Assembly (NCBI GenBank): GCA_965199825.1
Contig: OZ241329.1
Location: 2,016,001-2,080,000 of the forward strand
Length of the DNA stretch: 64,000 nt
Reading direction: 5' to 3'
Origin: Bdellovibrionales bacterium
GTDB lineage: Bacteria; Bdellovibrionota; Bdellovibrionia; Bdellovibrionales; UBA1609
Shown here: positions 1 to 64,000 of the stretch, piece after piece
Layout of the letters: each line of letters starts with the position of its first letter
Numbering within the stretch: the first letter of the stretch is position 1
The notes under the pieces: model-generated
Told to the model about the DNA's origin: nothing
What the model saw: the letters and a program-made list of their open reading frames with translations, nothing else
The model's database searches: none
Position numbers and translations under genes: made by a program

Positions 1-1433
1 ATAGCTACGTTTAAAAATCGAATTTGTGTTGCAACGCCCATAGGAGCTGAAATCTGAGGGATGGTGCTCAATGTTTGTTTGGTCGGCTCAGGTGTGAGTA
101 AAAAATCCCAGCGAGGACCTTTTGAATTTTCAAAGATCGAAGCAAAAAGGATTTTTTTATCGGCTTCCGCTTGGGACCGACTTCGGTTGGGCAATTTCAT
201 ATTGAGAGATAAGCCTTTAATATCTTCGCTCGTTGCTTCGTATCTCGCATGGGATTTATTTTGGGGTGAACTGCGAAAATATTCGAGAGCATCTTTTTGA
301 AACGGAATGCTCCAATCGGTGGCTCGCCTATTTTTAGAAGAGTCATGATTCAAAAGATGGAGTTCATGTCCTTCGGTAGAATCCAAAATATCTTGGACCA
401 CAGACTGGGCAAGGGTTGTTGCAAATTGCGATTTGGAAAATTGAGATTTGTTTAATGTGGCGGATTTAAGATGAAGTAACAAAACCTCAAAATGACTCAA
501 AATAAAAATGGGTGAGTACAATTGGCTAATATCAAATCCATCAAATTCAATTTTATTTGGGTTTTTAATTGTTTCGCTTAAGGCTCTCAGGTCATTTTCG
601 TTCAAGATTTTAGAGTTGAGTTTGATCACATATTGACGATTGAAATTTTGGAGAATGAGGGGTGAGGCACTCCCTTGAATCTCTTGGCGATGCTCAAAGG
701 GTAAAAGTGTAAAACGCTTGAGCTCATTCAGATTAAAATCGAGAAGATTGCCCGATGTTGCATCGACCAATTCGATTTGATTGTGGGAAAGTTTTAAAAT
801 TTCCTTTAAGTACAGTCTCCTTACATTTTGGAGAACCTGATCGACGCTGAGGGGCTGATCAATTTTTTGTTTGGTGATCGAAAATGCGAGGGCTGCAAAA
901 AGCTTTCTTTTGAACAAGCTCTCGTAAGATCGAAAATTGGTATCAAAATCGCGATAGGTTTTTGAAAACTCAGCCCGCAATTCATTTTCAATTTGAATGT
1001 TAGGCTTATGAACATCTTTTGATAAATTCATTTGAGCCAAAGCCTCAATCTGAAGTCGGACTTCGCCCAAAGGAGGCTGATCTAAAATTTCTTGATACAG
1101 TTTGGCCGCAATCACACTTTCAAAATTTTTAAGCTTGGCCTCAAATTCGGGTTGTGATGCTGCCCATTGTTTTATCGATTCATGAAGTCCACGAGTAAAC
1201 CTAAAAAACTGATCGTGAGTTAAACCGGGCAAAAGGTTTTGATGATCTTTTTTCCACAACCAATATTTTTCGAGAAATTGGGATTGGTAAGCCTGATCGA
1301 GCCCCGAATAGCCGACACCATGAGGGGTAAATACCTCACGAATGGTTTGCTCTTTGATTTGAATTTCCCCAAATGAAAAAGTCGAAAATAAAATCAAAAA
1401 GATTAAAATTGGCAGAAATTCCCTCTGTGTCAA
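1..1433 (-). CDS. Hypothetical exported protein, partial (runs off window start)
   Basis: Not in the ORF track. My reading of the minus frame is open from about 1433 (TTG, start uncertain) to base 3: LTQREFLPILIFLILFSTFSFG-EIQIKEQ...QIRFLNVA, with a signal-peptide-like N-terminus. Confidence 0.7.
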   Translation of the reverse strand, partial: MTQREFLPILIFLILFSTFSFGEIQIKEQTIREVFTPHGVGYSGLDQAYQSQFLEKYWLWKKDHQNLLPGLTHDQFFRFTRGLHESIKQWAASQPEFEAKLKNFESVIAAKLYQEILDQPPLGEVRLQIEALAQMNLSKDVHKPNIQIENELRAEFSKTYRDFDTNFRSYESLFKRKLFAALAFSITKQKIDQPLSVDQVLQNVRRLYLKEILKLSHNQIELVDATSGNLLDFNLNELKRFTLLPFEHRQEIQGSASPLILQNFNRQYVIKLNSKILNENDLRALSETIKNPNKIEFDGFDISQLYSPIFILSHFEVLLLHLKSATLNKSQFSKSQFATTLAQSVVQDILDSTEGHELHLLNHDSSKNRRATDWSIPFQKDALEYFRSSPQNKSHARYEATSEDIKGLSLNMKLPNRSRSQAEADKKILFASIFENSKGPRWDFLLTPEPTKQTLSTIPQISAPMGVATQIRFLNVA

Positions 1434-1513
1434 ATTGAGCGACAGCCCAAATCGCCAATAGGAGAAATGAACTTCAATCTATAAGGGATAAATCAATTTG
1501 TGCGCCAGTGGAT

Positions 1514-2419
1514 TTAAGTGGTGCGCTCTTCGATCACCACATGGTGAAGCTTAAAGTTTTTTAGCAAAAGATTTTTGTAAAACTGCAAACCTTTGGGGCT
1601 TGATGCGAGAACGACCAATTCGCAGGCAAGAGCGGAAGGCGCAATCTTCCAAATATGAAGATCAAGGACTTGAACACCTGTTTGCTCGATTTGGGTTTTG
1701 ACACGGTCATAGTCAATACCGCGAGCATGCCCATCGAGAAGTTCCCAGCCTGTAGACTTGATCAGACGGATTCCCCAAATAAAAATAATGATGGAGCCCA
1801 CAAGTCCCATCAGCGGATCAAACCAAGTGATGCCGGTGTAGTAGGTCAGTGTTAGAGCCAAAAGAGCAAACAACGATGTCACAATATCACTGATGATATG
1901 CAGATAGGCGCCGCGCAGATTCCAATCGGTGTGCACATGGTGATGATGGTCATGGTCGCCGTGATGATGGTGGTGATGACCTTCGCGCAATATAAAAGCG
2001 CTAAAAATATTTACGATTAAGCCCACTGCGGTCACAACAATCGCAGGCACCACATCGATCAGGTGGGGCGTAAACAATCTAACACCTGATTCATAGCCAA
2101 GTGTGCTCACAACTCCGATCAGTAACAAGGCACTTGTGTAGCCTCCGAGTGGGATGATTTTTCCGCCGCCGAAATTAAATCGTTTGCACCACTCAGGAGT
2201 ATCGGCCAAACGGTAGGCCAAAACGGTGATCATCAATGCCACCGTGTCGGCTGCCAGATGCCAGCCGTCAGATAAAAGCGCCATCGACTGTGTTTTAAAT
2301 CCATAAAAAACTTCGACCAGCATCATCAAAAGAGAAAGCAGCAAAACAATTTTTGTTTTTTGACTATTTTTTTGGAGTTGTGGATTTTCTTTTAAAAAGT
2401 TGTGTTCGATCGCGCTCAT
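1514..2419 (-). CDS. Cation diffusion facilitator (CDF) transporter, DmeF-like
   Basis: SMALLSDGWH and NLRGAYLHIISD CDF motifs, six TM helices, His-rich loop HHHHHHGDHDHHHHVH. Confidence 0.9.
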   Translation of the reverse strand: MSAIEHNFLKENPQLQKNSQKTKIVLLLSLLMMLVEVFYGFKTQSMALLSDGWHLAADTVALMITVLAYRLADTPEWCKRFNFGGGKIIPLGGYTSALLLIGVVSTLGYESGVRLFTPHLIDVVPAIVVTAVGLIVNIFSAFILREGHHHHHHGDHDHHHHVHTDWNLRGAYLHIISDIVTSLFALLALTLTYYTGITWFDPLMGLVGSIIIFIWGIRLIKSTGWELLDGHARGIDYDRVKTQIEQTGVQVLDLHIWKIAPSALACELVVLASSPKGLQFYKNLLLKNFKLHHVVIEERTT

Positions 2420-3357
2420 AATGTTTTAAAACGCTCGGTGATTTCTATAAGTTTAAGAACGGTTTCGTTTTCAAATGCCGAGTGTCCAGCTGTGGGCATC
2501 ACATGCAGCTTGGCGTGCGGCATTGCGCGTTGAAGATCAAAAGCATTTTTGAGTGGGCAGACCACATCGTAGCGACCGTGAACAATTTCGGTCGGAATAT
2601 TTTTGAGGCGGTCTGCATGTTTTAAAAGCTGATCGTCGCTTTTGAAAAATGCGCCATTGGTAAAATAATGCGATTCAATGCGAGCAAAGGCCCAAGCAAA
2701 ATCGGGATCCTCATAACGACTTAAAAAATCGGTGTCTTTTTTTAGTTTCGAAGTTGAGGCTTCCCACAATGTCCAAGCCATTGCTGCTTTTCGGCGTTTT
2801 TTAATATCAGAGCCTTCAAGCAATTGGGCATAGGCGCTCACCAAATCGCTTCTGTCTTTTTGGTCGATCACATCGACATATTTTTGCCACTCATCGGGAA
2901 AAATAAACGAAGCCCCTTCCTGGTAAAACCAATCAATCTCTTCTTTGCGACATAAAAATATACCGCGCAAAATCAGTCCGGCCACTTTTTCAGGATGAGT
3001 CTCGCTGTAAGCAAGCCCAAGTGTAGAGCCCCAACTGCCACCAAACACAATCCATTTATCAATTTTTAAATGTGTCCGTAAGGCTTCCATGTCTGAAACC
3101 AAATCCCATGTGGTATTTTCTTTGATTTCGGCATGAGGGGTACTGAGTCCAGCACCCCGTTGATCAAACAGAATCACACGATAAAACTTGGGATCAAAAA
3201 ATTTTCTACAATCTGGCGAAATCCCACCACCGGGTCCACCGTGAACAAATAAAATCGGTTTACCTTTAGGGTTCCCTACCTCTTCGTAGTACATGTTATG
3301 AAGAGGCGATACTTTGAGATGACCCTTATTGTAGGGCTCGGTCATCGGATAAATCAA
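2416..3357 (-). CDS. pip: Proline iminopeptidase
   Basis: HGGPGGG, FDQRG, GGSWG nucleophile motif, GRYD, AGHS. Confidence 0.95.
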   Translation of the reverse strand: MIYPMTEPYNKGHLKVSPLHNMYYEEVGNPKGKPILFVHGGPGGGISPDCRKFFDPKFYRVILFDQRGAGLSTPHAEIKENTTWDLVSDMEALRTHLKIDKWIVFGGSWGSTLGLAYSETHPEKVAGLILRGIFLCRKEEIDWFYQEGASFIFPDEWQKYVDVIDQKDRSDLVSAYAQLLEGSDIKKRRKAAMAWTLWEASTSKLKKDTDFLSRYEDPDFAWAFARIESHYFTNGAFFKSDDQLLKHADRLKNIPTEIVHGRYDVVCPLKNAFDLQRAMPHAKLHVMPTAGHSAFENETVLKLIEITERFKTL

Positions 3358-4628
3358 TCGCGCTCCAGGATTGCGGTCACGCCCATTCCTCCAGCAGTAC
3401 AGATGCTGATAAGGCCGCGACCTTTTCCTTTTTGCTCAAGCATTTTTGCAAGAGATGCGACAATGCGGGTGCCGGTAGCGGCAAAGGGATGTCCCAGTGC
3501 AACGCTTCCCCCTTTGACATTCATTTTGCTGCGATCAATTTTGCCCAATGGTTTATCGAGTCCTAATTTGTTTTTACAAAATTCGGCCGACTCCCAAGCT
3601 TTAAGAGTGCACAGCACTTGGCCCGCAAAGGCTTCGTGAATTTCATAAAAATCAAAATCTTGCAGAGTTAACCCCGCGCGCTTCAGCATCTTAGGCACCG
3701 CATATGCGGGCGCCATCAAAAGTCCCTCGTCTTCAACAAAATCCACCGCAGCGGTTTGCCCGTAAGTGATGTAGCAAAGAACGGGGAGGTTGTGTTTTTT
3801 GGCCCATGATTCTGAACTCATGAGCACAGCTGAAGCCCCGTCAGTAAGAGGCGAACTATTGCCCGCGGTTAAAGTGCCTTGAGCTGAAGTATCAAAGACG
3901 GGTTTAAGTTTTTGCAATTTTTCAAACGAAGTGTCAGCGCGAGGCCCCGTGTCGGCCTTTAGATTTTGAAATGGAACAACCAGATCATTATAAAAACCTT
4001 CGGCATAAGCCTTGACCGCGTTTTGGTGAGAAACAAGTGTGAGGCGATCTTGCTCTTCTCGAGAAATTTGCCAAGTTTTAACCATCTTCTCGCAGCTTTG
4101 ACCCATGCTTAAGCCGGTGCGCGGTTCAAAAACCGCAGGAGTTACCGGCTTTAAACTACTTGGTGGAAGAGTTAAAAATAGTTTTAATTTTTCAAACACC
4201 GATTTTGCTTTTGTACTTTTCAAAAGTCGCATTGCAAAGTCTTTGCTAAAAGCAATTGGCAAATCACTATTGGTGTCAACACCGCCTGCGATTCCGACTT
4301 CAATTTGACCTAAACTAATTTTATTTCCTACCAAAATTGTGGTTTCGAGACTTGTGCCGCAGGCCTGTTGCACATCATAGGCAGGGGTGCGCGCGCTCAA
4401 ACCCGAAGATAAAACACACTCGCGCGCCAAATTATAATCAGCAGTGTGTTTGATCACAGCACCTAGAGCGACTTCGCCCAATTCTTCATTTGTGAGTTTA
4501 TATTTAGTGACGATCTCTTTAAGGACAAAAGTCATAAGATCTTGATCCGAGATGCCCATATAAACACCGAGTGACCGAGTAAAGGGAATTCGTAATCCAC
4601 CGAGAATTGCAACGCGTTCGACAGCCAT
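3354..4628 (-). CDS. Acetyl-CoA C-acyltransferase (thiolase)
   Basis: QACGTS, HEAFA, GHPFAATG, CTAGG; start placed at ATG 4628 after GGAGG. Confidence 0.92.
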   Translation of the reverse strand: MAVERVAILGGLRIPFTRSLGVYMGISDQDLMTFVLKEIVTKYKLTNEELGEVALGAVIKHTADYNLARECVLSSGLSARTPAYDVQQACGTSLETTILVGNKISLGQIEVGIAGGVDTNSDLPIAFSKDFAMRLLKSTKAKSVFEKLKLFLTLPPSSLKPVTPAVFEPRTGLSMGQSCEKMVKTWQISREEQDRLTLVSHQNAVKAYAEGFYNDLVVPFQNLKADTGPRADTSFEKLQKLKPVFDTSAQGTLTAGNSSPLTDGASAVLMSSESWAKKHNLPVLCYITYGQTAAVDFVEDEGLLMAPAYAVPKMLKRAGLTLQDFDFYEIHEAFAGQVLCTLKAWESAEFCKNKLGLDKPLGKIDRSKMNVKGGSVALGHPFAATGTRIVASLAKMLEQKGKGRGLISICTAGGMGVTAILERD

Positions 4629-4699
4629 AAAACCTCCAGATCCATGAGTGTGAAACATCTTTTGCATGGGCGCAAGTTGTCCTTTAGGCTTTATATGAG

Positions 4700-6178
4700 A
4701 TGAATAATGAAGCCGAGGAATTTTTAAAAACAGGCCAAAAATATCAACTTGGTTTTTTGCCTACCGAGCAGTCGCATGACCTCACAAAAAATTTGAGCGA
4801 GCTTGCAAATCATAATTTAAAAGAGGCTTTTCGAGTTTTAAAACAGGTTGATTTAAAAGCCCTCGACACTCTCTGCCAGATTCCAATAGAGCCCTTAGAC
4901 CAACTTCAAAAAGATATTCAAAGGACGCTTACAAGCGGCGGCAGAATTTTTTTATGCGGCTGCGGTGCAACTGGACGTTTGAGCCTTTCGCTTGAGGTTT
5001 TGTGGCGAACTTTATTTCCACAAAAATCAGAGCAGGTCATCGGATTTATGGCGGGTGGCGATGTGGCCTTGGTCCATGCGCTCGAAGGATTTGAGGATTT
5101 TCCAGAGTATGGGGCTCGTCATCTTAACGACTTAAATTTTAATAAAAACGATCTGCTCATTGCAAGCTCCGAGGGTGGTGAAACACCTTATGTTTTGGGT
5201 GCGGTAAAAAAAGCGAGCGAGATCTCGGATCATCCTAACTATTTCATTTTTTGTAATCCCAAAAAGCTTCTCTTGGGGATTGATCGCTCGCGCGAAGTTT
5301 TAGAAAATCCAAATGTGATCACGATTGATTTAGCCGTAGGTCCAATGGCGCTTTCGGGGAGCACACGTCTTCAAGCTTCAACCATTTTGATGCTCGCAAT
5401 TGGATGCTGTCTACTTAAAGACAGTCATATTCAATCCGAGTTTGAACGATTTCGAAATCTTGTGGATCAAACTCATTTTGATTTTTTGATTCCATTTACC
5501 ACTCGGGAGTCCGAACTTTATAAACAAGGTGAAAATCTTCTTTACGAAGTGGATGATCTTGGTATTACGGTTTTTACCGATACCACCGAGCGTGCCCCCA
5601 CATTCAATTTGCCAGCCTTTGATAATTCTCTTTATCCCAAACAAAACCATTCGCTCTGCTACGTCAGCATTCCAAACGGCTGGAAGAATTTATTAAAGCG
5701 AGATCCACATTGTTTGGAGTGGACAGAGATCAATGTTAAAACGACATTTGATTACATCAAAGGTTTTGATTTTGGCTCGTCGGCTTTTGAGTTTCGCAAA
5801 AAATTAACCGGCAAAGATCCAATTATTTTTAAAATTCAAAATGGGGTGTTTGAGCTGCAAGAATTAACTGCAAGGCTCACTAGCACTAAAGATCTTTTGT
5901 TTGATCAACTTCTATTAAAAATTGGGCTCAATCAGCATTCCACCTTGGTGATGGGACGACTCGATCGGTTTGAAAATAACTTTATGACTTGGGTCAATCC
6001 GACGAATGGCAAACTGATCGACCGCGCCGCCCGTTATGTTTTGATGCTTCTCGAAAATAAGGGAATAAACAAAATCAGTTATAACCAGGTGATTCGCGAA
6101 CTCTTTGAACAGATTAAAACAATCACTCCTAAAGAGTCGATCGTTAAAAAAACGGCTGAGCAATTTTATTTGGCGTAA
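4700..6178 (+). CDS. SIS-domain MurQ/GCKR-like protein (long form)
   Basis: TEQ, GCGATGRL, MAGGDxAL, EGFED, GPMALSGSTRLQA, STLVMGRL and NxKLIDRA resemble MurNAc-6-P etherase motifs. Confidence 0.75.
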   Translation: MNNEAEEFLKTGQKYQLGFLPTEQSHDLTKNLSELANHNLKEAFRVLKQVDLKALDTLCQIPIEPLDQLQKDIQRTLTSGGRIFLCGCGATGRLSLSLEVLWRTLFPQKSEQVIGFMAGGDVALVHALEGFEDFPEYGARHLNDLNFNKNDLLIASSEGGETPYVLGAVKKASEISDHPNYFIFCNPKKLLLGIDRSREVLENPNVITIDLAVGPMALSGSTRLQASTILMLAIGCCLLKDSHIQSEFERFRNLVDQTHFDFLIPFTTRESELYKQGENLLYEVDDLGITVFTDTTERAPTFNLPAFDNSLYPKQNHSLCYVSIPNGWKNLLKRDPHCLEWTEINVKTTFDYIKGFDFGSSAFEFRKKLTGKDPIIFKIQNGVFELQELTARLTSTKDLLFDQLLLKIGLNQHSTLVMGRLDRFENNFMTWVNPTNGKLIDRAARYVLMLLENKGINKISYNQVIRELFEQIKTITPKESIVKKTAEQFYLA

Positions 6179-7728
6179 TCGATCGCCTGGATTTCTCGCA
6201 CGACCGTGACCTTGATAAGGCCAGGGTAGGAGCACTCCTCTTCAATACGTTTGGCAATACTCTGACTTAAAGTTAGGGCGTGATGATCATCCACCTTGTG
6301 GCTATCGACGATCACTCGCACCTCACGCCCCGCACTCATAATATAAACATTAGTTACCCCATCAAAACTTGACCCGATGTTTTCAAGATCAGCCATTTTT
6401 TGTGAGTAGGAATCAATCGTTGACCGGCGAGCTCCCGGACGTGCACCCGAAATCGCATCTGAAGCAATCACCAAAAAAGCCAAATCTGTGCTTGGAGGTT
6501 CATCATGATGATGGGCTCTCACAGCATGAACCACTGGGGGCTTTTCACCATTTTTTGAAATAAAATCGGCACCAATCACCGCATGTCCACCATCGATACT
6601 GTGATCCATGGCTTTACCGATATCGTGAAGCATACCGGCTCTACGTCCTTCGGGAAGCGAGAGTTTTAGTTCTGCACTCAATAGCCCGCAGAGAAAACCA
6701 ACCTCGCAGCAATGAAAGTATTGGTTTTGTGCAAACGAGTAGCGGTAGCGAAGGGCTCCCATCATATTGCGAATCTCGTCGCTGAGGTGAGTGAGCTTTA
6801 ATTCTTGAGCAATTTTATTGCCATCATTACGGATGCGACGAAACAAATCTCGTTTACAATTGGCCACAACCTCGATTATTTTTTGCTCGTTGATCACACG
6901 CTCTTGGGTCAGGCGTTGAAGGCTTGATCGACCCAGTTCGCGCCGAACCGGATCAAATCCCAATACCGAAGCCGAAAGATATTGCTCGTTAATCGCAATG
7001 TCGATTCCACATTCGCGCTCGACGATCTTAAGAAGAGATTTATTTTCGCCAATTGTTTTTTTAAGTATATCGAGAGTTTTAAAATCCACATTGCCAATCC
7101 CGCGCTCAGGACAGTAGGCGCGCTGAAAGCGGTGGATCACGGTTTCGATAGTGCGCTTTGCAATCTTTTCGACCTCTTGCTCAAATTCTTCTTCCAAAAC
7201 CTGATTCTCGCGATTGAGCTTCAAGGTGTAATCGGCTTCGATATGATGTTTTAAAAGATTCTCAAGATCTAAGCGCTCGGCACCTGAATGTTCCAAAAGA
7301 GATTGAGTGTATTTTTGCTCAATATTTTTAAGCTCAGCTTGATGATTTCTAAACCTCTGTTCGACTTGTTTAAAACGATTTTCAAAAGATTTTTGACGAT
7401 CACTTTGTGAGCGCAATTCTTTTTCGCGTTTTTCAAAGGAAGCTTTAAGATCATGTTCTTTTTCGACCAAATGCTCTTCGAGAATTGTAATTCGTTGCTG
7501 AACAGGAGCCGATGTTTTTTCGAGCTCTTCACGCAGTTCTTCTTCGAAATCGGCAACCTGGAGTTTGATGTCGGCAAAGATCGCATCGCCATCTTCTTTG
7601 GCCTCTTGCAAAAGCTCTAAAGCCTCTTTATTTGCGGTTGCGGTTAAGCTTTTGGCATAGAGGCGCGCGGCAATAAAAAATGAAAATGTCCCAAGGGCTA
7701 ATCCAAAAATAAAGAAAACAATCAGCAT
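6166..7728 (-). CDS. rny: Ribonuclease Y
   Basis: N-terminal TM helix, coiled coil, KH-like region, LHDIGKA HD domain, DAISGARPGARR, AGREVRV. Confidence 0.93.
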   Translation of the reverse strand: MLIVFFIFGLALGTFSFFIAARLYAKSLTATANKEALELLQEAKEDGDAIFADIKLQVADFEEELREELEKTSAPVQQRITILEEHLVEKEHDLKASFEKREKELRSQSDRQKSFENRFKQVEQRFRNHQAELKNIEQKYTQSLLEHSGAERLDLENLLKHHIEADYTLKLNRENQVLEEEFEQEVEKIAKRTIETVIHRFQRAYCPERGIGNVDFKTLDILKKTIGENKSLLKIVERECGIDIAINEQYLSASVLGFDPVRRELGRSSLQRLTQERVINEQKIIEVVANCKRDLFRRIRNDGNKIAQELKLTHLSDEIRNMMGALRYRYSFAQNQYFHCCEVGFLCGLLSAELKLSLPEGRRAGMLHDIGKAMDHSIDGGHAVIGADFISKNGEKPPVVHAVRAHHHDEPPSTDLAFLVIASDAISGARPGARRSTIDSYSQKMADLENIGSSFDGVTNVYIMSAGREVRVIVDSHKVDDHHALTLSQSIAKRIEEECSYPGLIKVTVVREIQAIDYAK

Positions 7729-7770
7729 GGGCCAAAAACTAGCACAGGCGGGGTCAAAAGAGAAAGGGCG

Positions 7771-10188
7771 TTAGGCCTCCTTGGCCTTTTGTAACGCGTA
7801 GTTTTCCCTAAAATAAGCGCGGGCAAATTTAGTAAAGTGATCACTAATGCCAAAATACATCACCGAGCAAAGGAAGAACCCTTTTTTGTTTGGATGGTCC
7901 TCGCAACGATAAAATCTGGCAGCAAGCATTCCACCTGGGGCATTATCAAAAATCGATTTATGGAGAAATAAAACCACTCCAGGAGTGATTGGCCGTTTAT
8001 GGCAAAGGGTCGCTCCAAATTCCGAAATTTCCTCGAGCAAAATATCTGCAGCCATGTGAATAGGGAGCTGCACCGGGAACCATTCGATATTTTCAAAGCA
8101 GTAAAGAGTGTGTTCGCTCTTTGTCCAAAATGAGATCGAAAACAGCAAGGTTTTTGTATCGATCGGTCGAGTCACAACCGATCGGATGGAGGGATGCTCG
8201 AATTGGCGCATGTCGGTCATTCTGGCTTCATCGGTTAAGATGATCACGTTGAGCTGAGAATTTTCGGGTAGTAAATTTTTTTCGCGAGCGGTTGTTTCAA
8301 AACCAGTGATAAAGCTGTGTGAGTCTTCGGGCAAAAAAGCGGCATCCAAAATAAGCGCATCAATGCGGTCAAGTTTCTGCTCGGCTTTTCTCCTTTTTTG
8401 TAACAGCTCATGAGGTGGAATTTCAAAAGTCAGCTCCACATGATCGGGACTTTTAATTTCTATTTTAAGATAAACTGAGCAGGTGGTGGAGTAAGCTGTT
8501 TTTACGGTCAGCAGTCGAAACAGCGGGTTTTGAATTTCGCTTAAAGATAAAGACTCTCTAAAAATTTGCTCGAGATCTTCGTCACCAAAAAGTAAAGAAA
8601 TAAAATTGTCTTTGCCGATAAACTCTTTTGCCTTAAAGCCAAAAAAAGTGGTGTCTTCTTGTAGTGGGACCGAAAAGTTTTCGACTGTGAGTTTCGCCCG
8701 CTTTAAGACCAAACAAACTCGATCAATAATCAGATCGTCGATGGTGCAAGGCTCTGCAATTCTCTGATTTTTTTTTGCGTTCTGGCCAAAGTAGTTTTCT
8801 AAAAGTCGCATGTACGAAGATTCTCGAATCACTTTAACTTGTTCTAAATCTTTTTGAATTGTTTCGGCCGTGTGATCGAGTCGCTCTTCGACCGAATCGA
8901 CAATCAAAATTTGGCGGGGCCTGCGGGCTTCGACTTCGGCAAAAAGATCATAAGGGTTAAATGCGAATTCCTTAGGGTCGGTTTTGGTAAGAGCTTTATA
9001 TTCGGCAAAGCTCATCAAAAATTTACGAATGGCTTTGATCTGTTTTGTGGTCAAGCCAATATAGGCAATGTACGTCTCATAAGTTTGATCCTCGCTTTTT
9101 TCATTTTTTAAAACTTTGCCATGAAGATGAATCGGCTCGGACTCTTTTGGGAATTTTAAATAAAACGAAGTGAGGATGCCTTCGGTCAAGGGCACCCGGT
9201 TATTGAGCACAACTCCCACTTCAGACATCTTTGTGATCACCGCCCGCTTTGAAATTTCGATCGGGATTTTTGCAGGCTGCTGAAATAAAAATCGGGGCGA
9301 TGTGCGTTTTGGCAAATTTAAAAGAATATCGATTTTTTGTAAGAACAATGGGCGATCAATGGGCAAATGGATCACATCATCGATGCGTGGAAATATAAAA
9401 TCTGTGGCCTGTTTGCCGTCATCTTCGTACTTCATTGCCACAAAATGGGTGACTGTATCGGGAGGATAGTAATTCATGGTCTTACAAGTGCGAAACACCG
9501 ACTCCACCCACTGTAGAGTTTTTGGAGGCACACAGCTTGTTCGAAATAAAATCAAGTGAATGGTGGAGAAGGCTTTTTTATCTTTGTCGTTCGAGCGAAT
9601 TTCGAGCTGACGTTTGCGTTCAATCTCGAGACTTGAAGCCACCTTTGCATTTTGGTTCGTAACCGTACAAAGGATGCGCTCATTGGGTTGCAAAGTCATA
9701 TTGACCTGCACAAAGTTAAATACTTTTTGTTGTGCTAGCGGAATATAGATTGTGCTTAACTGATTTTGTTTCAAATTCTGTAAGACATTTTCAAACCGTT
9801 TACGAAAAAACATCGGAATTAAGGCATTAAACGCCAGACGCTGACCAATCAGCTGCGATCTTTCAACGCCCAAAATTTTGCCATCAATTGGTTTTTCGAT
9901 GCTCTCGATAACGTCGCCACCTTTTTGAAAGGTGAGTTGAATTTCATAAAAGGGTTCGGAATTGAGGTCGGTCTCTACCAAATATTTTTGCTCATCCTCA
10001 TCAAAGGGTTTGAGCAAAGGGTCGGCTTCAAATGGCTTTATATTTACTGTGGTAGTGCAAAAGGCTTGGTTAAATTCTTCGGCTGAGTCAAAGACCGCAA
10101 ATTGCACATCATCTGCAATTTCTTTGAGGAGTTGTTGAACCTGTTGTCGGATTCGTTTGTCATTTTCTATGAGAATAATACCAGCCAT
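7771..10188 (-). CDS. Signalling protein with duplicated degenerate receiver/PAS-like/PilZ-like modules
   Basis: Receiver-like ILIEND..., LIVDS..., DDVIHLPID and SVVTRPID; PilZ-like RTSPR...KMSEVG and EISEFG. Confidence 0.55.
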   Translation of the reverse strand: MAGIILIENDKRIRQQVQQLLKEIADDVQFAVFDSAEEFNQAFCTTTVNIKPFEADPLLKPFDEDEQKYLVETDLNSEPFYEIQLTFQKGGDVIESIEKPIDGKILGVERSQLIGQRLAFNALIPMFFRKRFENVLQNLKQNQLSTIYIPLAQQKVFNFVQVNMTLQPNERILCTVTNQNAKVASSLEIERKRQLEIRSNDKDKKAFSTIHLILFRTSCVPPKTLQWVESVFRTCKTMNYYPPDTVTHFVAMKYEDDGKQATDFIFPRIDDVIHLPIDRPLFLQKIDILLNLPKRTSPRFLFQQPAKIPIEISKRAVITKMSEVGVVLNNRVPLTEGILTSFYLKFPKESEPIHLHGKVLKNEKSEDQTYETYIAYIGLTTKQIKAIRKFLMSFAEYKALTKTDPKEFAFNPYDLFAEVEARRPRQILIVDSVEERLDHTAETIQKDLEQVKVIRESSYMRLLENYFGQNAKKNQRIAEPCTIDDLIIDRVCLVLKRAKLTVENFSVPLQEDTTFFGFKAKEFIGKDNFISLLFGDEDLEQIFRESLSLSEIQNPLFRLLTVKTAYSTTCSVYLKIEIKSPDHVELTFEIPPHELLQKRRKAEQKLDRIDALILDAAFLPEDSHSFITGFETTAREKNLLPENSQLNVIILTDEARMTDMRQFEHPSIRSVVTRPIDTKTLLFSISFWTKSEHTLYCFENIEWFPVQLPIHMAADILLEEISEFGATLCHKRPITPGVVLFLHKSIFDNAPGGMLAARFYRCEDHPNKKGFFLCSVMYFGISDHFTKFARAYFRENYALQKAKEA

Positions 10189-10244
10189 GATCTTTATTAG
10201 ATCTTATGCTTCAGGCGAGAACAAGAGCCGTCTTCGACTTAAGT

Positions 10245-10844
10245 CTATGGGTAATATTGTTCAGCGCTCCAACCAAAACCGGTTTTGTTAAAGATGTATC
10301 GCTCGTGCAGCCTGAATTTATCGCCAATCCAGAACTCAATTTGTTCGGCCTCGATCCAATATCCGCCCCAGTGCTTAGGGCAAGGAACTGTGTTTTGATC
10401 AAACTCAATGCGGGCTTGATCAAGTAAATGTTTAAGCTCAACCCCTTTTTCAAGGGGTGAACTTTGCTGCGAGATCAGTTGGGCCAGTTGCGATTCTTTG
10501 GGGCGAGTGCCCCAGTAATCAACCGACTCTTGTCGAGAGCACTTGGTCACTTTGCCCCGGATATGAATTTGTTTAAAAAGGGGATCCCAATAAAAAGTAG
10601 CAGAGATTTTGGGATTGGACTCAAGCTCTCGTCCTTTGCGAGAATTGTAGTTGCTAAAAAATAAAAATCGCTCGCTCAAGTTTTTTTTGAGCAATACTGT
10701 GCGCGTCGACGGTTGACCGCTCAAGTCCACTGTTGCCACAACCATGGCGTTGGGTTCGCGTATACTCGAATGCGCGCGGGCTTCTTCTAACCAGATATTA
10801 AACAATGACCCAGGATTTTTTTCGGCTAAGATATTTGAACTCAT
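10245..10844 (-). CDS. pdxH: Pyridoxine/pyridoxamine 5'-phosphate oxidase
   Basis: EPNAMVVAT, RTVLLK, SRKG, PKHWGGY, EFW...RLHER. Confidence 0.93.
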   Translation of the reverse strand: MSSNILAEKNPGSLFNIWLEEARAHSSIREPNAMVVATVDLSGQPSTRTVLLKKNLSERFLFFSNYNSRKGRELESNPKISATFYWDPLFKQIHIRGKVTKCSRQESVDYWGTRPKESQLAQLISQQSSPLEKGVELKHLLDQARIEFDQNTVPCPKHWGGYWIEAEQIEFWIGDKFRLHERYIFNKTGFGWSAEQYYP

Positions 10845-10881
10845 AGTGATTCACTTATAGATTTTTTAAGGAGAACAGGCA

Positions 10882-11115
10882 ATGCAGGCGATTGAAGAAT
10901 TTGTTGCGGAAATCACATGGCTTCACGAACCCGATTACGGCGATTTTAAAAGAGCCGCAGGATTAAAGTTGTCGCGCTTAAGCTCTCAACTTCCAAAAAC
11001 CGATACGAACAAACAAATTCTTGATCAAATGAAGATGCACCTTGTGTATCACCCTTCAGGCGAAGTCGAGCCGACCCGTCATTTTCTAATTCAAAAAGCG
11101 GCCACATTGAAATGA
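10882..11115 (+). CDS. Small hypothetical protein
   Basis: AAGGAG RBS; ends next to the start of the ROK gene. Confidence 0.6.
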   Translation: MQAIEEFVAEITWLHEPDYGDFKRAAGLKLSRLSSQLPKTDTNKQILDQMKMHLVYHPSGEVEPTRHFLIQKAATLK

Positions 11116-12053
11116 AAATCTTGTGTCTCGACATTGGTGGGACAAAAATCGCAAGCGCCATTGTCGATGATCAGATGCGCACAGCCGATGTCAAAGTCGA
11201 GCCCACTCCGGTGCACATCGGACCCCAAGCGGTACTTGATCAAATTACCGAAATCGCCAAACGCACCATCGAACGCTATAGCGGCATTGCGGGAGTGAGC
11301 ATTGCATCCGCAGGCCCCTTAGAACTCGAAACAGGCTCATGGCTTTCGCCCACAAATTTTTTAACCAACGGCAAACCTTGGGGGCGTGTTGAACTTGTTC
11401 GACCGTTGCGCGAAGTCTTGGGCGTACCCGTTTTTTTAGAAAACGATGCGGCGTGTGCCGCCCTTGGCGAATTTGCGTTAGAAAAAAAATATCGCAGCAT
11501 TGCGGTGATTACACTTGGAACCGGTGTGGGCATCGGCGTGATCGTCAATGGGGAACTCGTTCGAAAAGATTTGTATGAACATCCCGAAGTCAGTCACATT
11601 CCGCTTTATGCGGGCGGAGCCATTTGCGAGTGCGGGCTCTCAGGTTGCATCGAAGCTTATTTGGCCTCCACCCATTTTGCGAGGCGCTTGAGTGAATCCC
11701 AAAAAACTTGGCTCAAAACGGGAGACGTGGTCAACGCAGCCCGAGTGGGGGAGCGCTGGGCGCTTGAAGCTTTTGATTTGTACGCCGAACATTTGGCCCA
11801 AACATTTATGATTCTAAAAACACTCTACCAACCCCAAATGATTGCGGTGTCGGGTGGGCTTGCCGCAATTTCTGAGATGTATTATCCAAAAGCGATTGAG
11901 CGCTTTGAACAGATGCGAGCCAAGATGCAAAGTGCATCAGCTCCTGTGGAGTTTAAAGTCTCACCCCACACCTATGAACTCAGTTTGTTCGGTGCGGCCG
12001 CAAAGGCGTTTCGAATGATTAGTGATTCTCCGGTGCAAAGAATCGCGACTTAG
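11112..12053 (+). CDS. ROK family sugar kinase
   Basis: LDIGGTK, ENDAACAALGE, LGTGVGIG, CECGLSGCIEAY. Confidence 0.9.
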   Translation: MKILCLDIGGTKIASAIVDDQMRTADVKVEPTPVHIGPQAVLDQITEIAKRTIERYSGIAGVSIASAGPLELETGSWLSPTNFLTNGKPWGRVELVRPLREVLGVPVFLENDAACAALGEFALEKKYRSIAVITLGTGVGIGVIVNGELVRKDLYEHPEVSHIPLYAGGAICECGLSGCIEAYLASTHFARRLSESQKTWLKTGDVVNAARVGERWALEAFDLYAEHLAQTFMILKTLYQPQMIAVSGGLAAISEMYYPKAIERFEQMRAKMQSASAPVEFKVSPHTYELSLFGAAAKAFRMISDSPVQRIAT

Positions 12054-15000
12054 TTAGTTGGCTCGTGCCGATCTCGCTAAAGAACATTTGTTTTCAATAT
12101 CTTTTTTTGAATCGACAATTGTTTGGATCAAGATTGCGGGATCGCCCACTTGAAACTGTTGGTTTCGCGCCCAGCGATTGTAATCGTCAAAACTTAACCA
12201 AACAGGCGTATTGTCTTCTTTGGGAGTTACAAACCAACCAAAAACTTTTTCAAAAGTTGAAGGTCCTTTGAAGACGCTCTTTGCCATTCGAATCTGGGCA
12301 TTTTGATCTTTATCAAAATCGATTCGGTACACACGATCAATCGATCGGCTTGCCACCGTCATTTTGGAGATACGTCCCGAGCTGTCATTCAAAAAATGAA
12401 ACCGAACCCCATTATCGTGAGATGAGCGGGTAATTTCGCGGGCTGATTTTTCTAAACACGATTTATTGTCTACAGTTTGTTGATCCTCTTCGGGCGCAGT
12501 CACTTCGGTTTCAATATTTGAAACTTGTGTTGACGGTGAGGAATCATCAAATTCCTGTAAGTCTGGATCTTCATCAAAATTGTGATTGCGTCGATCAAAA
12601 TTTCTTGGATCAAGCATATTGATTCGGATGCGATAATTCATCAACTCAGCCAGATTTTGATAACTGTTGCGAATCACAGTGCTAAACAAAACATATTGAT
12701 AGGCATCTTTGATCAAATCATCTTCGAGATACATCAAGTTTGCTCGAGCTTTACCATCGGCAAAGACCTGTCCATCGGCATGCAGCCCCTGAACAATGGG
12801 GGCGAAGCGATCGATTTCTCTATAAAGAGCATTCTCAGAAGTGTCTTGGTTTCGATCTGTTTTGTAGGGCTTAAACAAGCCGCCGCCGGTATCGGCATTG
12901 ATCCGCATTTTGAGATTTTCAACAGTGGCCTTCAAGGCATCGACTTTTTCGGGTGTTTGACCGGCCTGAAGTTGGTTTGTCAAGAACGCTTGAAAGGCTT
13001 TTTGGTTATCAGAAATTTCAGAGTTGAGGTCTCTGATCTCTTGAGGTTTGACATAGTCAGGGCGAACCTTTGCCGAGCCCAACATCTTAAATACTTTTTC
13101 GTATGTAGCGCTGAGCTTGACCATGTGGCTCTCCCAAACGGCGATGCGATTGTCTTTTTGGTCAGGCGGACTTAATTTCTCCACAAATGTCTCGGCATCA
13201 TTGAGCAAATCAAAATAAAAATTGTTTTCTTGATAGACCGATTGAATCGCACCGTAGCCCAAACTGAAGTCTTGGCTCGAGCAATTGCCTTTATGGGTAA
13301 AGTTATTTTCAAATTTGGTCCCCCCATTTGAGGGCGACGGATTTTGAAAACAGCGAAACTCTTCATTGTAAAGTGCGGGCTTTAGATTTTGCTCAACAAG
13401 GTGCTTATACTCGGCCTCAAAAATTTTGTAGGCCGGAACAACTTGAGCCAAATACACATTTTGATGCCACCACTGTTCAAAAAAGTCGTGATTGCTTTGT
13501 GAAATAATATCGGGGCGAATATTTGCCTTAATATAGTCTACAAGGTTGCCATAATGAAAACCCGAACCGTCATGAAACGCGCCGGTCACGTCAAATATCT
13601 CAAATGCTTTATGAAGAGCTTTGTTATTGAGTTGGTAATCACAAATCGTTTGTTGACCGTCATGTTGGACAAGGCTTGGTGGTAAAAATTCGATTTCAGA
13701 ATATCGATGATCCCGAATCAAATTCTGATTTTGAATACCTTCGTTCACTTGATCAGGGTTTGGTCCACAGGCCGCCGACACAATTAAATACTCACCTAAG
13801 GTTGTGGGTTTGACGAGTTCCCAACTGTTTGGGGCCTCATAGGGTTTTGAAAAGCTATTGCTTTCAGCGCGAATGGTGGTGATCGTATTGTCCCAATTAA
13901 AAAGTTCAGAGGGCGATAATGATTGGCTGTTGGATTTTGCCTCTCTTTCATCAGCAATTTTTTTAACAATTTGTTGATAAAGCGCGTAGGACTGATCATA
14001 AGCCGTCTGAAATCGTGCAATTTTAGCTGCCCACTGTTGGATGGCCGCGGTGGACCCCCCAAGTTGAAGATTGCGCCAGGCGTAGGTGCGTTGCTGCATT
14101 CTTTCGATCAACAAAGCCAGTTTATAACTTTCAAATCCATGAAATTGGTGGTCCCGAGCGGCACGGTAGTAATCCTGCACATTCGAAAAGTTTTGCTGCA
14201 AGGTTGATCCTAAGGGATCTTTTGAAAAGGCAAGGCTCCAGGTTGTGGCGAACCGTTCGGTAAACCATTTTTGCAGTGGAAGTAAGTTTGTGACTTTATT
14301 TACGGTTTGAAAAACAACGTAACTCCCCACCAAAAAAATCATCCCATAACCAAAGCGTCCCATCGCTCGTACGGTGGGAGATTTCAAAAATGCATTCGGT
14401 TTGAGTTTTAAATTGGCAAGAAAAGTGTTCGACAATTTATTGAACAAAAAAGGTGAGACCCACTGACGAACAGCATAACTTAATCCAAAATAAACACCTG
14501 TTGAGAGCATCATGTTGGTGATACTTGGAACCAAATCATTGAGGTATTGACCATTCATCCAGTTATTTCGAAAGGTGTACCAAGCTTCATCACATTTTGA
14601 GGCATCGCGCTCCCAATTGAGAGTGACAATTTTTTTCGCACTAAAGAGGCCATAGCACTGCTTCATCGATTCTTCGCTAAACATCACCCGCGAAACATCG
14701 GCTGCAACCGTGGCCGCAAATAATATCCCCGCCGTAGGGACAAGAGCTCCGAATCCGCCCTGACTTAACCGTTCTTTATAAATGTAACTACCAAAACCCG
14801 CGACAAAGCCATAGCCGGCAAGGACAAGATACAGTACGGGATTGTCCCAAGAGTTTTTAAAATCGGAGAGACTCATTGGATTGTCTTGATGATCCAATGT
14901 TGCAGCAAGACCTGCCATAATTCCCATGGATAAATAAAATGAAGTTCCCATTCGGCTTATATTGCGAACGGGTTGAACAGGGCCGGAATTCCAGGTGCGT

Positions 15001-15530
15001 TCAACAAAGCTGGGCATCTTGAGTCGTGAGGATCTTGGGTTTGAATTTTTCGATGCAGTGACCGGAGTTTTGGGGACGGGCCTTGCAATCAGGCGAGCTG
15101 ATTTTTTGTCTTTGGACAAAATGGCTTCAAATGGTTCACCACTCTCATAGAACCCAATAACTCGGTTCGGTTCGGTTGGGGTCGGAGCAAGTTCAACATT
15201 TAAAACCTTATTGTTCGGCATCTTCACGTCTGTAATAATATTTTTTGGAGCCCGAGTATTTGAAGGCTTCTCAGATTCAATATCCAAAGAAATGGCTTGT
15301 CCGCTGTCAATCAAAACGCCACGAACGCTGTGACCGTCACGATCCCAAGAAACCAGAGGTCGATTTGTTTCAGGATCTACGCCTTCAATTACCATGACGT
15401 TTTTAGGTCCATCCGGTGTGTTTACTTTTAAAAGATTTTGACCAAGCTCAAATTCTTCAGCATAGGTTTTTGCTGGCAGATTCACAGCGATCAAAGACAA
15501 AACTAAAATTCGACTAATTAAAATCTTCAT
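12054..15530 (-). CDS. Large exported protein with a hydrophobic multi-helix region and long helical C-terminal part
   Basis: ATG 15530 after GGAGAG; signal peptide MKILISRILVLSLIAVNLPAKTYA; about five Gly/Ala-rich hydrophobic segments; start overlaps the upstream stop. Confidence 0.8.
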   Translation of the reverse strand: MKILISRILVLSLIAVNLPAKTYAEEFELGQNLLKVNTPDGPKNVMVIEGVDPETNRPLVSWDRDGHSVRGVLIDSGQAISLDIESEKPSNTRAPKNIITDVKMPNNKVLNVELAPTPTEPNRVIGFYESGEPFEAILSKDKKSARLIARPVPKTPVTASKNSNPRSSRLKMPSFVERTWNSGPVQPVRNISRMGTSFYLSMGIMAGLAATLDHQDNPMSLSDFKNSWDNPVLYLVLAGYGFVAGFGSYIYKERLSQGGFGALVPTAGILFAATVAADVSRVMFSEESMKQCYGLFSAKKIVTLNWERDASKCDEAWYTFRNNWMNGQYLNDLVPSITNMMLSTGVYFGLSYAVRQWVSPFLFNKLSNTFLANLKLKPNAFLKSPTVRAMGRFGYGMIFLVGSYVVFQTVNKVTNLLPLQKWFTERFATTWSLAFSKDPLGSTLQQNFSNVQDYYRAARDHQFHGFESYKLALLIERMQQRTYAWRNLQLGGSTAAIQQWAAKIARFQTAYDQSYALYQQIVKKIADEREAKSNSQSLSPSELFNWDNTITTIRAESNSFSKPYEAPNSWELVKPTTLGEYLIVSAACGPNPDQVNEGIQNQNLIRDHRYSEIEFLPPSLVQHDGQQTICDYQLNNKALHKAFEIFDVTGAFHDGSGFHYGNLVDYIKANIRPDIISQSNHDFFEQWWHQNVYLAQVVPAYKIFEAEYKHLVEQNLKPALYNEEFRCFQNPSPSNGGTKFENNFTHKGNCSSQDFSLGYGAIQSVYQENNFYFDLLNDAETFVEKLSPPDQKDNRIAVWESHMVKLSATYEKVFKMLGSAKVRPDYVKPQEIRDLNSEISDNQKAFQAFLTNQLQAGQTPEKVDALKATVENLKMRINADTGGGLFKPYKTDRNQDTSENALYREIDRFAPIVQGLHADGQVFADGKARANLMYLEDDLIKDAYQYVLFSTVIRNSYQNLAELMNYRIRINMLDPRNFDRRNHNFDEDPDLQEFDDSSPSTQVSNIETEVTAPEEDQQTVDNKSCLEKSAREITRSSHDNGVRFHFLNDSSGRISKMTVASRSIDRVYRIDFDKDQNAQIRMAKSVFKGPSTFEKVFGWFVTPKEDNTPVWLSFDDYNRWARNQQFQVGDPAILIQTIVDSKKDIENKCSLARSARAN

Positions 15531-17148
15531 CTGCGCTCTCCGTGACATTTGTGACGCCCGAATCTACAACCCAATCGCGAACTTTTTGGTCCTTGTATCC
15601 GAACATATAAAAACCATTTATGATCGTCTCAAGCTCATTGCGATCAAAGGTCTCAACGCTTTCTAAATTCATAGATTTCATTTGCTCAAAACAAAGTGTC
15701 GTAAACAATTTGAGTAGCACCGCTTTGCCCTCGGCATTGTGTGCAAGATGTGAAGTGATTAAGTCGTTTGGAGTTTTAAGTGAGAGCTCAATTAGTTTTT
15801 GTTCTTCAAAAGAAATAGCATTGAGTGTCGCCTTTGCTTCAGTCCACATTTCTGGATCGATACGTGATCGCAATTCATTATTCTGTTGTTTTGCATCAAG
15901 ATACTCTTTGGATTGAGCTCCGTAGCTCTGAAGATAGGTTTTCATTTCATTTTCGCTGCGAGACTTTTGAGAGTAGAGGTTATAGATACGCTCGCTGTGA
16001 ATTGTAATCATCGAATCCAAAAGATCGCGACGTTTGCTCAGCTGATATTCAAGCGCTTTGTTGGAATCATATCCACGAGCTCCATCAGTTGAGCGCTCAA
16101 TAATTTTTTGAATTGCCCAATCATTTCGCAACATCGCTTGCTCACGATCGATAAGCCTTACCTTTTGCACACCCCAGGTGAGTGAATCCTTATAACTCTG
16201 TGGTAAAAAGAAATGAACAATTCCGCCAACCACTCCAGTTGCGATAGCAAATGGAAGGCTCCCAGCAGCTGCAGGTGTCACAAACAATTCGAGTCCAACA
16301 CCCGCCCCAACCATCGCTTGGACCATGCTAATGAACTCACCCGTGAGAATTGAGTTACGTAGAGTGTAGTCGATCCAATGATCGCGAAGTTCTGGATTGG
16401 CAACCAAGATCAGCTCGGCGTTGTTGATCAGCATCTTGAACAATCGTTTTTCTTCTGTGTTGCCAAGACCTGAAGTCATCTTCCAGAAACTTAAATTTTT
16501 AGCGGCAACACGATCATCGGGATCTTCGATCAGATCTGCAGACATTCGAAAAAAACTCGCCACAAATTCCCAAGTAAAAAAGGCGGCGACCGAAGTTCCA
16601 AATTTAACAATGGCAATCTCTGCTACTGAGCGGATCAAAGGTGTTTGGAGTTTTTCGCTCAGACCTAAAAAGGAATGATAGATTTGAAGAGCCAGTGGAG
16701 AGCTTAATTTTCCTGCAACAATCGAAGCAGGGAGAGGTAAATAAATTTGAAAATTGTTGGTGGCATCCACAAAAGAATCTTTGACGATTCCGGCATACGA
16801 AGACGCCGGTGCATTTTTTAATTTTGAAACATTATAGTTTTCATAACTTGAATGGAAAACACTTAAGATAAAAACCATCGCGGCTGTTGAAACGCCGTGA
16901 GACGCTCCGCCCTTTAAAGGCTCTAAACGCTCATGTTGAGCAAACTCGCGGGCTTTTTTTAGAAGCTCTGGTTCTTGATCTTTTTTAAATCCGGCAAGCC
17001 GACTTGTGAGTCCAAAAAATTTTCCATGTTTATTATTGAGCGCGGTTAAAACCGGGCCAGGGGGCTCAAAGGTCCAAACGTTTCGGGCTTGCACTCCACT
17101 TGAGTACAGCTGTGCAAAAATAATTAAAAGAGAAAGACTACTTCGCAT
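15514..17148 (-). CDS. Exported protein with Gly-rich hydrophobic helices and coiled-coil C-terminus
   Basis: ATG 17148; signal peptide MRSSLSLLIIFAQLYSSGVQA; hydrophobic hairpin MVGAGVGLELFVTPAAAGSLPFAIATGVVGGIVHFFL; overlaps the Clp gene stop by 11 nt. Confidence 0.8.
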   Translation of the reverse strand: MRSSLSLLIIFAQLYSSGVQARNVWTFEPPGPVLTALNNKHGKFFGLTSRLAGFKKDQEPELLKKAREFAQHERLEPLKGGASHGVSTAAMVFILSVFHSSYENYNVSKLKNAPASSYAGIVKDSFVDATNNFQIYLPLPASIVAGKLSSPLALQIYHSFLGLSEKLQTPLIRSVAEIAIVKFGTSVAAFFTWEFVASFFRMSADLIEDPDDRVAAKNLSFWKMTSGLGNTEEKRLFKMLINNAELILVANPELRDHWIDYTLRNSILTGEFISMVQAMVGAGVGLELFVTPAAAGSLPFAIATGVVGGIVHFFLPQSYKDSLTWGVQKVRLIDREQAMLRNDWAIQKIIERSTDGARGYDSNKALEYQLSKRRDLLDSMITIHSERIYNLYSQKSRSENEMKTYLQSYGAQSKEYLDAKQQNNELRSRIDPEMWTEAKATLNAISFEEQKLIELSLKTPNDLITSHLAHNAEGKAVLLKLFTTLCFEQMKSMNLESVETFDRNELETIINGFYMFGYKDQKVRDWVVDSGVTNVTESADEDFN

Positions 17149-19798
17149 CTTTGTGCGCTCTTTCCCTTGCTTTTGCAGGATCAAATTTACCAACTTCGGC
17201 TGCAAGCTCTCCACGACCCGACTTTAAAAAATCGGGAGTTGATAAGACTCTGGGAAACTGCACCGGATAAGTGTCGACCGGTTTTCCATCCAAGCTCAGC
17301 GAAAATTCCCCACCTTGAGAGTCACCACTGAAATCAATCTTCAAATGAGTTTTTTGAGCAAAAGGCTGGTCATTTCGTTTTCTAAAAAACTCTCTCAAAA
17401 TTTTTGATGAGATCTCTTCGTTGCTCACTCGAACCACATGGTTAAGATCGTTTGAATTTCGAACTGCAAGAAACGCCACCGCATTGACCACAGTGTCTGA
17501 GGCCTCAAAGTGAATCTTATATTTCGATTCGATCGAGGCTTTGATCCGATTGAGATGGGCGCGTGCGGTGAGTTGAGCCATTTCAAAACTCAGAGGGCTT
17601 GCCGTTAAGATCCCATCAAGATTTGCAATAAAACTATCAGTGGCATGAGATTGTGTTCTTAAAGTTTGAGGACCAATCAACTGATCGAGCCGCGAAATTT
17701 TTTGTTCTGGAGTTAAGGAGGAATCAAATGCGATGGCTTTTACCTGATCACCAGATAAATTAAATTGTTCGGCTATTTTAGTAGGAAAAAGGGGAAGATT
17801 AGACTTAAGGTCTCTGAGCATTTTGCTTTTCTGCATAGACCAATCGGCCAAAACATCAGAACTCAAGATCGTAATGCCTTCGAGCAAACTTGCAGGATTC
17901 CCATTGTTGTCGACCAATGTGTCATTCGGCGAAAATCCATCCGACAGCCACTGGCTAATTTCGGTATGAGCCATGTCGAATTTTTTAAACCAAAAAACCG
18001 AAAATGGAGTGCGTCGGATAGGCCCAGTAATTTTACCCTCGTCGTCGCTCCCTTTGTATCCAACGTTGGATCCTCTCGCAGACCAAAGATCGGTATTGTT
18101 TTGATAGTGGCTCATGTCAAATTTGAGTGGAGCGGCTTCACGACCAAAATAAGATTCATTAATCACATGTGATATCTCTTCGATTATCGCATCGCTTGCA
18201 CCGCTCACATAAAAGACCATCGCTTTGGTTTCAAGTGCGAGCCCAAAATCACGCGCTTCGAGTTTATCGACGATTGCTTTAAGAATATGATCTTGATCTT
18301 TGATCCGATCATGCCAAACTTTTTTGAGCTGATCGATACGCTGAGCTGGAGTCATCATCATAATCTTTGAGGACACATTAAATTTTTCGGCAATTGCGAG
18401 ACGGATGTCTTTTTCATTTAACATTTTGTCTTTGAGTTCGCGTTGAGTGTGCTCAGCAATTTGCTGATCAATTGAGGCGATCTGTTCATTGGCAACTTGA
18501 AGCTCAGCTCTTGCTTGTCCGAGCAGTTTGATAATTTCCTTGGTCTGATTTCGAGCTTGATAATCCAACACGTCTTCTTCGGCAAGAATACGCTTCTCGA
18601 CTTGAACTTGACGATCCAATTTGAGTTGTGGGCCTTTGCCTAAGGATTGACCTTGAGTCGCTTGATCGGCCAGCTTGTCTAAACCCTGATGCTTTAAGGA
18701 ATCACTCAGCTGCTTTTCAAGATCGGCAACCTCGTTTTTCAACATCATTTCTTGATTAAACAATTCTTGTGTTCTCTCACCCGCATTTTGTGCGTGTCGG
18801 AGATCAGCGGTTGTTCCCCAAAGTTGAGCTTTTTTGATATGAATTTGGTCGGTAAGCTTACCCACCTTTTCGTTAACCCCGAAGATATCACTGGCAGCTG
18901 CAGACAAGGCATACTCGATAACCTGTTCGACCCGAGAACCTAAGGGTTGACCGCGGAAGAGTTGGTTTGTCTGCTCAACCGCTTCGACGATTGCCTTTTC
19001 ACTGATATCGACACCGTAAATCGTTTTATAGATCGGGCGACGCACAATAAATTGATGGATGACTTCTCTCACAGAAGGTTTCTCAATGATTTGGGTCGCA
19101 CCACGGCGGGTGGCCGCTTGATCAGGTTCAATATATTTTCTGTATTCATTAAGGGTAGTACCCATTACGACTTTAAGCTGACCGCGATCCATCAGTCGTT
19201 TGATTTCGCTAATAAAAGTCTCGTTACTCATCATTTGATGAGCTTCATCGATAAACAAAACATATCTACCATTGGCGTCTTGAAGAGCTGTGAGCAGAGT
19301 GGTGATGTTTTTTTCAAGCGCACCACGATATTTTGTTCCCGAAGTGAGCATGGCGTTTTTCAAAACCAAAATCTCATAGCCCTCTCTTGCAAGAGCCTCC
19401 ATCAACGCAGTTTTTCCTACGCCTGGTTCGCCTAAAAGATAAACTCCGGCTTTGGTGTCGAGCAAAATTTTGATTTTTCTTAAATTTGCTTCGCCATTTA
19501 CATAAACATTTTTAATTTTAAATTTGGCTTCGGCAACTTTGAATTCTTTAAGCTCAGCAGCAGAGTTACTCAGTTCCAATTTTTTTAATCTTCTTCGTTC
19601 GACCGTGTACTCGCGGGTCAGGTCACGGGTAAGAATCTGAAACACATTGTCTTTTGTGATCTTTGGTCCGTCAGAGCCCTCGATCTCTCGGCCATTAGGA
19701 TCGACTCCCTCATCACTATTTGCCCCAAAGGCTGCGGGCAAAACAAATACTATTGAGAGTGCGGCAATCGCACAGGTTGTGCGCAAACGGATGAGCAT
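17138..19798 (-). CDS. ClpB/Hsp100-like AAA+ ATPase with signal peptide and degenerate NBD2
   Basis: NBD1: GEPGVGKT, TKYRG, LFIDEAH, GTTLNEYRKYIE, ATRR; long coiled-coil middle region; NBD2 scaffold (DQDH, FDMSHY, GYKG, IRRTPFSV) lacking Walker A/B. Confidence 0.9.
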   Translation of the reverse strand: MLIRLRTTCAIAALSIVFVLPAAFGANSDEGVDPNGREIEGSDGPKITKDNVFQILTRDLTREYTVERRRLKKLELSNSAAELKEFKVAEAKFKIKNVYVNGEANLRKIKILLDTKAGVYLLGEPGVGKTALMEALAREGYEILVLKNAMLTSGTKYRGALEKNITTLLTALQDANGRYVLFIDEAHQMMSNETFISEIKRLMDRGQLKVVMGTTLNEYRKYIEPDQAATRRGATQIIEKPSVREVIHQFIVRRPIYKTIYGVDISEKAIVEAVEQTNQLFRGQPLGSRVEQVIEYALSAAASDIFGVNEKVGKLTDQIHIKKAQLWGTTADLRHAQNAGERTQELFNQEMMLKNEVADLEKQLSDSLKHQGLDKLADQATQGQSLGKGPQLKLDRQVQVEKRILAEEDVLDYQARNQTKEIIKLLGQARAELQVANEQIASIDQQIAEHTQRELKDKMLNEKDIRLAIAEKFNVSSKIMMMTPAQRIDQLKKVWHDRIKDQDHILKAIVDKLEARDFGLALETKAMVFYVSGASDAIIEEISHVINESYFGREAAPLKFDMSHYQNNTDLWSARGSNVGYKGSDDEGKITGPIRRTPFSVFWFKKFDMAHTEISQWLSDGFSPNDTLVDNNGNPASLLEGITILSSDVLADWSMQKSKMLRDLKSNLPLFPTKIAEQFNLSGDQVKAIAFDSSLTPEQKISRLDQLIGPQTLRTQSHATDSFIANLDGILTASPLSFEMAQLTARAHLNRIKASIESKYKIHFEASDTVVNAVAFLAVRNSNDLNHVVRVSNEEISSKILREFFRKRNDQPFAQKTHLKIDFSGDSQGGEFSLSLDGKPVDTYPVQFPRVLSTPDFLKSGRGELAAEVGKFDPAKARERAHKDAK

Positions 19799-19844
19799 AA
19801 CAGAGGTCCTTCCTCGGAATAGAGCCATGGCTACCTAAAAGAAT

Positions 19845-19860
19845 TGCAGGCTATATGCCA
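19845..19860 (-). promoter_or_regulatory. Putative sigma54 (-24/-12) promoter of the Clp-like operon
   Basis: Minus strand TGGCATATAGCCTGCA, GG-N10-GC spacing, about 47 nt before ATG 19798. Confidence 0.7.
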
Positions 19861-19936
19861 CCGGATTTATCTTAAATTGAGATTCAATAGCAATTTAAAG
19901 CGTTTATGAGAGGGTTTTGACAATCTTGGGTGAGCA

Positions 19937-19955
19937 CTGTCGAGGCTGTAGACAG
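19937..19955. promoter_or_regulatory. Palindrome, possible enhancer-binding protein site
   Basis: CTGTC-N9-GACAG about 80-95 nt upstream of the sigma54 motif. Confidence 0.4.
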
Positions 19956-19969
19956 CTCATTTCGAGCTC

Positions 19970-20003
19970 AAAAAAAAACACCGGCGGGATGGCCGGTGTT
20001 TTT
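19970..20003 (-). terminator. Rho-independent terminator
   Basis: Stem ACACCGGC/GCCGGTGT, 6-nt loop, followed by a T run on the minus strand just after the stop of the 242-aa gene. Confidence 0.9.
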
Positions 20004-20025
20004 GAAATAACTTTGTAAACGTAAA

Positions 20026-20754
20026 TTAGTTTGCTACAGCAGCTTTTTGGCCGTTGTCATTGCAATAGGCTTGAGCAGCCATAGTTGCGATTTGGGGTTG
20101 AACAACGCCCATACATTTTTCGCAGCTCTTGTTGTCGTTACAAGCAGGATTAACACTGCCTTCACCGAAAACTTCACAAGCACGGTTCACACCTAGGATC
20201 GCAGAAGATGCTGGGCCTAAAGCCTGAACAAATTTTTCTGCGGCTTGATTGATGTTTTGAACATGTGCCGCATTGGTAGCTGCAACAGCTTGATCAAGAA
20301 TCGCTTTCAAGTTTTTGCTCGCGTCGTTATCTTGAGACAAGATTTCAACACCATGACGATCAATAAAGTTGTCTTGAGTGACTGCAAAGTAATTTTGCAA
20401 AGAGCCAGCGATCTGTTTAACAGATTGACCGCGCTCAAGCATTGCTTTCACATCCGCTTTTTGAGCAGGATCTTTTAAAGCTGTTAGGATTTTTTCAGCA
20501 TCCGCAGATTCAGCAGGATTTGATAACGCCTTCACCAATGATGAATTTGTATTCAACTGAATCACATTTACACCCGCTGCGCTGAGTGCCGCATTGACAC
20601 GAGCTTGAGCTGTTGGCGCCTGAGTTGTTACTCTTGGTGCAACTGTCTCAACAGTTTCTGTAGGTGCGCGCATTGTAACTGCGGCGTGTGCGACAGAAGC
20701 GCCCAATAAAGCTGCCACTGCTGACATTGCTATAATCTTATTCCGTACGTTCAT
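20026..20754 (-). CDS. Secreted hypothetical protein, Ala-rich with Cys-rich C-terminus
   Basis: GGAGG RBS, signal peptide ending AHA, five C-terminal Cys, own terminator. Confidence 0.85.
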   Translation of the reverse strand: MNVRNKIIAMSAVAALLGASVAHAAVTMRAPTETVETVAPRVTTQAPTAQARVNAALSAAGVNVIQLNTNSSLVKALSNPAESADAEKILTALKDPAQKADVKAMLERGQSVKQIAGSLQNYFAVTQDNFIDRHGVEILSQDNDASKNLKAILDQAVAATNAAHVQNINQAAEKFVQALGPASSAILGVNRACEVFGEGSVNPACNDNKSCEKCMGVVQPQIATMAAQAYCNDNGQKAAVAN

Positions 20755-20967
20755 TCTTCCTCCGTTTATTGACGATTCCGTCGTTTAACTTTGATATACT
20801 TTTATTAAAACTTCAAAAACCAAATCGAGATCCGCAGTCTGGCGGACACTTTTTCTAGATATGCAAGATTCGCGACTATAGCAAGCAAAGTTTTATTCGC
20901 TTTAAATGCAATCCCACAGCCATTGTTCACTATACAGACTACAGGCTTGCGTTAAACCTTCACAGGT

Positions 20968-21306
20968 TTATCCCGGTGGCCAACTCAACGTGCGTCCGCC
21001 AAGAATATGAAGGTGAAGATGAAATACAGTTTGCCCACCATCAGTTCCTTCGTTCACGATCAATCGATAGCCCGTTTCGAGACCACAAATTTTTGCGACT
21101 TCTGGAACTTTTAACAATAGGTGACCTAAAAGAGTTTGATCGGAGCTATCAATTTTTGAAATGCCACTGATCGGTTTTTTTGGAATCAGCAACACATGCA
21201 CCGGGGCTTGCGGGTCGATGTCTTCAAACGCTAAACAAAATTGATCCTCATAAATAATTTTAGCAGGAATTTGTTTCGCGATGATTTTATCAAATACAGT
21301 AGCCAT
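20968..21306 (-). CDS. HIT family nucleotide-binding protein (HinT-like)
   Basis: [33 protein letters not shown]. Confidence 0.95.
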
Positions 21307-21315
21307 GTTGACCTC

Positions 21316-22944
21316 TTACATCAGTTTGTAGTTGGGCCCGCTGCCACCCTCGCGGGGCTCCCAGCGGGGGCCGAGCACATCGGTGGCTTTACAGTCCACG
21401 CAGTTGGGCGCATTGACTTGGAGCTTACCATCAACCTTTTCATAAACCCCTGCTGGGCACAGGTGAGAATAAAATTCTGCAACCTCTGCAGACACATCTT
21501 GACCAACAGTCAGGTGAGATGGGATGTCGTCGCGCGTTTTATTGCCCGATAAATAGACCGCATCAACCTTACTTAAGCCCGTTTTGGATTGGGGCTCAGA
21601 AAATGTTTTTGGTTCGGCCGCATCTTCGAGTTCGTTTGCGGGGTCGCCAGGGAATAGACCCTGAGTCGCCAACATCAGTGCGGATTTGATTCCACCTTTG
21701 AAAAATCCATCTTTAAATGCCAGTCGCATATTGCGAACTTTATAAAGTTCTTTGTAGATAAAGCTCGATTTGATGGTTTCATCATAAGACTCAAGACTCT
21801 TCTGCGACACATCGTTATTTTTAAGCGCTTTAAAAATTGTACGGGCCGCATAGATTCCTGACATCATTGCATAGTGAATTCCTTTAAGCGCGGGGACATT
21901 CACAAAGCCGGCCGCATCTCCCAAAATTAAAACACCATCGCCACTCATCCGATCGGGCAGAGCATGATAGCCACCTTCGGGAATTGTTTTGGCTCCCCAT
22001 TCGACCACTTCGCCGTCTTTAAGTAAGTTTTGAAAGAGCGGATGCTGCTTCATCTTTTGGAGCAGACCATGAACATCTAAGTTTGAATCTTTGTAATCAA
22101 GCCCAACCACCAAGCCGAGCGAGATCAAATCATCAGCCAAAGGATACATCCAACTGCCGCCGAATGCGGTCTTGGGCAGCGGCCAACCGAGAGTATGATA
22201 AATTGTGTTTGGAACTTTTTTAACTTTCCAAATTTCCTTTACACCAAGTGCATAAATTTGTGGAAAGTGACTCTTGATGTTTTGCCACTTCAAATATCCT
22301 TGAGTCATTGGTCCGCGACAACCTTCAGATAGCACCGTCACTCGCGCAGAAATTTCTGTGGGAGGAGCGTATTGAGATCCAGGCGATCGATCGCGTTTTA
22401 AACCTTGGGCTGTGGTTTTAACACCCACTACAGATTGGCCTTCAACAAACAATCCATCCGCTGGGAAATTTGAAAAAATATTGACCCCAAGCCCTTCGGC
22501 TTTTTCGCCCAGCCATCGGACCATCTCACAAAGTGAACTGATATAATTGCCATGATTATCCATGGGTGGCGGCTTGGGTAAACGAAAACTATTTGTAGGA
22601 GTAAGTAAATAAACTTTTTCGCCTTCAACCGCACGTCGAAATGGAAAGTCTGAATCTTTGAGCTCAGGAAAAAGTTCACGAAATCCCATGGGATTAACAA
22701 CAGCACCCGATAAGTTATGGCTTCCCAGAGAAGGCCCTTTTTCTAAAACACCAATTTGGATATCTTTAAGGTCCGGATCGTTTTTGACCAATCGGGCAAG
22801 TTCAATAGCACCCGAAAGTCCTGCGGGCCCCGCACCCACAAACACCACGTCGAGCGGGACCACATCTTCGCCTTGAGGAGACTTGTTGATAATTATTTTA
22901 TTGAGATCCAGCGCGGTTTGAAAGGTCTTTGGCACAAAGCTCAT
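21316..22944 (-). CDS. Electron transfer flavoprotein-ubiquinone oxidoreductase
   Basis: VGAGPAGL FAD motif, AKTIPEGG, KGIHYAM, CPAGVY...NCVDCKA, GGSGPNY; start at ATG 22944 after GAGG. Confidence 0.92.
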   Translation of the reverse strand: MSFVPKTFQTALDLNKIIINKSPQGEDVVPLDVVFVGAGPAGLSGAIELARLVKNDPDLKDIQIGVLEKGPSLGSHNLSGAVVNPMGFRELFPELKDSDFPFRRAVEGEKVYLLTPTNSFRLPKPPPMDNHGNYISSLCEMVRWLGEKAEGLGVNIFSNFPADGLFVEGQSVVGVKTTAQGLKRDRSPGSQYAPPTEISARVTVLSEGCRGPMTQGYLKWQNIKSHFPQIYALGVKEIWKVKKVPNTIYHTLGWPLPKTAFGGSWMYPLADDLISLGLVVGLDYKDSNLDVHGLLQKMKQHPLFQNLLKDGEVVEWGAKTIPEGGYHALPDRMSGDGVLILGDAAGFVNVPALKGIHYAMMSGIYAARTIFKALKNNDVSQKSLESYDETIKSSFIYKELYKVRNMRLAFKDGFFKGGIKSALMLATQGLFPGDPANELEDAAEPKTFSEPQSKTGLSKVDAVYLSGNKTRDDIPSHLTVGQDVSAEVAEFYSHLCPAGVYEKVDGKLQVNAPNCVDCKATDVLGPRWEPREGGSGPNYKLM

Positions 22945-22998
22945 AGTAACCTCATCCATAAAGTTTGAAAAATGCGGTCTGTCTTTTTTAACATCGTT

Positions 22999-25062
22999 TT
23001 AAATGCGAGGCAAAAGTACAAGCGATTTTGCTTTGGTGCGTTCCATTAGTAAATCTTGGCAGCTTGAATTCTCTTGGCTTTTGCGGGGTTTTCGCAGCTT
23101 ATACGCCCCTTTTGAATCCATCTCCCAACACAAGCGATGATCGTTGAGGATTAAATTTAAAAATTCAAAAAGTTTTTCGCGCAAAGCTCGATCTTCGATG
23201 GGTGCTGCAACTTCGACTCGACCCATAAGATTGCGATGCATCCAATCTGCCGAAGAAATATAAAACTGCCCATCAATCGGATCAGCTTGACCACGCGAAA
23301 AATAATAAACCCTTGAGTGCTCTAAAAATTGTCCAAGCACACTATAGACCCGAATGTTTTTGCTAAATGAAGCTTGCGGGATCAGGCAGCAAAATCCTCG
23401 CACAATCAGATCGATCTGCACACCTGCTGTAGAAGCCTTGTAAAGAGCATCGATAATGTGTTTGTCTTCAAGGTTATTAAATTTTGCGATAATACGGGCT
23501 GGTTTATTTTGTCGGGCGTTTTCGCTTTCTTCAGAAATCAAATTTAAAAACGAGTTTTTAAGATTAATGGGAGCAACCAGAAGCTTTTTGTAATCACTCT
23601 TTAAACTTCTTCCAGTGAGGTAATGAAAGACTTCGACCACTTCGGAAACAATTTCTGGGCGCGCCGAAAAAAAACTAAGATCGGTATAGAGTTTTGAAGT
23701 GGCGGGATGATAATTTCCTGTTCCGATGTGGGCGTAAGACCGAAATTCCTCTTTTTCACGCCGAACCACAAGGGTCAGTTTTGCATGAGTCTTATGGCCA
23801 ATAATGCCATAAACCACATGGACTCCCGCTTTTTCCATCTCTTGAGCCCAAAAGATATTTCGCTCCTCATCAAGGCGGGCTTTAAGTTCAATGAGACACA
23901 CCACTTGCTTGCCTTTTTCGGCAGCCCGAATCAACGCATGAACAATCGAGCTCTTTTCGCCGGTGCGGTAAAGGGTCATCTTCAGGGCCACCACATCAGG
24001 ATCATCGGCTGCGGTTAAAACAAAACGCTCTACGGAGGTTTTAAAGCTCTCGTAGGGATGATGGACCAACATATCTTGAGTGCGTATTAAATTAAATATA
24101 TTTACAGACTCATCAGCAAGCGGTGGAAGTGTCACTCCACTCCATGGTTTATATTTCAGATGGGGCCGTGGGAGTGATGTCAATGCTGAGAGATCGAAGT
24201 ACTCAAGGGCTTGAGTGTACTCATAGATATCGTTTGCGCCTAAATCCAATTCTTGAACAATAAACTGCAACAACCAAGGGTCGGGATCGGGCCCATGCTC
24301 GATTCGCACCACTTCGGCAAATTTTCGCTGTTTGACCTCCTCTTCGATCATTTCTAGGAGATCTTCTACACCTTCTTCGTCTGCGGCTTCGATATCAATA
24401 TTTCGGGTTACCCGAAAGGCCATCACATTTTTGATTTCCATTTTTGGAAAGAGCAAATCGATATGATGCCGAATCACATCAACAAGGCTCACGAATCTTT
24501 GCGGCGAAGCTTCAAGCCAGTTGGGAAAAACCTGAGGGATTTTAATTCGGGCAAACAGTAAATCCTCTTCATTTGGAAGTCGGAGCGACACCGCGAGCGA
24601 GAGTGATAAATTAGAAATCAGCGGAAATGGATGCCCCACATCAACGGCCATCGGCGTGAGCACAGGAAAAACTTTTTGGTTAAAAAAATCGGTGGCCCAT
24701 TTTTTTTCAGCAGGTTGGAGATCGGCCCATTTTAAAAGTTCGATATTTTCTTTTTTGAGTTCTAAAAAAATTTCTTTATCTAAAAGATGTTTAATTTTTT
24801 GATTGTACTTTAAAACCTTTATTCTGATCTTTGTCAGTTGATCCTCAACACTTAATCCCTCGGCTGCCACGGTCTGAACGCCCGCATACCACTGGCGCTG
24901 CAGACCGCCCACGCGCTTCATAAAAAACTCATCAAGGTTTGAACGAAAGATACTCAAAAAACGCAAGCGCTCTAAGAGGGGAGTGCGGGGATCTTGCGCC
25001 AGAGCAAGAACCCGTCGATTAAATTTGAGCCAGCCAATTTCGCGATTTAAAAGTTTAAGCAT
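22999..25062 (-). CDS. ppk1: Polyphosphate kinase 1
   Basis: NREIGWL, SNLDEFFMKRV, HHPYESF, KTHAK, GTGNY, FLEHSR, SADWMHRNL. Confidence 0.97.
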   Translation of the reverse strand: MLKLLNREIGWLKFNRRVLALAQDPRTPLLERLRFLSIFRSNLDEFFMKRVGGLQRQWYAGVQTVAAEGLSVEDQLTKIRIKVLKYNQKIKHLLDKEIFLELKKENIELLKWADLQPAEKKWATDFFNQKVFPVLTPMAVDVGHPFPLISNLSLSLAVSLRLPNEEDLLFARIKIPQVFPNWLEASPQRFVSLVDVIRHHIDLLFPKMEIKNVMAFRVTRNIDIEAADEEGVEDLLEMIEEEVKQRKFAEVVRIEHGPDPDPWLLQFIVQELDLGANDIYEYTQALEYFDLSALTSLPRPHLKYKPWSGVTLPPLADESVNIFNLIRTQDMLVHHPYESFKTSVERFVLTAADDPDVVALKMTLYRTGEKSSIVHALIRAAEKGKQVVCLIELKARLDEERNIFWAQEMEKAGVHVVYGIIGHKTHAKLTLVVRREKEEFRSYAHIGTGNYHPATSKLYTDLSFFSARPEIVSEVVEVFHYLTGRSLKSDYKKLLVAPINLKNSFLNLISEESENARQNKPARIIAKFNNLEDKHIIDALYKASTAGVQIDLIVRGFCCLIPQASFSKNIRVYSVLGQFLEHSRVYYFSRGQADPIDGQFYISSADWMHRNLMGRVEVAAPIEDRALREKLFEFLNLILNDHRLCWEMDSKGAYKLRKPRKSQENSSCQDLLMERTKAKSLVLLPRI

Positions 25063-25080
25063 AGGGCGAAGCTTAACATC

Positions 25081-26256
25081 TTAAGCCTTGCCGAGGAACT
25101 CTTCGATTTCATGACGACGAGCAATTGTATCTTGGTAACCCAACTCAACAAGTTGGCTACAAAATGAGGGCTCAAACAGCAGATAGCTGATCAGCTCCGA
25201 CGATTCGGCAGGATTTCCCAGACCGCTGATAAAAAATTTAATCACACGGGGAAGATCATAACTGGTGTTTTTGGCAATTTCGCCAAGATCGAGGGAGGGA
25301 TGAAGATAAAGGGCTTCGATCGGCCGCATAAAATTGGCATCGGCCCCAAACCCGCTATCAGGTCCACCAAGATTTTGATTGATGATTTTTAATCGCTCAA
25401 GATCCGAATCGATCGCATCCATAAAAATGGCATTGATCAACACCGATAAAATTCGACCGAGAGTGGGATCAAGGTTGGTGGTATCAAGCACAGGCTCGCT
25501 CCGAATTTTTCTTACACCAATCACAATAATTTTATCCGCACCCATATGAATCGCGGGCGAAAGAGGCGCGGTGTTTCTTAAGCATCCATCACCAAAATAA
25601 TGATCACCCACTCGTGTGGGTGGAAAAAATATCGGAATCGAGCTTGAAGCCATCACATGCTCAACCGTAATTTGGGATCGCACCGCAATCCGTGTGGTGC
25701 GTTGCCACATAGGAACATTTAAAGGCCCATCAACAAAAGTCACACCCATAGCCGAAGCATAGTCGGTTGCGGTGATGGTGATTGCTTCAAGGTGACCGTC
25801 TAAAATATTTTGATGAATATTTTCAAATGCAACCGAGCTTAATAATAAATTTCTAAGTGGCGCAGTGTTGAGGAGACCAACGGTCTTTGGCCTTAACTTA
25901 TCGCTTAGGCTTCCAAGTGAAACACCTCGTAAGACTTTTATCGAGTTGGCAAGGACTGCGGCATAGTCGGTTTTAAAAACCTGGTCGGCGGTTAAACTTT
26001 TCCACACTTCGGTCAGTTGATAAGTTGCTTGGTCGAGATCATGCGAATGGGAGGCCAGATACGAGGTGTTGATTGCACCTGCACTGACCCCAGCCAAGAT
26101 CCGAAAGGCCTTTTGATGCCCAATTGTTTTACCAATTTCGAAAAGAGCACGCGCGCAACCTGCTTGATAAGCGCCGCGGGCCCCGCCACCTGAAAATGTC
26201 ATGCCGTATTTAGATGTGTTCACGTTGAATTCAGTGTGACAGATGCGAGTATCCAC
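25081..26256 (-). CDS. Patatin-like phospholipase
   Basis: SGGGARG, GVSAG, ASSSIP, DGC; start uncertain. Confidence 0.9.
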
Positions 26257-26307
26257 TTCAATCTAGCCTCGACAAAAGCCGTCTAGAGATTTCATTTTAA
26301 ACAAAGT

Positions 26308-26718
26308 TTGTTATGCTTTAAATATATGAAAGAAAAACGCAGAGAGTTTCCACGTGAAGGTAGTGACCGCCGAGTGATCGCGCGGTTTTCAGATCCCAAA
26401 GCCCATAGCGCTTTGTCGCAAACTCAAATGTGGGTGAGACTCTTAAGTGCACTGTCACTGGGGTGTGCTGTTGCAGAAATTATTTATGGTGTGATCCAAG
26501 GTGCGCCGGGCGATATTTTATCTGGCGTTTTTATGGCAACATTTTTGGTGATTATGACCATATTGCTTGTGCAGTACTCAGTGGCCATCGGATTTTATTT
26601 AAATAATGAATCAATCAATAATTTAAATATCACATTCGAACGCCAACTCACTTTTTGGAAAGCGGTTGGCATTTTTAGTGTTTTGTTTTTACTGACCTAC
26701 GTGATCTTTAAAATCTAA
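26308..26718 (+). CDS. Small membrane protein
   Basis: Three hydrophobic helices, C-terminal FWK motif; start may be ATG 26326. Confidence 0.7.
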   Translation: MLCFKYMKEKRREFPREGSDRRVIARFSDPKAHSALSQTQMWVRLLSALSLGCAVAEIIYGVIQGAPGDILSGVFMATFLVIMTILLVQYSVAIGFYLNNESINNLNITFERQLTFWKAVGIFSVLFLLTYVIFKI

Positions 26719-27299
26719 TTGCACTTGATGGCGATTGCGTTTGGCGAATCGGTCGCTGTCCAAACGGTTGCACCGCTACAATAACTTCCGGGGCCTGAGC
26801 ACGTTTGTGAGGTCCAATTTCCACCGACATACATGTAGTAATATCCCCAGCAATCTTGATTGATGGGTGTGGTCTGACGAAGACATGGATAGTTGCTGCC
26901 AACGGGCTGTTGATTCGAAGAATAAAAGCAGCTGCCCGGAGTCATCGAGTAGTAAGCTTGGTTTGAAGGCACACAATATTTTGCAGGCACCGGTGCATTG
27001 ATAAATGTGTCCATGCAGTTGAGGCCGGCAAATTTGAATGGATTGCTGTTGCAATAGGTGTTGTCTACCACGACGTATGTTTCGCGGCTTAAACACTGCG
27101 AACCATTCTGATAAAAATATTTAGAGTTGTAGGTTTGATTTTGGCAAGACGTCACATTCGGCGCGAGATTGCCATTCTGATCACTGCAGTATCCATTTTG
27201 TGATATCGAAAAGCCGTTGTTGCTTGCCGTATTTGATGACGACGTGCTCGTACAACAGACTAAACCAAATAGACCTAATGACAATATTAAAGCTTTCAT
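26715..27299 (-). CDS. Cys-rich repeat lipoprotein
   Basis: ATG 27299, MKALILSLGLFGLVCC lipobox-like, four C-x13/14-C units and a four-Cys tail. Confidence 0.75.
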   Translation of the reverse strand: MKALILSLGLFGLVCCTSTSSSNTASNNGFSISQNGYCSDQNGNLAPNVTSCQNQTYNSKYFYQNGSQCLSRETYVVVDNTYCNSNPFKFAGLNCMDTFINAPVPAKYCVPSNQAYYSMTPGSCFYSSNQQPVGSNYPCLRQTTPINQDCWGYYYMYVGGNWTSQTCSGPGSYCSGATVWTATDSPNAIAIKCN

Positions 27300-27324
27300 A
27301 ATCTTTACCCTCTGATCCCTATCA

Positions 27325-27340
27325 AGCATGATCAGTGCCA
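27325..27340 (-). promoter_or_regulatory. Putative sigma54 promoter
   Basis: Minus strand TGGCACTGATCATGCT, GG-N10-GC, about 25 nt before ATG 27299. Confidence 0.7.
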
Positions 27341-27640
27341 CCTGTATTCGTTTTTAGTTTACCTGATTACACGAAGTGACGTTTCGCGGCTGACGGGGTG
27401 GACGAGATTTGGCTGGGTCGCGGTTGGGTTGATCGGTTGGGTTGGGCTGAGGTGAGGTTCTGGTTGGGGTTGTCTGTTTGGTCCACGATTGTAGAGCGTA
27501 AAAGTATTGAGCATTTGAGCTGCGGCGGGGGCTCGTCACTAAGGCCGTTGAGTTTGGTGAGGGCAGGAAAGCTTGGGGATTTAAAAGGCTTTTATAGGAC
27601 ATCAGCTGTACTTTTATCTCATCAAATTGGCACAGACCTG

Positions 27641-28045
27641 ATTCAAAAAAATGACACTGCCCAAAATAAAATAGAATTTATTTATTAGAATTCGGTAATG
27701 CAGTTAATTGATCAGACTCTCGGTTGCTAATTGAAGAGACGAAGTTTTTTGTGTGTATCACAAATGCCGGTCGTTTTCATTTCGACAAATGACACTGCCC
27801 CAACAAAGATTTGTTTTCGCAATATCGGTGTCTGAATCAATTTGGTTAAGCGTTATAATGTTAGCTTCTCTACGAGTGAAAATATTTAATTAAATTTACT
27901 TCAAAGATTTCGGCTGTCATACAGTGAGCGATGTTTCTAAATCGACAAATACAACTGCCCAACATATTTTTGATTTCAACTGTAATTCAGCGAGCCACAT
28001 CGGTAATTCACAATTCAACAATTGACACTGCCCCAGCATAAAATA
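27641..28045 (+). repeat. Four degenerate direct repeats (core TGACACTGCCC) upstream of the HUH endonuclease gene
   Basis: Cores at 27652, 27790, 27950 (TACAACTGCCC) and 28023, with shared flanks TC(G/A)ACAA(A/T) and (C)AACA. Confidence 0.8.
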
Positions 28046-28067
28046 ATATTTATTTACATAAAATCAA

Positions 28068-28096
28068 TTGATTTTATTGACCTAAAAATTTATAAA
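28068..28096 (+). promoter_or_regulatory. Putative sigma70 promoter, leaderless transcript
   Basis: TTGATT-N17-TATAAA, ATG 7 nt later, no SD. Confidence 0.5.
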
Positions 28097-28103
28097 ATTA
28101 GAT

Positions 28104-28703
28104 ATGGAGCAGCAAGATTTCTTCAAGTCAAATAGACGCAAAAGCTACGGTGGCGAAACAATCGGTGTCCGTAAAAAAGCGAGACCGCTCGACAATAAAA
28201 AGTTGCATCATATAGTTATGAGATCTCAATTCGCGGTAGGACGGCACAGCTTTAAGTCTGCTCATCATCAAATGAGATTAAAAAAATTAATTTTTGATAA
28301 AGCTAAACTCTACTATGTGAGCATTGCTGAGTTTAGCAATGTGGGAAATCATTTTCATCTCTTAGTGAAGTTTCAAAAGCGCCACTTGGTACAAAACTTT
28401 TTTAGAGTTGTTTTGGGTTTGATTGCTCGCATTGTGGTCGGCGCCCAAAAAGGGAAAAAGTTTGGAAAGTTTTGGGATGGTTTGGTGTTCACCCGAGTAG
28501 TATCTAAAGGAAGGGATGAAGCTCGTATCTTTGATTATTTAACAGCAAACAACATCCAGGCCGAAGTGGGAGACAAGGCTCGACATGATTTCGAACGGCG
28601 ACAAAAAATGCTGTGGAAATTATGGTTTACAAGGGTTGGTCAGGTTTCACGGCCTCAAAGACGTAATGTTGATTGCCAAGATCAAATGAATTTTTCAGTT
28701 TAA
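28104..28703 (+). CDS. HUH/Y1 tyrosine transposase-like endonuclease (RAYT/TnpA-REP-like)
   Basis: LHHIVMRS, NHFHLLV (HUH), FWDG-FTR, DYLTAN (candidate catalytic Tyr); no tnpB nearby. Confidence 0.8.
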   Translation: MEQQDFFKSNRRKSYGGETIGVRKKARPLDNKKLHHIVMRSQFAVGRHSFKSAHHQMRLKKLIFDKAKLYYVSIAEFSNVGNHFHLLVKFQKRHLVQNFFRVVLGLIARIVVGAQKGKKFGKFWDGLVFTRVVSKGRDEARIFDYLTANNIQAEVGDKARHDFERRQKMLWKLWFTRVGQVSRPQRRNVDCQDQMNFSV

Positions 28704-29917
28704 CGGTTCACACCAATCGTTTGGCGGACGAGGCGCAAGCGACAGCGATCGATCGGAACTCTCAAGTTTTTATATTCTGGTAATAAAAACGGACGGTAGC
28801 GCTCGGGTAAAAGACCGATGCGCAAAAGATGCGAATTAAAGTTTTCGATTTTCTGGCATGCACCCAAAAGTTCTTTGGGCGGGCGAAGGGCAATAAGATC
28901 TTTGCGCTGACGCAAAAATTCCATTTTGTGAACGAAATAGGTGATCCAGAGTTCGGTTTCGTCAATCGACAAAAGCCCTGGAATGCGGCGCCACTCAATA
29001 GTAGAACTAAATTTTTTTGAAGAAGGATTTTTAATCAGACGCGGCATTATCGAGGTTCCTCCGTACTGCCGGATATGGTCTTCATAAAAATGGAGCAGTC
29101 CAAAATGCATCATTTCAATGATCTGCAGACCCATTTGGTCTTTAATTATTTCAATGGTTAAATGCTCATTTCTAAATTTGTGATCTCGTCCTAATATTTC
29201 AAAACCAAATTGTCTTGAAGATGATTGAATTTCTTGAGGGGACAAAACTCGTGGTTGCCTTTGCCATTCCAAAATGAGGGGATCAATCACATCTTGGATA
29301 AATCGAAAGATCTTACCAAGCTCTTCGTGAGTCGAAAGGGTCCGACACTCAATATCTTCGCCGACCATTTCGTAGAACCTTTGTTGAGCCAGTTCGTCGG
29401 CCCAAAAATTTCGGTAAAAGAGAGGATTATTTTTAAAGGCGGCATCCACATCGAGATGAAAATGGTGCATTCCCCAATTTCTCATGGGCCAGAGTCCCAC
29501 ACTTCGAGGCACATCAAATAAAAAATGTTTAAATTGAGGTTTAAGTCTTTTAAAATGCTCAGCAAAAAACGGCGCTTTAGTGATTTCGATCACGTGGGCA
29601 TCGTATTTATAAAAGGTCACAAAATCGCCCAAAATAATTTGGACCCCTGGCCGATTTCGACCATCGGTTAACAATTTACTGCGCGTGTAGGATGACGGAC
29701 TAAACAATTCATAAATTTTTTTAAAATAAACCTCGTGTTCAGGAATCCACTCGATAGGAATTTTTCGACTGTTGCGAATCAGTTCGCGCACTTCACTCCT
29801 AAATTGAGATTCAATTAAATCTTTTGAAGTGGCAGTGGCTTCGAGACCTAGCAGATAACGATTTGGAGGAATTTCAAGAGCAAAGGATTGAAAAAGAAAT
29901 AAGAAGATGAGGCCCAT
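28700..29917 (-). CDS. Secreted putative amidoligase-like (carboxylate-amine ligase fold) protein, paralog 1
   Basis: Short signal peptide ending SFA; GLEAT, VIEITKAP, GMHHFH, TIEWRRIP in amidoligase motif order. Confidence 0.55.
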   Translation of the reverse strand: MGLIFLFLFQSFALEIPPNRYLLGLEATATSKDLIESQFRSEVRELIRNSRKIPIEWIPEHEVYFKKIYELFSPSSYTRSKLLTDGRNRPGVQIILGDFVTFYKYDAHVIEITKAPFFAEHFKRLKPQFKHFLFDVPRSVGLWPMRNWGMHHFHLDVDAAFKNNPLFYRNFWADELAQQRFYEMVGEDIECRTLSTHEELGKIFRFIQDVIDPLILEWQRQPRVLSPQEIQSSSRQFGFEILGRDHKFRNEHLTIEIIKDQMGLQIIEMMHFGLLHFYEDHIRQYGGTSIMPRLIKNPSSKKFSSTIEWRRIPGLLSIDETELWITYFVHKMEFLRQRKDLIALRPPKELLGACQKIENFNSHLLRIGLLPERYRPFLLPEYKNLRVPIDRCRLRLVRQTIGVNR

Positions 29918-30057
29918 ACTTTGACGTATCGAAAGAGCGCTCTCGTGTTCAACTTTAATTCATCGGATTGCATTCTATTTAGTATTTGTAAGAACTTGAG
30001 GCGCTATATTGGTGTCGAACAGCTAGAGGCAAAGGAAATCAGCCATATTCCTATTGA

Positions 30058-31299
30058 TTAAAAAAATTGTTCGGGCAATTTGATTTCGAGGTTACGCCTG
30101 CAAATATCGATGGGTACTCTCAAGTACTGATACTCAGGCAACAGGAAAGTCCGATAGTCTTCGGGCAATAAACCAATCTGCATCAAGTGGAAATTAAAAA
30201 ATTCAATTTTTTGTTTAGCATCCGACAGGGTGAGAGGTGGACGAAGGTACAAAAGTCCTTTGTGTTTTCTTATATATTCCATCTTTTTGATAAGATAGTT
30301 GAACCAGAGCTCGACCTCATCCACGTTTTTAAGTCCCGGAATTCGGCGCCACTCAATCGTTTTTCGAAGTGGAAGAGATCCAAAAGGTTCAACCCCGATG
30401 TTTCTTGGTATGGTCGACCACACACGGGCTGCATGGTGTTGGGTGATCATAATGTAGGTGAGACCCTCGTGAAGGAGGCGAATGATTTGTTGACCCATTA
30501 TATTTTTAATAATCTTTAGCCCAAAGTTTTTTTCTTTTTTAGTTCGATTAACTTTTAACCAATCGGACTCAAGGTATTTAAATTTGGGAAAGAGCAGCTT
30601 AATTTCATCTTTCTCTTTTTTTGATAAAATTCTCGGTGCTCTTTTCCATTCTATAATCAAAGGATCAATCACATTTTTGATAAATTCGGAGACCACCGCC
30701 CATTCTAAATGAACATCGAGGGTGCGAGCTTCAATATTTTCACCTACCAACTCAAAAAAGAATTGTTGTGATAATTCATAAACCCAAAAGTTACGGTAAA
30801 ATAGCGGATCATGATCAAAGGCAAAATCCACATCCATTTGAAAGTGATGCATCCCCCAATTTCTCAAAGGCCAAAGACCGACGCTTTGAGGAACATCAAA
30901 CATGTATGTCTTAATTTTCGGCTTTATTGCGTAAAAGTTTTCAGCTTGGAAGGGCAGCATTGTGCTTTCGATGACATGCGGATCAAACTTATAAAAAATC
31001 TGATTCTCTTTATCAAGAATTCTTACGCCAGGTCGCTTTCGATTATCCCACTTTAATTTGCTTCTGGTGTAAGGGTAAGGGTCAAACAGATCATAAATTC
31101 TTTTAAAATAAACTTCATGTTCGGGAATGAGTTCGATCGGGATTTGTTCTCCTTCACGAATCCGTTCTCTGAGTTCCTCACCTATTCGCGACTGCATTAA
31201 GCTTGTGGAGGTGTGTGTGGTCTCGAATCCCAAATAATACCGATCGGGCGGGATTTCGATTGCAAAGCAGCTAAATAAAAAGAGTAGGATTGGAAACAC
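30058..31299 (-). CDS. Secreted putative amidoligase-like protein, paralog 2
   Basis: GTG start, signal peptide ending CFA; GFETT, VIESTMLP, GMHHFQ, TIEWRRIP; colinear with paralog 1. Confidence 0.55.
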   Translation of the reverse strand: MFPILLFLFSCFAIEIPPDRYYLGFETTHTSTSLMQSRIGEELRERIREGEQIPIELIPEHEVYFKRIYDLFDPYPYTRSKLKWDNRKRPGVRILDKENQIFYKFDPHVIESTMLPFQAENFYAIKPKIKTYMFDVPQSVGLWPLRNWGMHHFQMDVDFAFDHDPLFYRNFWVYELSQQFFFELVGENIEARTLDVHLEWAVVSEFIKNVIDPLIIEWKRAPRILSKKEKDEIKLLFPKFKYLESDWLKVNRTKKEKNFGLKIIKNIMGQQIIRLLHEGLTYIMITQHHAARVWSTIPRNIGVEPFGSLPLRKTIEWRRIPGLKNVDEVELWFNYLIKKMEYIRKHKGLLYLRPPLTLSDAKQKIEFFNFHLMQIGLLPEDYRTFLLPEYQYLRVPIDICRRNLEIKLPEQFF

Positions 31300-31355
31300 A
31301 TTTTGGAATATCGAACATCAAAGTGTTTCGACAATCGAAATATCGATTTTGCAGT

Positions 31356-32606
31356 TTATTTATAGTTCGCAGGCTGACGCTGCGACAGCCGCACGCCACC
31401 GATATACTTCGAAAAAAATTCGGCGGCCAACTGTGAGGAACGAACTCGCCAAAGTTTTTCATGAACTGCAACTGCGGCGAATGCAATTTTTTGATCTTGG
31501 TATTTTAGGTAGCCCACAAACCAATCGGTTCGTCCACGAGGTTGGAGGCAGGTGAGGCTTCCGGTTTTACCACCCATATCGGCATCCTGAAAATGACTGC
31601 GCAACAGTTTTCGAAAGGCCTTATGGCTTGTGCCGCGCTCAACCGTGTTGCGCATCAGCTCTCGGACCATCTCGGCAGTTTCGGTTTTCATGGTGAGACT
31701 CATCATGCGCGGCTTTGCTTCATATAAAACCTGGCCGCTCGCAGATTTTAGCGATTTGACCAAATAGGGCTCCATCATTATACCATCGTTCACAACCGAA
31801 GCTGCCATAAGAGCACCTTGAACGGGGCTGAGCGTTGTATGATGGTTGTAGCCCGAGGCGGCTTCGGCTACCGAAAATAAATCTTCGGCTTGAACTTTTG
31901 CGATGCTTGCAATTGAGGACTCCACACCAAAATCCGAAAGTACGACCTTATTGAATTGAAATCGTTCGGCATACTTTGCGAGACCTTCAGTCCCCACCTT
32001 ATACAGTCCGAGTCTACCAAAAAAAGTATTTACCGAATGGGCAAAGGCCTCTTTCATTGTGATGTAAGTGGTCCAGCGATTGAGTTCAGATTTCAAAACA
32101 TTTCTTTTATAGAGAGTATGGCTCGATCCGTTGTAGGGCAAAATGGTGTCGGGAGTTGCAAGGTTCTGGTCAAGTGCGGCTGTTGCGGTGACAAGTTTAA
32201 AAACCGAGGCCGCTGGGAATGTGGCCGAGACCGCAAAGTTTTTTGGAAATTTTGAGCGATTGTAGCTGCTCATCGCAAGAACTCGGCCGGTTGACGCATT
32301 GAGTGCAACAAGGCCTGCATAATCGGGTTGATATTTTTTAAGTAACCCATCAGTAAGATTCTGCATTTCGGTATCAAGGCCGTACTCGATCTCAACCGGC
32401 TCTTGTCCCTCGGCCTGAATGGTTTGGGGATAAATATTTTGATTTATCTGATTTGTGATCTGATCCGAAATCCAAGATTTGGTGTAAAGGGGAGTCTTCA
32501 TCACCTCGATACTTGGGCCAAAGATCAGCCACATCAAAAAAACAAACATCGAACATGCCGATGTGAGGAGGGCCAAAATCTGGATGCGATCACGACTCAT
32601 CTTCAA
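31356..32606 (-). CDS. Penicillin-binding transpeptidase-domain protein
   Basis: N-terminal TM helix; SVFK (SxxK), SVN (SxN), KTGS. Confidence 0.9.
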   Translation of the reverse strand: MKMSRDRIQILALLTSACSMFVFLMWLIFGPSIEVMKTPLYTKSWISDQITNQINQNIYPQTIQAEGQEPVEIEYGLDTEMQNLTDGLLKKYQPDYAGLVALNASTGRVLAMSSYNRSKFPKNFAVSATFPAASVFKLVTATAALDQNLATPDTILPYNGSSHTLYKRNVLKSELNRWTTYITMKEAFAHSVNTFFGRLGLYKVGTEGLAKYAERFQFNKVVLSDFGVESSIASIAKVQAEDLFSVAEAASGYNHHTTLSPVQGALMAASVVNDGIMMEPYLVKSLKSASGQVLYEAKPRMMSLTMKTETAEMVRELMRNTVERGTSHKAFRKLLRSHFQDADMGGKTGSLTCLQPRGRTDWFVGYLKYQDQKIAFAAVAVHEKLWRVRSSQLAAEFFSKYIGGVRLSQRQPANYK

Positions 32607-32643
32607 ATTGTGACATGAAAAATTTGAGACGTCGACTGAGGCT

Positions 32644-33261
32644 TTAGTCCTTAATTACTAGCTGATTTTTAAGTTCGTTGCGCGCGCCTGCTTGCTCGGG
32701 AAAGTGGGAGTGAAGAATCTGGCCCACACTTTCGATCGCGTTGATCAAAGCCTTGGTCAGATCTTTTTGGCCCGCACGCTGAGTGAGTTGGGTTAAAATA
32801 TTTTGCCAGACTGAGGCGTCTAGTTTTTGTGCAATACCTTGATCAGCCAAAATCACCGCACGTTTTTCAAACAGCGATAAAAAAATCAGCACACCGATTT
32901 TGTTGTGGGTGAGGTGAACACCATTTTGATAAAATTCGTAAAACGCTCTCGCCTCGACCATTTTTTTTTGATCCCCACGTGGAGTAAAAAAACGCTCAAT
33001 CACATCAAGAGTGCCGGCCCAGTAGCTGATCAATATTATCGATAGACTGAGCAGAGCAAAAATCCAAAAGGGCGGATAAAATAACTCGATCCCAAAGATC
33101 AAAGTTAGCCCGCACAGCAGAGTACAAATCCGAGCATGTCCAGTGGTGCAGCACTTTGAAACAACCATCGGCACAATTTCGCCTTCGGTTTGGGCCTCGG
33201 CCTTCATCAGTGCGGTTTCGATGAGATTGAGTTCCTCATTTGTAAATCGAATTTTCACCAA
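32644..33261 (-). CDS. TPM-domain membrane protein
   Basis: AEAQTEGEIV, GVLIFLSLFE, ILADQGI, NELKN; lemA operon context. Confidence 0.85.
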   Translation of the reverse strand: MVKIRFTNEELNLIETALMKAEAQTEGEIVPMVVSKCCTTGHARICTLLCGLTLIFGIELFYPPFWIFALLSLSIILISYWAGTLDVIERFFTPRGDQKKMVEARAFYEFYQNGVHLTHNKIGVLIFLSLFEKRAVILADQGIAQKLDASVWQNILTQLTQRAGQKDLTKALINAIESVGQILHSHFPEQAGARNELKNQLVIKD

Positions 33262-33974
33262 TCCCCCGAGGCGCCGCCGCCCGAAAATCCACCGCCGCCG
33301 CCGGACCAGCCGCCACCGCCGCTGCCTCCACCAAATCCGCCTCCGAAACCTCCGCCGCCAAAACCTCCGCCAAAGCCGCCACGCGGAAAAAATCCTCCGC
33401 CGCGAAACACAAACATTAAAAAAACCACTAACACAATAATCATAATCAGCGAAATCGAGTGGGGTGCATCTTCCACCACAACACCTTGACGCTCAAAGTA
33501 TGAGGCAAAATCAAAATCGGGAGCCACAGTGTGAACGATGGTATACACGCCAGTTATAATGCCCTCGGCATAATGATTTTGGCGGAACAACGGCAGCATA
33601 TTTTCGTCGATAATTCGTTTTGCCCGAGCATCGGGAAGATCGCCTTCAAGGCCTCGTCCGACCTCAATTCGCACTTTGTGTTCTTTTAAGGCTAAAAGAA
33701 CCAAGATTCCCTTATCCTCTTTTAATTTTCCGAGCTTCCATTGATCCACAACCCGAATCGAAAACTCATTAAGGTCATCCCCCTCAAGGGATTCAATTGC
33801 GAGCACGTTGATCTGAATTTGGGTTTGGTCATTGAGCGCGTGCAGAGCTCGATTGAGTTTTACTTCGGTCGAGTGTTTTAAGACCTCAACTTCCTGAACC
33901 ACACTGCCGGTGAGGCTTGGAACCTCACGGGCAAATACGGAAAACTGAAGTAAAAGCCAAAAAACAATCATCAA
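33255..33974 (-). CDS. TPM-domain protein (YgcG-like) with Gly-rich tail
   Basis: WKLG, RIEVGRGLEGDLPD, GGGFSGGGASGDW. Confidence 0.9.
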   Translation of the reverse strand: MMIVFWLLLQFSVFAREVPSLTGSVVQEVEVLKHSTEVKLNRALHALNDQTQIQINVLAIESLEGDDLNEFSIRVVDQWKLGKLKEDKGILVLLALKEHKVRIEVGRGLEGDLPDARAKRIIDENMLPLFRQNHYAEGIITGVYTIVHTVAPDFDFASYFERQGVVVEDAPHSISLIMIIVLVVFLMFVFRGGGFFPRGGFGGGFGGGGFGGGFGGGSGGGGWSGGGGGFSGGGASGDW

Positions 33975-34540
33975 AATTGAACTTTGGGTGCGGTTTGAAT
34001 TTGCTCAACGTTTGAAACGGTCCATTGAGGCATCTTTGGGTGATGATAAAAAATGCTGTTGGTGAAACTGGTTGGTGGAACAGAAATTAGATCATTAAAC
34101 GCCTGAATATTATCAATATGACGTTTACGAGCCACTGTAATTCGATTTTCTGTCCCCTCAAGTTGGGCCTGAAGCTCACGAAAGTTAGCATCACTTTTTA
34201 GTTGCGGATAATTTTCGGTGACCATCATCAATCGACCTAGAGCTTGGCTTAATTCCCCTTGAGCCGCTTGATATTTTTTTACCGATTCTATGTCTGAAGG
34301 CTTAAGGGTCACTTGTGTTGCATGAGCGCGCGCTTCGGTGACGCCGACCAAAACACTCTCTTCTTGTTTGGCATAACCTTTAACCGTGTTAACAAGGTTA
34401 GGAATCAAATCGGCGCGGCGTTGATATTGATTGGTGATTTCGGCGAGTGAGCCTTCCACCGCGTTGTTGGCCTGAGGGATACTTTGCACCCCGCAACCGG
34501 TCAGTAGCAAAAAACAAAAACACAATACTTGGGTGCGCAT
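33971..34540 (-). CDS. lemA: LemA family protein
   Basis: YQRRADLIPNLVNTVKGYA, ENYPQLKS, LEGTENRI; lipobox LTGC; AGGAG RBS. Confidence 0.95.
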   Translation of the reverse strand: MRTQVLCFCFLLLTGCGVQSIPQANNAVEGSLAEITNQYQRRADLIPNLVNTVKGYAKQEESVLVGVTEARAHATQVTLKPSDIESVKKYQAAQGELSQALGRLMMVTENYPQLKSDANFRELQAQLEGTENRITVARKRHIDNIQAFNDLISVPPTSFTNSIFYHHPKMPQWTVSNVEQIQTAPKVQF

Positions 34541-35906
34541 GATCACTCCTTTATTAAAAATTTATTTCCACTGGCTGAATCTAGCAGCAATCTTACTGAT
34601 TTGCATTTTATCGTTTCGGTTTGCAGAGGCCAAAGATTGTCTTGAACTTGCAACCCGATCTCCCTTGGTCTGTTTACGAAACCCAAAAAACTGCACCCCG
34701 TCTGAAACGCTAGGTTTATTTACTTCTTGTCACAAGCAATATCTTCAATCGTGCCTTCATCTTGTAAAGGCCATAACACAAGAAAAACACGACACCCCTT
34801 TGAGCGTCCTTGTCGATGAGTTCTTATTTTTTGATCAAGAGTTCTGTGATCAGGCTCGAGCCCTTAAAAATCAGGTCAATTTGATTTTGGTAAAGGAGCC
34901 TGCCAAATACATGCGAGACCCTGGATTTTTTAGCTCTCAAGGTATTTATTCAGCCTTGCCCTACGGAATCATGGGAGCTCAATCGGTCGCAACTTTTTTT
35001 GCCCAATGCCCGGGAATCAAAGTGGAACAAGCCTTAAAAGGTGAAAATTTAGTAAATAATAAAAATTTATATGAGGATAACCTCGATCCCCAAACTTTTG
35101 AATTGCGAGCCGATGGTGGGAATATTTTGTTTTTAAATCCTTCCACCGTGCTTGTAGGCGAAACTCACGCCAGGCCATTTCCGAAACAGATCGAAGAATA
35201 TTTAAAACAGAACAAAAAAGTGATCAAAATCAAAGTGCCGAATTTACAAGTTGGGCATCTCGACGAGATTTTTTTTATCAATCCCAATCGACAGCAGTGT
35301 GAAATTTTGGTGGCTTCGCCTCAACAAATGAAAACCTTTTTGACCCAGAATAAAAATCTTGAACTTTATCCAGAACCTTTGAGTCCTGAGCAACGCGCTC
35401 AACTCGAAATCGCTTTTGATCAAATTCAGATTCGGAACTCATCGAAGCGGCCACTGCCACTGGAATGGAAATCAAAATTTGAGAGTAAAAAAATGATCAC
35501 TGCTGACCAAGTTTTGGCTAACAAAATTTTGATGGCACAGTGGACCCTGTGGCAAAATCAAATTGATGCAGCAAAACTAAAAATCAAGCAAGCCGCTCGA
35601 TGCGCGGTTCATTTTCGAGATCTTCCTGTTTTTTGGAATTTAAAGGGGCAAGCGATCTTGACCAATCCAGTAAACAGCATTTATTTAAATAAAAAGTATT
35701 TAATTTCGAAGCCGTATTTAATTTCAAAGGTCACTTATGAATTTAAAAATCAAATAGAAGGACGAATATCAACAATGCCCTTTTTGATCTATGAAAAGGC
35801 TATTCAAAGTCAATTAGGTTTGGTGAAATTTGTCGATTTAAAAGACTATGATGAGGGTGGCGGCAATGTTCATTGTGCCACCCAGCAGATCCTATGCACG
35901 CATTAA
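34539..35906 (+). CDS. Secreted protein-arginine deiminase (PAD)-like pentein enzyme
   Basis: YMRD, DGGNI, VGHLDEIF, GGNVHCAT give Asp-His-Asp-Cys in PAD order; signal peptide ending AEA; start uncertain. Confidence 0.7.
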   Translation: MITPLLKIYFHWLNLAAILLICILSFRFAEAKDCLELATRSPLVCLRNPKNCTPSETLGLFTSCHKQYLQSCLHLVKAITQEKHDTPLSVLVDEFLFFDQEFCDQARALKNQVNLILVKEPAKYMRDPGFFSSQGIYSALPYGIMGAQSVATFFAQCPGIKVEQALKGENLVNNKNLYEDNLDPQTFELRADGGNILFLNPSTVLVGETHARPFPKQIEEYLKQNKKVIKIKVPNLQVGHLDEIFFINPNRQQCEILVASPQQMKTFLTQNKNLELYPEPLSPEQRAQLEIAFDQIQIRNSSKRPLPLEWKSKFESKKMITADQVLANKILMAQWTLWQNQIDAAKLKIKQAARCAVHFRDLPVFWNLKGQAILTNPVNSIYLNKKYLISKPYLISKVTYEFKNQIEGRISTMPFLIYEKAIQSQLGLVKFVDLKDYDEGGGNVHCATQQILCTH

Positions 35907-37033
35907 AGATGAATGTTTTGGCATTGCTCGCTCAAGCGAACATTTTGGATTCCCATTTTTTGATTTGCACGACAGGTAAAGATTTGTGTCGGTGTTGACC
36001 CTGATGCATTAGCTCGATCAATCCGCGCACCTGCTTCACGCAACATCCGGTCATAAAAACGGTAATCTGAATTATTGGCGGCGTAGTGGAGTGGAAGATT
36101 GCCATCGGCATCGGCGGTTTTCCAGTTGATGGCGGGGCCTAAGAACAATGCATCCAAGATATCATATTGATCTTGCAAGGCAGCCCAATGAAACACATTA
36201 CGGTTTTTAAAATCGACAATTTTAAGATCAACAAACCCACATCCCAAGAGTGCTTTTGTCGAAGCCAAAGATCCGGCTTGAACCGCAAGCATCAACGGGG
36301 TCTGTCCATTGCGATCTTGCGAATTAAAAAGTCGACGCCGGCCAAGTTGGGTTGGCATTTCGCGCTCGATCAAATCCAAATATTTTGCATACCAAGCGTT
36401 GTCACTATACTGACGAATAATCCAAGCCAGTGCGCGTGCTCGCCCCGCAGAGGCTGCGGTATGAAGCGGTGTGCGCCCAAGCTCATCCACCATCATCATG
36501 TCAAAATGGATTGAAGCTCTCGCATCAAACAATGTTTGCATCACTCGATCATTGTTTGCGACATGGACGGCTCGCTCGCCATTCATCGATCGGGGATCAA
36601 GCTCATCGGCACTCAATTTTTGTCGAGTTCCATTACGAATGATATTTAAAACCGCATCGTTGATGCCGCTTTCGGCAGCCAAAAAGAGATAAGAGTTGCC
36701 ATGCAAATTTACCGCTCTCACATCGAGATTGGGATGTTTTGAAAGTGGAATCGCAATCTCTTCGAATCCACGGACCAGACTCAATTCAAGTGGAGTAAAT
36801 CCAGATGCATCTCGCATATTGATGTCTGCACCCGCACGAATCATTTTTTTTACCGCTGAAAGATTTCTATCTTTGACAGCCTCACTCAAAGATCTCGGCT
36901 CACTCTCTTGCGTCTCAGGTAGGTTTGGTCGCGACTGTTCGAAGCGTTCTGGTGGGGAGCCATTTTCGTTTTTGGCACAACCCCACAGAGCAGCAACGTT
37001 TAGCATTAACCATAACCGAAGTGTTTTCGGCAT
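35903..37033 (-). CDS. Ankyrin-repeat lipoprotein
   Basis: Lipobox-like LWGC; GFTPL, GRTPLHTAA, GQTPLMLA, GNLPLHYAA repeats. Confidence 0.88.
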   Translation of the reverse strand: MPKTLRLWLMLNVAALWGCAKNENGSPPERFEQSRPNLPETQESEPRSLSEAVKDRNLSAVKKMIRAGADINMRDASGFTPLELSLVRGFEEIAIPLSKHPNLDVRAVNLHGNSYLFLAAESGINDAVLNIIRNGTRQKLSADELDPRSMNGERAVHVANNDRVMQTLFDARASIHFDMMMVDELGRTPLHTAASAGRARALAWIIRQYSDNAWYAKYLDLIEREMPTQLGRRRLFNSQDRNGQTPLMLAVQAGSLASTKALLGCGFVDLKIVDFKNRNVFHWAALQDQYDILDALFLGPAINWKTADADGNLPLHYAANNSDYRFYDRMLREAGARIDRANASGSTPTQIFTCRANQKMGIQNVRLSEQCQNIHL

Positions 37034-37105
37034 TTGATCTCCTCGTCTCTGTTAGTAGAGTTATGACTCGGCTCAGGCAAAAAATCAAATTTAGGATACG
37101 TCGTC

Positions 37106-37714
37106 CTAAAGCCAGTGATAGTTGAAACTAATGGAAGGGCGCGGCAAATTGTGGCGCTGAAATGGCACCTCATGACGAAGCCAACTCTCGAATAATATAA
37201 CTGATCCTGTAGATGGCGCGTACGCAACATGAGATGAATCCTTCTTGGTGCGTGGTGAAGCCATTTTGAAACTGCTCCTTGGATCTTCGAAAATAATAGG
37301 CGCATCTTTTTCAGAAACCACCGGATAATATGTTCCACTCAACACGGACAAGGGATGAATGTGCGATCCATGTGCCCCGCCTTCTTCTAAAATGTTGACC
37401 CACATTTCGGACATCAGCAAATTTTTCTGCTGCAGATCCCATCCCAAGGTCCTGACAAACTTCTTAACGTGAGCATCAATATAGTTTTTCAAATCAGCGC
37501 AAACCGATAGGCGCTGATGTAGGTTGTCCCAGGAGCCGTAACTGGTAAACCCATTGGCGTAATTTTTTTTACACCAACGTCGCCCCTCTAAATCAAATTT
37601 TTTTATATCAGTAATCGCATCCATACACAGTCGAGCAAAATTCAAATTCTGTTTTGGTTGAGACATTAGGCGAGCTTGATAAATGGGTGTGGCAAAAAGC
37701 AAATCAATTTTCAC
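37106..37714 (-). CDS. Putative 2OG-Fe(II) oxygenase (TIGR02466-like)
   Basis: LFATPIY, WVN, HIHP..LSGTYY, FEDPR, FESWLRHEV, SISFN; GTG 37714 chosen as start. Confidence 0.85.
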   Translation of the reverse strand: MKIDLLFATPIYQARLMSQPKQNLNFARLCMDAITDIKKFDLEGRRWCKKNYANGFTSYGSWDNLHQRLSVCADLKNYIDAHVKKFVRTLGWDLQQKNLLMSEMWVNILEEGGAHGSHIHPLSVLSGTYYPVVSEKDAPIIFEDPRSSFKMASPRTKKDSSHVAYAPSTGSVILFESWLRHEVPFQRHNLPRPSISFNYHWL

Positions 37715-38975
37715 AAAGCTGAATCCCATTTTTATTCGCGATCGCAACAATCGGAAATGGCAAATGACTATTTATAAAACAAGAATTTTTTGAAAGGCTA
37801 TGAAAGTGATGGGCTCCCCATGGACGTGGCGCGCTTTCGAGATTCACAAATAGACCTCTAAAGGTTTCGCCCTCGCGCAAAGGGTCAATGGTTTCGATAT
37901 TTAAAAATTGGGCAGGCTTCGTCGACCACACCTCAATCAATCGCTCAAGACTCAACATTTTTTGTTGATAGTAAGAGGTGAGCACAGGAAGAGTTGTTTC
38001 AAGCCCAATTGTGCCATTAGCCGAAGTATGAAAGTCATCGTGCTTTGCTGTTTGTTCGTGAGGTGCATGGTCGGTCGCCACAAAATCGATTTGTCCATTG
38101 ATGAGGCCTTTTAATAGAGCTTGCTGATCGCTCGGCGAGCGAAGTGGTGGATTCATTTTAAACGAAGAATTTTTAGGATCGATTTGTTCTGCATTAAAAA
38201 ACAAATGGTGAGGCGAGACCTCGCAAGTTGCCAAAAGTCCCTGGTGTTTTGCCTGCTCAACAAGTTCAAATGTTTTTGCGGCTGAAATATGGAGCACATG
38301 ATAACGAGCTTTTTTAAATTTATTCAAAAGATCGAGGTCGCGTTGGACCATATCGACTTCGGCAGACTCAGGATAAGAATTTATATTTAAACTCTTTTGG
38401 ATGGAGCCGGGTGCAAGCGCTCCGCCATGACCCTCCATTTCGGCATGCTGCAAAAGAGGAACTCCCGTCTTTTCACAAATCGCAAACGCTTCCGACATCA
38501 ACTGATCTGACATCACCCCACGCCCGTCATCGGTAAATCCTTTGACGTCATGTTTTGCGAGCTCAGAGAGTGGTGCTAATTTTTTGCCTTGTTGGCCTTC
38601 GGTGATTGCGGTGGTAAAAAAAACTTCGACATCATAACGCTCAGATTCGGTTTCAACCGACTGTCTTGCCTGATTGAGAACTTCTACCGAATCGATCACG
38701 GGCTGCGTATTCGGCATTGTCAAAAGAGCTGCGTAACCTCCGAAAAAGGCGGCTTCAAGTCCGGTTGCTGCAGTCTCTTTGTGCGGCTGACCGGGCACTC
38801 TAAGATGGGCTTGAACATCCACACCTCGCGGAAGAAACGTTAAATTGCTCAAAGGTGTTGAGCCTTGTTCCGTGGATTTCTCGATTTTTTGAATTCGTCC
38901 TTGATCAACAAAAATATTGTAACGATCAAGCGCTCTGCCGTCAGGCGTGCACAAAAGATTCTGATATATAGTCAT
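37704..38975 (-). CDS. pyrC: Dihydroorotase
   Basis: DVQAHLRVPG, MPNT, FTDDG, CEVSPHHL, KMNPPLR, TDHAPH; start at ATG 38975. Confidence 0.88.
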   Translation of the reverse strand: MTIYQNLLCTPDGRALDRYNIFVDQGRIQKIEKSTEQGSTPLSNLTFLPRGVDVQAHLRVPGQPHKETAATGLEAAFFGGYAALLTMPNTQPVIDSVEVLNQARQSVETESERYDVEVFFTTAITEGQQGKKLAPLSELAKHDVKGFTDDGRGVMSDQLMSEAFAICEKTGVPLLQHAEMEGHGGALAPGSIQKSLNINSYPESAEVDMVQRDLDLLNKFKKARYHVLHISAAKTFELVEQAKHQGLLATCEVSPHHLFFNAEQIDPKNSSFKMNPPLRSPSDQQALLKGLINGQIDFVATDHAPHEQTAKHDDFHTSANGTIGLETTLPVLTSYYQQKMLSLERLIEVWSTKPAQFLNIETIDPLREGETFRGLFVNLESAPRPWGAHHFHSLSKNSCFINSHLPFPIVAIANKNGIQLCEN

Positions 38976-39085
38976 GGGGCTGCGGTAACATAATTTTTTT
39001 GGTTCGTATAGCGGAGCGTGAAGGAGTGGTAATTTTTTATTTAAAATATACAAAATTAGTTTATTTGTAGCGGGTAGAAAGATTT

Positions 39086-39391
39086 TTGTCGTGCCCGCAA
39101 AAAATATTATCGGAAATTGAGTGCGGAATTTTTTTGTGAACACGAATTGCCGAATTTTCTACGGCGGTGAGGACTTTTGAATATGGGGTAATGTCATTAA
39201 ACACATTCGTGCCCATAAACCTGACGTCATCTCAGGTTCTAAAATGATGTTGATCACGATAAGTCCTGCGGTGTTTTAGTTTGGTTTGAATTTTAATCAG
39301 ATTGGCACAAATAAAATTAAGTGGGTCCAATTTAAGTCTGTGGAGTTTTTGATGTAAATGTTGTCGTGCCCACTCACAGTTTGTCGTGCCC
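39086..39391 (+). repeat. Four direct repeats, core TTGTCGTGCCC
   Basis: Exact copies at 39086, 39361 and 39381; variant ATTCGTGCCC at 39205. Confidence 0.75.
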
Positions 39392-39708
39392 GTACCTTCG
39401 TTCACAAAATCGCGTGAGAGCTCGACATGAATACCGAATGTGGTTCAAGTAAAGAATGACAACTTCAGACAACAATTGAAATGTAATCTCATCAAACACT
39501 CGAGGGGCAAATCCCAATGTTCATTTATCAATAAAGCTCTCTTTATTAATAAAATGGTCGAATTAAAAATGAACTGAGTGGGATGCGGTAATATCTAAGC
39601 GCGAAATGAAGCCACACAAACAAATGTTTTGATTGTGGAGTCGTCTCGCAAAACTATTGAAGAGTTATTTCGATGTTTTTACCCAATGAGATTTCAAAAA
39701 AACAAAAG

Positions 39709-39785
39709 TGGAGCGGGTGAACGGGCTCGAACCGTCGACCTATACCTTGGCAAGGTATCGCTCTAGCCAACTGAGCTACACCCGC
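39709..39785 (-). tRNA. tRNA-Gly (GCC)
   Basis: GCGGGTGTAGCTCAGTTGGCTAGAGCGATACCTTGCCAAGGTATAGGTCGACGGTTCGAGCCCGTTCACCCGCTCCA folds as a cloverleaf with encoded CCA. Confidence 0.98.
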
Positions 39786-39823
39786 TCGACAAACACAGTC
39801 TTAGTTGTCCTGAAATAGAAATG

Positions 39824-41287
39824 TCAAAAAGAATCCTCAGATGGTTCAACACTTAAATCTTTTCCGTGTTGGAGGCGCCATTTGGCGTAGCCGCTTTTGT
39901 CCACAACCGTTTCGATTTTGAGATCTCCTTCGAGGCCAGCTGTCAGATAGGTCAAATACTTTCCTTCGATCACCGAAGGTCTTAAAAGTGGCCGACCGTG
40001 GAGCGACATTCTCCCTATGACCTGACCGTTTTCGGGATTAAAAAGACAGATTCGGGTTTTCATACAAGGAGCACCCAAAACCCAGCCTTTATTGGCCCAA
40101 CGAATTTTTGTTTCATTAATGGATTGAGCATTGAGTCTAAATGAAAATGCCCAAGCATGAGTGAGATCGGTTTCTAATTGAAAATGCCATTTCTTTTCAC
40201 CTGTCTTGGCATCGAGAACATCCAGCATGTGATTTGGCGAAATGACGGCTAGCAAATTGTATGAGGGTACAAAGGCCTGGATGGTGCTCAAGTTATTTTC
40301 AAATTCGGTTTCCCAATTTTTGCGGCCGCGAAGGCTATAAGAAACAATTTGGCCGGTTTTGGTGGTGGCAAATAAATTATCGCCCTCAATCGTTGGCGGT
40401 TTGAGTGGGGACGAGGGGAGAGTGATCTGCCAAAGCAATTTCATTGTGGCAAAATCATAGGCGATTATTTTTTGATTTTGAGAAACAAATAGCATCTCTT
40501 CAGAATCATCAAGGCTGATCTCAACTGGGGCTTCATCAAGCTCGGGCGAAATCGGAAAGGTCCGATCGATGTCACCATGGGCTCTTTTGAGACTCACAAG
40601 ATGAAGCCCCATTTTTTTCATTGGAACATCTTTTTCTTTTTTGAGAACTTTTTGATTTAGCCTTACACGCAATGGATCTTGAGAATTGGTGAACACAAAA
40701 ACTTTTTCGCCCACCAAAAATGGCGCGCTGTAGATGTGAACGTTAAGATCGTTCATCCAAAGCATCTGGCCCGTGGAACTCAAAATCGAAAAAATTTTGC
40801 CATCAGCTAATGCGGTGTAGGTGGCGGCAAGGTCAAATGTTGGCGGATACAATGTTGAGGTATTTTTTAAAAAATTAAATTGCCATTTTTCGCCGTCTAT
40901 CTTTTTAAGGCTCAATTCTCCTTGTGAAAACACCTGGCCGTTGAACAAGCTCAAAAGCCCTTCATCATTAATTTTTACATGGAGTGAATTGACCGCCACA
41001 TTATAAAAATTGTGACTCCAAATTTTTGGGTTAGGCTCAATACCTGAATGCGATAAAGGTCCAAATTCGGAGGGTTTGCCCCGATCAAGAGAAAATGGTT
41101 TTTGTTTAAGGAGTGAGGGGATGGGCTGAGAGTGTTCGTTCTTGCGTTTTGATAAGGCCAATTTGTAATCAATTTGATCATACAAAAACGGATTATTAAT
41201 CAACACAAGTGCGATCACCGCAATGCTGAATACGGTAAACGAAAATTTCCAGTACCATGCTACTCGGCGGTAGGAGTTGTATTCCAC
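39824..41287 (-). CDS. Membrane-anchored PQQ-like beta-propeller protein
   Basis: N-terminal TM helix; repeats TGQMLW, TMKLLW, DAKTGEKKW. Confidence 0.75.
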   Translation of the reverse strand: MEYNSYRRVAWYWKFSFTVFSIAVIALVLINNPFLYDQIDYKLALSKRKNEHSQPIPSLLKQKPFSLDRGKPSEFGPLSHSGIEPNPKIWSHNFYNVAVNSLHVKINDEGLLSLFNGQVFSQGELSLKKIDGEKWQFNFLKNTSTLYPPTFDLAATYTALADGKIFSILSSTGQMLWMNDLNVHIYSAPFLVGEKVFVFTNSQDPLRVRLNQKVLKKEKDVPMKKMGLHLVSLKRAHGDIDRTFPISPELDEAPVEISLDDSEEMLFVSQNQKIIAYDFATMKLLWQITLPSSPLKPPTIEGDNLFATTKTGQIVSYSLRGRKNWETEFENNLSTIQAFVPSYNLLAVISPNHMLDVLDAKTGEKKWHFQLETDLTHAWAFSFRLNAQSINETKIRWANKGWVLGAPCMKTRICLFNPENGQVIGRMSLHGRPLLRPSVIEGKYLTYLTAGLEGDLKIETVVDKSGYAKWRLQHGKDLSVEPSEDSF

Positions 41288-42474
41288 GAAACATTTCCTC
41301 GAAATTTAACTTCTGGTTTACAAATGTCTTCGACCTCAAAAATCCGTTTGTACTCAGGATCTTTTAAAGTTCGTAAATCAAAATATGCCGACACCGTTTG
41401 AAATCCTTGAGTTCCTGCAAATTGATCACAGGCCTGTTTGGCATCCAAAAACTTAAGGTATGGACTGCACTGAGTTTGGATCGGCCGTCCCGAAGGAGCA
41501 TCTACCGAAATCTGTTCAATGCGAGAATTAAAATGGGCAAACGTTGTAAGCCGGCATTCAAGGTTCGAAGCCAGGCGATCGAGAGCTAAAGTTTCAACCA
41601 CAGGATGGGTCTGCTCCAATGCCAAAAAAGGAATCAGCTGGATTGCCCAAAAAACAATAAGGGTGAGGCCTGCCCAAAGATTACTCGGCTCGGGACGTAA
41701 GTAGGATTGGTAAAGAAGTTCGGATTCGAATTTTCTTTCTTCCCAGCCTGCCAACCAAAAAAGTGAAAGAGCCATGATTTGCACAAGGGCTGGAAAAAAT
41801 CCGTCAAACCACCAAAGGACAGCCTGATAGAGAACCAAAACCAAAAAACCGATAACGAAATATTTCCCTTTTTTAAATAAAAGAGCCGCTCCGCCAATCA
41901 TTTCGACCAAGACCGAAATTGCGGCACACCATTCGGCAAATTTGGGGCGGGTGATTTTGTGACTCATAAACCATTGGCCGGTGAGCCACTCTGGCGAAAG
42001 CTTGAGCATTCCGGTTGCGAGATAATACGAAACAATAAACCCTTTAAGAACATTTTGTTTGGAGGGGACAAAGAGATAAATCAGCTGCAAGCAAAATAAA
42101 AAGTAATGGATGTTGGAACTTAAACGATAATCTTGAATATAAAAGAACGCTTTAAGTAAAAATAATGAAAACAGCAGACCCCAATTTAATAAGGTTGCAC
42201 GGGTAAAGAAAAACACGCAGGCGGTCAGTAAGCTCAATACAAAATAAAAATAATAAAGAGCGGTGAAAACTGACAAAGGAACAATTCGCATTGCCAAACA
42301 GTTTTCAAAAAGGGTCCAGCACATGGGTGTGCTGGTGTAATAAGCGAGCGGCAGATGCCCTTGCAGTTGCCAGTACAAAAATGTGAGGGCATGAGTCAGC
42401 GCAAGCAAGCCACCAAAAATTCTAAGGCTTGCCGATTTTTCGATTTCCCAAAGTTGATTGCGCATCCATTCCAT
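41260..42474 (-). CDS. Multi-pass membrane protein (HTTM-like)
   Basis: Many TM helices; YYLATGMLKLSPEWLTG resembles the HTTM Y..G..KL...W motif; soluble C-terminal domain with Cys. Confidence 0.6.
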   Translation of the reverse strand: MEWMRNQLWEIEKSASLRIFGGLLALTHALTFLYWQLQGHLPLAYYTSTPMCWTLFENCLAMRIVPLSVFTALYYFYFVLSLLTACVFFFTRATLLNWGLLFSLFLLKAFFYIQDYRLSSNIHYFLFCLQLIYLFVPSKQNVLKGFIVSYYLATGMLKLSPEWLTGQWFMSHKITRPKFAEWCAAISVLVEMIGGAALLFKKGKYFVIGFLVLVLYQAVLWWFDGFFPALVQIMALSLFWLAGWEERKFESELLYQSYLRPEPSNLWAGLTLIVFWAIQLIPFLALEQTHPVVETLALDRLASNLECRLTTFAHFNSRIEQISVDAPSGRPIQTQCSPYLKFLDAKQACDQFAGTQGFQTVSAYFDLRTLKDPEYKRIFEVEDICKPEVKFRGNVSWNTTPTAE

Positions 42475-42505
42475 CGCCCCATCATGAAGGCGTTATATGG
42501 GAGAG

Positions 42506-43066
42506 TCAATTTGGCTGTTGAATCTTGCGGTTGATAAAATAGCCCGAAGTGTATTGAATGCCAGACACAATCGACAATCCAACACTGATCCACAATAAAT
42601 AATAACCTGCAAAGCTCAGGTACTTATCGTGATCGATCAGCAAACAGGGAATGGCAATCATCTGAAGTGCTGTTTTCCATTTGCCAAAGGGCTTGGCGTC
42701 AATGATCACACGGTCAGCCGCTGCAACAGATCTTACACCACCAATCGCAATGTCTCTTGAGATCAGCAAAAAAACCATCAACGGATCGACCATGCCCCGA
42801 TCTAACAGCATCACCAAAGTTCCGAGCACTAAAATTTTATCGGCGATGGGATCCATTAATTTTCCCATTGTGCTTTCGGCTTTGAATCTTCTAGCCCAAT
42901 AGCCATCAAGCCAATCGGTAATCGAAAATAAAATAAATAAAACGGCGGACACCGTTGTCGCCAATGGCCACGAGGTCATCAGTAAACAAACTATAACGAG
43001 ACCGCCAAACATTCGCGAAGTTGTTGCCCACATGGGGAGTTGCAGCTTCCAATTTTTTTGTGACAT
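42506..43066 (-). CDS. pgsA: CDP-diacylglycerol--glycerol-3-phosphate 3-phosphatidyltransferase
   Basis: TDWLDGYWARR, GKLMDPIADK, GKWKTALQM. Confidence 0.92.
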   Translation of the reverse strand: MSQKNWKLQLPMWATTSRMFGGLVIVCLLMTSWPLATTVSAVLFILFSITDWLDGYWARRFKAESTMGKLMDPIADKILVLGTLVMLLDRGMVDPLMVFLLISRDIAIGGVRSVAAADRVIIDAKPFGKWKTALQMIAIPCLLIDHDKYLSFAGYYLLWISVGLSIVSGIQYTSGYFINRKIQQPN

Positions 43067-43146
43067 AAAAAAATCGTAATGCGGGCTTTCATTCCTCGCA
43101 AGCGAAATTGACACAAGACAAAGGCGTAAGGGACACTTCGAGCCTC

Positions 43147-43593
43147 ATGTTTAAAGCCATTCATCGCGTGCATTTTTACGAAACCGATGTGATGGGCATT
43201 GTTCATCACTCCAATTTCTTGCGGATCTTTGAAGAAGCCCGAATGAGTTGGCTCAAAAATGTTAAGCTCCATCTCTCACATGCTCCTTATGCCAACATGA
43301 CGTTCGCAGTTTTAGAAACTCATGTGAAGCATCTCAAACCCGCATATTTAGACGAAGAGTTGACAACCTATATTCAAGTTCGTAGCGAAAAAGCCAAGAT
43401 TCGATTTGGTTACGCCACAGTTTGTGAATCTAAAAATCAGATTGTGGCAACCGGCGAAACACTTCATGTGGCGCTTGATAAAGAGTTAAAAATTTTGCGG
43501 ATTCCTTTTGAATTTTTAAAAGTTTTGGAGAGCCAAATATGGACAGAAACCTGGCCCTTGAATTTGTTAGAATCACTGAAGCCGCAGCGCTAG
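43147..43593 (+). CDS. Acyl-CoA thioesterase (YbgC/4HBT family)
   Basis: ETDVMGIVHHSNFLRIFEEAR. Confidence 0.9.
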   Translation: MFKAIHRVHFYETDVMGIVHHSNFLRIFEEARMSWLKNVKLHLSHAPYANMTFAVLETHVKHLKPAYLDEELTTYIQVRSEKAKIRFGYATVCESKNQIVATGETLHVALDKELKILRIPFEFLKVLESQIWTETWPLNLLESLKPQR

Positions 43594-44495
43594 CTTCGGC
43601 TCATTTGATGGGGCGTGGTGACGAAAAGGCTGCCGATCAAGCCGCAGTCGATGCGATGAGAAAAGCATTTGATTCGGTTGATATCGATGGCACGGTGGTG
43701 ATTGGCGAAGGGGAGCGCGACGAAGCTCCAATGCTCTATATTGGTGAAAAAGTCGGAAGGCGTTCAGCACAATCTCCTCAAATTGATATCGCACTCGATC
43801 CCCTCGAAGGCACAACCATTTGTGCCAATGGGGGAGTGGGGGCGGTGTCGGTGATTGCGGTTGCGGGACAAAATCAATTTTTGCACGCACCAGATGTTTA
43901 CATGCAAAAAATCGCCTGCGGTCCGCGCGCAAAAGGTGCAATCGATCTCAACAAAACTCCGGAGGAAAATATTAAGTCGGTGGCGCAAGCCTTGAATAAA
44001 GAAATTTCTGAAATCACCGTGGTGATATTGAAACGGCCAAGGCATACTGAGTTGATTTCGAAAGTGAGAACTCTTGGAGCCCGGATCCAATTGATTGACG
44101 ACGGCGATGTTTCGGCCGGTATTGCGACCTGTTGGGAAGATTCAGGAATTGATATTTTGATGGGCATTGGCGGCGCACCTGAGGGTGTGATCACCGCGGC
44201 TGCACTTAAATGTTTAAACGGTGATTTTCAAGGACGACTTTTTTTTAGCAATGACCAACAAAAATCACGAGCGATAAAAATGGGAATTACTGATTTTGAA
44301 AAAACTTATCAGCTCGAAGAACTGGCGGCCGGCGACGTGATGTTTTGTGCCACCGGAATCACCGATGGGCCTTTACTCAAAGGGGTCCGGTTATTGGCAG
44401 GCCACCGAGCCACAAGTCATTCATTGGTGATGCGATCAAAAACTCAGACCATTCGGCGCATCGAAGCCGAACATCATTTGAAATTAAAACCATGA
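43539..44495 (+). CDS. glpX: Class II fructose-1,6-bisphosphatase
   Basis: VVIGEGERDEAPML, DPLEGT, APDVYM, DGDV, GGAPEGV. Confidence 0.96.
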   Translation: MDRNLALEFVRITEAAALASAHLMGRGDEKAADQAAVDAMRKAFDSVDIDGTVVIGEGERDEAPMLYIGEKVGRRSAQSPQIDIALDPLEGTTICANGGVGAVSVIAVAGQNQFLHAPDVYMQKIACGPRAKGAIDLNKTPEENIKSVAQALNKEISEITVVILKRPRHTELISKVRTLGARIQLIDDGDVSAGIATCWEDSGIDILMGIGGAPEGVITAAALKCLNGDFQGRLFFSNDQQKSRAIKMGITDFEKTYQLEELAAGDVMFCATGITDGPLLKGVRLLAGHRATSHSLVMRSKTQTIRRIEAEHHLKLKP

Positions 44496-44791
44496 GTGCT
44501 CGTTTTGAATTTTCCTGTTTTTCCTGTGGATTGCTTTTAAGTTTTCAAGACACACCAGGGTTTCGCGCCACGTGCGAAAAATGTGATAGCGATATTCACG
44601 TTTGTAAGAACTGTCGGTTTTATGATGTCAAAGCTTACAATGAATGCACCGAGCCGTCGGCCGAGGTGGTGCGTGAAAAAGAACGCAATAATTTTTGCGA
44701 ATATTTTGAGCCCGGCGGGAATGGACCAAAAGAAAAAACCTCAGCCGAAGATCTAAGATCAAAAGCCGAGGCCTTATTCAAAAAATTCTAG
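44492..44791 (+). CDS. Small Cys-rich (zinc-ribbon-like) protein
   Basis: ATGA overlap with glpX; three CxxC pairs, NFCEYF. Confidence 0.75.
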   Translation: MSARFEFSCFSCGLLLSFQDTPGFRATCEKCDSDIHVCKNCRFYDVKAYNECTEPSAEVVREKERNNFCEYFEPGGNGPKEKTSAEDLRSKAEALFKKF

Positions 44792-46386
44792 TGTCGACGA
44801 TACGTCAGTTTCAATTTTGATCCTGGTTTGACTTTTCCAAACAACACGCGATCCGAAATCGTCACCGATCCTGACGGATCATACTGAAGTCCACGGCGAT
44901 CAAGAATTTCTTCATGCCCACTTGAATCGATGATTGAAACCACAACAGTTTCAAGTGCAATTCGACTTTCATCTCCGTTATGGATCCGAAGTGTCTTTGT
45001 GTAATCCATCATCTTGTAATTTGAAAAATCGGCGATGCGCATCATGTTATCAGAAATTTGGGCGTGCTTTGCCAAATCAACCGGAAAGCCCTTGCTCAGT
45101 TGAATCAAATCCAAATAGCCATGACCCATCTCGTGTTCTAAACCAAATTTATCGGTCTTGTCTGTTTTAGGAATCGATTCATTCGAGAGATAATGAACTC
45201 CCGAAATAACGAGGGGACCACCGGTCGCGCTTTGAAGTGCACTTAAGACATCTTGGGGAGTGATGTTGCGTGAGTTCGCCGCATACTTGTCGATATGGCA
45301 ATATTGACTCTTCGCTTTGATCTCGATCGGATCTTGTTCGCACTTGCCGTTAAACTGGGGGCATTCATTTGCTTTGTAATCATAGCAAACATCTTGCTCG
45401 TCCGACATAAAGATCACACCCAAGGCTGAGCCGGGCTCAAGCAATCCTTCACTTTTTAATTGTGGCAGATCTTGAGCATCGGTCACCGCGCGAAAAATAC
45501 TCATCAATCCCATTTCACCTTGAGCCGAAGAATCATCACGATATTTTTGTAAGATCGTCATCTTGCGAACAACACGTTTGCTGATTTCGGCAAGCGACAT
45601 CTGTGGATAATGAAGAACTTTTGGATCTTCTGTTGGACGGCGCGTGGTCTTTGAGGATTCGCTAAACAAAACTCCTTCGAGTCGATCGGAGGAGTCAGGC
45701 CCGTGAGCGGCGATGACTCCGATGTCCACTTGTGAGTGAGGTGGAAGACGCATAATAAAATCGCCTACTTTTTTGGCCACAACTTCGCGGGTCAGATCCA
45801 TCGAATCTGAGGTGTCAGGAACTAAAAGCAAAGTGTATTTTTTGATGCGCGCATTCATGGGCTGCTCAATCGTGATTGGAGCACATTCTTCTGTACCTTC
45901 GATCACTTCTTTAGCGCAACCACCACCGCAAAGTCCTAAAACTGTGGGCGCACTACCGCCGCTCACCCAAGGAACGTTTGGAGCAGGCTGTGTGTTGCCA
46001 CCGGCCATATGAACAGGGCCCGAAAATTCAAGACGCTGAGTTGGAATATTTGCTGGTTCAAGTGCTACCGGTGGAGGTGAAGGAAGTGTTCTAATAATTG
46101 TTGTTGGTTGTGGCGTGCTGATCACAGTTGTGGTTTCAACTGGAGTGGGTGTTTGACGTAATTCCACATCGGGCAGCGGTGCTTGCATGATTGAAATCGG
46201 CTGCACGAGAGGTCTTGGCGGTTGATAGACGATCGGAATCGTTGGCGGAGGATAATAAGGTTGGCTCGGCATTGGCCCACGGGCGATCGTCCCATTGGGT
46301 GCTTGTTGCACAGACGAATGACTCGCCTTTTGACAACTCACAATGGTCGCCACCAACAACATAATCACATAGATTTTTTTATTCAT
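44788..46386 (-). CDS. Lipoprotein with Pro-rich linker and vWA/MIDAS domain
   Basis: Lipobox IVSC; Pro/Thr-rich stalk; LVPDTSDSM (DxSxS), IFMSDE; GGAGG RBS before ATG 46386. Confidence 0.8.
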   Translation of the reverse strand: MNKKIYVIMLLVATIVSCQKASHSSVQQAPNGTIARGPMPSQPYYPPPTIPIVYQPPRPLVQPISIMQAPLPDVELRQTPTPVETTTVISTPQPTTIIRTLPSPPPVALEPANIPTQRLEFSGPVHMAGGNTQPAPNVPWVSGGSAPTVLGLCGGGCAKEVIEGTEECAPITIEQPMNARIKKYTLLLVPDTSDSMDLTREVVAKKVGDFIMRLPPHSQVDIGVIAAHGPDSSDRLEGVLFSESSKTTRRPTEDPKVLHYPQMSLAEISKRVVRKMTILQKYRDDSSAQGEMGLMSIFRAVTDAQDLPQLKSEGLLEPGSALGVIFMSDEQDVCYDYKANECPQFNGKCEQDPIEIKAKSQYCHIDKYAANSRNITPQDVLSALQSATGGPLVISGVHYLSNESIPKTDKTDKFGLEHEMGHGYLDLIQLSKGFPVDLAKHAQISDNMMRIADFSNYKMMDYTKTLRIHNGDESRIALETVVVSIIDSSGHEEILDRRGLQYDPSGSVTISDRVLFGKVKPGSKLKLTYRRH

Positions 46387-46642
46387 AAACCCTCCCACCT
46401 GTTTCAAATTGCAAGGTCAAGAGCAGTGTGGCTGAGGCTTTAAAACGATTTTACAAAGTTATGCCAAAAATTGTCTAAGCACTTTGGCGATTTTGGGCGC
46501 TTCGGGTTGTTATCAGGAAGTCGGTGAATACCGAATCCATGGAAATAAAAAGTTTGCTCATTCGAGAAAAACAAGAGCTTACCTCATTTTCAAATATGAC
46601 TAAACAATTGGTATTTGAAGTGATTTTGATTTAAACAGCTCC

Positions 46643-47680
46643 ATGACAAAATTACTGCGCTCTTCAACTTTTATACTTTGTGCAACATTGAGCAATTTGG
46701 CTTACGGAGAAATTTCGGAGCCGTTCGTTTTAAAAATTAAAAAAGATGATCAGGTGTCCAGCCTATTCGTGAATTATCCCAGTTCAAAATTTCCTTCTCG
46801 TGCGACCAAAGCTTTTACTGATGGGCTACTTAAAGAAGTTAAAAACTTACTGATCAGCCAACAAGACACTTCGTGGCGGGGTATAAAAAGCCAAATCAGC
46901 AAAAATGATGATCCAGCCTCTGCTCTGCGAACCACATTTGGTGAGTTTTCTTATGAATGGAAGTACATTAGTCGTACTTTTAAAAAATTGAGTGTGCGAA
47001 GTAAATCGCTAGCAGATTGTACTATTCCTTTCTCTGCACTCGATTCCCTCTTTTCAAGCGGAATTTTCGCGTGGATTACGCGTAACCGACTTTTAAGTTT
47101 AATATTAGCTGAGGTTTCGGGGTCGATCTCGAATACGAGCGGACAAGATCTGATGCATCTCCTGAACTACAGAGCTAGAAAATTGAATTACTCCGTGATG
47201 TATTTTGAAAAAACTTATGACTCAATATCGTTCGAAGCGGTGAAAGATCACGACATCAAAGAACTCCTTGGTCTCTTGGCGAGTTTTAAAACTTCAGATA
47301 AAGAATTTCTTGATGAGTTTGAAAAGTTGGGTTTACTCACATCGTTAAATCGCAGCAGAACAGGGGATGAGGTCGAGGCGTATGAGCAAAAGCGGAGATG
47401 GCTCAATCAGATTGAATTTCTCCATGAAAAAGAAGGCGTTGCTGTTGCGCTAGGGCTTGGGCATATCGTGGAGTTCGGAGGAATAGGTAATTTGCTGTTT
47501 GAGCTAAGACTTCGAGGTTTTGAGATTTTAAACGGTGAAGGTTGGACGAGCGACTCTTCTTGCTCCAAAATCTTATCAGCAAGAAAAATTAAAACTGCAG
47601 GTGCTGGTCTCCAACGGATGAGCAGACGCGAAAATCTTTTGCGTCTGCGTGGGATCGATTCTGAAGATGGTTTGTACTGA
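46643..47680 (+). CDS. Secreted protein with TraB/GumN-like C-terminus
   Basis: Signal peptide ending AYG; RRW...VAVALGLGHI..GG..NLL..LR.RGF resembles the TraB/GumN C-terminal motif. Confidence 0.5.
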   Translation: MTKLLRSSTFILCATLSNLAYGEISEPFVLKIKKDDQVSSLFVNYPSSKFPSRATKAFTDGLLKEVKNLLISQQDTSWRGIKSQISKNDDPASALRTTFGEFSYEWKYISRTFKKLSVRSKSLADCTIPFSALDSLFSSGIFAWITRNRLLSLILAEVSGSISNTSGQDLMHLLNYRARKLNYSVMYFEKTYDSISFEAVKDHDIKELLGLLASFKTSDKEFLDEFEKLGLLTSLNRSRTGDEVEAYEQKRRWLNQIEFLHEKEGVAVALGLGHIVEFGGIGNLLFELRLRGFEILNGEGWTSDSSCSKILSARKIKTAGAGLQRMSRRENLLRLRGIDSEDGLY

Positions 47681-47910
47681 TCAACAAGTTTTTTGGTCGC
47701 CGGGTTTTTAAGGTGTAGGGTGATTTGAGTTTTGGGTACTGACTCTGATTTACATTCTGATCCGAAGAACCTTCCTGCCTTTCACGTGGCAGCTAGGACT
47801 GTGGTTCGATCTAAATTATTATCTAAAAAATGATTTTCTGAATTTGAAATTTCTGATTTGTTTAATTCGAATTCATCATCTCAATTTTAAAAGCCTTCAC
47901 CTCTAAATTA

Positions 47911-47934
47911 TGACAGTGCCCCGGATGGCATCCG
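47911..47934 (+). repeat. TGACAGTGCCCC motif plus short palindrome (REP-like)
   Basis: One mismatch to the TGACACTGCCCC repeat; CGGATG-G-CATCCG inverted repeat at 47922-47934. Confidence 0.6.
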
Positions 47935-47991
47935 AACACCATAATCCAATATAAAAATATAAATAAATTATGATTATAAAAACAAAATTTA

Positions 47992-48020
47992 TTGTCTTTT
48001 CACCTAAGCAAATATATTAT
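47992..48020 (+). promoter_or_regulatory. Putative sigma70 promoter, leaderless transcript
   Basis: TTGTCT-N17-TATTAT, ATG 6 nt later. Confidence 0.55.
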
Positions 48021-48026
48021 TCACGT

Positions 48027-48623
48027 ATGAAACAACTGAATTTATTTAAAATGAAAACGCAAAAATCTTATGGTGGCAAAACTTTAGGTAAAAGAAAATC
48101 CACGCGGCCGCTCAATCCAAAACGCCTTCATCATGTGATAATGAAATCACAACACGCCAAAGGATTGCTTAGTTTTAAAAATCCAGTTCATCGAGCTAAA
48201 ATAGAAAAATTAATTTTTGATAAAGCGCAACGCTACGGAATTCGAATTGCAGAGTTTGCCAACGTGGGAAATCACTTTCATCTCCTTGTTCGATTCAAGA
48301 ATATTTATCTGATACAAAATTTTTTAAAAGTGACCATGGGATTGATTGCACGATTGATCACCGGCGCGAGCAAAACAAAAAGATATGGGCGATTTTGGGA
48401 AGGACTTGTCTTCACCCGAATTGTTTCAAAAGGTTTGGATCAATCGCGGATGTTTGATTATCTCGCTGCAAACAAAATTCAATCCGATGCGGGGACCGAA
48501 AGTCGCTGTCGTTTTGAAATGTCAAAAAAGAGGGAGTGGCGGAGACGGACCAGCAAGCATCAAAAGGTTTCTAGTGCACTACAACTTGCCCAACTTGATT
48601 GTCGTTTATACCGAAGTAATTAA
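48027..48623 (+). CDS. HUH/Y1 tyrosine transposase-like endonuclease (RAYT-like), paralog 2
   Basis: LHHVIMKS, NVGNHFHLLV, FWEGLVFTR, DYLAAN; aligns end to end with 28104..28703 when started at MKQLNLF. Confidence 0.8.
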   Translation: MKQLNLFKMKTQKSYGGKTLGKRKSTRPLNPKRLHHVIMKSQHAKGLLSFKNPVHRAKIEKLIFDKAQRYGIRIAEFANVGNHFHLLVRFKNIYLIQNFLKVTMGLIARLITGASKTKRYGRFWEGLVFTRIVSKGLDQSRMFDYLAANKIQSDAGTESRCRFEMSKKREWRRRTSKHQKVSSALQLAQLDCRLYRSN

Positions 48624-48726
48624 ACCGCTTAAAAAAGCCCTAGATTTTCTGTACGACACCGCACTCACAGCCCACCCGAAGATGCAGCTCAAGACATACC
48701 AATTAAAACAGCAATCATCCCACACC

Positions 48727-48906
48727 GTTTCAAATTGAAACACCCAAACCATTCAAAAGTAAACTTTCGTACATAGTAAACAGAAAACCCACCCTTAAAA
48801 TCCCGTCTCAAATCGAAACGTCAATAAACTAAAAAAGTGTAGATAAATCATCGGATGTGATTCCAAAACGCAAACCTTAAAAACTTGAACAGGTGTCAAT
48901 CGAGAC
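48727..48906. promoter_or_regulatory. Three related palindromes, possible regulator sites
   Basis: GTTTCAAATTGAAAC (48727), GTCTCAAATCGAAAC (48805), GTGTCAATCGAGAC (48893). Confidence 0.45.
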
Positions 48907-48996
48907 GACATATCTAACTGCGCGAAATTCTTAAATCCTCAATTCCCAAGGTTGGGAATCCAAAATGCAAATCTAAAAAGCATCACGGGGGGATTT

Positions 48997-49743
48997 ATGA
49001 AAACAGCTTTTTTGGTTTTGATGTGTTCGATGGGTCTTGCGGCTTGTTCATCAGGTGGCTCTGCATCGAATGCCTCTACGGTAAACAGTAGCTCTGCTGT
49101 CACCATCCTCCCGAGCAGCGTCACCCTCGCCTTTGGGCAGCAATACACTTTTGCTGCAATGGGTGGTGCAGGGTATGGCTACACCTTTCAAATCGTAAAT
49201 GCGCCGAACTCTTCGGCGCAAGGAACGCTAGTGAGTTCTACTGGTTTTTATACCGCACCTTCAGCCAACCAAACGCTGTCTATTATGGTGACCGATGTCA
49301 ACGGAGCTAGTGCCACTGCAACCGTAACAATCAGCTCAACCGCAACATCAACCACCACGACAAATGCCGAAACCCCTCTTTGGAGATTCTTTAATACAAC
49401 AACGGGCGAGCATTTTTATTCGGGAGATTCAACCGAGGGGGCGAAAGCCGGGGATGTGCCAGAGGGCATTGCCTTTTTAGTTCTTCAATCCCAACAGGTA
49501 GGATCGGTTGCTCTTTATCGCTGCAACACCGGCTCATCACACTTTATGAGTTTGGATCAAAATTGTGAGGGTTTTACTAACGAATCCACTTACGGATTTA
49601 TCTATACCGCTCAACAATCGAATACAGTTCCTGTTTATCGATTCTTTTCACCCACATCGGGAGATCATCTTGTGACCACCAACTACAGTGAAGGTGCGGG
49701 CTACCAATACGAATCAACTCTGGGTTATGTTTTTACAAACTAA
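48997..49743 (+). CDS. Lipoprotein with Ig-like domain and three-repeat C-terminal domain (DUF5648-like)
   Basis: Lipobox LAAC; repeats LWRFFN..GEHFY, LYRC..HFM, VYRFF..DHLVT, each followed by E-G/T-x-G/A-F/Y. Confidence 0.75.
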   Translation: MKTAFLVLMCSMGLAACSSGGSASNASTVNSSSAVTILPSSVTLAFGQQYTFAAMGGAGYGYTFQIVNAPNSSAQGTLVSSTGFYTAPSANQTLSIMVTDVNGASATATVTISSTATSTTTTNAETPLWRFFNTTTGEHFYSGDSTEGAKAGDVPEGIAFLVLQSQQVGSVALYRCNTGSSHFMSLDQNCEGFTNESTYGFIYTAQQSNTVPVYRFFSPTSGDHLVTTNYSEGAGYQYESTLGYVFTN

Positions 49744-50318
49744 CTTGCAAGACTTATTGATTTTTCGAGATGAATTTCGATTGGAACTTGGCTGAGTTTT
49801 AAATACACACGCCGCATCTCAAGTTGCGGCCACCAGGAATACAAAAAGTTATCAAGTGGTCGCCACATGGCGACCCAACCCATAATCATAATTCCTTCGC
49901 GCAACACATCGATCGCAACGTTTCCATTTGGAAAACTCTGCGATACGGTCAAACAAGAAAACATCACCACAAATCCAATCAGCAAAGAGATCTGTCCTTG
50001 GCGCACGGTCCGATGCAATTTTTTTCGCATCAAATCGGCTTTGTAGGTAAAGTGATTATGAATGGCCTCAATAATAGTTGTTTGAGGCAACAGCATGCCA
50101 TCGGGCTCGGCAATATGAATCACCAATCCAATCGCGGTGTTTACCGGATGCTCCATACTTGAACTCACAATATAATCGGCCGCCGTATCATCAAGATCGC
50201 GCTCCAAAAATGGCGAAGGATCGCGCGAATCAAACAGCTGCTCGATTTTGCGCAGTTTAAGATCAATCAGCACTTTGCCTTTTTTGGTGCGATAGCGGTT
50301 GGATGAGGTCTTTTCCAT
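49740..50318 (-). CDS. Conserved hypothetical membrane protein
   Basis: QLFDSRDPSPFLERDLD, two TM helices, GWVAMWRP; start MEKTSS. Confidence 0.75.
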   Translation of the reverse strand: MEKTSSNRYRTKKGKVLIDLKLRKIEQLFDSRDPSPFLERDLDDTAADYIVSSSMEHPVNTAIGLVIHIAEPDGMLLPQTTIIEAIHNHFTYKADLMRKKLHRTVRQGQISLLIGFVVMFSCLTVSQSFPNGNVAIDVLREGIMIMGWVAMWRPLDNFLYSWWPQLEMRRVYLKLSQVPIEIHLEKSISLAS

Positions 50319-50325
50319 AACAAAC

Positions 50326-50352
50326 TTATCGGCGTAAATCGAAAATTGCCTG
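50326..50352 (-). promoter_or_regulatory. Putative sigma28 (FliA) promoter
   Basis: Minus strand CAGG-N15-GCCGATAA, ATG 7 nt downstream. Confidence 0.6.
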
Positions 50353-50455
50353 GTTTGGTTTTTTAAGTTCTTGTTGAAAACCGGCCGATGGTCTGGTGTC
50401 CTTTGATTTTGCCAGAATCTAAAAAACATGCAAACGTCTAGTAACGAGGAGGCCC

Positions 50456-50887
50456 ATGGCCAGTGCCGAAATCAGTGATCAATTTAACTGCACTAAGGAG
50501 CAGTTTTTTAAGATCATTTCAGACTACGAAAAGTATCCTGAATTTTTAAATGAAGTTAAAAAATGCACCGTTTTAAAAACCGAAAAAAATCGCAAACTCG
50601 TCGAGTACGAAGTTTCGGTGGTAAAGACATTTAAATATCGCCTGTGGATGACTGAAAAGCCCGCAAGCTTGATCACCTGGACACTGGATTCAGGGGACAT
50701 GTTCAAGGTGTCTAACGGCAAATGGGAACTTAAAGAGAAAGCCAAAAATACGATCGCTCACTACAGCGTTGAGGCCGAGTTCAAGGTTTTTGTACCCGGA
50801 ATGATTGCGAAAGCTTTGGTCCAGGTGAATCTTCCGCAGATGATTGAATCTTACAAAAAACGAATAAAGGAAATTTATGGCGGTTAA
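50456..50887 (+). CDS. SRPBCC/START (Coq10/RatA-like) protein
   Basis: ISDYEKYPEFL, GKWEL; GAGGAGG RBS. Confidence 0.85.
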   Translation: MASAEISDQFNCTKEQFFKIISDYEKYPEFLNEVKKCTVLKTEKNRKLVEYEVSVVKTFKYRLWMTEKPASLITWTLDSGDMFKVSNGKWELKEKAKNTIAHYSVEAEFKVFVPGMIAKALVQVNLPQMIESYKKRIKEIYGG

Positions 50888-51179
50888 ATCCAAAAAACCG
50901 GGAATTGCGATAAAAAAAATATTGTCGGTGGGTTTAGGTGCGGCCTTTTTGACCGAAGATATGGTTAGATCCTATTTACAAGACGTCAAGCTTCCAAAAG
51001 ATGTGATGAATGTTTTGCTTCAGCAAGCGGGCAAATCAAAAAATGATCTGATGAATCTTGTGGGCAATGAAACTATGAAGATCATTTCAAAAATTGACTT
51101 CGTTAAAGAAGCTTCTCGCTTTGTCGAAAATCATAAATTCAAAGTCTCGGCCGAAATCGAAGTGATCAGAAAGACTTAA
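50877..51179 (+). CDS. Hypothetical protein
   Basis: Overlaps upstream gene end; GLGAAFLTED..R..L...KLPKD. Confidence 0.75.
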   Translation: MAVKSKKPGIAIKKILSVGLGAAFLTEDMVRSYLQDVKLPKDVMNVLLQQAGKSKNDLMNLVGNETMKIISKIDFVKEASRFVENHKFKVSAEIEVIRKT

Positions 51180-51721
51180 CGTATGGGTGATTTGAGTTTG
51201 AAGTGGGTCGAATCGATTTGGCGTAATTTTTTTTCGACAATTTCGCCAACCATATCGGGCCGGACCGCCTTTGCGGTGTACCACTCATCGCCATTTGAAT
51301 ACGAGCGGACTCGAATGTATTGGGCAGGATCTTTAGGATTTGAGATGGTCGAAAATTTCATATAGCCTTCAATGAAAGTCCCGGTGTTTTCGCTTTTTTC
51401 AGCCTGAGTTTGTAGCGCTGTAGAAAGATTAAAAGCAAACTTTCTTAAAGCCAAAACTCCATGAGGATCTGAAGCCTCGATGGTTGCGATATCATCAATT
51501 TGTTTAATGATAAATTCGCGCTCGCTGCCGTTCAGATATTTATCAAAGCGAAAGATCAATCTTTTTAAAAATTCATTTCTTAACCCATACTCGATCCGCT
51601 CTTGCGGAGTTTTGGCGTTCATCAATAACTTTTGATTAGCTGTAGACACCTCTTTTAATCGATCAAAGCTAACAGTTTGCGAAATCGAAAAAAAACAAAA
51701 CCAAATTAATAAGATCGCCAT
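51176..51721 (-). CDS. Hypothetical exported protein
   Basis: Hydrophobic N-terminus; fills the gap between neighbouring genes. Confidence 0.65.
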   Translation of the reverse strand: MAILLIWFCFFSISQTVSFDRLKEVSTANQKLLMNAKTPQERIEYGLRNEFLKRLIFRFDKYLNGSEREFIIKQIDDIATIEASDPHGVLALRKFAFNLSTALQTQAEKSENTGTFIEGYMKFSTISNPKDPAQYIRVRSYSNGDEWYTAKAVRPDMVGEIVEKKLRQIDSTHFKLKSPIR

Positions 51722-51766
51722 AAACTTATCCTAGCAAAAACTTTTGAACAGTGCGAACACCGCAAC

Positions 51767-52690
51767 ATGGATAAAGTCTGGAATTCTGTCGAGCACAAAG
51801 TTTTTCGCGCCCTCAAACCGATCCCGCTGAAAGATAAAATTCTGCTGGTTGCGGTGTCAGGCGGAGCGGACTCGATGGCCCTCTTGACCATTTTGAATCA
51901 TTTAAAAAAATCATTAAAATTTGAGATCAAGGTGATCCACATCCATCACGGCGGAAACAGTCGCTTCCGTCATCAAGCCCAAAAGTTTGTGTTCAAGATT
52001 GCAAAGGCAATGGATCTGACTTGCGAAACCAACATAGATTTGCCTAGCGATCTTAAGAGTGAGGCCGCTTTAAGACGATACCGGTACAAAATTCTTGATC
52101 AGGCCCAAAAAAAATATGGTGCGGTGGTGGCGACCGGTCATCATGCCCAGGACCTCCTCGAAACCCAACTAATCAATTGCATTCGGGGATCAAGTTTTTA
52201 TGGGCTGCAATCGTTAAGCTTTTATCATCCTCAAAGACAAATTTTGCGGCCCCTTTTAGGCTTGAGCAAAAATCAAATACTTGAGTATTGTAGAGAGCGT
52301 AGAGTCAAATTCTTAAACGATCCTTCAAACCGTTCAAAGGCCCCATTACGAAATTGGATTCGCCACGATTGGCTGCCTCGGCTAGAAAAAAAAAGACGCG
52401 GGTCAGTCACTTCTTTGGCGCGAAGTTTTAATCTCCTTTCGCAATCCAAGCCGCAGCAAAGAAAGACCTTAGACCGGGAAAAATTTAAAACCTGGAGCCC
52501 AGAAAACAGAGCTCACGCCATTGTGGAGCTGATTCGTTCAAGCGGCATCTCCAATTACACCAAAGGGCATATCGAAGAGATTTTGCGCCGCCTTGACACC
52601 CCTCAAAAAACCTTCACATTTCGTACACTCGATCGAAATTGGAGCGTCACTCATCTTACCGTTAAAATTTGCCAACCACATTCAATTTGA
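51767..52690 (+). CDS. tilS: tRNA(Ile)-lysidine synthetase
   Basis: AVSGGADSMAL, RRYRY, TGHHAQDLLET, RPLL, DPSN, RNWIRH; upstream of ftsH. Confidence 0.93.
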   Translation: MDKVWNSVEHKVFRALKPIPLKDKILLVAVSGGADSMALLTILNHLKKSLKFEIKVIHIHHGGNSRFRHQAQKFVFKIAKAMDLTCETNIDLPSDLKSEAALRRYRYKILDQAQKKYGAVVATGHHAQDLLETQLINCIRGSSFYGLQSLSFYHPQRQILRPLLGLSKNQILEYCRERRVKFLNDPSNRSKAPLRNWIRHDWLPRLEKKRRGSVTSLARSFNLLSQSKPQQRKTLDREKFKTWSPENRAHAIVELIRSSGISNYTKGHIEEILRRLDTPQKTFTFRTLDRNWSVTHLTVKICQPHSI

Positions 52691-52741
52691 GCTCTTCTGT
52701 ATTTCGGTGTTAGTCTTCATTAATCATCAGAAAGGATCTTC

Positions 52742-54712
52742 ATGAGATCTCCACAAAAAACCATGGCTCTTTGGGCAATTTTATTGGTTGTCGGCGTTTT
52801 GTTTTTTCAAATGTATGAAACCCAACGGAGCACTTTGGTGCGCGATTTTGATTATCCGAAATTTGTTTCGGCGATCGAAAAAGGCGAAATCAAAAAGGAC
52901 TCGATTATCTTTTATAAATCTACCGGTCAGATTGAGGGGGAACTCAACGATGCGGGCGAAAAGATTTTTGGTGGGCGAAAATTTAAAATCGATGGCAACA
53001 TCGATACCGATGGCTTTAACCAACTCAAAGCCAACGGGATTGTTCCAAAATACGTCAACTCCGACAATTCGTTTTTGACCTCGCTTTTTTTCAATTGGCT
53101 ACCACTGATTATTATTATCGGAATGTTTATGTTCTTTATGCGCCAAATTCAAATTGGCGGGGGTAAAGCCATGGCCTTCGGCAAAAGCCGCGCACGCTTG
53201 CTTACCGAAAATAAAAATAAGGTCACATTTAAAGACGTGGCTGGAGTTGAAGAAGCCAAAGATGAACTCAAAGAGATTGTTGCCTTTTTAAAAGAGCCAA
53301 AAAAATTCACCAAACTCGGCGGGCGCATTCCAAAAGGGGTGTTGCTGGTGGGTCCTCCCGGAACAGGAAAAACTTTGCTCGCACGTGCGGTTGCGGGCGA
53401 GGCGAATGTTCCGTTCTTTACGATCTCGGGGTCCGATTTTGTTGAGATGTTTGTGGGTGTGGGAGCAAGCCGTGTGCGCGATTTGTTTGAGCAAGGCAAA
53501 AAAAATGCGCCTTGTCTTATTTTTATTGATGAGATTGATGCGGTCGGAAGACATCGGGGCGCGGGCATGGGCGGCGGTCATGATGAGCGCGAACAAACTC
53601 TGAATCAATTGCTAGTTGAGATGGATGGTTTTGAAAGTAATGATGGTGTGATTTTGATTGCGGCGACCAATCGTCCTGATGTTTTGGATCCCGCACTGTT
53701 GCGACCCGGTCGATTTGATCGACGTGTTGTGGTTTCAAAACCTGATGTCAAAGGGCGCGAACAGATTTTATTGGTGCACTCGCGAAAAACTCCATTGTCT
53801 TCGGATGTGGTGATTGAAACCATTGCGCGTGGAACACCAGGATTTTCGGGTGCGGATCTCGAAAATTTGGTGAACGAAGCAGCACTCTGTGCGGCTCGCG
53901 AAAATAAAAATAAATTAGAAATGGATGATTTCGAACGGGCTAAAGATAAAGTTTTGATGGGTGCTGAGAGAAAAAGCATGGTGATCAGCGAAGCAGATCG
54001 AAAAATTACCGCCTATCATGAAGCTGGTCATACAATCGTAGGACGGATTTTGCCGGGGCTCGATCCGATTCATAAGGTGACGATTATTCCACGGGGCATG
54101 GCTCTTGGTGTCACTCAAACTTTGCCCGAAGAGGACAGCCTCAACCTGTCAAAAACCAAAGCAAAAGCGATGATTGCTTTTTTGTTTGGTGGGCGAGCAG
54201 CCGAAGAAATTATTTATAACGACAGCACGACCGGTGCGGGTAACGATATTGAACGCGCCACCGAGCTTGCACGACGTATGGTGTGCGAGTGGGGAATGAG
54301 CGAAAAGTTAGGCCCCTTGGCTCTTGAAAAACGTGATGGCCCGGTGTTTATGGGAATGCAATCTGCCCAATCGCGCGACTATTCCGATGCAAAAGCCCAA
54401 GAAATTGATCAAGAGGTTTTTAGCTTGGTTACAGGTGGATATCATATTGCAAAACAAATTCTTCAAGACAACATTGGGATTCTACACAAGATGACCGATG
54501 CTCTTTTGGAGCACGAAACCATCGATGCCGAAGAAGTAAATATGCTTATCGCTGGTGCGGGCCTTGTAGAAATCGCAAAAAAACGCGAGGATAAGCAAGC
54601 GCGCATTGATGCTGAACGCAAGGTCTCCGCAGAAAACGAATTGAAAGCACGCGCCGAAGAAAAAAAATCAGGACGTGATCCTGTTGGACAGTCGGGACCT
54701 GTGACAGCTTAA
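52742..54712 (+). CDS. ftsH: ATP-dependent zinc metalloprotease FtsH
   Basis: Two TM helices, [36 protein letters not shown]. Confidence 0.98.
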
Positions 54713-54724
54713 TAGTTAGGTTAT

Positions 54725-55528
54725 ATGCTTAAGGGCGTTTTTGAAAATCTGTCGTTGATCTTTATCCAATTGCGCTTTCAAGACTTTTTGGATTTTGTTT
54801 TTGTTTGGCTCGTGATTTATCGCATTCTGCTCCTGACCAAACGCTCGGGAGCAGTTCAAATCTTAAGCGGGATGGGCATTTTAGCCATTGCCTATCTCAG
54901 CAGCATTTATCTTGATCTCGTTACTTTCAATTGGTTGCTCGAACGGTTTTTTTCGCATCTCTTTTTGATTATCGTCATACTATTTCAAGCAGAAATTCGT
55001 AGAGCCTTGGCACAAATCGGTTCAAACCCCTTTTTGACCGGAGTAGGGCGAGTAGAAGAAACTCATATCGTTGAAGAGATCGCAAAAGCCGCGGTCACGC
55101 TAGCACAAAAAAAATATGGCGCCTTGATTGTGATCGAGCGTGAGATTGTGCTCGATTATTTTGTTGAAGTTGGAACAGTACTGCAGTCCGAAATTCAATC
55201 TGAATTGTTTAGTTCGATTTTTCATCCTGCATCTCCTTTGCATGATGGGGCGGTGGTGATTCGCCAAGGGCGCATGTTTGCGGCCGGCTGTTTTTTACCG
55301 CTTTCTAAAAATCCAACGTTGGATAAAAATTTAGGCACTCGGCATCGTGCTGCGATCGGTTTAACCGAAGAGACCGACGCCCTTGTTCTTGTAGTGTCCG
55401 AAGAGCAACATTCGGTGGGCATTGCTCACGGCGGGACTTTTCTGCCCGATGTGGATCATGCCACAATCAGAAAACATCTTTATGATGTCTTTGGTCTTCA
55501 CTTTCGAACTGAAAAGGTGAGCACGTGA
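54725..55528 (+). CDS. dacA: Diadenylate cyclase CdaA
   Basis: Three TM helices, FQAEIRRAL, LHDGA, GTRHRAA. Confidence 0.95.
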   Translation: MLKGVFENLSLIFIQLRFQDFLDFVFVWLVIYRILLLTKRSGAVQILSGMGILAIAYLSSIYLDLVTFNWLLERFFSHLFLIIVILFQAEIRRALAQIGSNPFLTGVGRVEETHIVEEIAKAAVTLAQKKYGALIVIEREIVLDYFVEVGTVLQSEIQSELFSSIFHPASPLHDGAVVIRQGRMFAAGCFLPLSKNPTLDKNLGTRHRAAIGLTEETDALVLVVSEEQHSVGIAHGGTFLPDVDHATIRKHLYDVFGLHFRTEKVST

Positions 55529-55914
55529 AGTTCACAGAAAACATGAGCTATAAACTTGTTTCGTTTTTTGTTACCCTCATTTTGTGGGTGAGTATGCTGT
55601 CGCGAAAAGATGCGGTGATCACTCGCGAAATGAATCTGCAATATCTGCTTCCCGCACACACAATTTTGATTGCCCAAAATCAGCCAAAAAAAGTTGTGAT
55701 TCGTCTGTCTGGTCCACGCATCACACTTCAACGCTACTTGCAAAGTGATGAGGATTTAACCCTTGATCTGACCCGTATGCCCACAGGCCGGGTGCGAGTT
55801 CATTTAACACAATCCAACTTGTCGCTCCCTTTGGGTCTTCGTGTGATGGCCATCGATCCAGAAGAAATTCTTGTCGATCTTAAAGATGAGCCGATCAAAG
55901 GAGATGAACGATGA
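55525..55914 (+). CDS. CdaR/YbbR-like protein (single domain)
   Basis: KLVSF...LW N-terminal helix, V.LSG, IDPE.I.V; between dacA and glmM. Confidence 0.8.
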   Translation: MKFTENMSYKLVSFFVTLILWVSMLSRKDAVITREMNLQYLLPAHTILIAQNQPKKVVIRLSGPRITLQRYLQSDEDLTLDLTRMPTGRVRVHLTQSNLSLPLGLRVMAIDPEEILVDLKDEPIKGDER

Positions 55915-57311
55915 CAAAAAAATTGCCCGCAAAAATCCCTTCTACTCCACAAAAATTGTTTGGTACCGACGGGATTCGTGGCCAGGCCAATCGGTTTCCG
56001 ATGACTCCCGATCAGGTTTTAAAAGTGGGGCAAGCTATGGGCTACATGCTTCGGCACACACCAAGCTCGCGCAAAGGCTCGGCCCGCATGGTGTTGATCG
56101 GAAAAGACACCAGGCTTTCTGGCTACATGCTGGAGCAAGCCTTATCGAGTGGACTCAATTCCATGGGTGTGGCGGTGACATTGACTGGGCCTCTTCCCAC
56201 TCCTGGAATCGGTTTTTTGGCTCGCAATATGAGAGCGGATGCGGGCATTGTGATTTCGGCCTCGCACAATGCCTACTTTGATAATGGAATAAAAATTTTT
56301 GGCGCCGATGGATTTAAAATCACCGATACCATGGAGCGCGAAATTGAGCGGCTCGTGGGCGAAGTCGACATGAATGTGCATCTTGCGGATTCGGCCACCA
56401 TTGGCCGCACGCGACGTATCGAAGATGCCGCCGGTCGGTATGTGGTGTTTGTTAAAAATACTTTTCCTTTGGATATGACTTTGGATGGATTCCGAATTGT
56501 CTTGGACTGTGCTCACGGCGCAACTTACAAAGTTGCCCCCTCAATTTTTGAAGAGCTTGGTGCCGAGGTCATTTTGCTTGGTGATGAGCCCAATGGCTAC
56601 AACATCAACGACAAAGCCGGAGCTCTTTATCCCCAAAAAACTTGTGAGGCGGTAATCAAATATCGTGCGGATCTTGGCATCAGTTTGGATGGCGATGGCG
56701 ATCGGGTGATCATGGTGGATGAGCTCGGGAATATCGTTAATGGCGATCATATTCTTGCCATTTGTGCGATTCATCAAATGAAGCGAGCAAAACTTCGCGG
56801 CTCTACCGTTGTAGCAACCCAAATGAGCAATGTGGGCTTAGAGTTGTGTCTTAAAAATTACGGTATCAATCTGATTCGCACCGATGTAGGCGACAAGCAT
56901 GTGGTCGAAGCATTGAGACAAAATGGATTTAGTTTAGGCGGCGAGCAATCCGGTCATATCATCCATCTTGATCATTCTACCACCGGGGATGGCTGTGTGG
57001 CCGCACTCAATGTGCTTGCGGTCATGCGTTTTGAAAACAAAAGACTCTCCGAGCTCAAAGCTTTGATGGAAGATGTGCCCCAAGTTTTGATTAACCTGAG
57101 AGTTCGCGAGCGAAAAGATTTGAACGAACTTCCAGGCTTTAACGCCTTAATCAAAGATATTGAGCTTCGACTTAAAGGCAGTGGTCGTACCTTTGTGCGC
57201 TTTTCGGGTACAGAGCCTGTGTTGAGAGTGTTGGTTGAAGGCCGCGATAAAAAACAAATCAGCAAATATGCCGAAGAGATTGCCCATTTTTTAGAGCATG
57301 AATTGTCGTAA
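55911..57311 (+). CDS. glmM: Phosphoglucosamine mutase
   Basis: LFGTDGIRG, GKDTRLSG, SASHN, DGDGDR, GGEQSGH, RFSGTEP. Confidence 0.97.
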   Translation: MTKKLPAKIPSTPQKLFGTDGIRGQANRFPMTPDQVLKVGQAMGYMLRHTPSSRKGSARMVLIGKDTRLSGYMLEQALSSGLNSMGVAVTLTGPLPTPGIGFLARNMRADAGIVISASHNAYFDNGIKIFGADGFKITDTMEREIERLVGEVDMNVHLADSATIGRTRRIEDAAGRYVVFVKNTFPLDMTLDGFRIVLDCAHGATYKVAPSIFEELGAEVILLGDEPNGYNINDKAGALYPQKTCEAVIKYRADLGISLDGDGDRVIMVDELGNIVNGDHILAICAIHQMKRAKLRGSTVVATQMSNVGLELCLKNYGINLIRTDVGDKHVVEALRQNGFSLGGEQSGHIIHLDHSTTGDGCVAALNVLAVMRFENKRLSELKALMEDVPQVLINLRVRERKDLNELPGFNALIKDIELRLKGSGRTFVRFSGTEPVLRVLVEGRDKKQISKYAEEIAHFLEHELS

Positions 57312-57317
57312 AGTCCG

Positions 57318-58700
57318 GTGAAGCTCCTCACAAAAGAACAGATTAAAATTTTGGAACGCAATCATTCTGGGTTGATGATCAAAGCGGGCCGACTGGCTGC
57401 CAAAAAATTAAAAAATCTGAACGGTACAATCGCTATTGTGTGTGGGCCCGGCAACAACGGCGGCGATGGGTTTGTTGTGGCGCAAGAGCTTTTTAAACAA
57501 AAAAAAGTTGTCCAAATTATTGTGCCTCTAACGCCACAAACGCAGCTTGCGAAGGTGGAATTCAAAAAATGCTTGCGACTTAAAATACCAATTTTAAAAG
57601 CGCCCATAGCAAAAGTGGATTATGTGATCGATGCGCTCTTTGGAATCGGACTCTCACGTCCCATGCCATTTAAAAAACTCATTGAATGGATCAATTTGCA
57701 TCCTGTGATTTCGCTCGATGTGCCAAGTGGGCTTAACAGTGATACTGGCACGTGTAATGGGCCGGTGGTTCGGGCTCAGCGCACACTGACCTTTGGGGCT
57801 TCAAAGCCGGGATTTTATGTTAACTTTGGACCCGAGCACTGTGGCCAGATTGAGGTCTTAAAGCTGTACCCAATCCAAAGTTCAATTCAACTTTTTGATC
57901 AAATGAAACTTCCGAAGCGGCCAAATCAATCTAACAAATCAAGCTTTGGTCACACGTTGATCTTATCCGGTCGCGAGGGGTATTGGGGCTCTGGCTTAAT
58001 GAGTTCGAGTGCCGCCTTTAGAGTGGGCTCTGGATATGTGACTTGGGCAAGTTTTGATTCCATTCCGCTGCATCGGGCAATTCCTGAAGCGCTCACCGCA
58101 ACGATAAATAATAAGTTATTTAGTGGTAAATTTGATTCGATCTTGGTGGGGCCTGGTCTTGGCACAACAAACAAAACCGCTCATCTCTTAAAATATTTAT
58201 TTCGATTTCCAAACGTGATTGTTGATGCTGATGCTTTACAAGTTGCGGTCACACACAAACTTTTTCCTTTTCCCAAAACGTGGCTGATCACACCGCATGC
58301 GGGCGAGCTTGCAAAAATATTAGAGAAACCCGCAAAATTTCTTGAGTCGGATCGCATGATGGCGGTGGAGCTTGCGATAAAAAAGGTGGGATGTTCGGTC
58401 TTGTTCAAGGGTTTTCGCTCGATTCTTAAAACCGAATCACAAACTTTTGTGATTGCTTCGGGCAATAGTGCTCTTGCCAAGGCGGGCAGTGGAGACGTAC
58501 TCGGTGGAATGATTGCAGGGCTGTGTGCTCAAAAATTGCCATTGCCAAAAGCGGGTCTTCAGGGAGCTTACATCCACGGAAAATTATCTGATGCTTGGGT
58601 TTTGAGCGGGCGACATAAAAATAGTTTGATGCCGTCGGATCTCTACCGGGTGCTTCCAAAACTTTTAAAAAAAATTGATGCTGATGATTTATTCGACTGA
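57318..58700 (+). CDS. nnr: Bifunctional NAD(P)H-hydrate epimerase/dehydratase
   Basis: GPGNNGGDG, DALFGIG, DVPSG, GPGLG, DADAL, TPHAGE, AGSGDVL. Confidence 0.93.
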   Translation: MKLLTKEQIKILERNHSGLMIKAGRLAAKKLKNLNGTIAIVCGPGNNGGDGFVVAQELFKQKKVVQIIVPLTPQTQLAKVEFKKCLRLKIPILKAPIAKVDYVIDALFGIGLSRPMPFKKLIEWINLHPVISLDVPSGLNSDTGTCNGPVVRAQRTLTFGASKPGFYVNFGPEHCGQIEVLKLYPIQSSIQLFDQMKLPKRPNQSNKSSFGHTLILSGREGYWGSGLMSSSAAFRVGSGYVTWASFDSIPLHRAIPEALTATINNKLFSGKFDSILVGPGLGTTNKTAHLLKYLFRFPNVIVDADALQVAVTHKLFPFPKTWLITPHAGELAKILEKPAKFLESDRMMAVELAIKKVGCSVLFKGFRSILKTESQTFVIASGNSALAKAGSGDVLGGMIAGLCAQKLPLPKAGLQGAYIHGKLSDAWVLSGRHKNSLMPSDLYRVLPKLLKKIDADDLFD

Positions 58701-59085
58701 AAAACTCAAAGACCTCGAAAATTTCGCTCGAAATTTTGTAAAGACTCTTCCCCCACGCTGCGTTTTATTGCTTGAAGGCCCCATGGCTGCGGGCAAAACA
58801 ACTTTTGTTCATATGCTCACTCAAGGCGAGGCCTCATCGCCCACATATAATCTTCATCACACTTATTTTTTGGGAGAGCAAAGAATTGAGCACTTTGATC
58901 TTTACAGGCTTGAGAATGCAGACGAAATTGAATCCTCAGGCCTTTACGAGATTTTAGATCAACCTGGAAATCAGTGGGTGATTATCGAATGGCCAGAGCG
59001 GGATCTTTTGCAAAAGCAAAAAGATTTGACCTATCTTTTGGGTTTTAGTCTTAACCCAAGACAAATAGTGGTTAAGCAGCTTTAA
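58675..59085 (+). CDS. tsaE: tRNA threonylcarbamoyladenosine biosynthesis ATPase
   Basis: GPMAAGKTTF, SPTY, HFDLYRL, IEW. Confidence 0.93.
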   Translation: MMLMIYSTEKLKDLENFARNFVKTLPPRCVLLLEGPMAAGKTTFVHMLTQGEASSPTYNLHHTYFLGEQRIEHFDLYRLENADEIESSGLYEILDQPGNQWVIIEWPERDLLQKQKDLTYLLGFSLNPRQIVVKQL

Positions 59086-60145
59086 GGATTGCGGGAAATA
59101 ATTTTTGGGTGAGTCGTTCCAGATTTTGTAAGATCTCTTGCGGTGCACATTTATCATCGCCAAGAGCAAGAATTTGTCCACGAGTGTCGGTTCCGGTTAA
59201 AAGCGGCAAACACGTCACGACCGCAGGATATCCTTCAAAACCAAAATTCGAAAAAAATGCTTTATTGATTTCGGTGTCCACCACGGGGCCGTGATAAGGG
59301 ATATTTGTGCGACGAACAATTCTAAACACACTTGGTTTATTTGGATCGATCGATTCAAACGCTTGCTCACTTGTCGGTTTTAAATCTGCGGTAATTCTAA
59401 AGGGCTTTAGCAAATTTCCTTCGTAGTGCAAAATGATCACCGAACTGTAGTGTTGAAGAGCATGTTTGCAAAACCAATTGAGCATTTGGTCTTGAGTCCG
59501 AGCTTCTTCAATTTGGGCCACCGCGTGCTGCGGATTTAAGACCTTATCTGAATTTTCGCTCGGCATATTGTAAACGCCAGTGGGAATATCATCTTGAAAA
59601 AACACATCATGATTATTTGGCAGTCCCTCAGGGCCATCCAAGCCTTGTGGCTCTTGAGGAAGAATGGGCGGCGGCGGAGGTGCGAGTTTGAGATTGAGCC
59701 CAATTGGGCCATCTTCTTCGGGTACGGGAGGGATCTGGGTAAAACTCATCTCGAGAGTTTGATATTGCTCAAAAAGATTTTTTAAGTTTTGGGGATGAGT
59801 CAAAACATAACAAACCGGAAAGCTCCACTGAACATCTAAGGGTTCAACACAGCCAATAAAAATCACGCCATCCCATTCTTCAAGAGGCAAGATGTCTTGG
59901 TTCCAATTGGTGACACTTCGAATTTTATTCCAAAGCTCGCGACTAGGGGCTTCATTAAAATAGGGGCTTAAAACTTGAGGTAAACCATAGTAATTTTTAG
60001 CCCATTGAAAATAGGCATCTGCAGAGATGTGGCGATTCTGAATCGCCCACGAGGTGATAGATTGCTCAGGGCCGATCGAGAGCTGCCACAATTCATAATC
60101 AGCTTGAGAAATTTGAAGGGCTGATACCCATGGTTTTTGATTCAT
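59072..60145 (-). CDS. Hypothetical protein: GspE/PilB N-terminal-like domain, Pro-rich linker, GAF-like C-terminus
   Basis: YYGLP, ILPLEEWDGVIFIGCVEP; poly-Pro linker; start placed at ATG 60145 after a sigma28-like motif. Confidence 0.55.
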   Translation of the reverse strand: MNQKPWVSALQISQADYELWQLSIGPEQSITSWAIQNRHISADAYFQWAKNYYGLPQVLSPYFNEAPSRELWNKIRSVTNWNQDILPLEEWDGVIFIGCVEPLDVQWSFPVCYVLTHPQNLKNLFEQYQTLEMSFTQIPPVPEEDGPIGLNLKLAPPPPPILPQEPQGLDGPEGLPNNHDVFFQDDIPTGVYNMPSENSDKVLNPQHAVAQIEEARTQDQMLNWFCKHALQHYSSVIILHYEGNLLKPFRITADLKPTSEQAFESIDPNKPSVFRIVRRTNIPYHGPVVDTEINKAFFSNFGFEGYPAVVTCLPLLTGTDTRGQILALGDDKCAPQEILQNLERLTQKLFPAILKAA

Positions 60146-60153
60146 CACAAAAC

Positions 60154-60180
60154 TTATCGGCATTTGAGATCGGAACCTCA
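60154..60180 (-). promoter_or_regulatory. Putative sigma28 (FliA) promoter
   Basis: Minus strand TGAG-N15-GCCGATAA, ATG 8 nt downstream. Confidence 0.6.
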
Positions 60181-60230
60181 AGGTTTTCGAAGACGTCTCA
60201 AGCCTCTCTGTGTTAAAGCTAACGACCTTT

Positions 60231-61376
60231 ATGACCAATTTTGTCTATCTCGATTGCAACGCAACCACACCTTTGTCCAAAGAGGTGATCGAGTTTGCCC
60301 AAAGCCAAATTTCAGAATTTGGCAATCCCTCATCGATCCACTCCTTTGGTCGAGGTCCTAAGACCCGACTGCGAGATGCGCGAACGATGGTAGCAAAAAT
60401 GATTTACGCCGATCCTCTTGAAATTATTTTTACCAGTGGCGGAAGTGAATCAAACAATCTCGCTTTAAAGGGAGTTTCTCAGCCGCATCGCAATCGGATT
60501 TTGATTTCGAGTGTGGAACATCCCAGTGTTTTAAAAACAGCGATGTCGCTTAAAAATCATCACATCGATTTGATGCCGGTAAATCGTCAGGGCGAAGTGG
60601 ATCTTGAGATCTTTTCAAATCTTGTAACCGACAAGACAGCGCTTGTTTCATTCATGTTTGCCAATAATGAAACCGGTCATATCTTTCCAATCGAGCAAAT
60701 GACAAAAATCGCGCATGACAAAGGGGCCCTGTTTCATACCGATGCGGTTCAAGCTTTGGGTAAAATCGAAATCGATGTTCGAAAGCTCAATGTGGATTTC
60801 TTAAGTCTTTCTGCTCACAAGTTTTATGGCCTCAAAGGGGCAGGGGTTCTTTACGCTCGAAAGGGTGTTGAACTTCAAACCCTGATTCATGGCGGTGGAC
60901 AAGAGCGATCTCGTCGCGCAGGCACCGAAAATATTTTGAGTGTTGCAGCTCTTGGTGTGATGTGCGCAAAACAAGACCAAGTGGTGGCTAAAAATTTAGA
61001 AATAAAAAATTTAAGAGACCAAATGGAGTCACAAATTCTTGAAAGAATCCCTGCGGTTCGAATCGTCGGGCAAGAGACAGATCGATTACCAAACACATCA
61101 TGTTTAATCATCGATGATGTTGATGGCGAAATTTTATTAATGAATTTGGATATTGAAGGCTATGCGGTTTCAACTGGGGCTGCATGCAGCAGTGGAAGTC
61201 CTGATCCATCGCCAGTGTTACTTGCAATGGGATACTTAAGGCGCGAAGCCCAACATTCTTTACGTATTTCTTTGGGCTGGCACAATACCCAAGACGAAAT
61301 TATTGGTTTTGTTGAAGCCCTTAAAAAATCTGTGGAGCGAATTCGATCCTTTAAAAAAGTGGGTTTAAATTTATGA
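60231..61376 (+). CDS. Cysteine desulfurase (IscS/NifS family)
   Basis: YLDCNATT, GNPSS, SAHKFYG (PLP Lys), STGAACSS; adjacent to mnmA. Confidence 0.95.
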   Translation: MTNFVYLDCNATTPLSKEVIEFAQSQISEFGNPSSIHSFGRGPKTRLRDARTMVAKMIYADPLEIIFTSGGSESNNLALKGVSQPHRNRILISSVEHPSVLKTAMSLKNHHIDLMPVNRQGEVDLEIFSNLVTDKTALVSFMFANNETGHIFPIEQMTKIAHDKGALFHTDAVQALGKIEIDVRKLNVDFLSLSAHKFYGLKGAGVLYARKGVELQTLIHGGGQERSRRAGTENILSVAALGVMCAKQDQVVAKNLEIKNLRDQMESQILERIPAVRIVGQETDRLPNTSCLIIDDVDGEILLMNLDIEGYAVSTGAACSSGSPDPSPVLLAMGYLRREAQHSLRISLGWHNTQDEIIGFVEALKKSVERIRSFKKVGLNL

Positions 61377-62446
61377 AAAAAAGAGTTCTGGTCGCGATGA
61401 GTGGAGGAGTGGACAGTTCGGTTGCGGCCGCATTGTTGGTCGAGCAAGGCTACGATGTGATCGGCATGACGATGCAAGTTTGGGATTACTCCAAGAAGAG
61501 CTGCGATATTTTCGAGGGCCACGGTACCTGTTGCTCGAGCACTGATGTTGACGACGCCCGAAGTGTTGCCGATCGACTGAACATTCCATTTTATGTTTTA
61601 AATTGTGAAGCGAAGTTTCAGGCCTATGTGATTGATGAATTTGTGGGATCTTATCTAGAGGGTCGAACTCCGATCCCATGTGTGAACTGCAATACTTATC
61701 TTAAATTTGATCATCTGATCCAAAAAATGAAAGAGCTCAATTGCGATTATTTAGCGACCGGACACTACGCTCAAATCGAAACCCATAGTGATCAAACCAC
61801 GTTGTCCACCAGTACCGATGATTTTAAAGATCAAACCTATTTTTTGTTTACTTTACCAAAATCAATTTTGCCGCGGCTCCTTTTTCCGATCGGCCATTTA
61901 TCAAAACCCGAGGTGAGAAAAATCGCTGAAGAACGAAATTTGTGTGTGGCGCGTAAAAAAGATTCGACCGGAATTTGTTTTATTGGGCCAAAAGGATATT
62001 CCGACTTTATTGAGACCCACACCGCTCCTGATCTTTTAAAAAAAGGTGACTTGCGACTGTATCCCAGCGGCGAAGTTGTCGGCACCCACGACGGTATTCA
62101 TCATTTTACCTATGGTCAGCGAAAAGGTTTGGGCGTGTTTCGACCAAACCCTTTGTACGTTCTAAAAGTGGATCCCAAAACCGCGGAAGTATGGCTCGGT
62201 GAAGAAGAGCATTTGTACTCTTCCTCGCTCAAGGTCAAAAAAGTGCATTGGCTTGATCCCATTTTGCCCGAAGAGCGTGTGACCGTAAAAATTCGTTACG
62301 CTCACAAAGGTGCAATGGCCAAATTGAGATCCACCGATCAAGGCTTAGAGGTTGAATTTGACGAACCACAACGAGCGATCACGCCCGGACAGGCTGCGGT
62401 GTTTTATCGCGGATCACAGCTTCTTGGTGGAGGATGGATCGTTTAG
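61373..62446 (+). CDS. mnmA: tRNA-specific 2-thiouridylase
   Basis: AMSGGVDSSV, PCVNCN, ATGHYA, KDQTYFL, DSTGICF, TPGQAAV. Confidence 0.97.
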   Translation: MKKRVLVAMSGGVDSSVAAALLVEQGYDVIGMTMQVWDYSKKSCDIFEGHGTCCSSTDVDDARSVADRLNIPFYVLNCEAKFQAYVIDEFVGSYLEGRTPIPCVNCNTYLKFDHLIQKMKELNCDYLATGHYAQIETHSDQTTLSTSTDDFKDQTYFLFTLPKSILPRLLFPIGHLSKPEVRKIAEERNLCVARKKDSTGICFIGPKGYSDFIETHTAPDLLKKGDLRLYPSGEVVGTHDGIHHFTYGQRKGLGVFRPNPLYVLKVDPKTAEVWLGEEEHLYSSSLKVKKVHWLDPILPEERVTVKIRYAHKGAMAKLRSTDQGLEVEFDEPQRAITPGQAAVFYRGSQLLGGGWIV

Positions 62447-62529
62447 TCCGCCGATTGACGTTGACGCCAAGCAATAAGTCGGGGTATTACAACATCTTTA
62501 TTGGGCGAATTTTCCCTGAAGGGCCCTTG

Positions 62530-63201
62530 ATGACCTTGGCTGAACTTAAATTTCGAAACGATGAGCTGTTGCTACAAGCTCTCACTCACAAGTCCTTTTC
62601 AAACGAAAACAAAGACAAGATTAAAAGCTCTTTGCACAACGAGCGTCTAGAATTCTTAGGCGATGCGGTGCTCGATTTGGTTTTGAGTGATTACCTTATG
62701 AGTGAATTTCCAGAACTCAACGAAGGTGATTTATCCAAAATTCGGGCAGGATTGGTCAACGAATCGGTTTTGTCACAGGTGGCACTCGAGCTTGAGCTCC
62801 ACAATCAACTTAAATTGGGAAAAGGCGAACTTCAAACCGGTGGTTTAAAAAAGCCACGGCTGTTGGCCTCGGTTTTTGAAGCGGTGATTGGGGCCTACTA
62901 CTTGGACTCAGGCTTTATTGCGACCAAGCATTTTGTGACCGAAACCTTTCGAGCACGAGTGCAAGACACCAATCCACTCATAAAAAATGGCACCGATTTT
63001 AAAACTCAACTTCAAGAAGTGATGCAAGAAAGATTTAAGCGCACCCCTACCTACGTGGTCGCAAGATCTGATGGTCCTGATCATGACAAAACATTTTTTG
63101 TTTGTGTGTATTTAGATAAAAAGAAATTGGCTGAAGGTTTTGGGAAAAGTAAAAAACAAGCAGAACAGGTGGCCGCTCAAGCGGCGCTAAAGGAGATATA
63201 G
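62530..63201 (+). CDS. rnc: Ribonuclease III
   Basis: ALTHKS, NERLEFLGDAVL, FEAVIGA, dsRBD DFKTQLQE..SKKQAEQ. Confidence 0.97.
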   Translation: MTLAELKFRNDELLLQALTHKSFSNENKDKIKSSLHNERLEFLGDAVLDLVLSDYLMSEFPELNEGDLSKIRAGLVNESVLSQVALELELHNQLKLGKGELQTGGLKKPRLLASVFEAVIGAYYLDSGFIATKHFVTETFRARVQDTNPLIKNGTDFKTQLQEVMQERFKRTPTYVVARSDGPDHDKTFFVCVYLDKKKLAEGFGKSKKQAEQVAAQAALKEI

Positions 63202-64000
63202 TGGATTCGAATTTTCGTGCAGGCTTTGTTGGCCTCCTCGGGTTACCAAATGCGGGTAAAAGTACACTGATCAATGCATTGGTTGGCGAAAAAATTGCGG
63301 CAGTGTCGGCCCGCCCCCAAACCACACGCCGCCGTGTGCGTGGTGTTTTAACCAATGAGCAAGCCCAAATTATTTTTGTCGATGCGCCAGGTTTTGTTGG
63401 TCAAAACATCAAGGGCTTAAATAAATTTTTGGCTTATGAATACCAAGACGTTTTGAAAAACTCCGATGTGTTGATGGTGGTGTTGAGTCCGGATGAGGGG
63501 AGCCTTGAGAATCTTCAAGCCATGATCAAGACTGCCGCACTTGCGAAAAAAAGCATCGTGTTTGTGATCAATAAAATTGATTTAGGGCTAAATGACCAAA
63601 TGCAGGTTTTGAGAAATTTATTAAAAGGCGAAAAAATTATCGAGATTTCAGCTTTGTGGTCGAGAGAGGTTTTAGAAAAAGCCATTTTGACCGAGCTTGT
63701 GCCTCATTTACCAAAGAGCGAAGCTCCACTTTATGACGCCGAGTTATTTACTCTTGAAATCAGCCGCGATATGGCTTCAGAAATGATTCGTGAGCGAGCT
63801 TTTGTTTCATTAAAACAGGAACTCCCTTATAGCCTTGCTGTTCGAATTTTGCAGTTTGATGAAGAAGATCCAGATCTTTCAAAAATATCTGCCGAGATAT
63901 TGGTCGCCAAACAAAATCATCGCGGAATGGTTGTTGGTATGGGCGGTCAAATGATTCGGAAAATCGGCTCAGAAGCGCGCGAACAGATCGAGCACTTTTT
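63201..64000 (+). CDS. era: GTPase Era, partial (runs off window end)
   Basis: Not in the ORF track. GTG 63201 after AAGGAG reads MDSNFRAGFVGLLGLPNAGKSTL..PQTTR..FVDAPG..INKID..ELPY; follows rnc. Confidence 0.95.
   Translation, partial: MDSNFRAGFVGLLGLPNAGKSTLINALVGEKIAAVSARPQTTRRRVRGVLTNEQAQIIFVDAPGFVGQNIKGLNKFLAYEYQDVLKNSDVLMVVLSPDEGSLENLQAMIKTAALAKKSIVFVINKIDLGLNDQMQVLRNLLKGEKIIEISALWSREVLEKAILTELVPHLPKSEAPLYDAELFTLEISRDMASEMIRERAFVSLKQELPYSLAVRILQFDEEDPDLSKISAEILVAKQNHRGMVVGMGGQMIRKIGSEAREQIEHF

Follow-up and report, generated by a model that had tools for sequence, protein, structure and literature searches.

Bacterial Hsp100 proteins are regarded as cytoplasmic because the periplasm lacks ATP. 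A locus in which a ClpB-like ATPase begins with a predicted signal peptide, and in which the ATPase gene overlaps the first of two further genes for putatively exported proteins, raises the question of where such an ATPase would work and what its companions would do. The locus was found in the window analysed here, a 64,000-nucleotide stretch of DNA from a Bdellovibrionales-type bacterium. This host agrees with the predatory bacterium supposed in the first-pass annotation, the predatory lifestyle of its family being putative.

Three open reading frames were read on the minus strand (-) of the window at 12054-19828, and all features given below lie on that strand. Gene 1 (17138-19828; 896 aa, with an alternative ATG at 19798) encodes the predicted exported ClpB-derived Hsp100, gene 2 (15514-17148; 544 aa from the ATG at 17148) a predicted exported, all-helical protein of an unnamed family, and gene 3 (12054-15530/15548; 1158/1164 aa, 1158 from ATG 15530) a predicted exported member of the Bd0173 family. 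The operon-like stop/start overlaps (17138-17148 between genes 1 and 2, 15514-15530 between genes 2 and 3), the sigma54-type motif and the terminator hairpin described in the first-pass annotation were all located in the window. The -24/-12 motif, TGGCATATAGCCTGCA (GG-N10-GC), lies at 19860-19845, 16 nt before the gene 1 ATG. The intrinsic-terminator-like hairpin with its T-run (about 20003-19971 within the feature 19968-20006, -18.3 kcal/mol), which is absent from the output of a generic terminator scan, stands between the operon and an upstream gene for a putatively exported Ala-rich protein of 242 aa (20026-20754). Exported ORFs of similar size flank many related loci; the upstream protein was considered as a Bd0172 homologue, and no such relationship was found (profile comparison probability 0.3%). 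When sigma54-type motifs scoring at least 5/8 extra positions were counted, they stood ahead of 12/14 exported Clp genes, where shuffled sequence would give 0.23, and ahead of 13/22 unlinked Bd0173-family genes, as well as Bd0173 itself, and gene 3 had a motif of its own in 5/7 linked loci.

The exported ATPase encoded by gene 1

Signal peptides were called with an in-house heuristic (basic n-region, uncharged h-region) rather than with SignalP. All three products had been described as having signal-peptide-like starts, and genes 1, 2 and 3 each pass this heuristic, the predicted Sec signal peptide of gene 1 covering about residues 1-35 (19724-19828). The pattern is also kept in homologues, with 14/14 exported Clp-type relatives passing the heuristic compared to 0/12 ordinary ClpA/ClpB controls. 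All 14 exported Clps have a basic n-region, an h-region of 12-15 residues and small-residue cleavage-type motifs, followed by a polar linker.

Gene 1 has the class 1 Hsp100/Clp features of two tandem AAA+ modules with Clp-type pore loops. It matches the NCBIfam models for ClpV, ClpB and ClpA, but with scores far under their cut-offs (the top match, ClpV/TssH, at 153 bits against 885, and the ClpB equivalog at 149 bits against 1232). The earlier description of gene 1 as ClpB-like was borne out by the family profile of the exported Clps, whose best PDB match is ClpB 1qvr (E 3e-181); HSP101 gave E 1e-136 with this profile and scores under ClpB, ClpC and ClpA. The Walker A motifs of gene 1 are 410 aa apart, as in ClpB, with the coiled-coil middle domain kept between the rings, and module spacing across the exported family is 376-438 aa, compared to 398-405 aa in ClpB and 276-282 aa in ClpA. 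The family thus shares with ClpB/Hsp104 its best PDB match, its module spacing and the absence of an IGF-type ClpP loop, and in lacking an IGF/L-type ClpP-docking loop it differs from the protease ATPases ClpA and ClpC. In its own genome, which retains a separate ordinary ClpB and ClpA alongside gene 1, Clp_N was found only in those two ordinary proteins and not in gene 1. Judged from its sequence, gene 1 is a ClpB-derived Hsp100 in which a predicted signal peptide replaces the N-domain.

Other departures from canonical ClpB are an insert on the predicted exit face and a long basic tail. At the position of the NBD2 ClpP-docking loop (17654-17851, approximate, from alignment) the corresponding segment is 72-94 aa long in 13 core copies (one of 130 aa), compared to 51-55 aa in 15 ClpA/ClpB proteins, and all 13 core copies have this longer insert where an IGF/L-type loop is absent. 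The C-terminal extension with its basic end (17141-17296, approximate, from alignment) brings the sequence after sensor 2 to 95-113 aa in the 13 core copies, compared to 36-66 aa in controls. All 13/13 core copies lack the N-domain, keep the middle domain and carry both the exit-face insert and the C-terminal addition. A pattern scan of GTDB for gene 1 gave zero matches.

One ring is also often dead. In gene 1, NBD1 is intact, with Walker A GEPGVGKT at 19409-19432 and with Walker B IDEAH, pore loop KYRG and the arginine finger kept. NBD2 is catalytically degenerate, with SGASDAIIEE at the Walker A position (18176-18205; SGASDAII in place of the motif itself), FKKFD at Walker B and no arginine finger, while pore loop 2 (GYKG) is kept. 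The degeneracy, a point that the first-pass annotation did not mention, is not an assembly slip, since a contig at depth 32 covers the region with zero differences, although its run may be the window's own source. Among 11 full-length aligned exported Clps, at least one ATPase ring is intact in every copy, one or other ring is degenerate in seven, and pore loop 2 is mostly kept. Loss of both rings was seen in none of the 11, where about 0.9 would be expected under independent loss, so that this is a weak contrast. In the tree the exported Clps evolve fast and stand apart from the ClpB of the genome itself. Their branches are several times as long as in ordinary ClpB, with that of the window Clp among the longest. 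The conserved export signals together with the kept ATPase sites suggest a destination that contains ATP, most simply the prey.

The helical partners and the Bd0173 family

The models of both partners have high confidence and are largely helical, long helices coming after a hydrophobic domain; in gene 2 an N-terminal hydrophobic helical domain is predicted ahead of a long-helix bundle. The first-pass annotation had reported Gly/Ala-rich hydrophobic helices followed by long helices in both proteins. These are present, but their hydrophobicity is only moderate (family-mean Kyte-Doolittle 0.5-1.5), and most of the hydrophobic helices are under the usual transmembrane thresholds. The best candidate for membrane insertion is a Gly/Ala-rich hairpin at residues 268-315 of gene 2 (16204-16347), with family means of 1.24 and 1.51 and charged residues at 5% and 1%, which is near ordinary transmembrane hydrophobicity in some members. 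Gene 3 has a weakly hydrophobic helix cluster at 14289-14960 (about residues 197-420 counted from 15548). Genes 2 and 3 may be distant paralogues, as profile comparison of the two families gave a probability of 63% and E 7e-5, although only 7% with a second alignment.

Pfam and NCBIfam contained zero families for genes 2 and 3, and Pfam zero families for Bd0172, Bd0173, the alternative third, fourth and fifth genes of related loci and three gene-2 relatives. Foldseek gave zero matches at E <= 0.001 for either partner model, ESM Atlas zero matches above 0.75 for gene 2 or Bd0173, and word-index protein searches returned the window's own proteins as sole matches. VIA-align, in which the hydrophobic domains were compared within whole chains, found generic helical bundles only (best Z 10.7 for gene 2 and 8.7 for Bd0173). 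In line with the first-pass annotation, neither partner is a soluble enzyme with a known fold, but no pore-forming toxin or translocator fold was matched with Foldseek or VIA-align either. The alpha-helical pore-forming toxins and type III translocators (ClyA, XaxAB, SctE/SctB) share with the partners the features of soluble-type export, a Gly/Ala-rich hydrophobic hairpin by long helices and two subunits, which are possibly paralogous here. However, the matches to ClyA (Z 8.1, rmsd 4.2, 131 aligned) and XaxA (Z 5.7, rmsd 6.2, 154 aligned) fall on the soluble bundle and not on the hairpin. These systems are not known to include an Hsp100.

Gene 3 is a distant member of the Bd0173 family (profile E 1e-44, pairwise E 2e-8, identity 17-21%), and the homology spans the hydrophobic and Cys-containing domains. 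Bd0173 itself (Q6MRB7, CAE77841.1, B. bacteriovorus) is uncharacterised, has neither a Clp gene nor gene 2 beside it and has a shorter C-terminal part than the window protein, but shares the upstream sigma54-type motif. Three published studies place Bd0173 among predatosome genes (PMC2797640), in an entry-peak proteome cluster (PMC12546842) and among proteins detected by empty-bdelloplast proteomics (PMC11003981); the last detection consists of 2 score-0 peptides, and contamination of that sample by the predator is acknowledged. The prey-linked setting proposed for the locus is supported in that gene 3's family includes a published prey-entry protein.

Conservation and variation of the locus

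Six genus codes of the family share the order of Clp, gene 2 and a large exported gene, which together with the sigma54-type motif common to the Clp genes supports the conserved linkage that had been predicted. The 14 linked loci are kin within a single family, and gene 2 was the bait for finding most of them. Clp-gene 2 adjacency persists despite divergence to 15-24% identity. However, the locus does not behave as a fixed three-part machine. In one clade an unrelated family takes the place of the third gene; homology between gene 3 and this alternative third gene was considered and rejected, the alignment covering the signal peptides only. Clp genes found without gene 2 as bait likewise neighbour genes for exported helical proteins: in two genomes that lack gene 2 there (L072, L102) the Clp gene stands directly before a Bd0173-family gene, and in L135/L159 it follows four exported ORFs. 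The partners are also widespread without it. Fourteen of 39 gene-2 copies are directly behind an exported Clp and 18 stand without one. Bd0173-family genes are found in 275/384 genomes of the order, with no Clp beside them in 19/20 long loci or in a further 15/15 loci (some of these cut by contig ends), and among these Clp-free loci three (L107-L109) occupy the very same chromosomal site.

Exported ATPases are also found by themselves. Related genomes encode stand-alone exported Clp-derived ATPases, several of which are fused to an M41-type protease motif, and this suggests that such an ATPase can be exported with no need for a channel partner. The AAA-M41 fusions keep intact Walker motifs and lack the sigma54-type motif upstream (0/6). 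Most stand-alone exported AAA proteins end in a Cys motif, whereas the core Clps lack this motif and have exit-face additions. Weak AAA matches of about 800-850 aa were assigned to Lon by size and match position, L161 being the only one read. Among 23 picked candidates in the genome of the window are further signal-peptide proteins with cytoplasmic-type nucleotide domains, namely PrkA-like (E 8e-7), GTPase-like (E 1e-4) and ABC1 kinase (E 3e-20).

Possible roles of the exported ATPase

Two known systems with an Hsp100 were compared with the locus. ClpV/TssH is likewise a Clp paralogue that has specialised in a task related to secretion, but ClpV is cytoplasmic and binds its sheath through the N-domain. 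Gene 1 lacks Clp_N, and VipB/TssC (PF05943) gave zero matches in its own genome, which is 100% complete. The likeness to Plasmodium PTEX (HSP101-PTEX150-EXP2) drawn in the first-pass annotation stands in that an exported Hsp100 (by the heuristic) goes together with exported helical membrane proteins in which ordinary prediction misses the membrane helices; it fails at the level of the family profile, which is nearer to bacterial ClpB than to HSP101. HSP101 also keeps its N-domain, and the partners here vary between lineages. The EXP2 and PTEX150 folds were not among the listed matches of either partner model, though whole-chain searches are insensitive for long helical models. The PTEX likeness is an analogy between the two arrangements.

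The explanation that we tentatively favour is that the Clp may serve a channel in the prey membrane as an accessory threading motor driven by ATP, encoded in an operon for prey-directed exported proteins that would be made under sigma54 control. Sec would carry all three proteins over the predator inner membrane by way of their predicted signal peptides, and some outer-membrane route would let them leave the cell. The gene-2 and gene-3 proteins would travel in soluble form until their Gly/Ala-rich helices enter the prey inner membrane and build a channel or platform there, as their anatomy and the published behaviour of Bd0173 suggest. The Clp, as a lineage-specific addition, would form a hexamer where ATP is available, dock through its remodelled NBD2 exit face (insert and basic tail), most likely on the gene-2 protein, and thread polypeptides through the platform, a step suggested by Hsp100 biochemistry and the kept pore loops. 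We favour a motor on the ATP-rich side of the prey cytoplasm, from which unfolded prey proteins would be handed outward to the predator, rather than a PTEX-like inward push of effectors from the prey periplasm, though the direction is tentative. The exit-face additions at the ClpP-docking position and the C-terminus were counted for docking, and HSP101 is described as anchored to its pore via its C-terminal domain (PMC7355975). Counted against the docked motor were partners that mostly occur without Clp, the replacement of the third gene in one clade, the stand-alone exported Clp-derived ATPases, the dead second ring and long branch of the window Clp, the low identity of gene 3 to Bd0173 and the weak detection of Bd0173 in prey.

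A close rival, itself possible if more doubtful, is that the Clp is cargo and not motor. It would be one among numerous exported effectors that depend on nucleotide, a free unfoldase or disassembler feeding proteases in the prey cytoplasm, which it may reach by way of a Bd0173-type channel. Its only ties to genes 2 and 3 would then be timing and a common sigma54 promoter. The other signal-peptide proteins with nucleotide domains in the same genome, the stand-alone exported AAA and AAA-M41 proteins of related genomes, the usual occurrence of the partners without Clp and the separate motif of gene 3 in most linked loci are all consistent with this. However, Clp-gene 2 adjacency has outlasted both deep sequence divergence and the third-gene swap, the core Clps have exit-face additions in place of the terminal Cys motif, and the stand-alone AAA-M41 genes lack the sigma54 motif. 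It is unlikely that the locus serves the predator envelope, with genes 2 and 3 encoding assembly factors of the inner membrane or periplasm and the Clp acting as a periplasmic scaffold or holdase ring with little or no ATP turnover. Frequent degeneracy of one ring, the long branches, and a gene-2 hairpin that in some members is near ordinary transmembrane hydrophobicity would fit such a role, and entry-phase expression suits a predator-side invasion machine equally well, but most of the hydrophobic helices are under the usual thresholds for transmembrane segments, the intact Walker motifs of the AAA-M41 fusions suggest an ATP-containing destination, and no full-length copy has lost both rings, weak as that last contrast is. 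An uncleaved anchor, which would hold the ATPase in the predator cytoplasm to power export through a gene-2/gene-3 channel in its own inner membrane, would settle the ATP problem at once, and cleavage of the Clp signal peptide is a heuristic prediction; yet we consider this very unlikely given that the n-region, h-region, cleavage-type motif and polar linker recur in 14/14 copies. By the positive-inside rule such an N-terminus puts the C-terminal part outside, so the basic n-region disfavours the anchored topology.

The docked motor belongs to a broader and rather doubtful proposition, that Bdellovibrionales place a Bd0173-family protein-conducting channel in the prey inner membrane and that some lineages add a ClpB-derived motor via the gene-2 protein, giving a PTEX-convergent threading system driven by prey ATP. 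No literature on an exported bacterial Clp or on this locus was found among titles and abstract openings of openly available papers. The locus points to an undescribed machine that would move or dismantle proteins inside prey. The prey inner membrane remains intact during digestion of the contents (PMC13689555), and a tomography report (10.1101/2022.06.13.496000) describes no clear predator-to-membrane connection, so that the route by which enzymes enter and products exit is an open question. If the docked motor is true, a channel with a motor would be a candidate answer to how periplasmic predators reach the prey cytoplasm, and even if the Clp is cargo, the locus connects an ATP motor with a family, that of Bd0173, which is nearly universal in the order and open to deletion, tagging and purification in the laboratory strain HD100.

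The gene unit and its exported Hsp100

The first-pass annotation was right about where the three genes and their overlaps lie, and also about the places of the sigma54-type motif and of the hairpin upstream. They encode an exported ClpB-derived Hsp100 (gene 1, 17138-19828, minus strand), an exported helical protein (gene 2, 15514-17148, minus strand) and an exported protein of the Bd0173 family (gene 3, 12054-15530, minus strand). The genome that contains the window (2.84 Mb, 100% complete) also encodes an ordinary ClpB and an ordinary ClpA elsewhere, both with the Clp_N domains that gene 1 lacks. It is assigned to the Bdellovibrionales, an order in which another genome encodes a protein identical throughout to one of B. 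bacteriovorus HD100. On the opposite strand a ROK-family kinase gene (11112-12053) abuts the end of gene 3 base-to-base, and ROK-like genes were read by eye at the equivalent site in two related loci, L043 and L108. These loci are bordered by exported proteins of 200-270 aa that carry a Cys close to their C-terminus (20026-20754 in the window, L094:7378-8079, L008:13448-14053, L056:14950-15690; the HD100 counterpart is Bd0172), and no homology was detectable between groups of these flanking proteins when it was looked for.

The expectation that homologues of gene 1 (hereafter, with gene 1, the Clp) keep an export signal was borne out: all 14 exported Clp-type proteins tested open with a signal-peptide pattern, which none of 12 ordinary ClpA/ClpB shows. 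The pattern was scored with our own heuristic rather than SignalP, and the start codon was picked within the first 60 codons. Gene 1 itself belongs to the class 1 Hsp100 proteins. The closest solved structure to the 12-member family profile is ClpB (E 3e-181), with ClpC, ClpA and HSP101 (E 1e-136) ranking behind it. The ClpV, ClpB and ClpA models match gene 1 with scores far below their cut-offs. It does not qualify as ClpB, ClpA/C or ClpV.

The exit face of the Clp, on the side of the second ATPase module (NBD2), is remodelled. In the 13 core copies of the tree alignment the ClpP-docking position holds a segment of 72-94 residues (130 in one copy) compared to 51-55 in ClpA/ClpB, the C-terminus is a long basic tail, the inter-ring spacing is ClpB-like, and the N-domain is absent wherever the start is visible. 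ATPase and pore-loop motifs are kept: 6 of 11 copies have an intact ring 1 (NBD1) and 10 of 12 an intact ring 2, and none of the 11 full-length copies has lost both. In the window copy only ring 1 is intact, and sequencing reads agree with the window at ring 2. In the tree the 17 exported rows are split off from all others by a branch with SH-aLRT 97, but their own branches are very long, so long-branch attraction may explain the grouping.

Partner genes and their linkage

The gene-2 and gene-3 products fall in no named family. The gene-2 family (127 representatives at 50% identity) is represented in 32 of the order's 384 genomes; besides gene 2, the window's genome encodes another, highly diverged paralogue that stands alone (L064:7300-8751). 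The gene-2 model (138 sequences, pLDDT 82.7, pTM 0.81) is all-helical, with an N-terminal hydrophobic domain that includes a Gly/Ala-rich hairpin nearly without charge (residues 268-315), followed by three or four long helices. No match stood out in a fold search with this model. A profile of six close gene-3 relatives matched 275 of the 384 genomes, among them 171 of the 182 that make up the order's largest family, and none of 104 genomes of a phylum sample outside the order. The homologue in HD100 is CAE77841.1 (921 aa). A comparison of gene order with published accessions identifies it as Bd0173, and the length published for Bd0173, 921 aa, agrees. Bd0173, which has the deeper alignment, was folded in place of the window protein. 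In the model (125 sequences, pLDDT 82.8, pTM 0.71) a hydrophobic helical domain predicted with lower confidence (105-330) is followed by long helices and a soluble body; a fold search with it gave no match. Its helix order is similar to that of gene 2, and one profile comparison aligned the two across 149 columns that take in the hairpin and the first long helix (63%, E 7e-5); two others were weak. It is possible that genes 2 and 3 are paralogous.

The proposed three-gene linkage held in part. The surroundings of 39 gene-2 copies were read: 14 copies follow immediately on an exported Clp gene and 18 do not, and 7 are truncated by contig ends. The 14 linked copies cover six genus codes, all of one family, and nine of these loci have the same ETF-QO neighbour gene. 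Five intact loci (the window, L008, L043, L045 and L047) have a third gene of the Bd0173 family. In six loci (L056-L060, L062) it comes from an unrelated exported family, and another two exported genes usually come after it. L056 (9000-14655) and L057-L060 are one clade in which ring 1 of the Clp is dead, gene 2 is also present, and exported proteins of about 1100, 350 and 400 aa without a Pfam family replace the Bd0173-family gene. In two genomes (L072 and, from another family, L102) the Clp directly precedes a Bd0173-family gene without gene 2, and in a further genome (L135/L159) it follows four exported hydrophobic-helix genes. Runs of three or four exported hydrophobic-helix proteins of 600-1100 aa (L135:3-8824 with L159; L066:384-10003) adjoin an exported Clp or gene 2, and some members look common to the two loci. 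In one subgroup of gene-2 copies without a Clp (L050:6100-7728, L051, L052, L069, L048, L071) the position directly upstream is taken by a conserved exported protein of about 545 aa. Subgroups of the Clp and gene-2 trees agree, though vertical descent alone would give the same result.

The evidence counts against obligate coupling of Clp and Bd0173-family genes. A Clp beside the Bd0173-family gene was absent at 19 of 20 loci read and at a further 15 of 15, some of the latter truncated by contig ends; three of the Clp-less loci occupy the same chromosomal site. Additionally, in seven genomes with Bd0173-family genes (G056, G087, G326, G336, G027, G120, G276) the Clp profile found no exported-type Clp, its matches being ClpA, ClpB and Lon/ClpX/HslU-sized frames assigned mostly by size. 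One of these, G027, is a 2.2-Mb genome in a single contig that carries both gene-2 and Bd0173-family genes (L160, L007, L096), and in it the profile matches a ClpA-type gene and no ClpB-sized frame.

Shared promoter motifs and other exported ATPases

A sigma54-type motif (GG-N10-GC with 5 or more matches among 8 additional consensus positions) lies ahead of 12 of 14 exported Clp genes, where 0.23 would be expected. Among Bd0173-family genes it is found before 13 of the 22 that are unlinked (0.3 expected) and 5 of the 7 that are linked, but among stand-alone gene-2 copies before only 1 of 6. Because both are preceded by the motif, the Clp and the Bd0173 family look like one regulon, and in the window they are united in a single overlapping unit.

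Related genomes also encode stand-alone exported Clp-derived ATPases, most of which end in a Cys-x-x-hydrophobic motif. Six of them (L150:2562-6056, L152:6521-10390, L153:473-4021, L156:6143-9718, L157:6884-11194 and L102:2098-6111) have a signal peptide, AAA modules of Clp type (two or three) and an M41/FtsH-like HExxH motif, which makes them candidate exported ATP-dependent proteases; the sigma54-type motif precedes 0 of 6 AAA-M41 genes. In the window's own genome a similar Cys motif occurs in proteins that combine a signal peptide with a PrkA-like, GTPase-like or ABC1-kinase domain (3 of 23 picked candidates have these domains, and most of the 23 match no family). Many exported proteins of this genome (L162, L165, L167 and other ORFs) carry a Cys-x-x-(I/L)-L motif, possibly for targeting, either at the C-terminus or right behind the signal peptide.

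A possible translocon

Hsp100 rings thread substrate from the NBD1 face to the NBD2 face, which is the docking side for ClpP. ATP is present in the prey cytoplasm; a Bdellovibrio ATP transporter has reportedly been described, which would permit some ATP on the periplasmic side. The gene-2 and gene-3 proteins would insert into a membrane and make a channel, the Clp would dock on it, and we infer both that this machine sits in prey and the direction in which it would thread. It is quite possible that the Clp is such a docked accessory motor. In the Plasmodium HSP101-PTEX150-EXP2 translocon (PTEX) the pore docks on the NBD2 face of the Hsp100 (PMC7355975). The window system may work alike, but its membership in PTEX is not supported.

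Given the exported Clp-derived, PrkA-like, GTPase-like and ABC1-kinase proteins, export of nucleotide-dependent enzymes is a habit of the order. This supports a destination with ATP, but it also favours the view that the Clp is simply cargo, and a free unfoldase delivered into prey is only slightly less probable than the docked motor. A role of these proteins in the predator envelope is unlikely. That the Clp is an anchored motor facing the cytoplasm appears quite improbable.

The feature is real and conserved. It is without a described bacterial counterpart in the open-access literature searched, where no paper on a bacterial Clp with an export signal was found. The translocon suggested by the first-pass annotation is a reasonable but unproven lead, with the pore, the docking and the prey location inferred. 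The predatosome sheet lists Bd0173 and its neighbour Bd0172, with fold changes of 1.58 and 1.45 for Bd0173 (PMC2797640), and both fall in the entry-peak cluster of another dataset (PMC12546842). In uninvaded killed prey Bd0173 was detected on 2 peptides with a score of 0, in a study that admits some predator carry-over (PMC11003981). Bd0173 is a direct experimental handle on the translocon reading.
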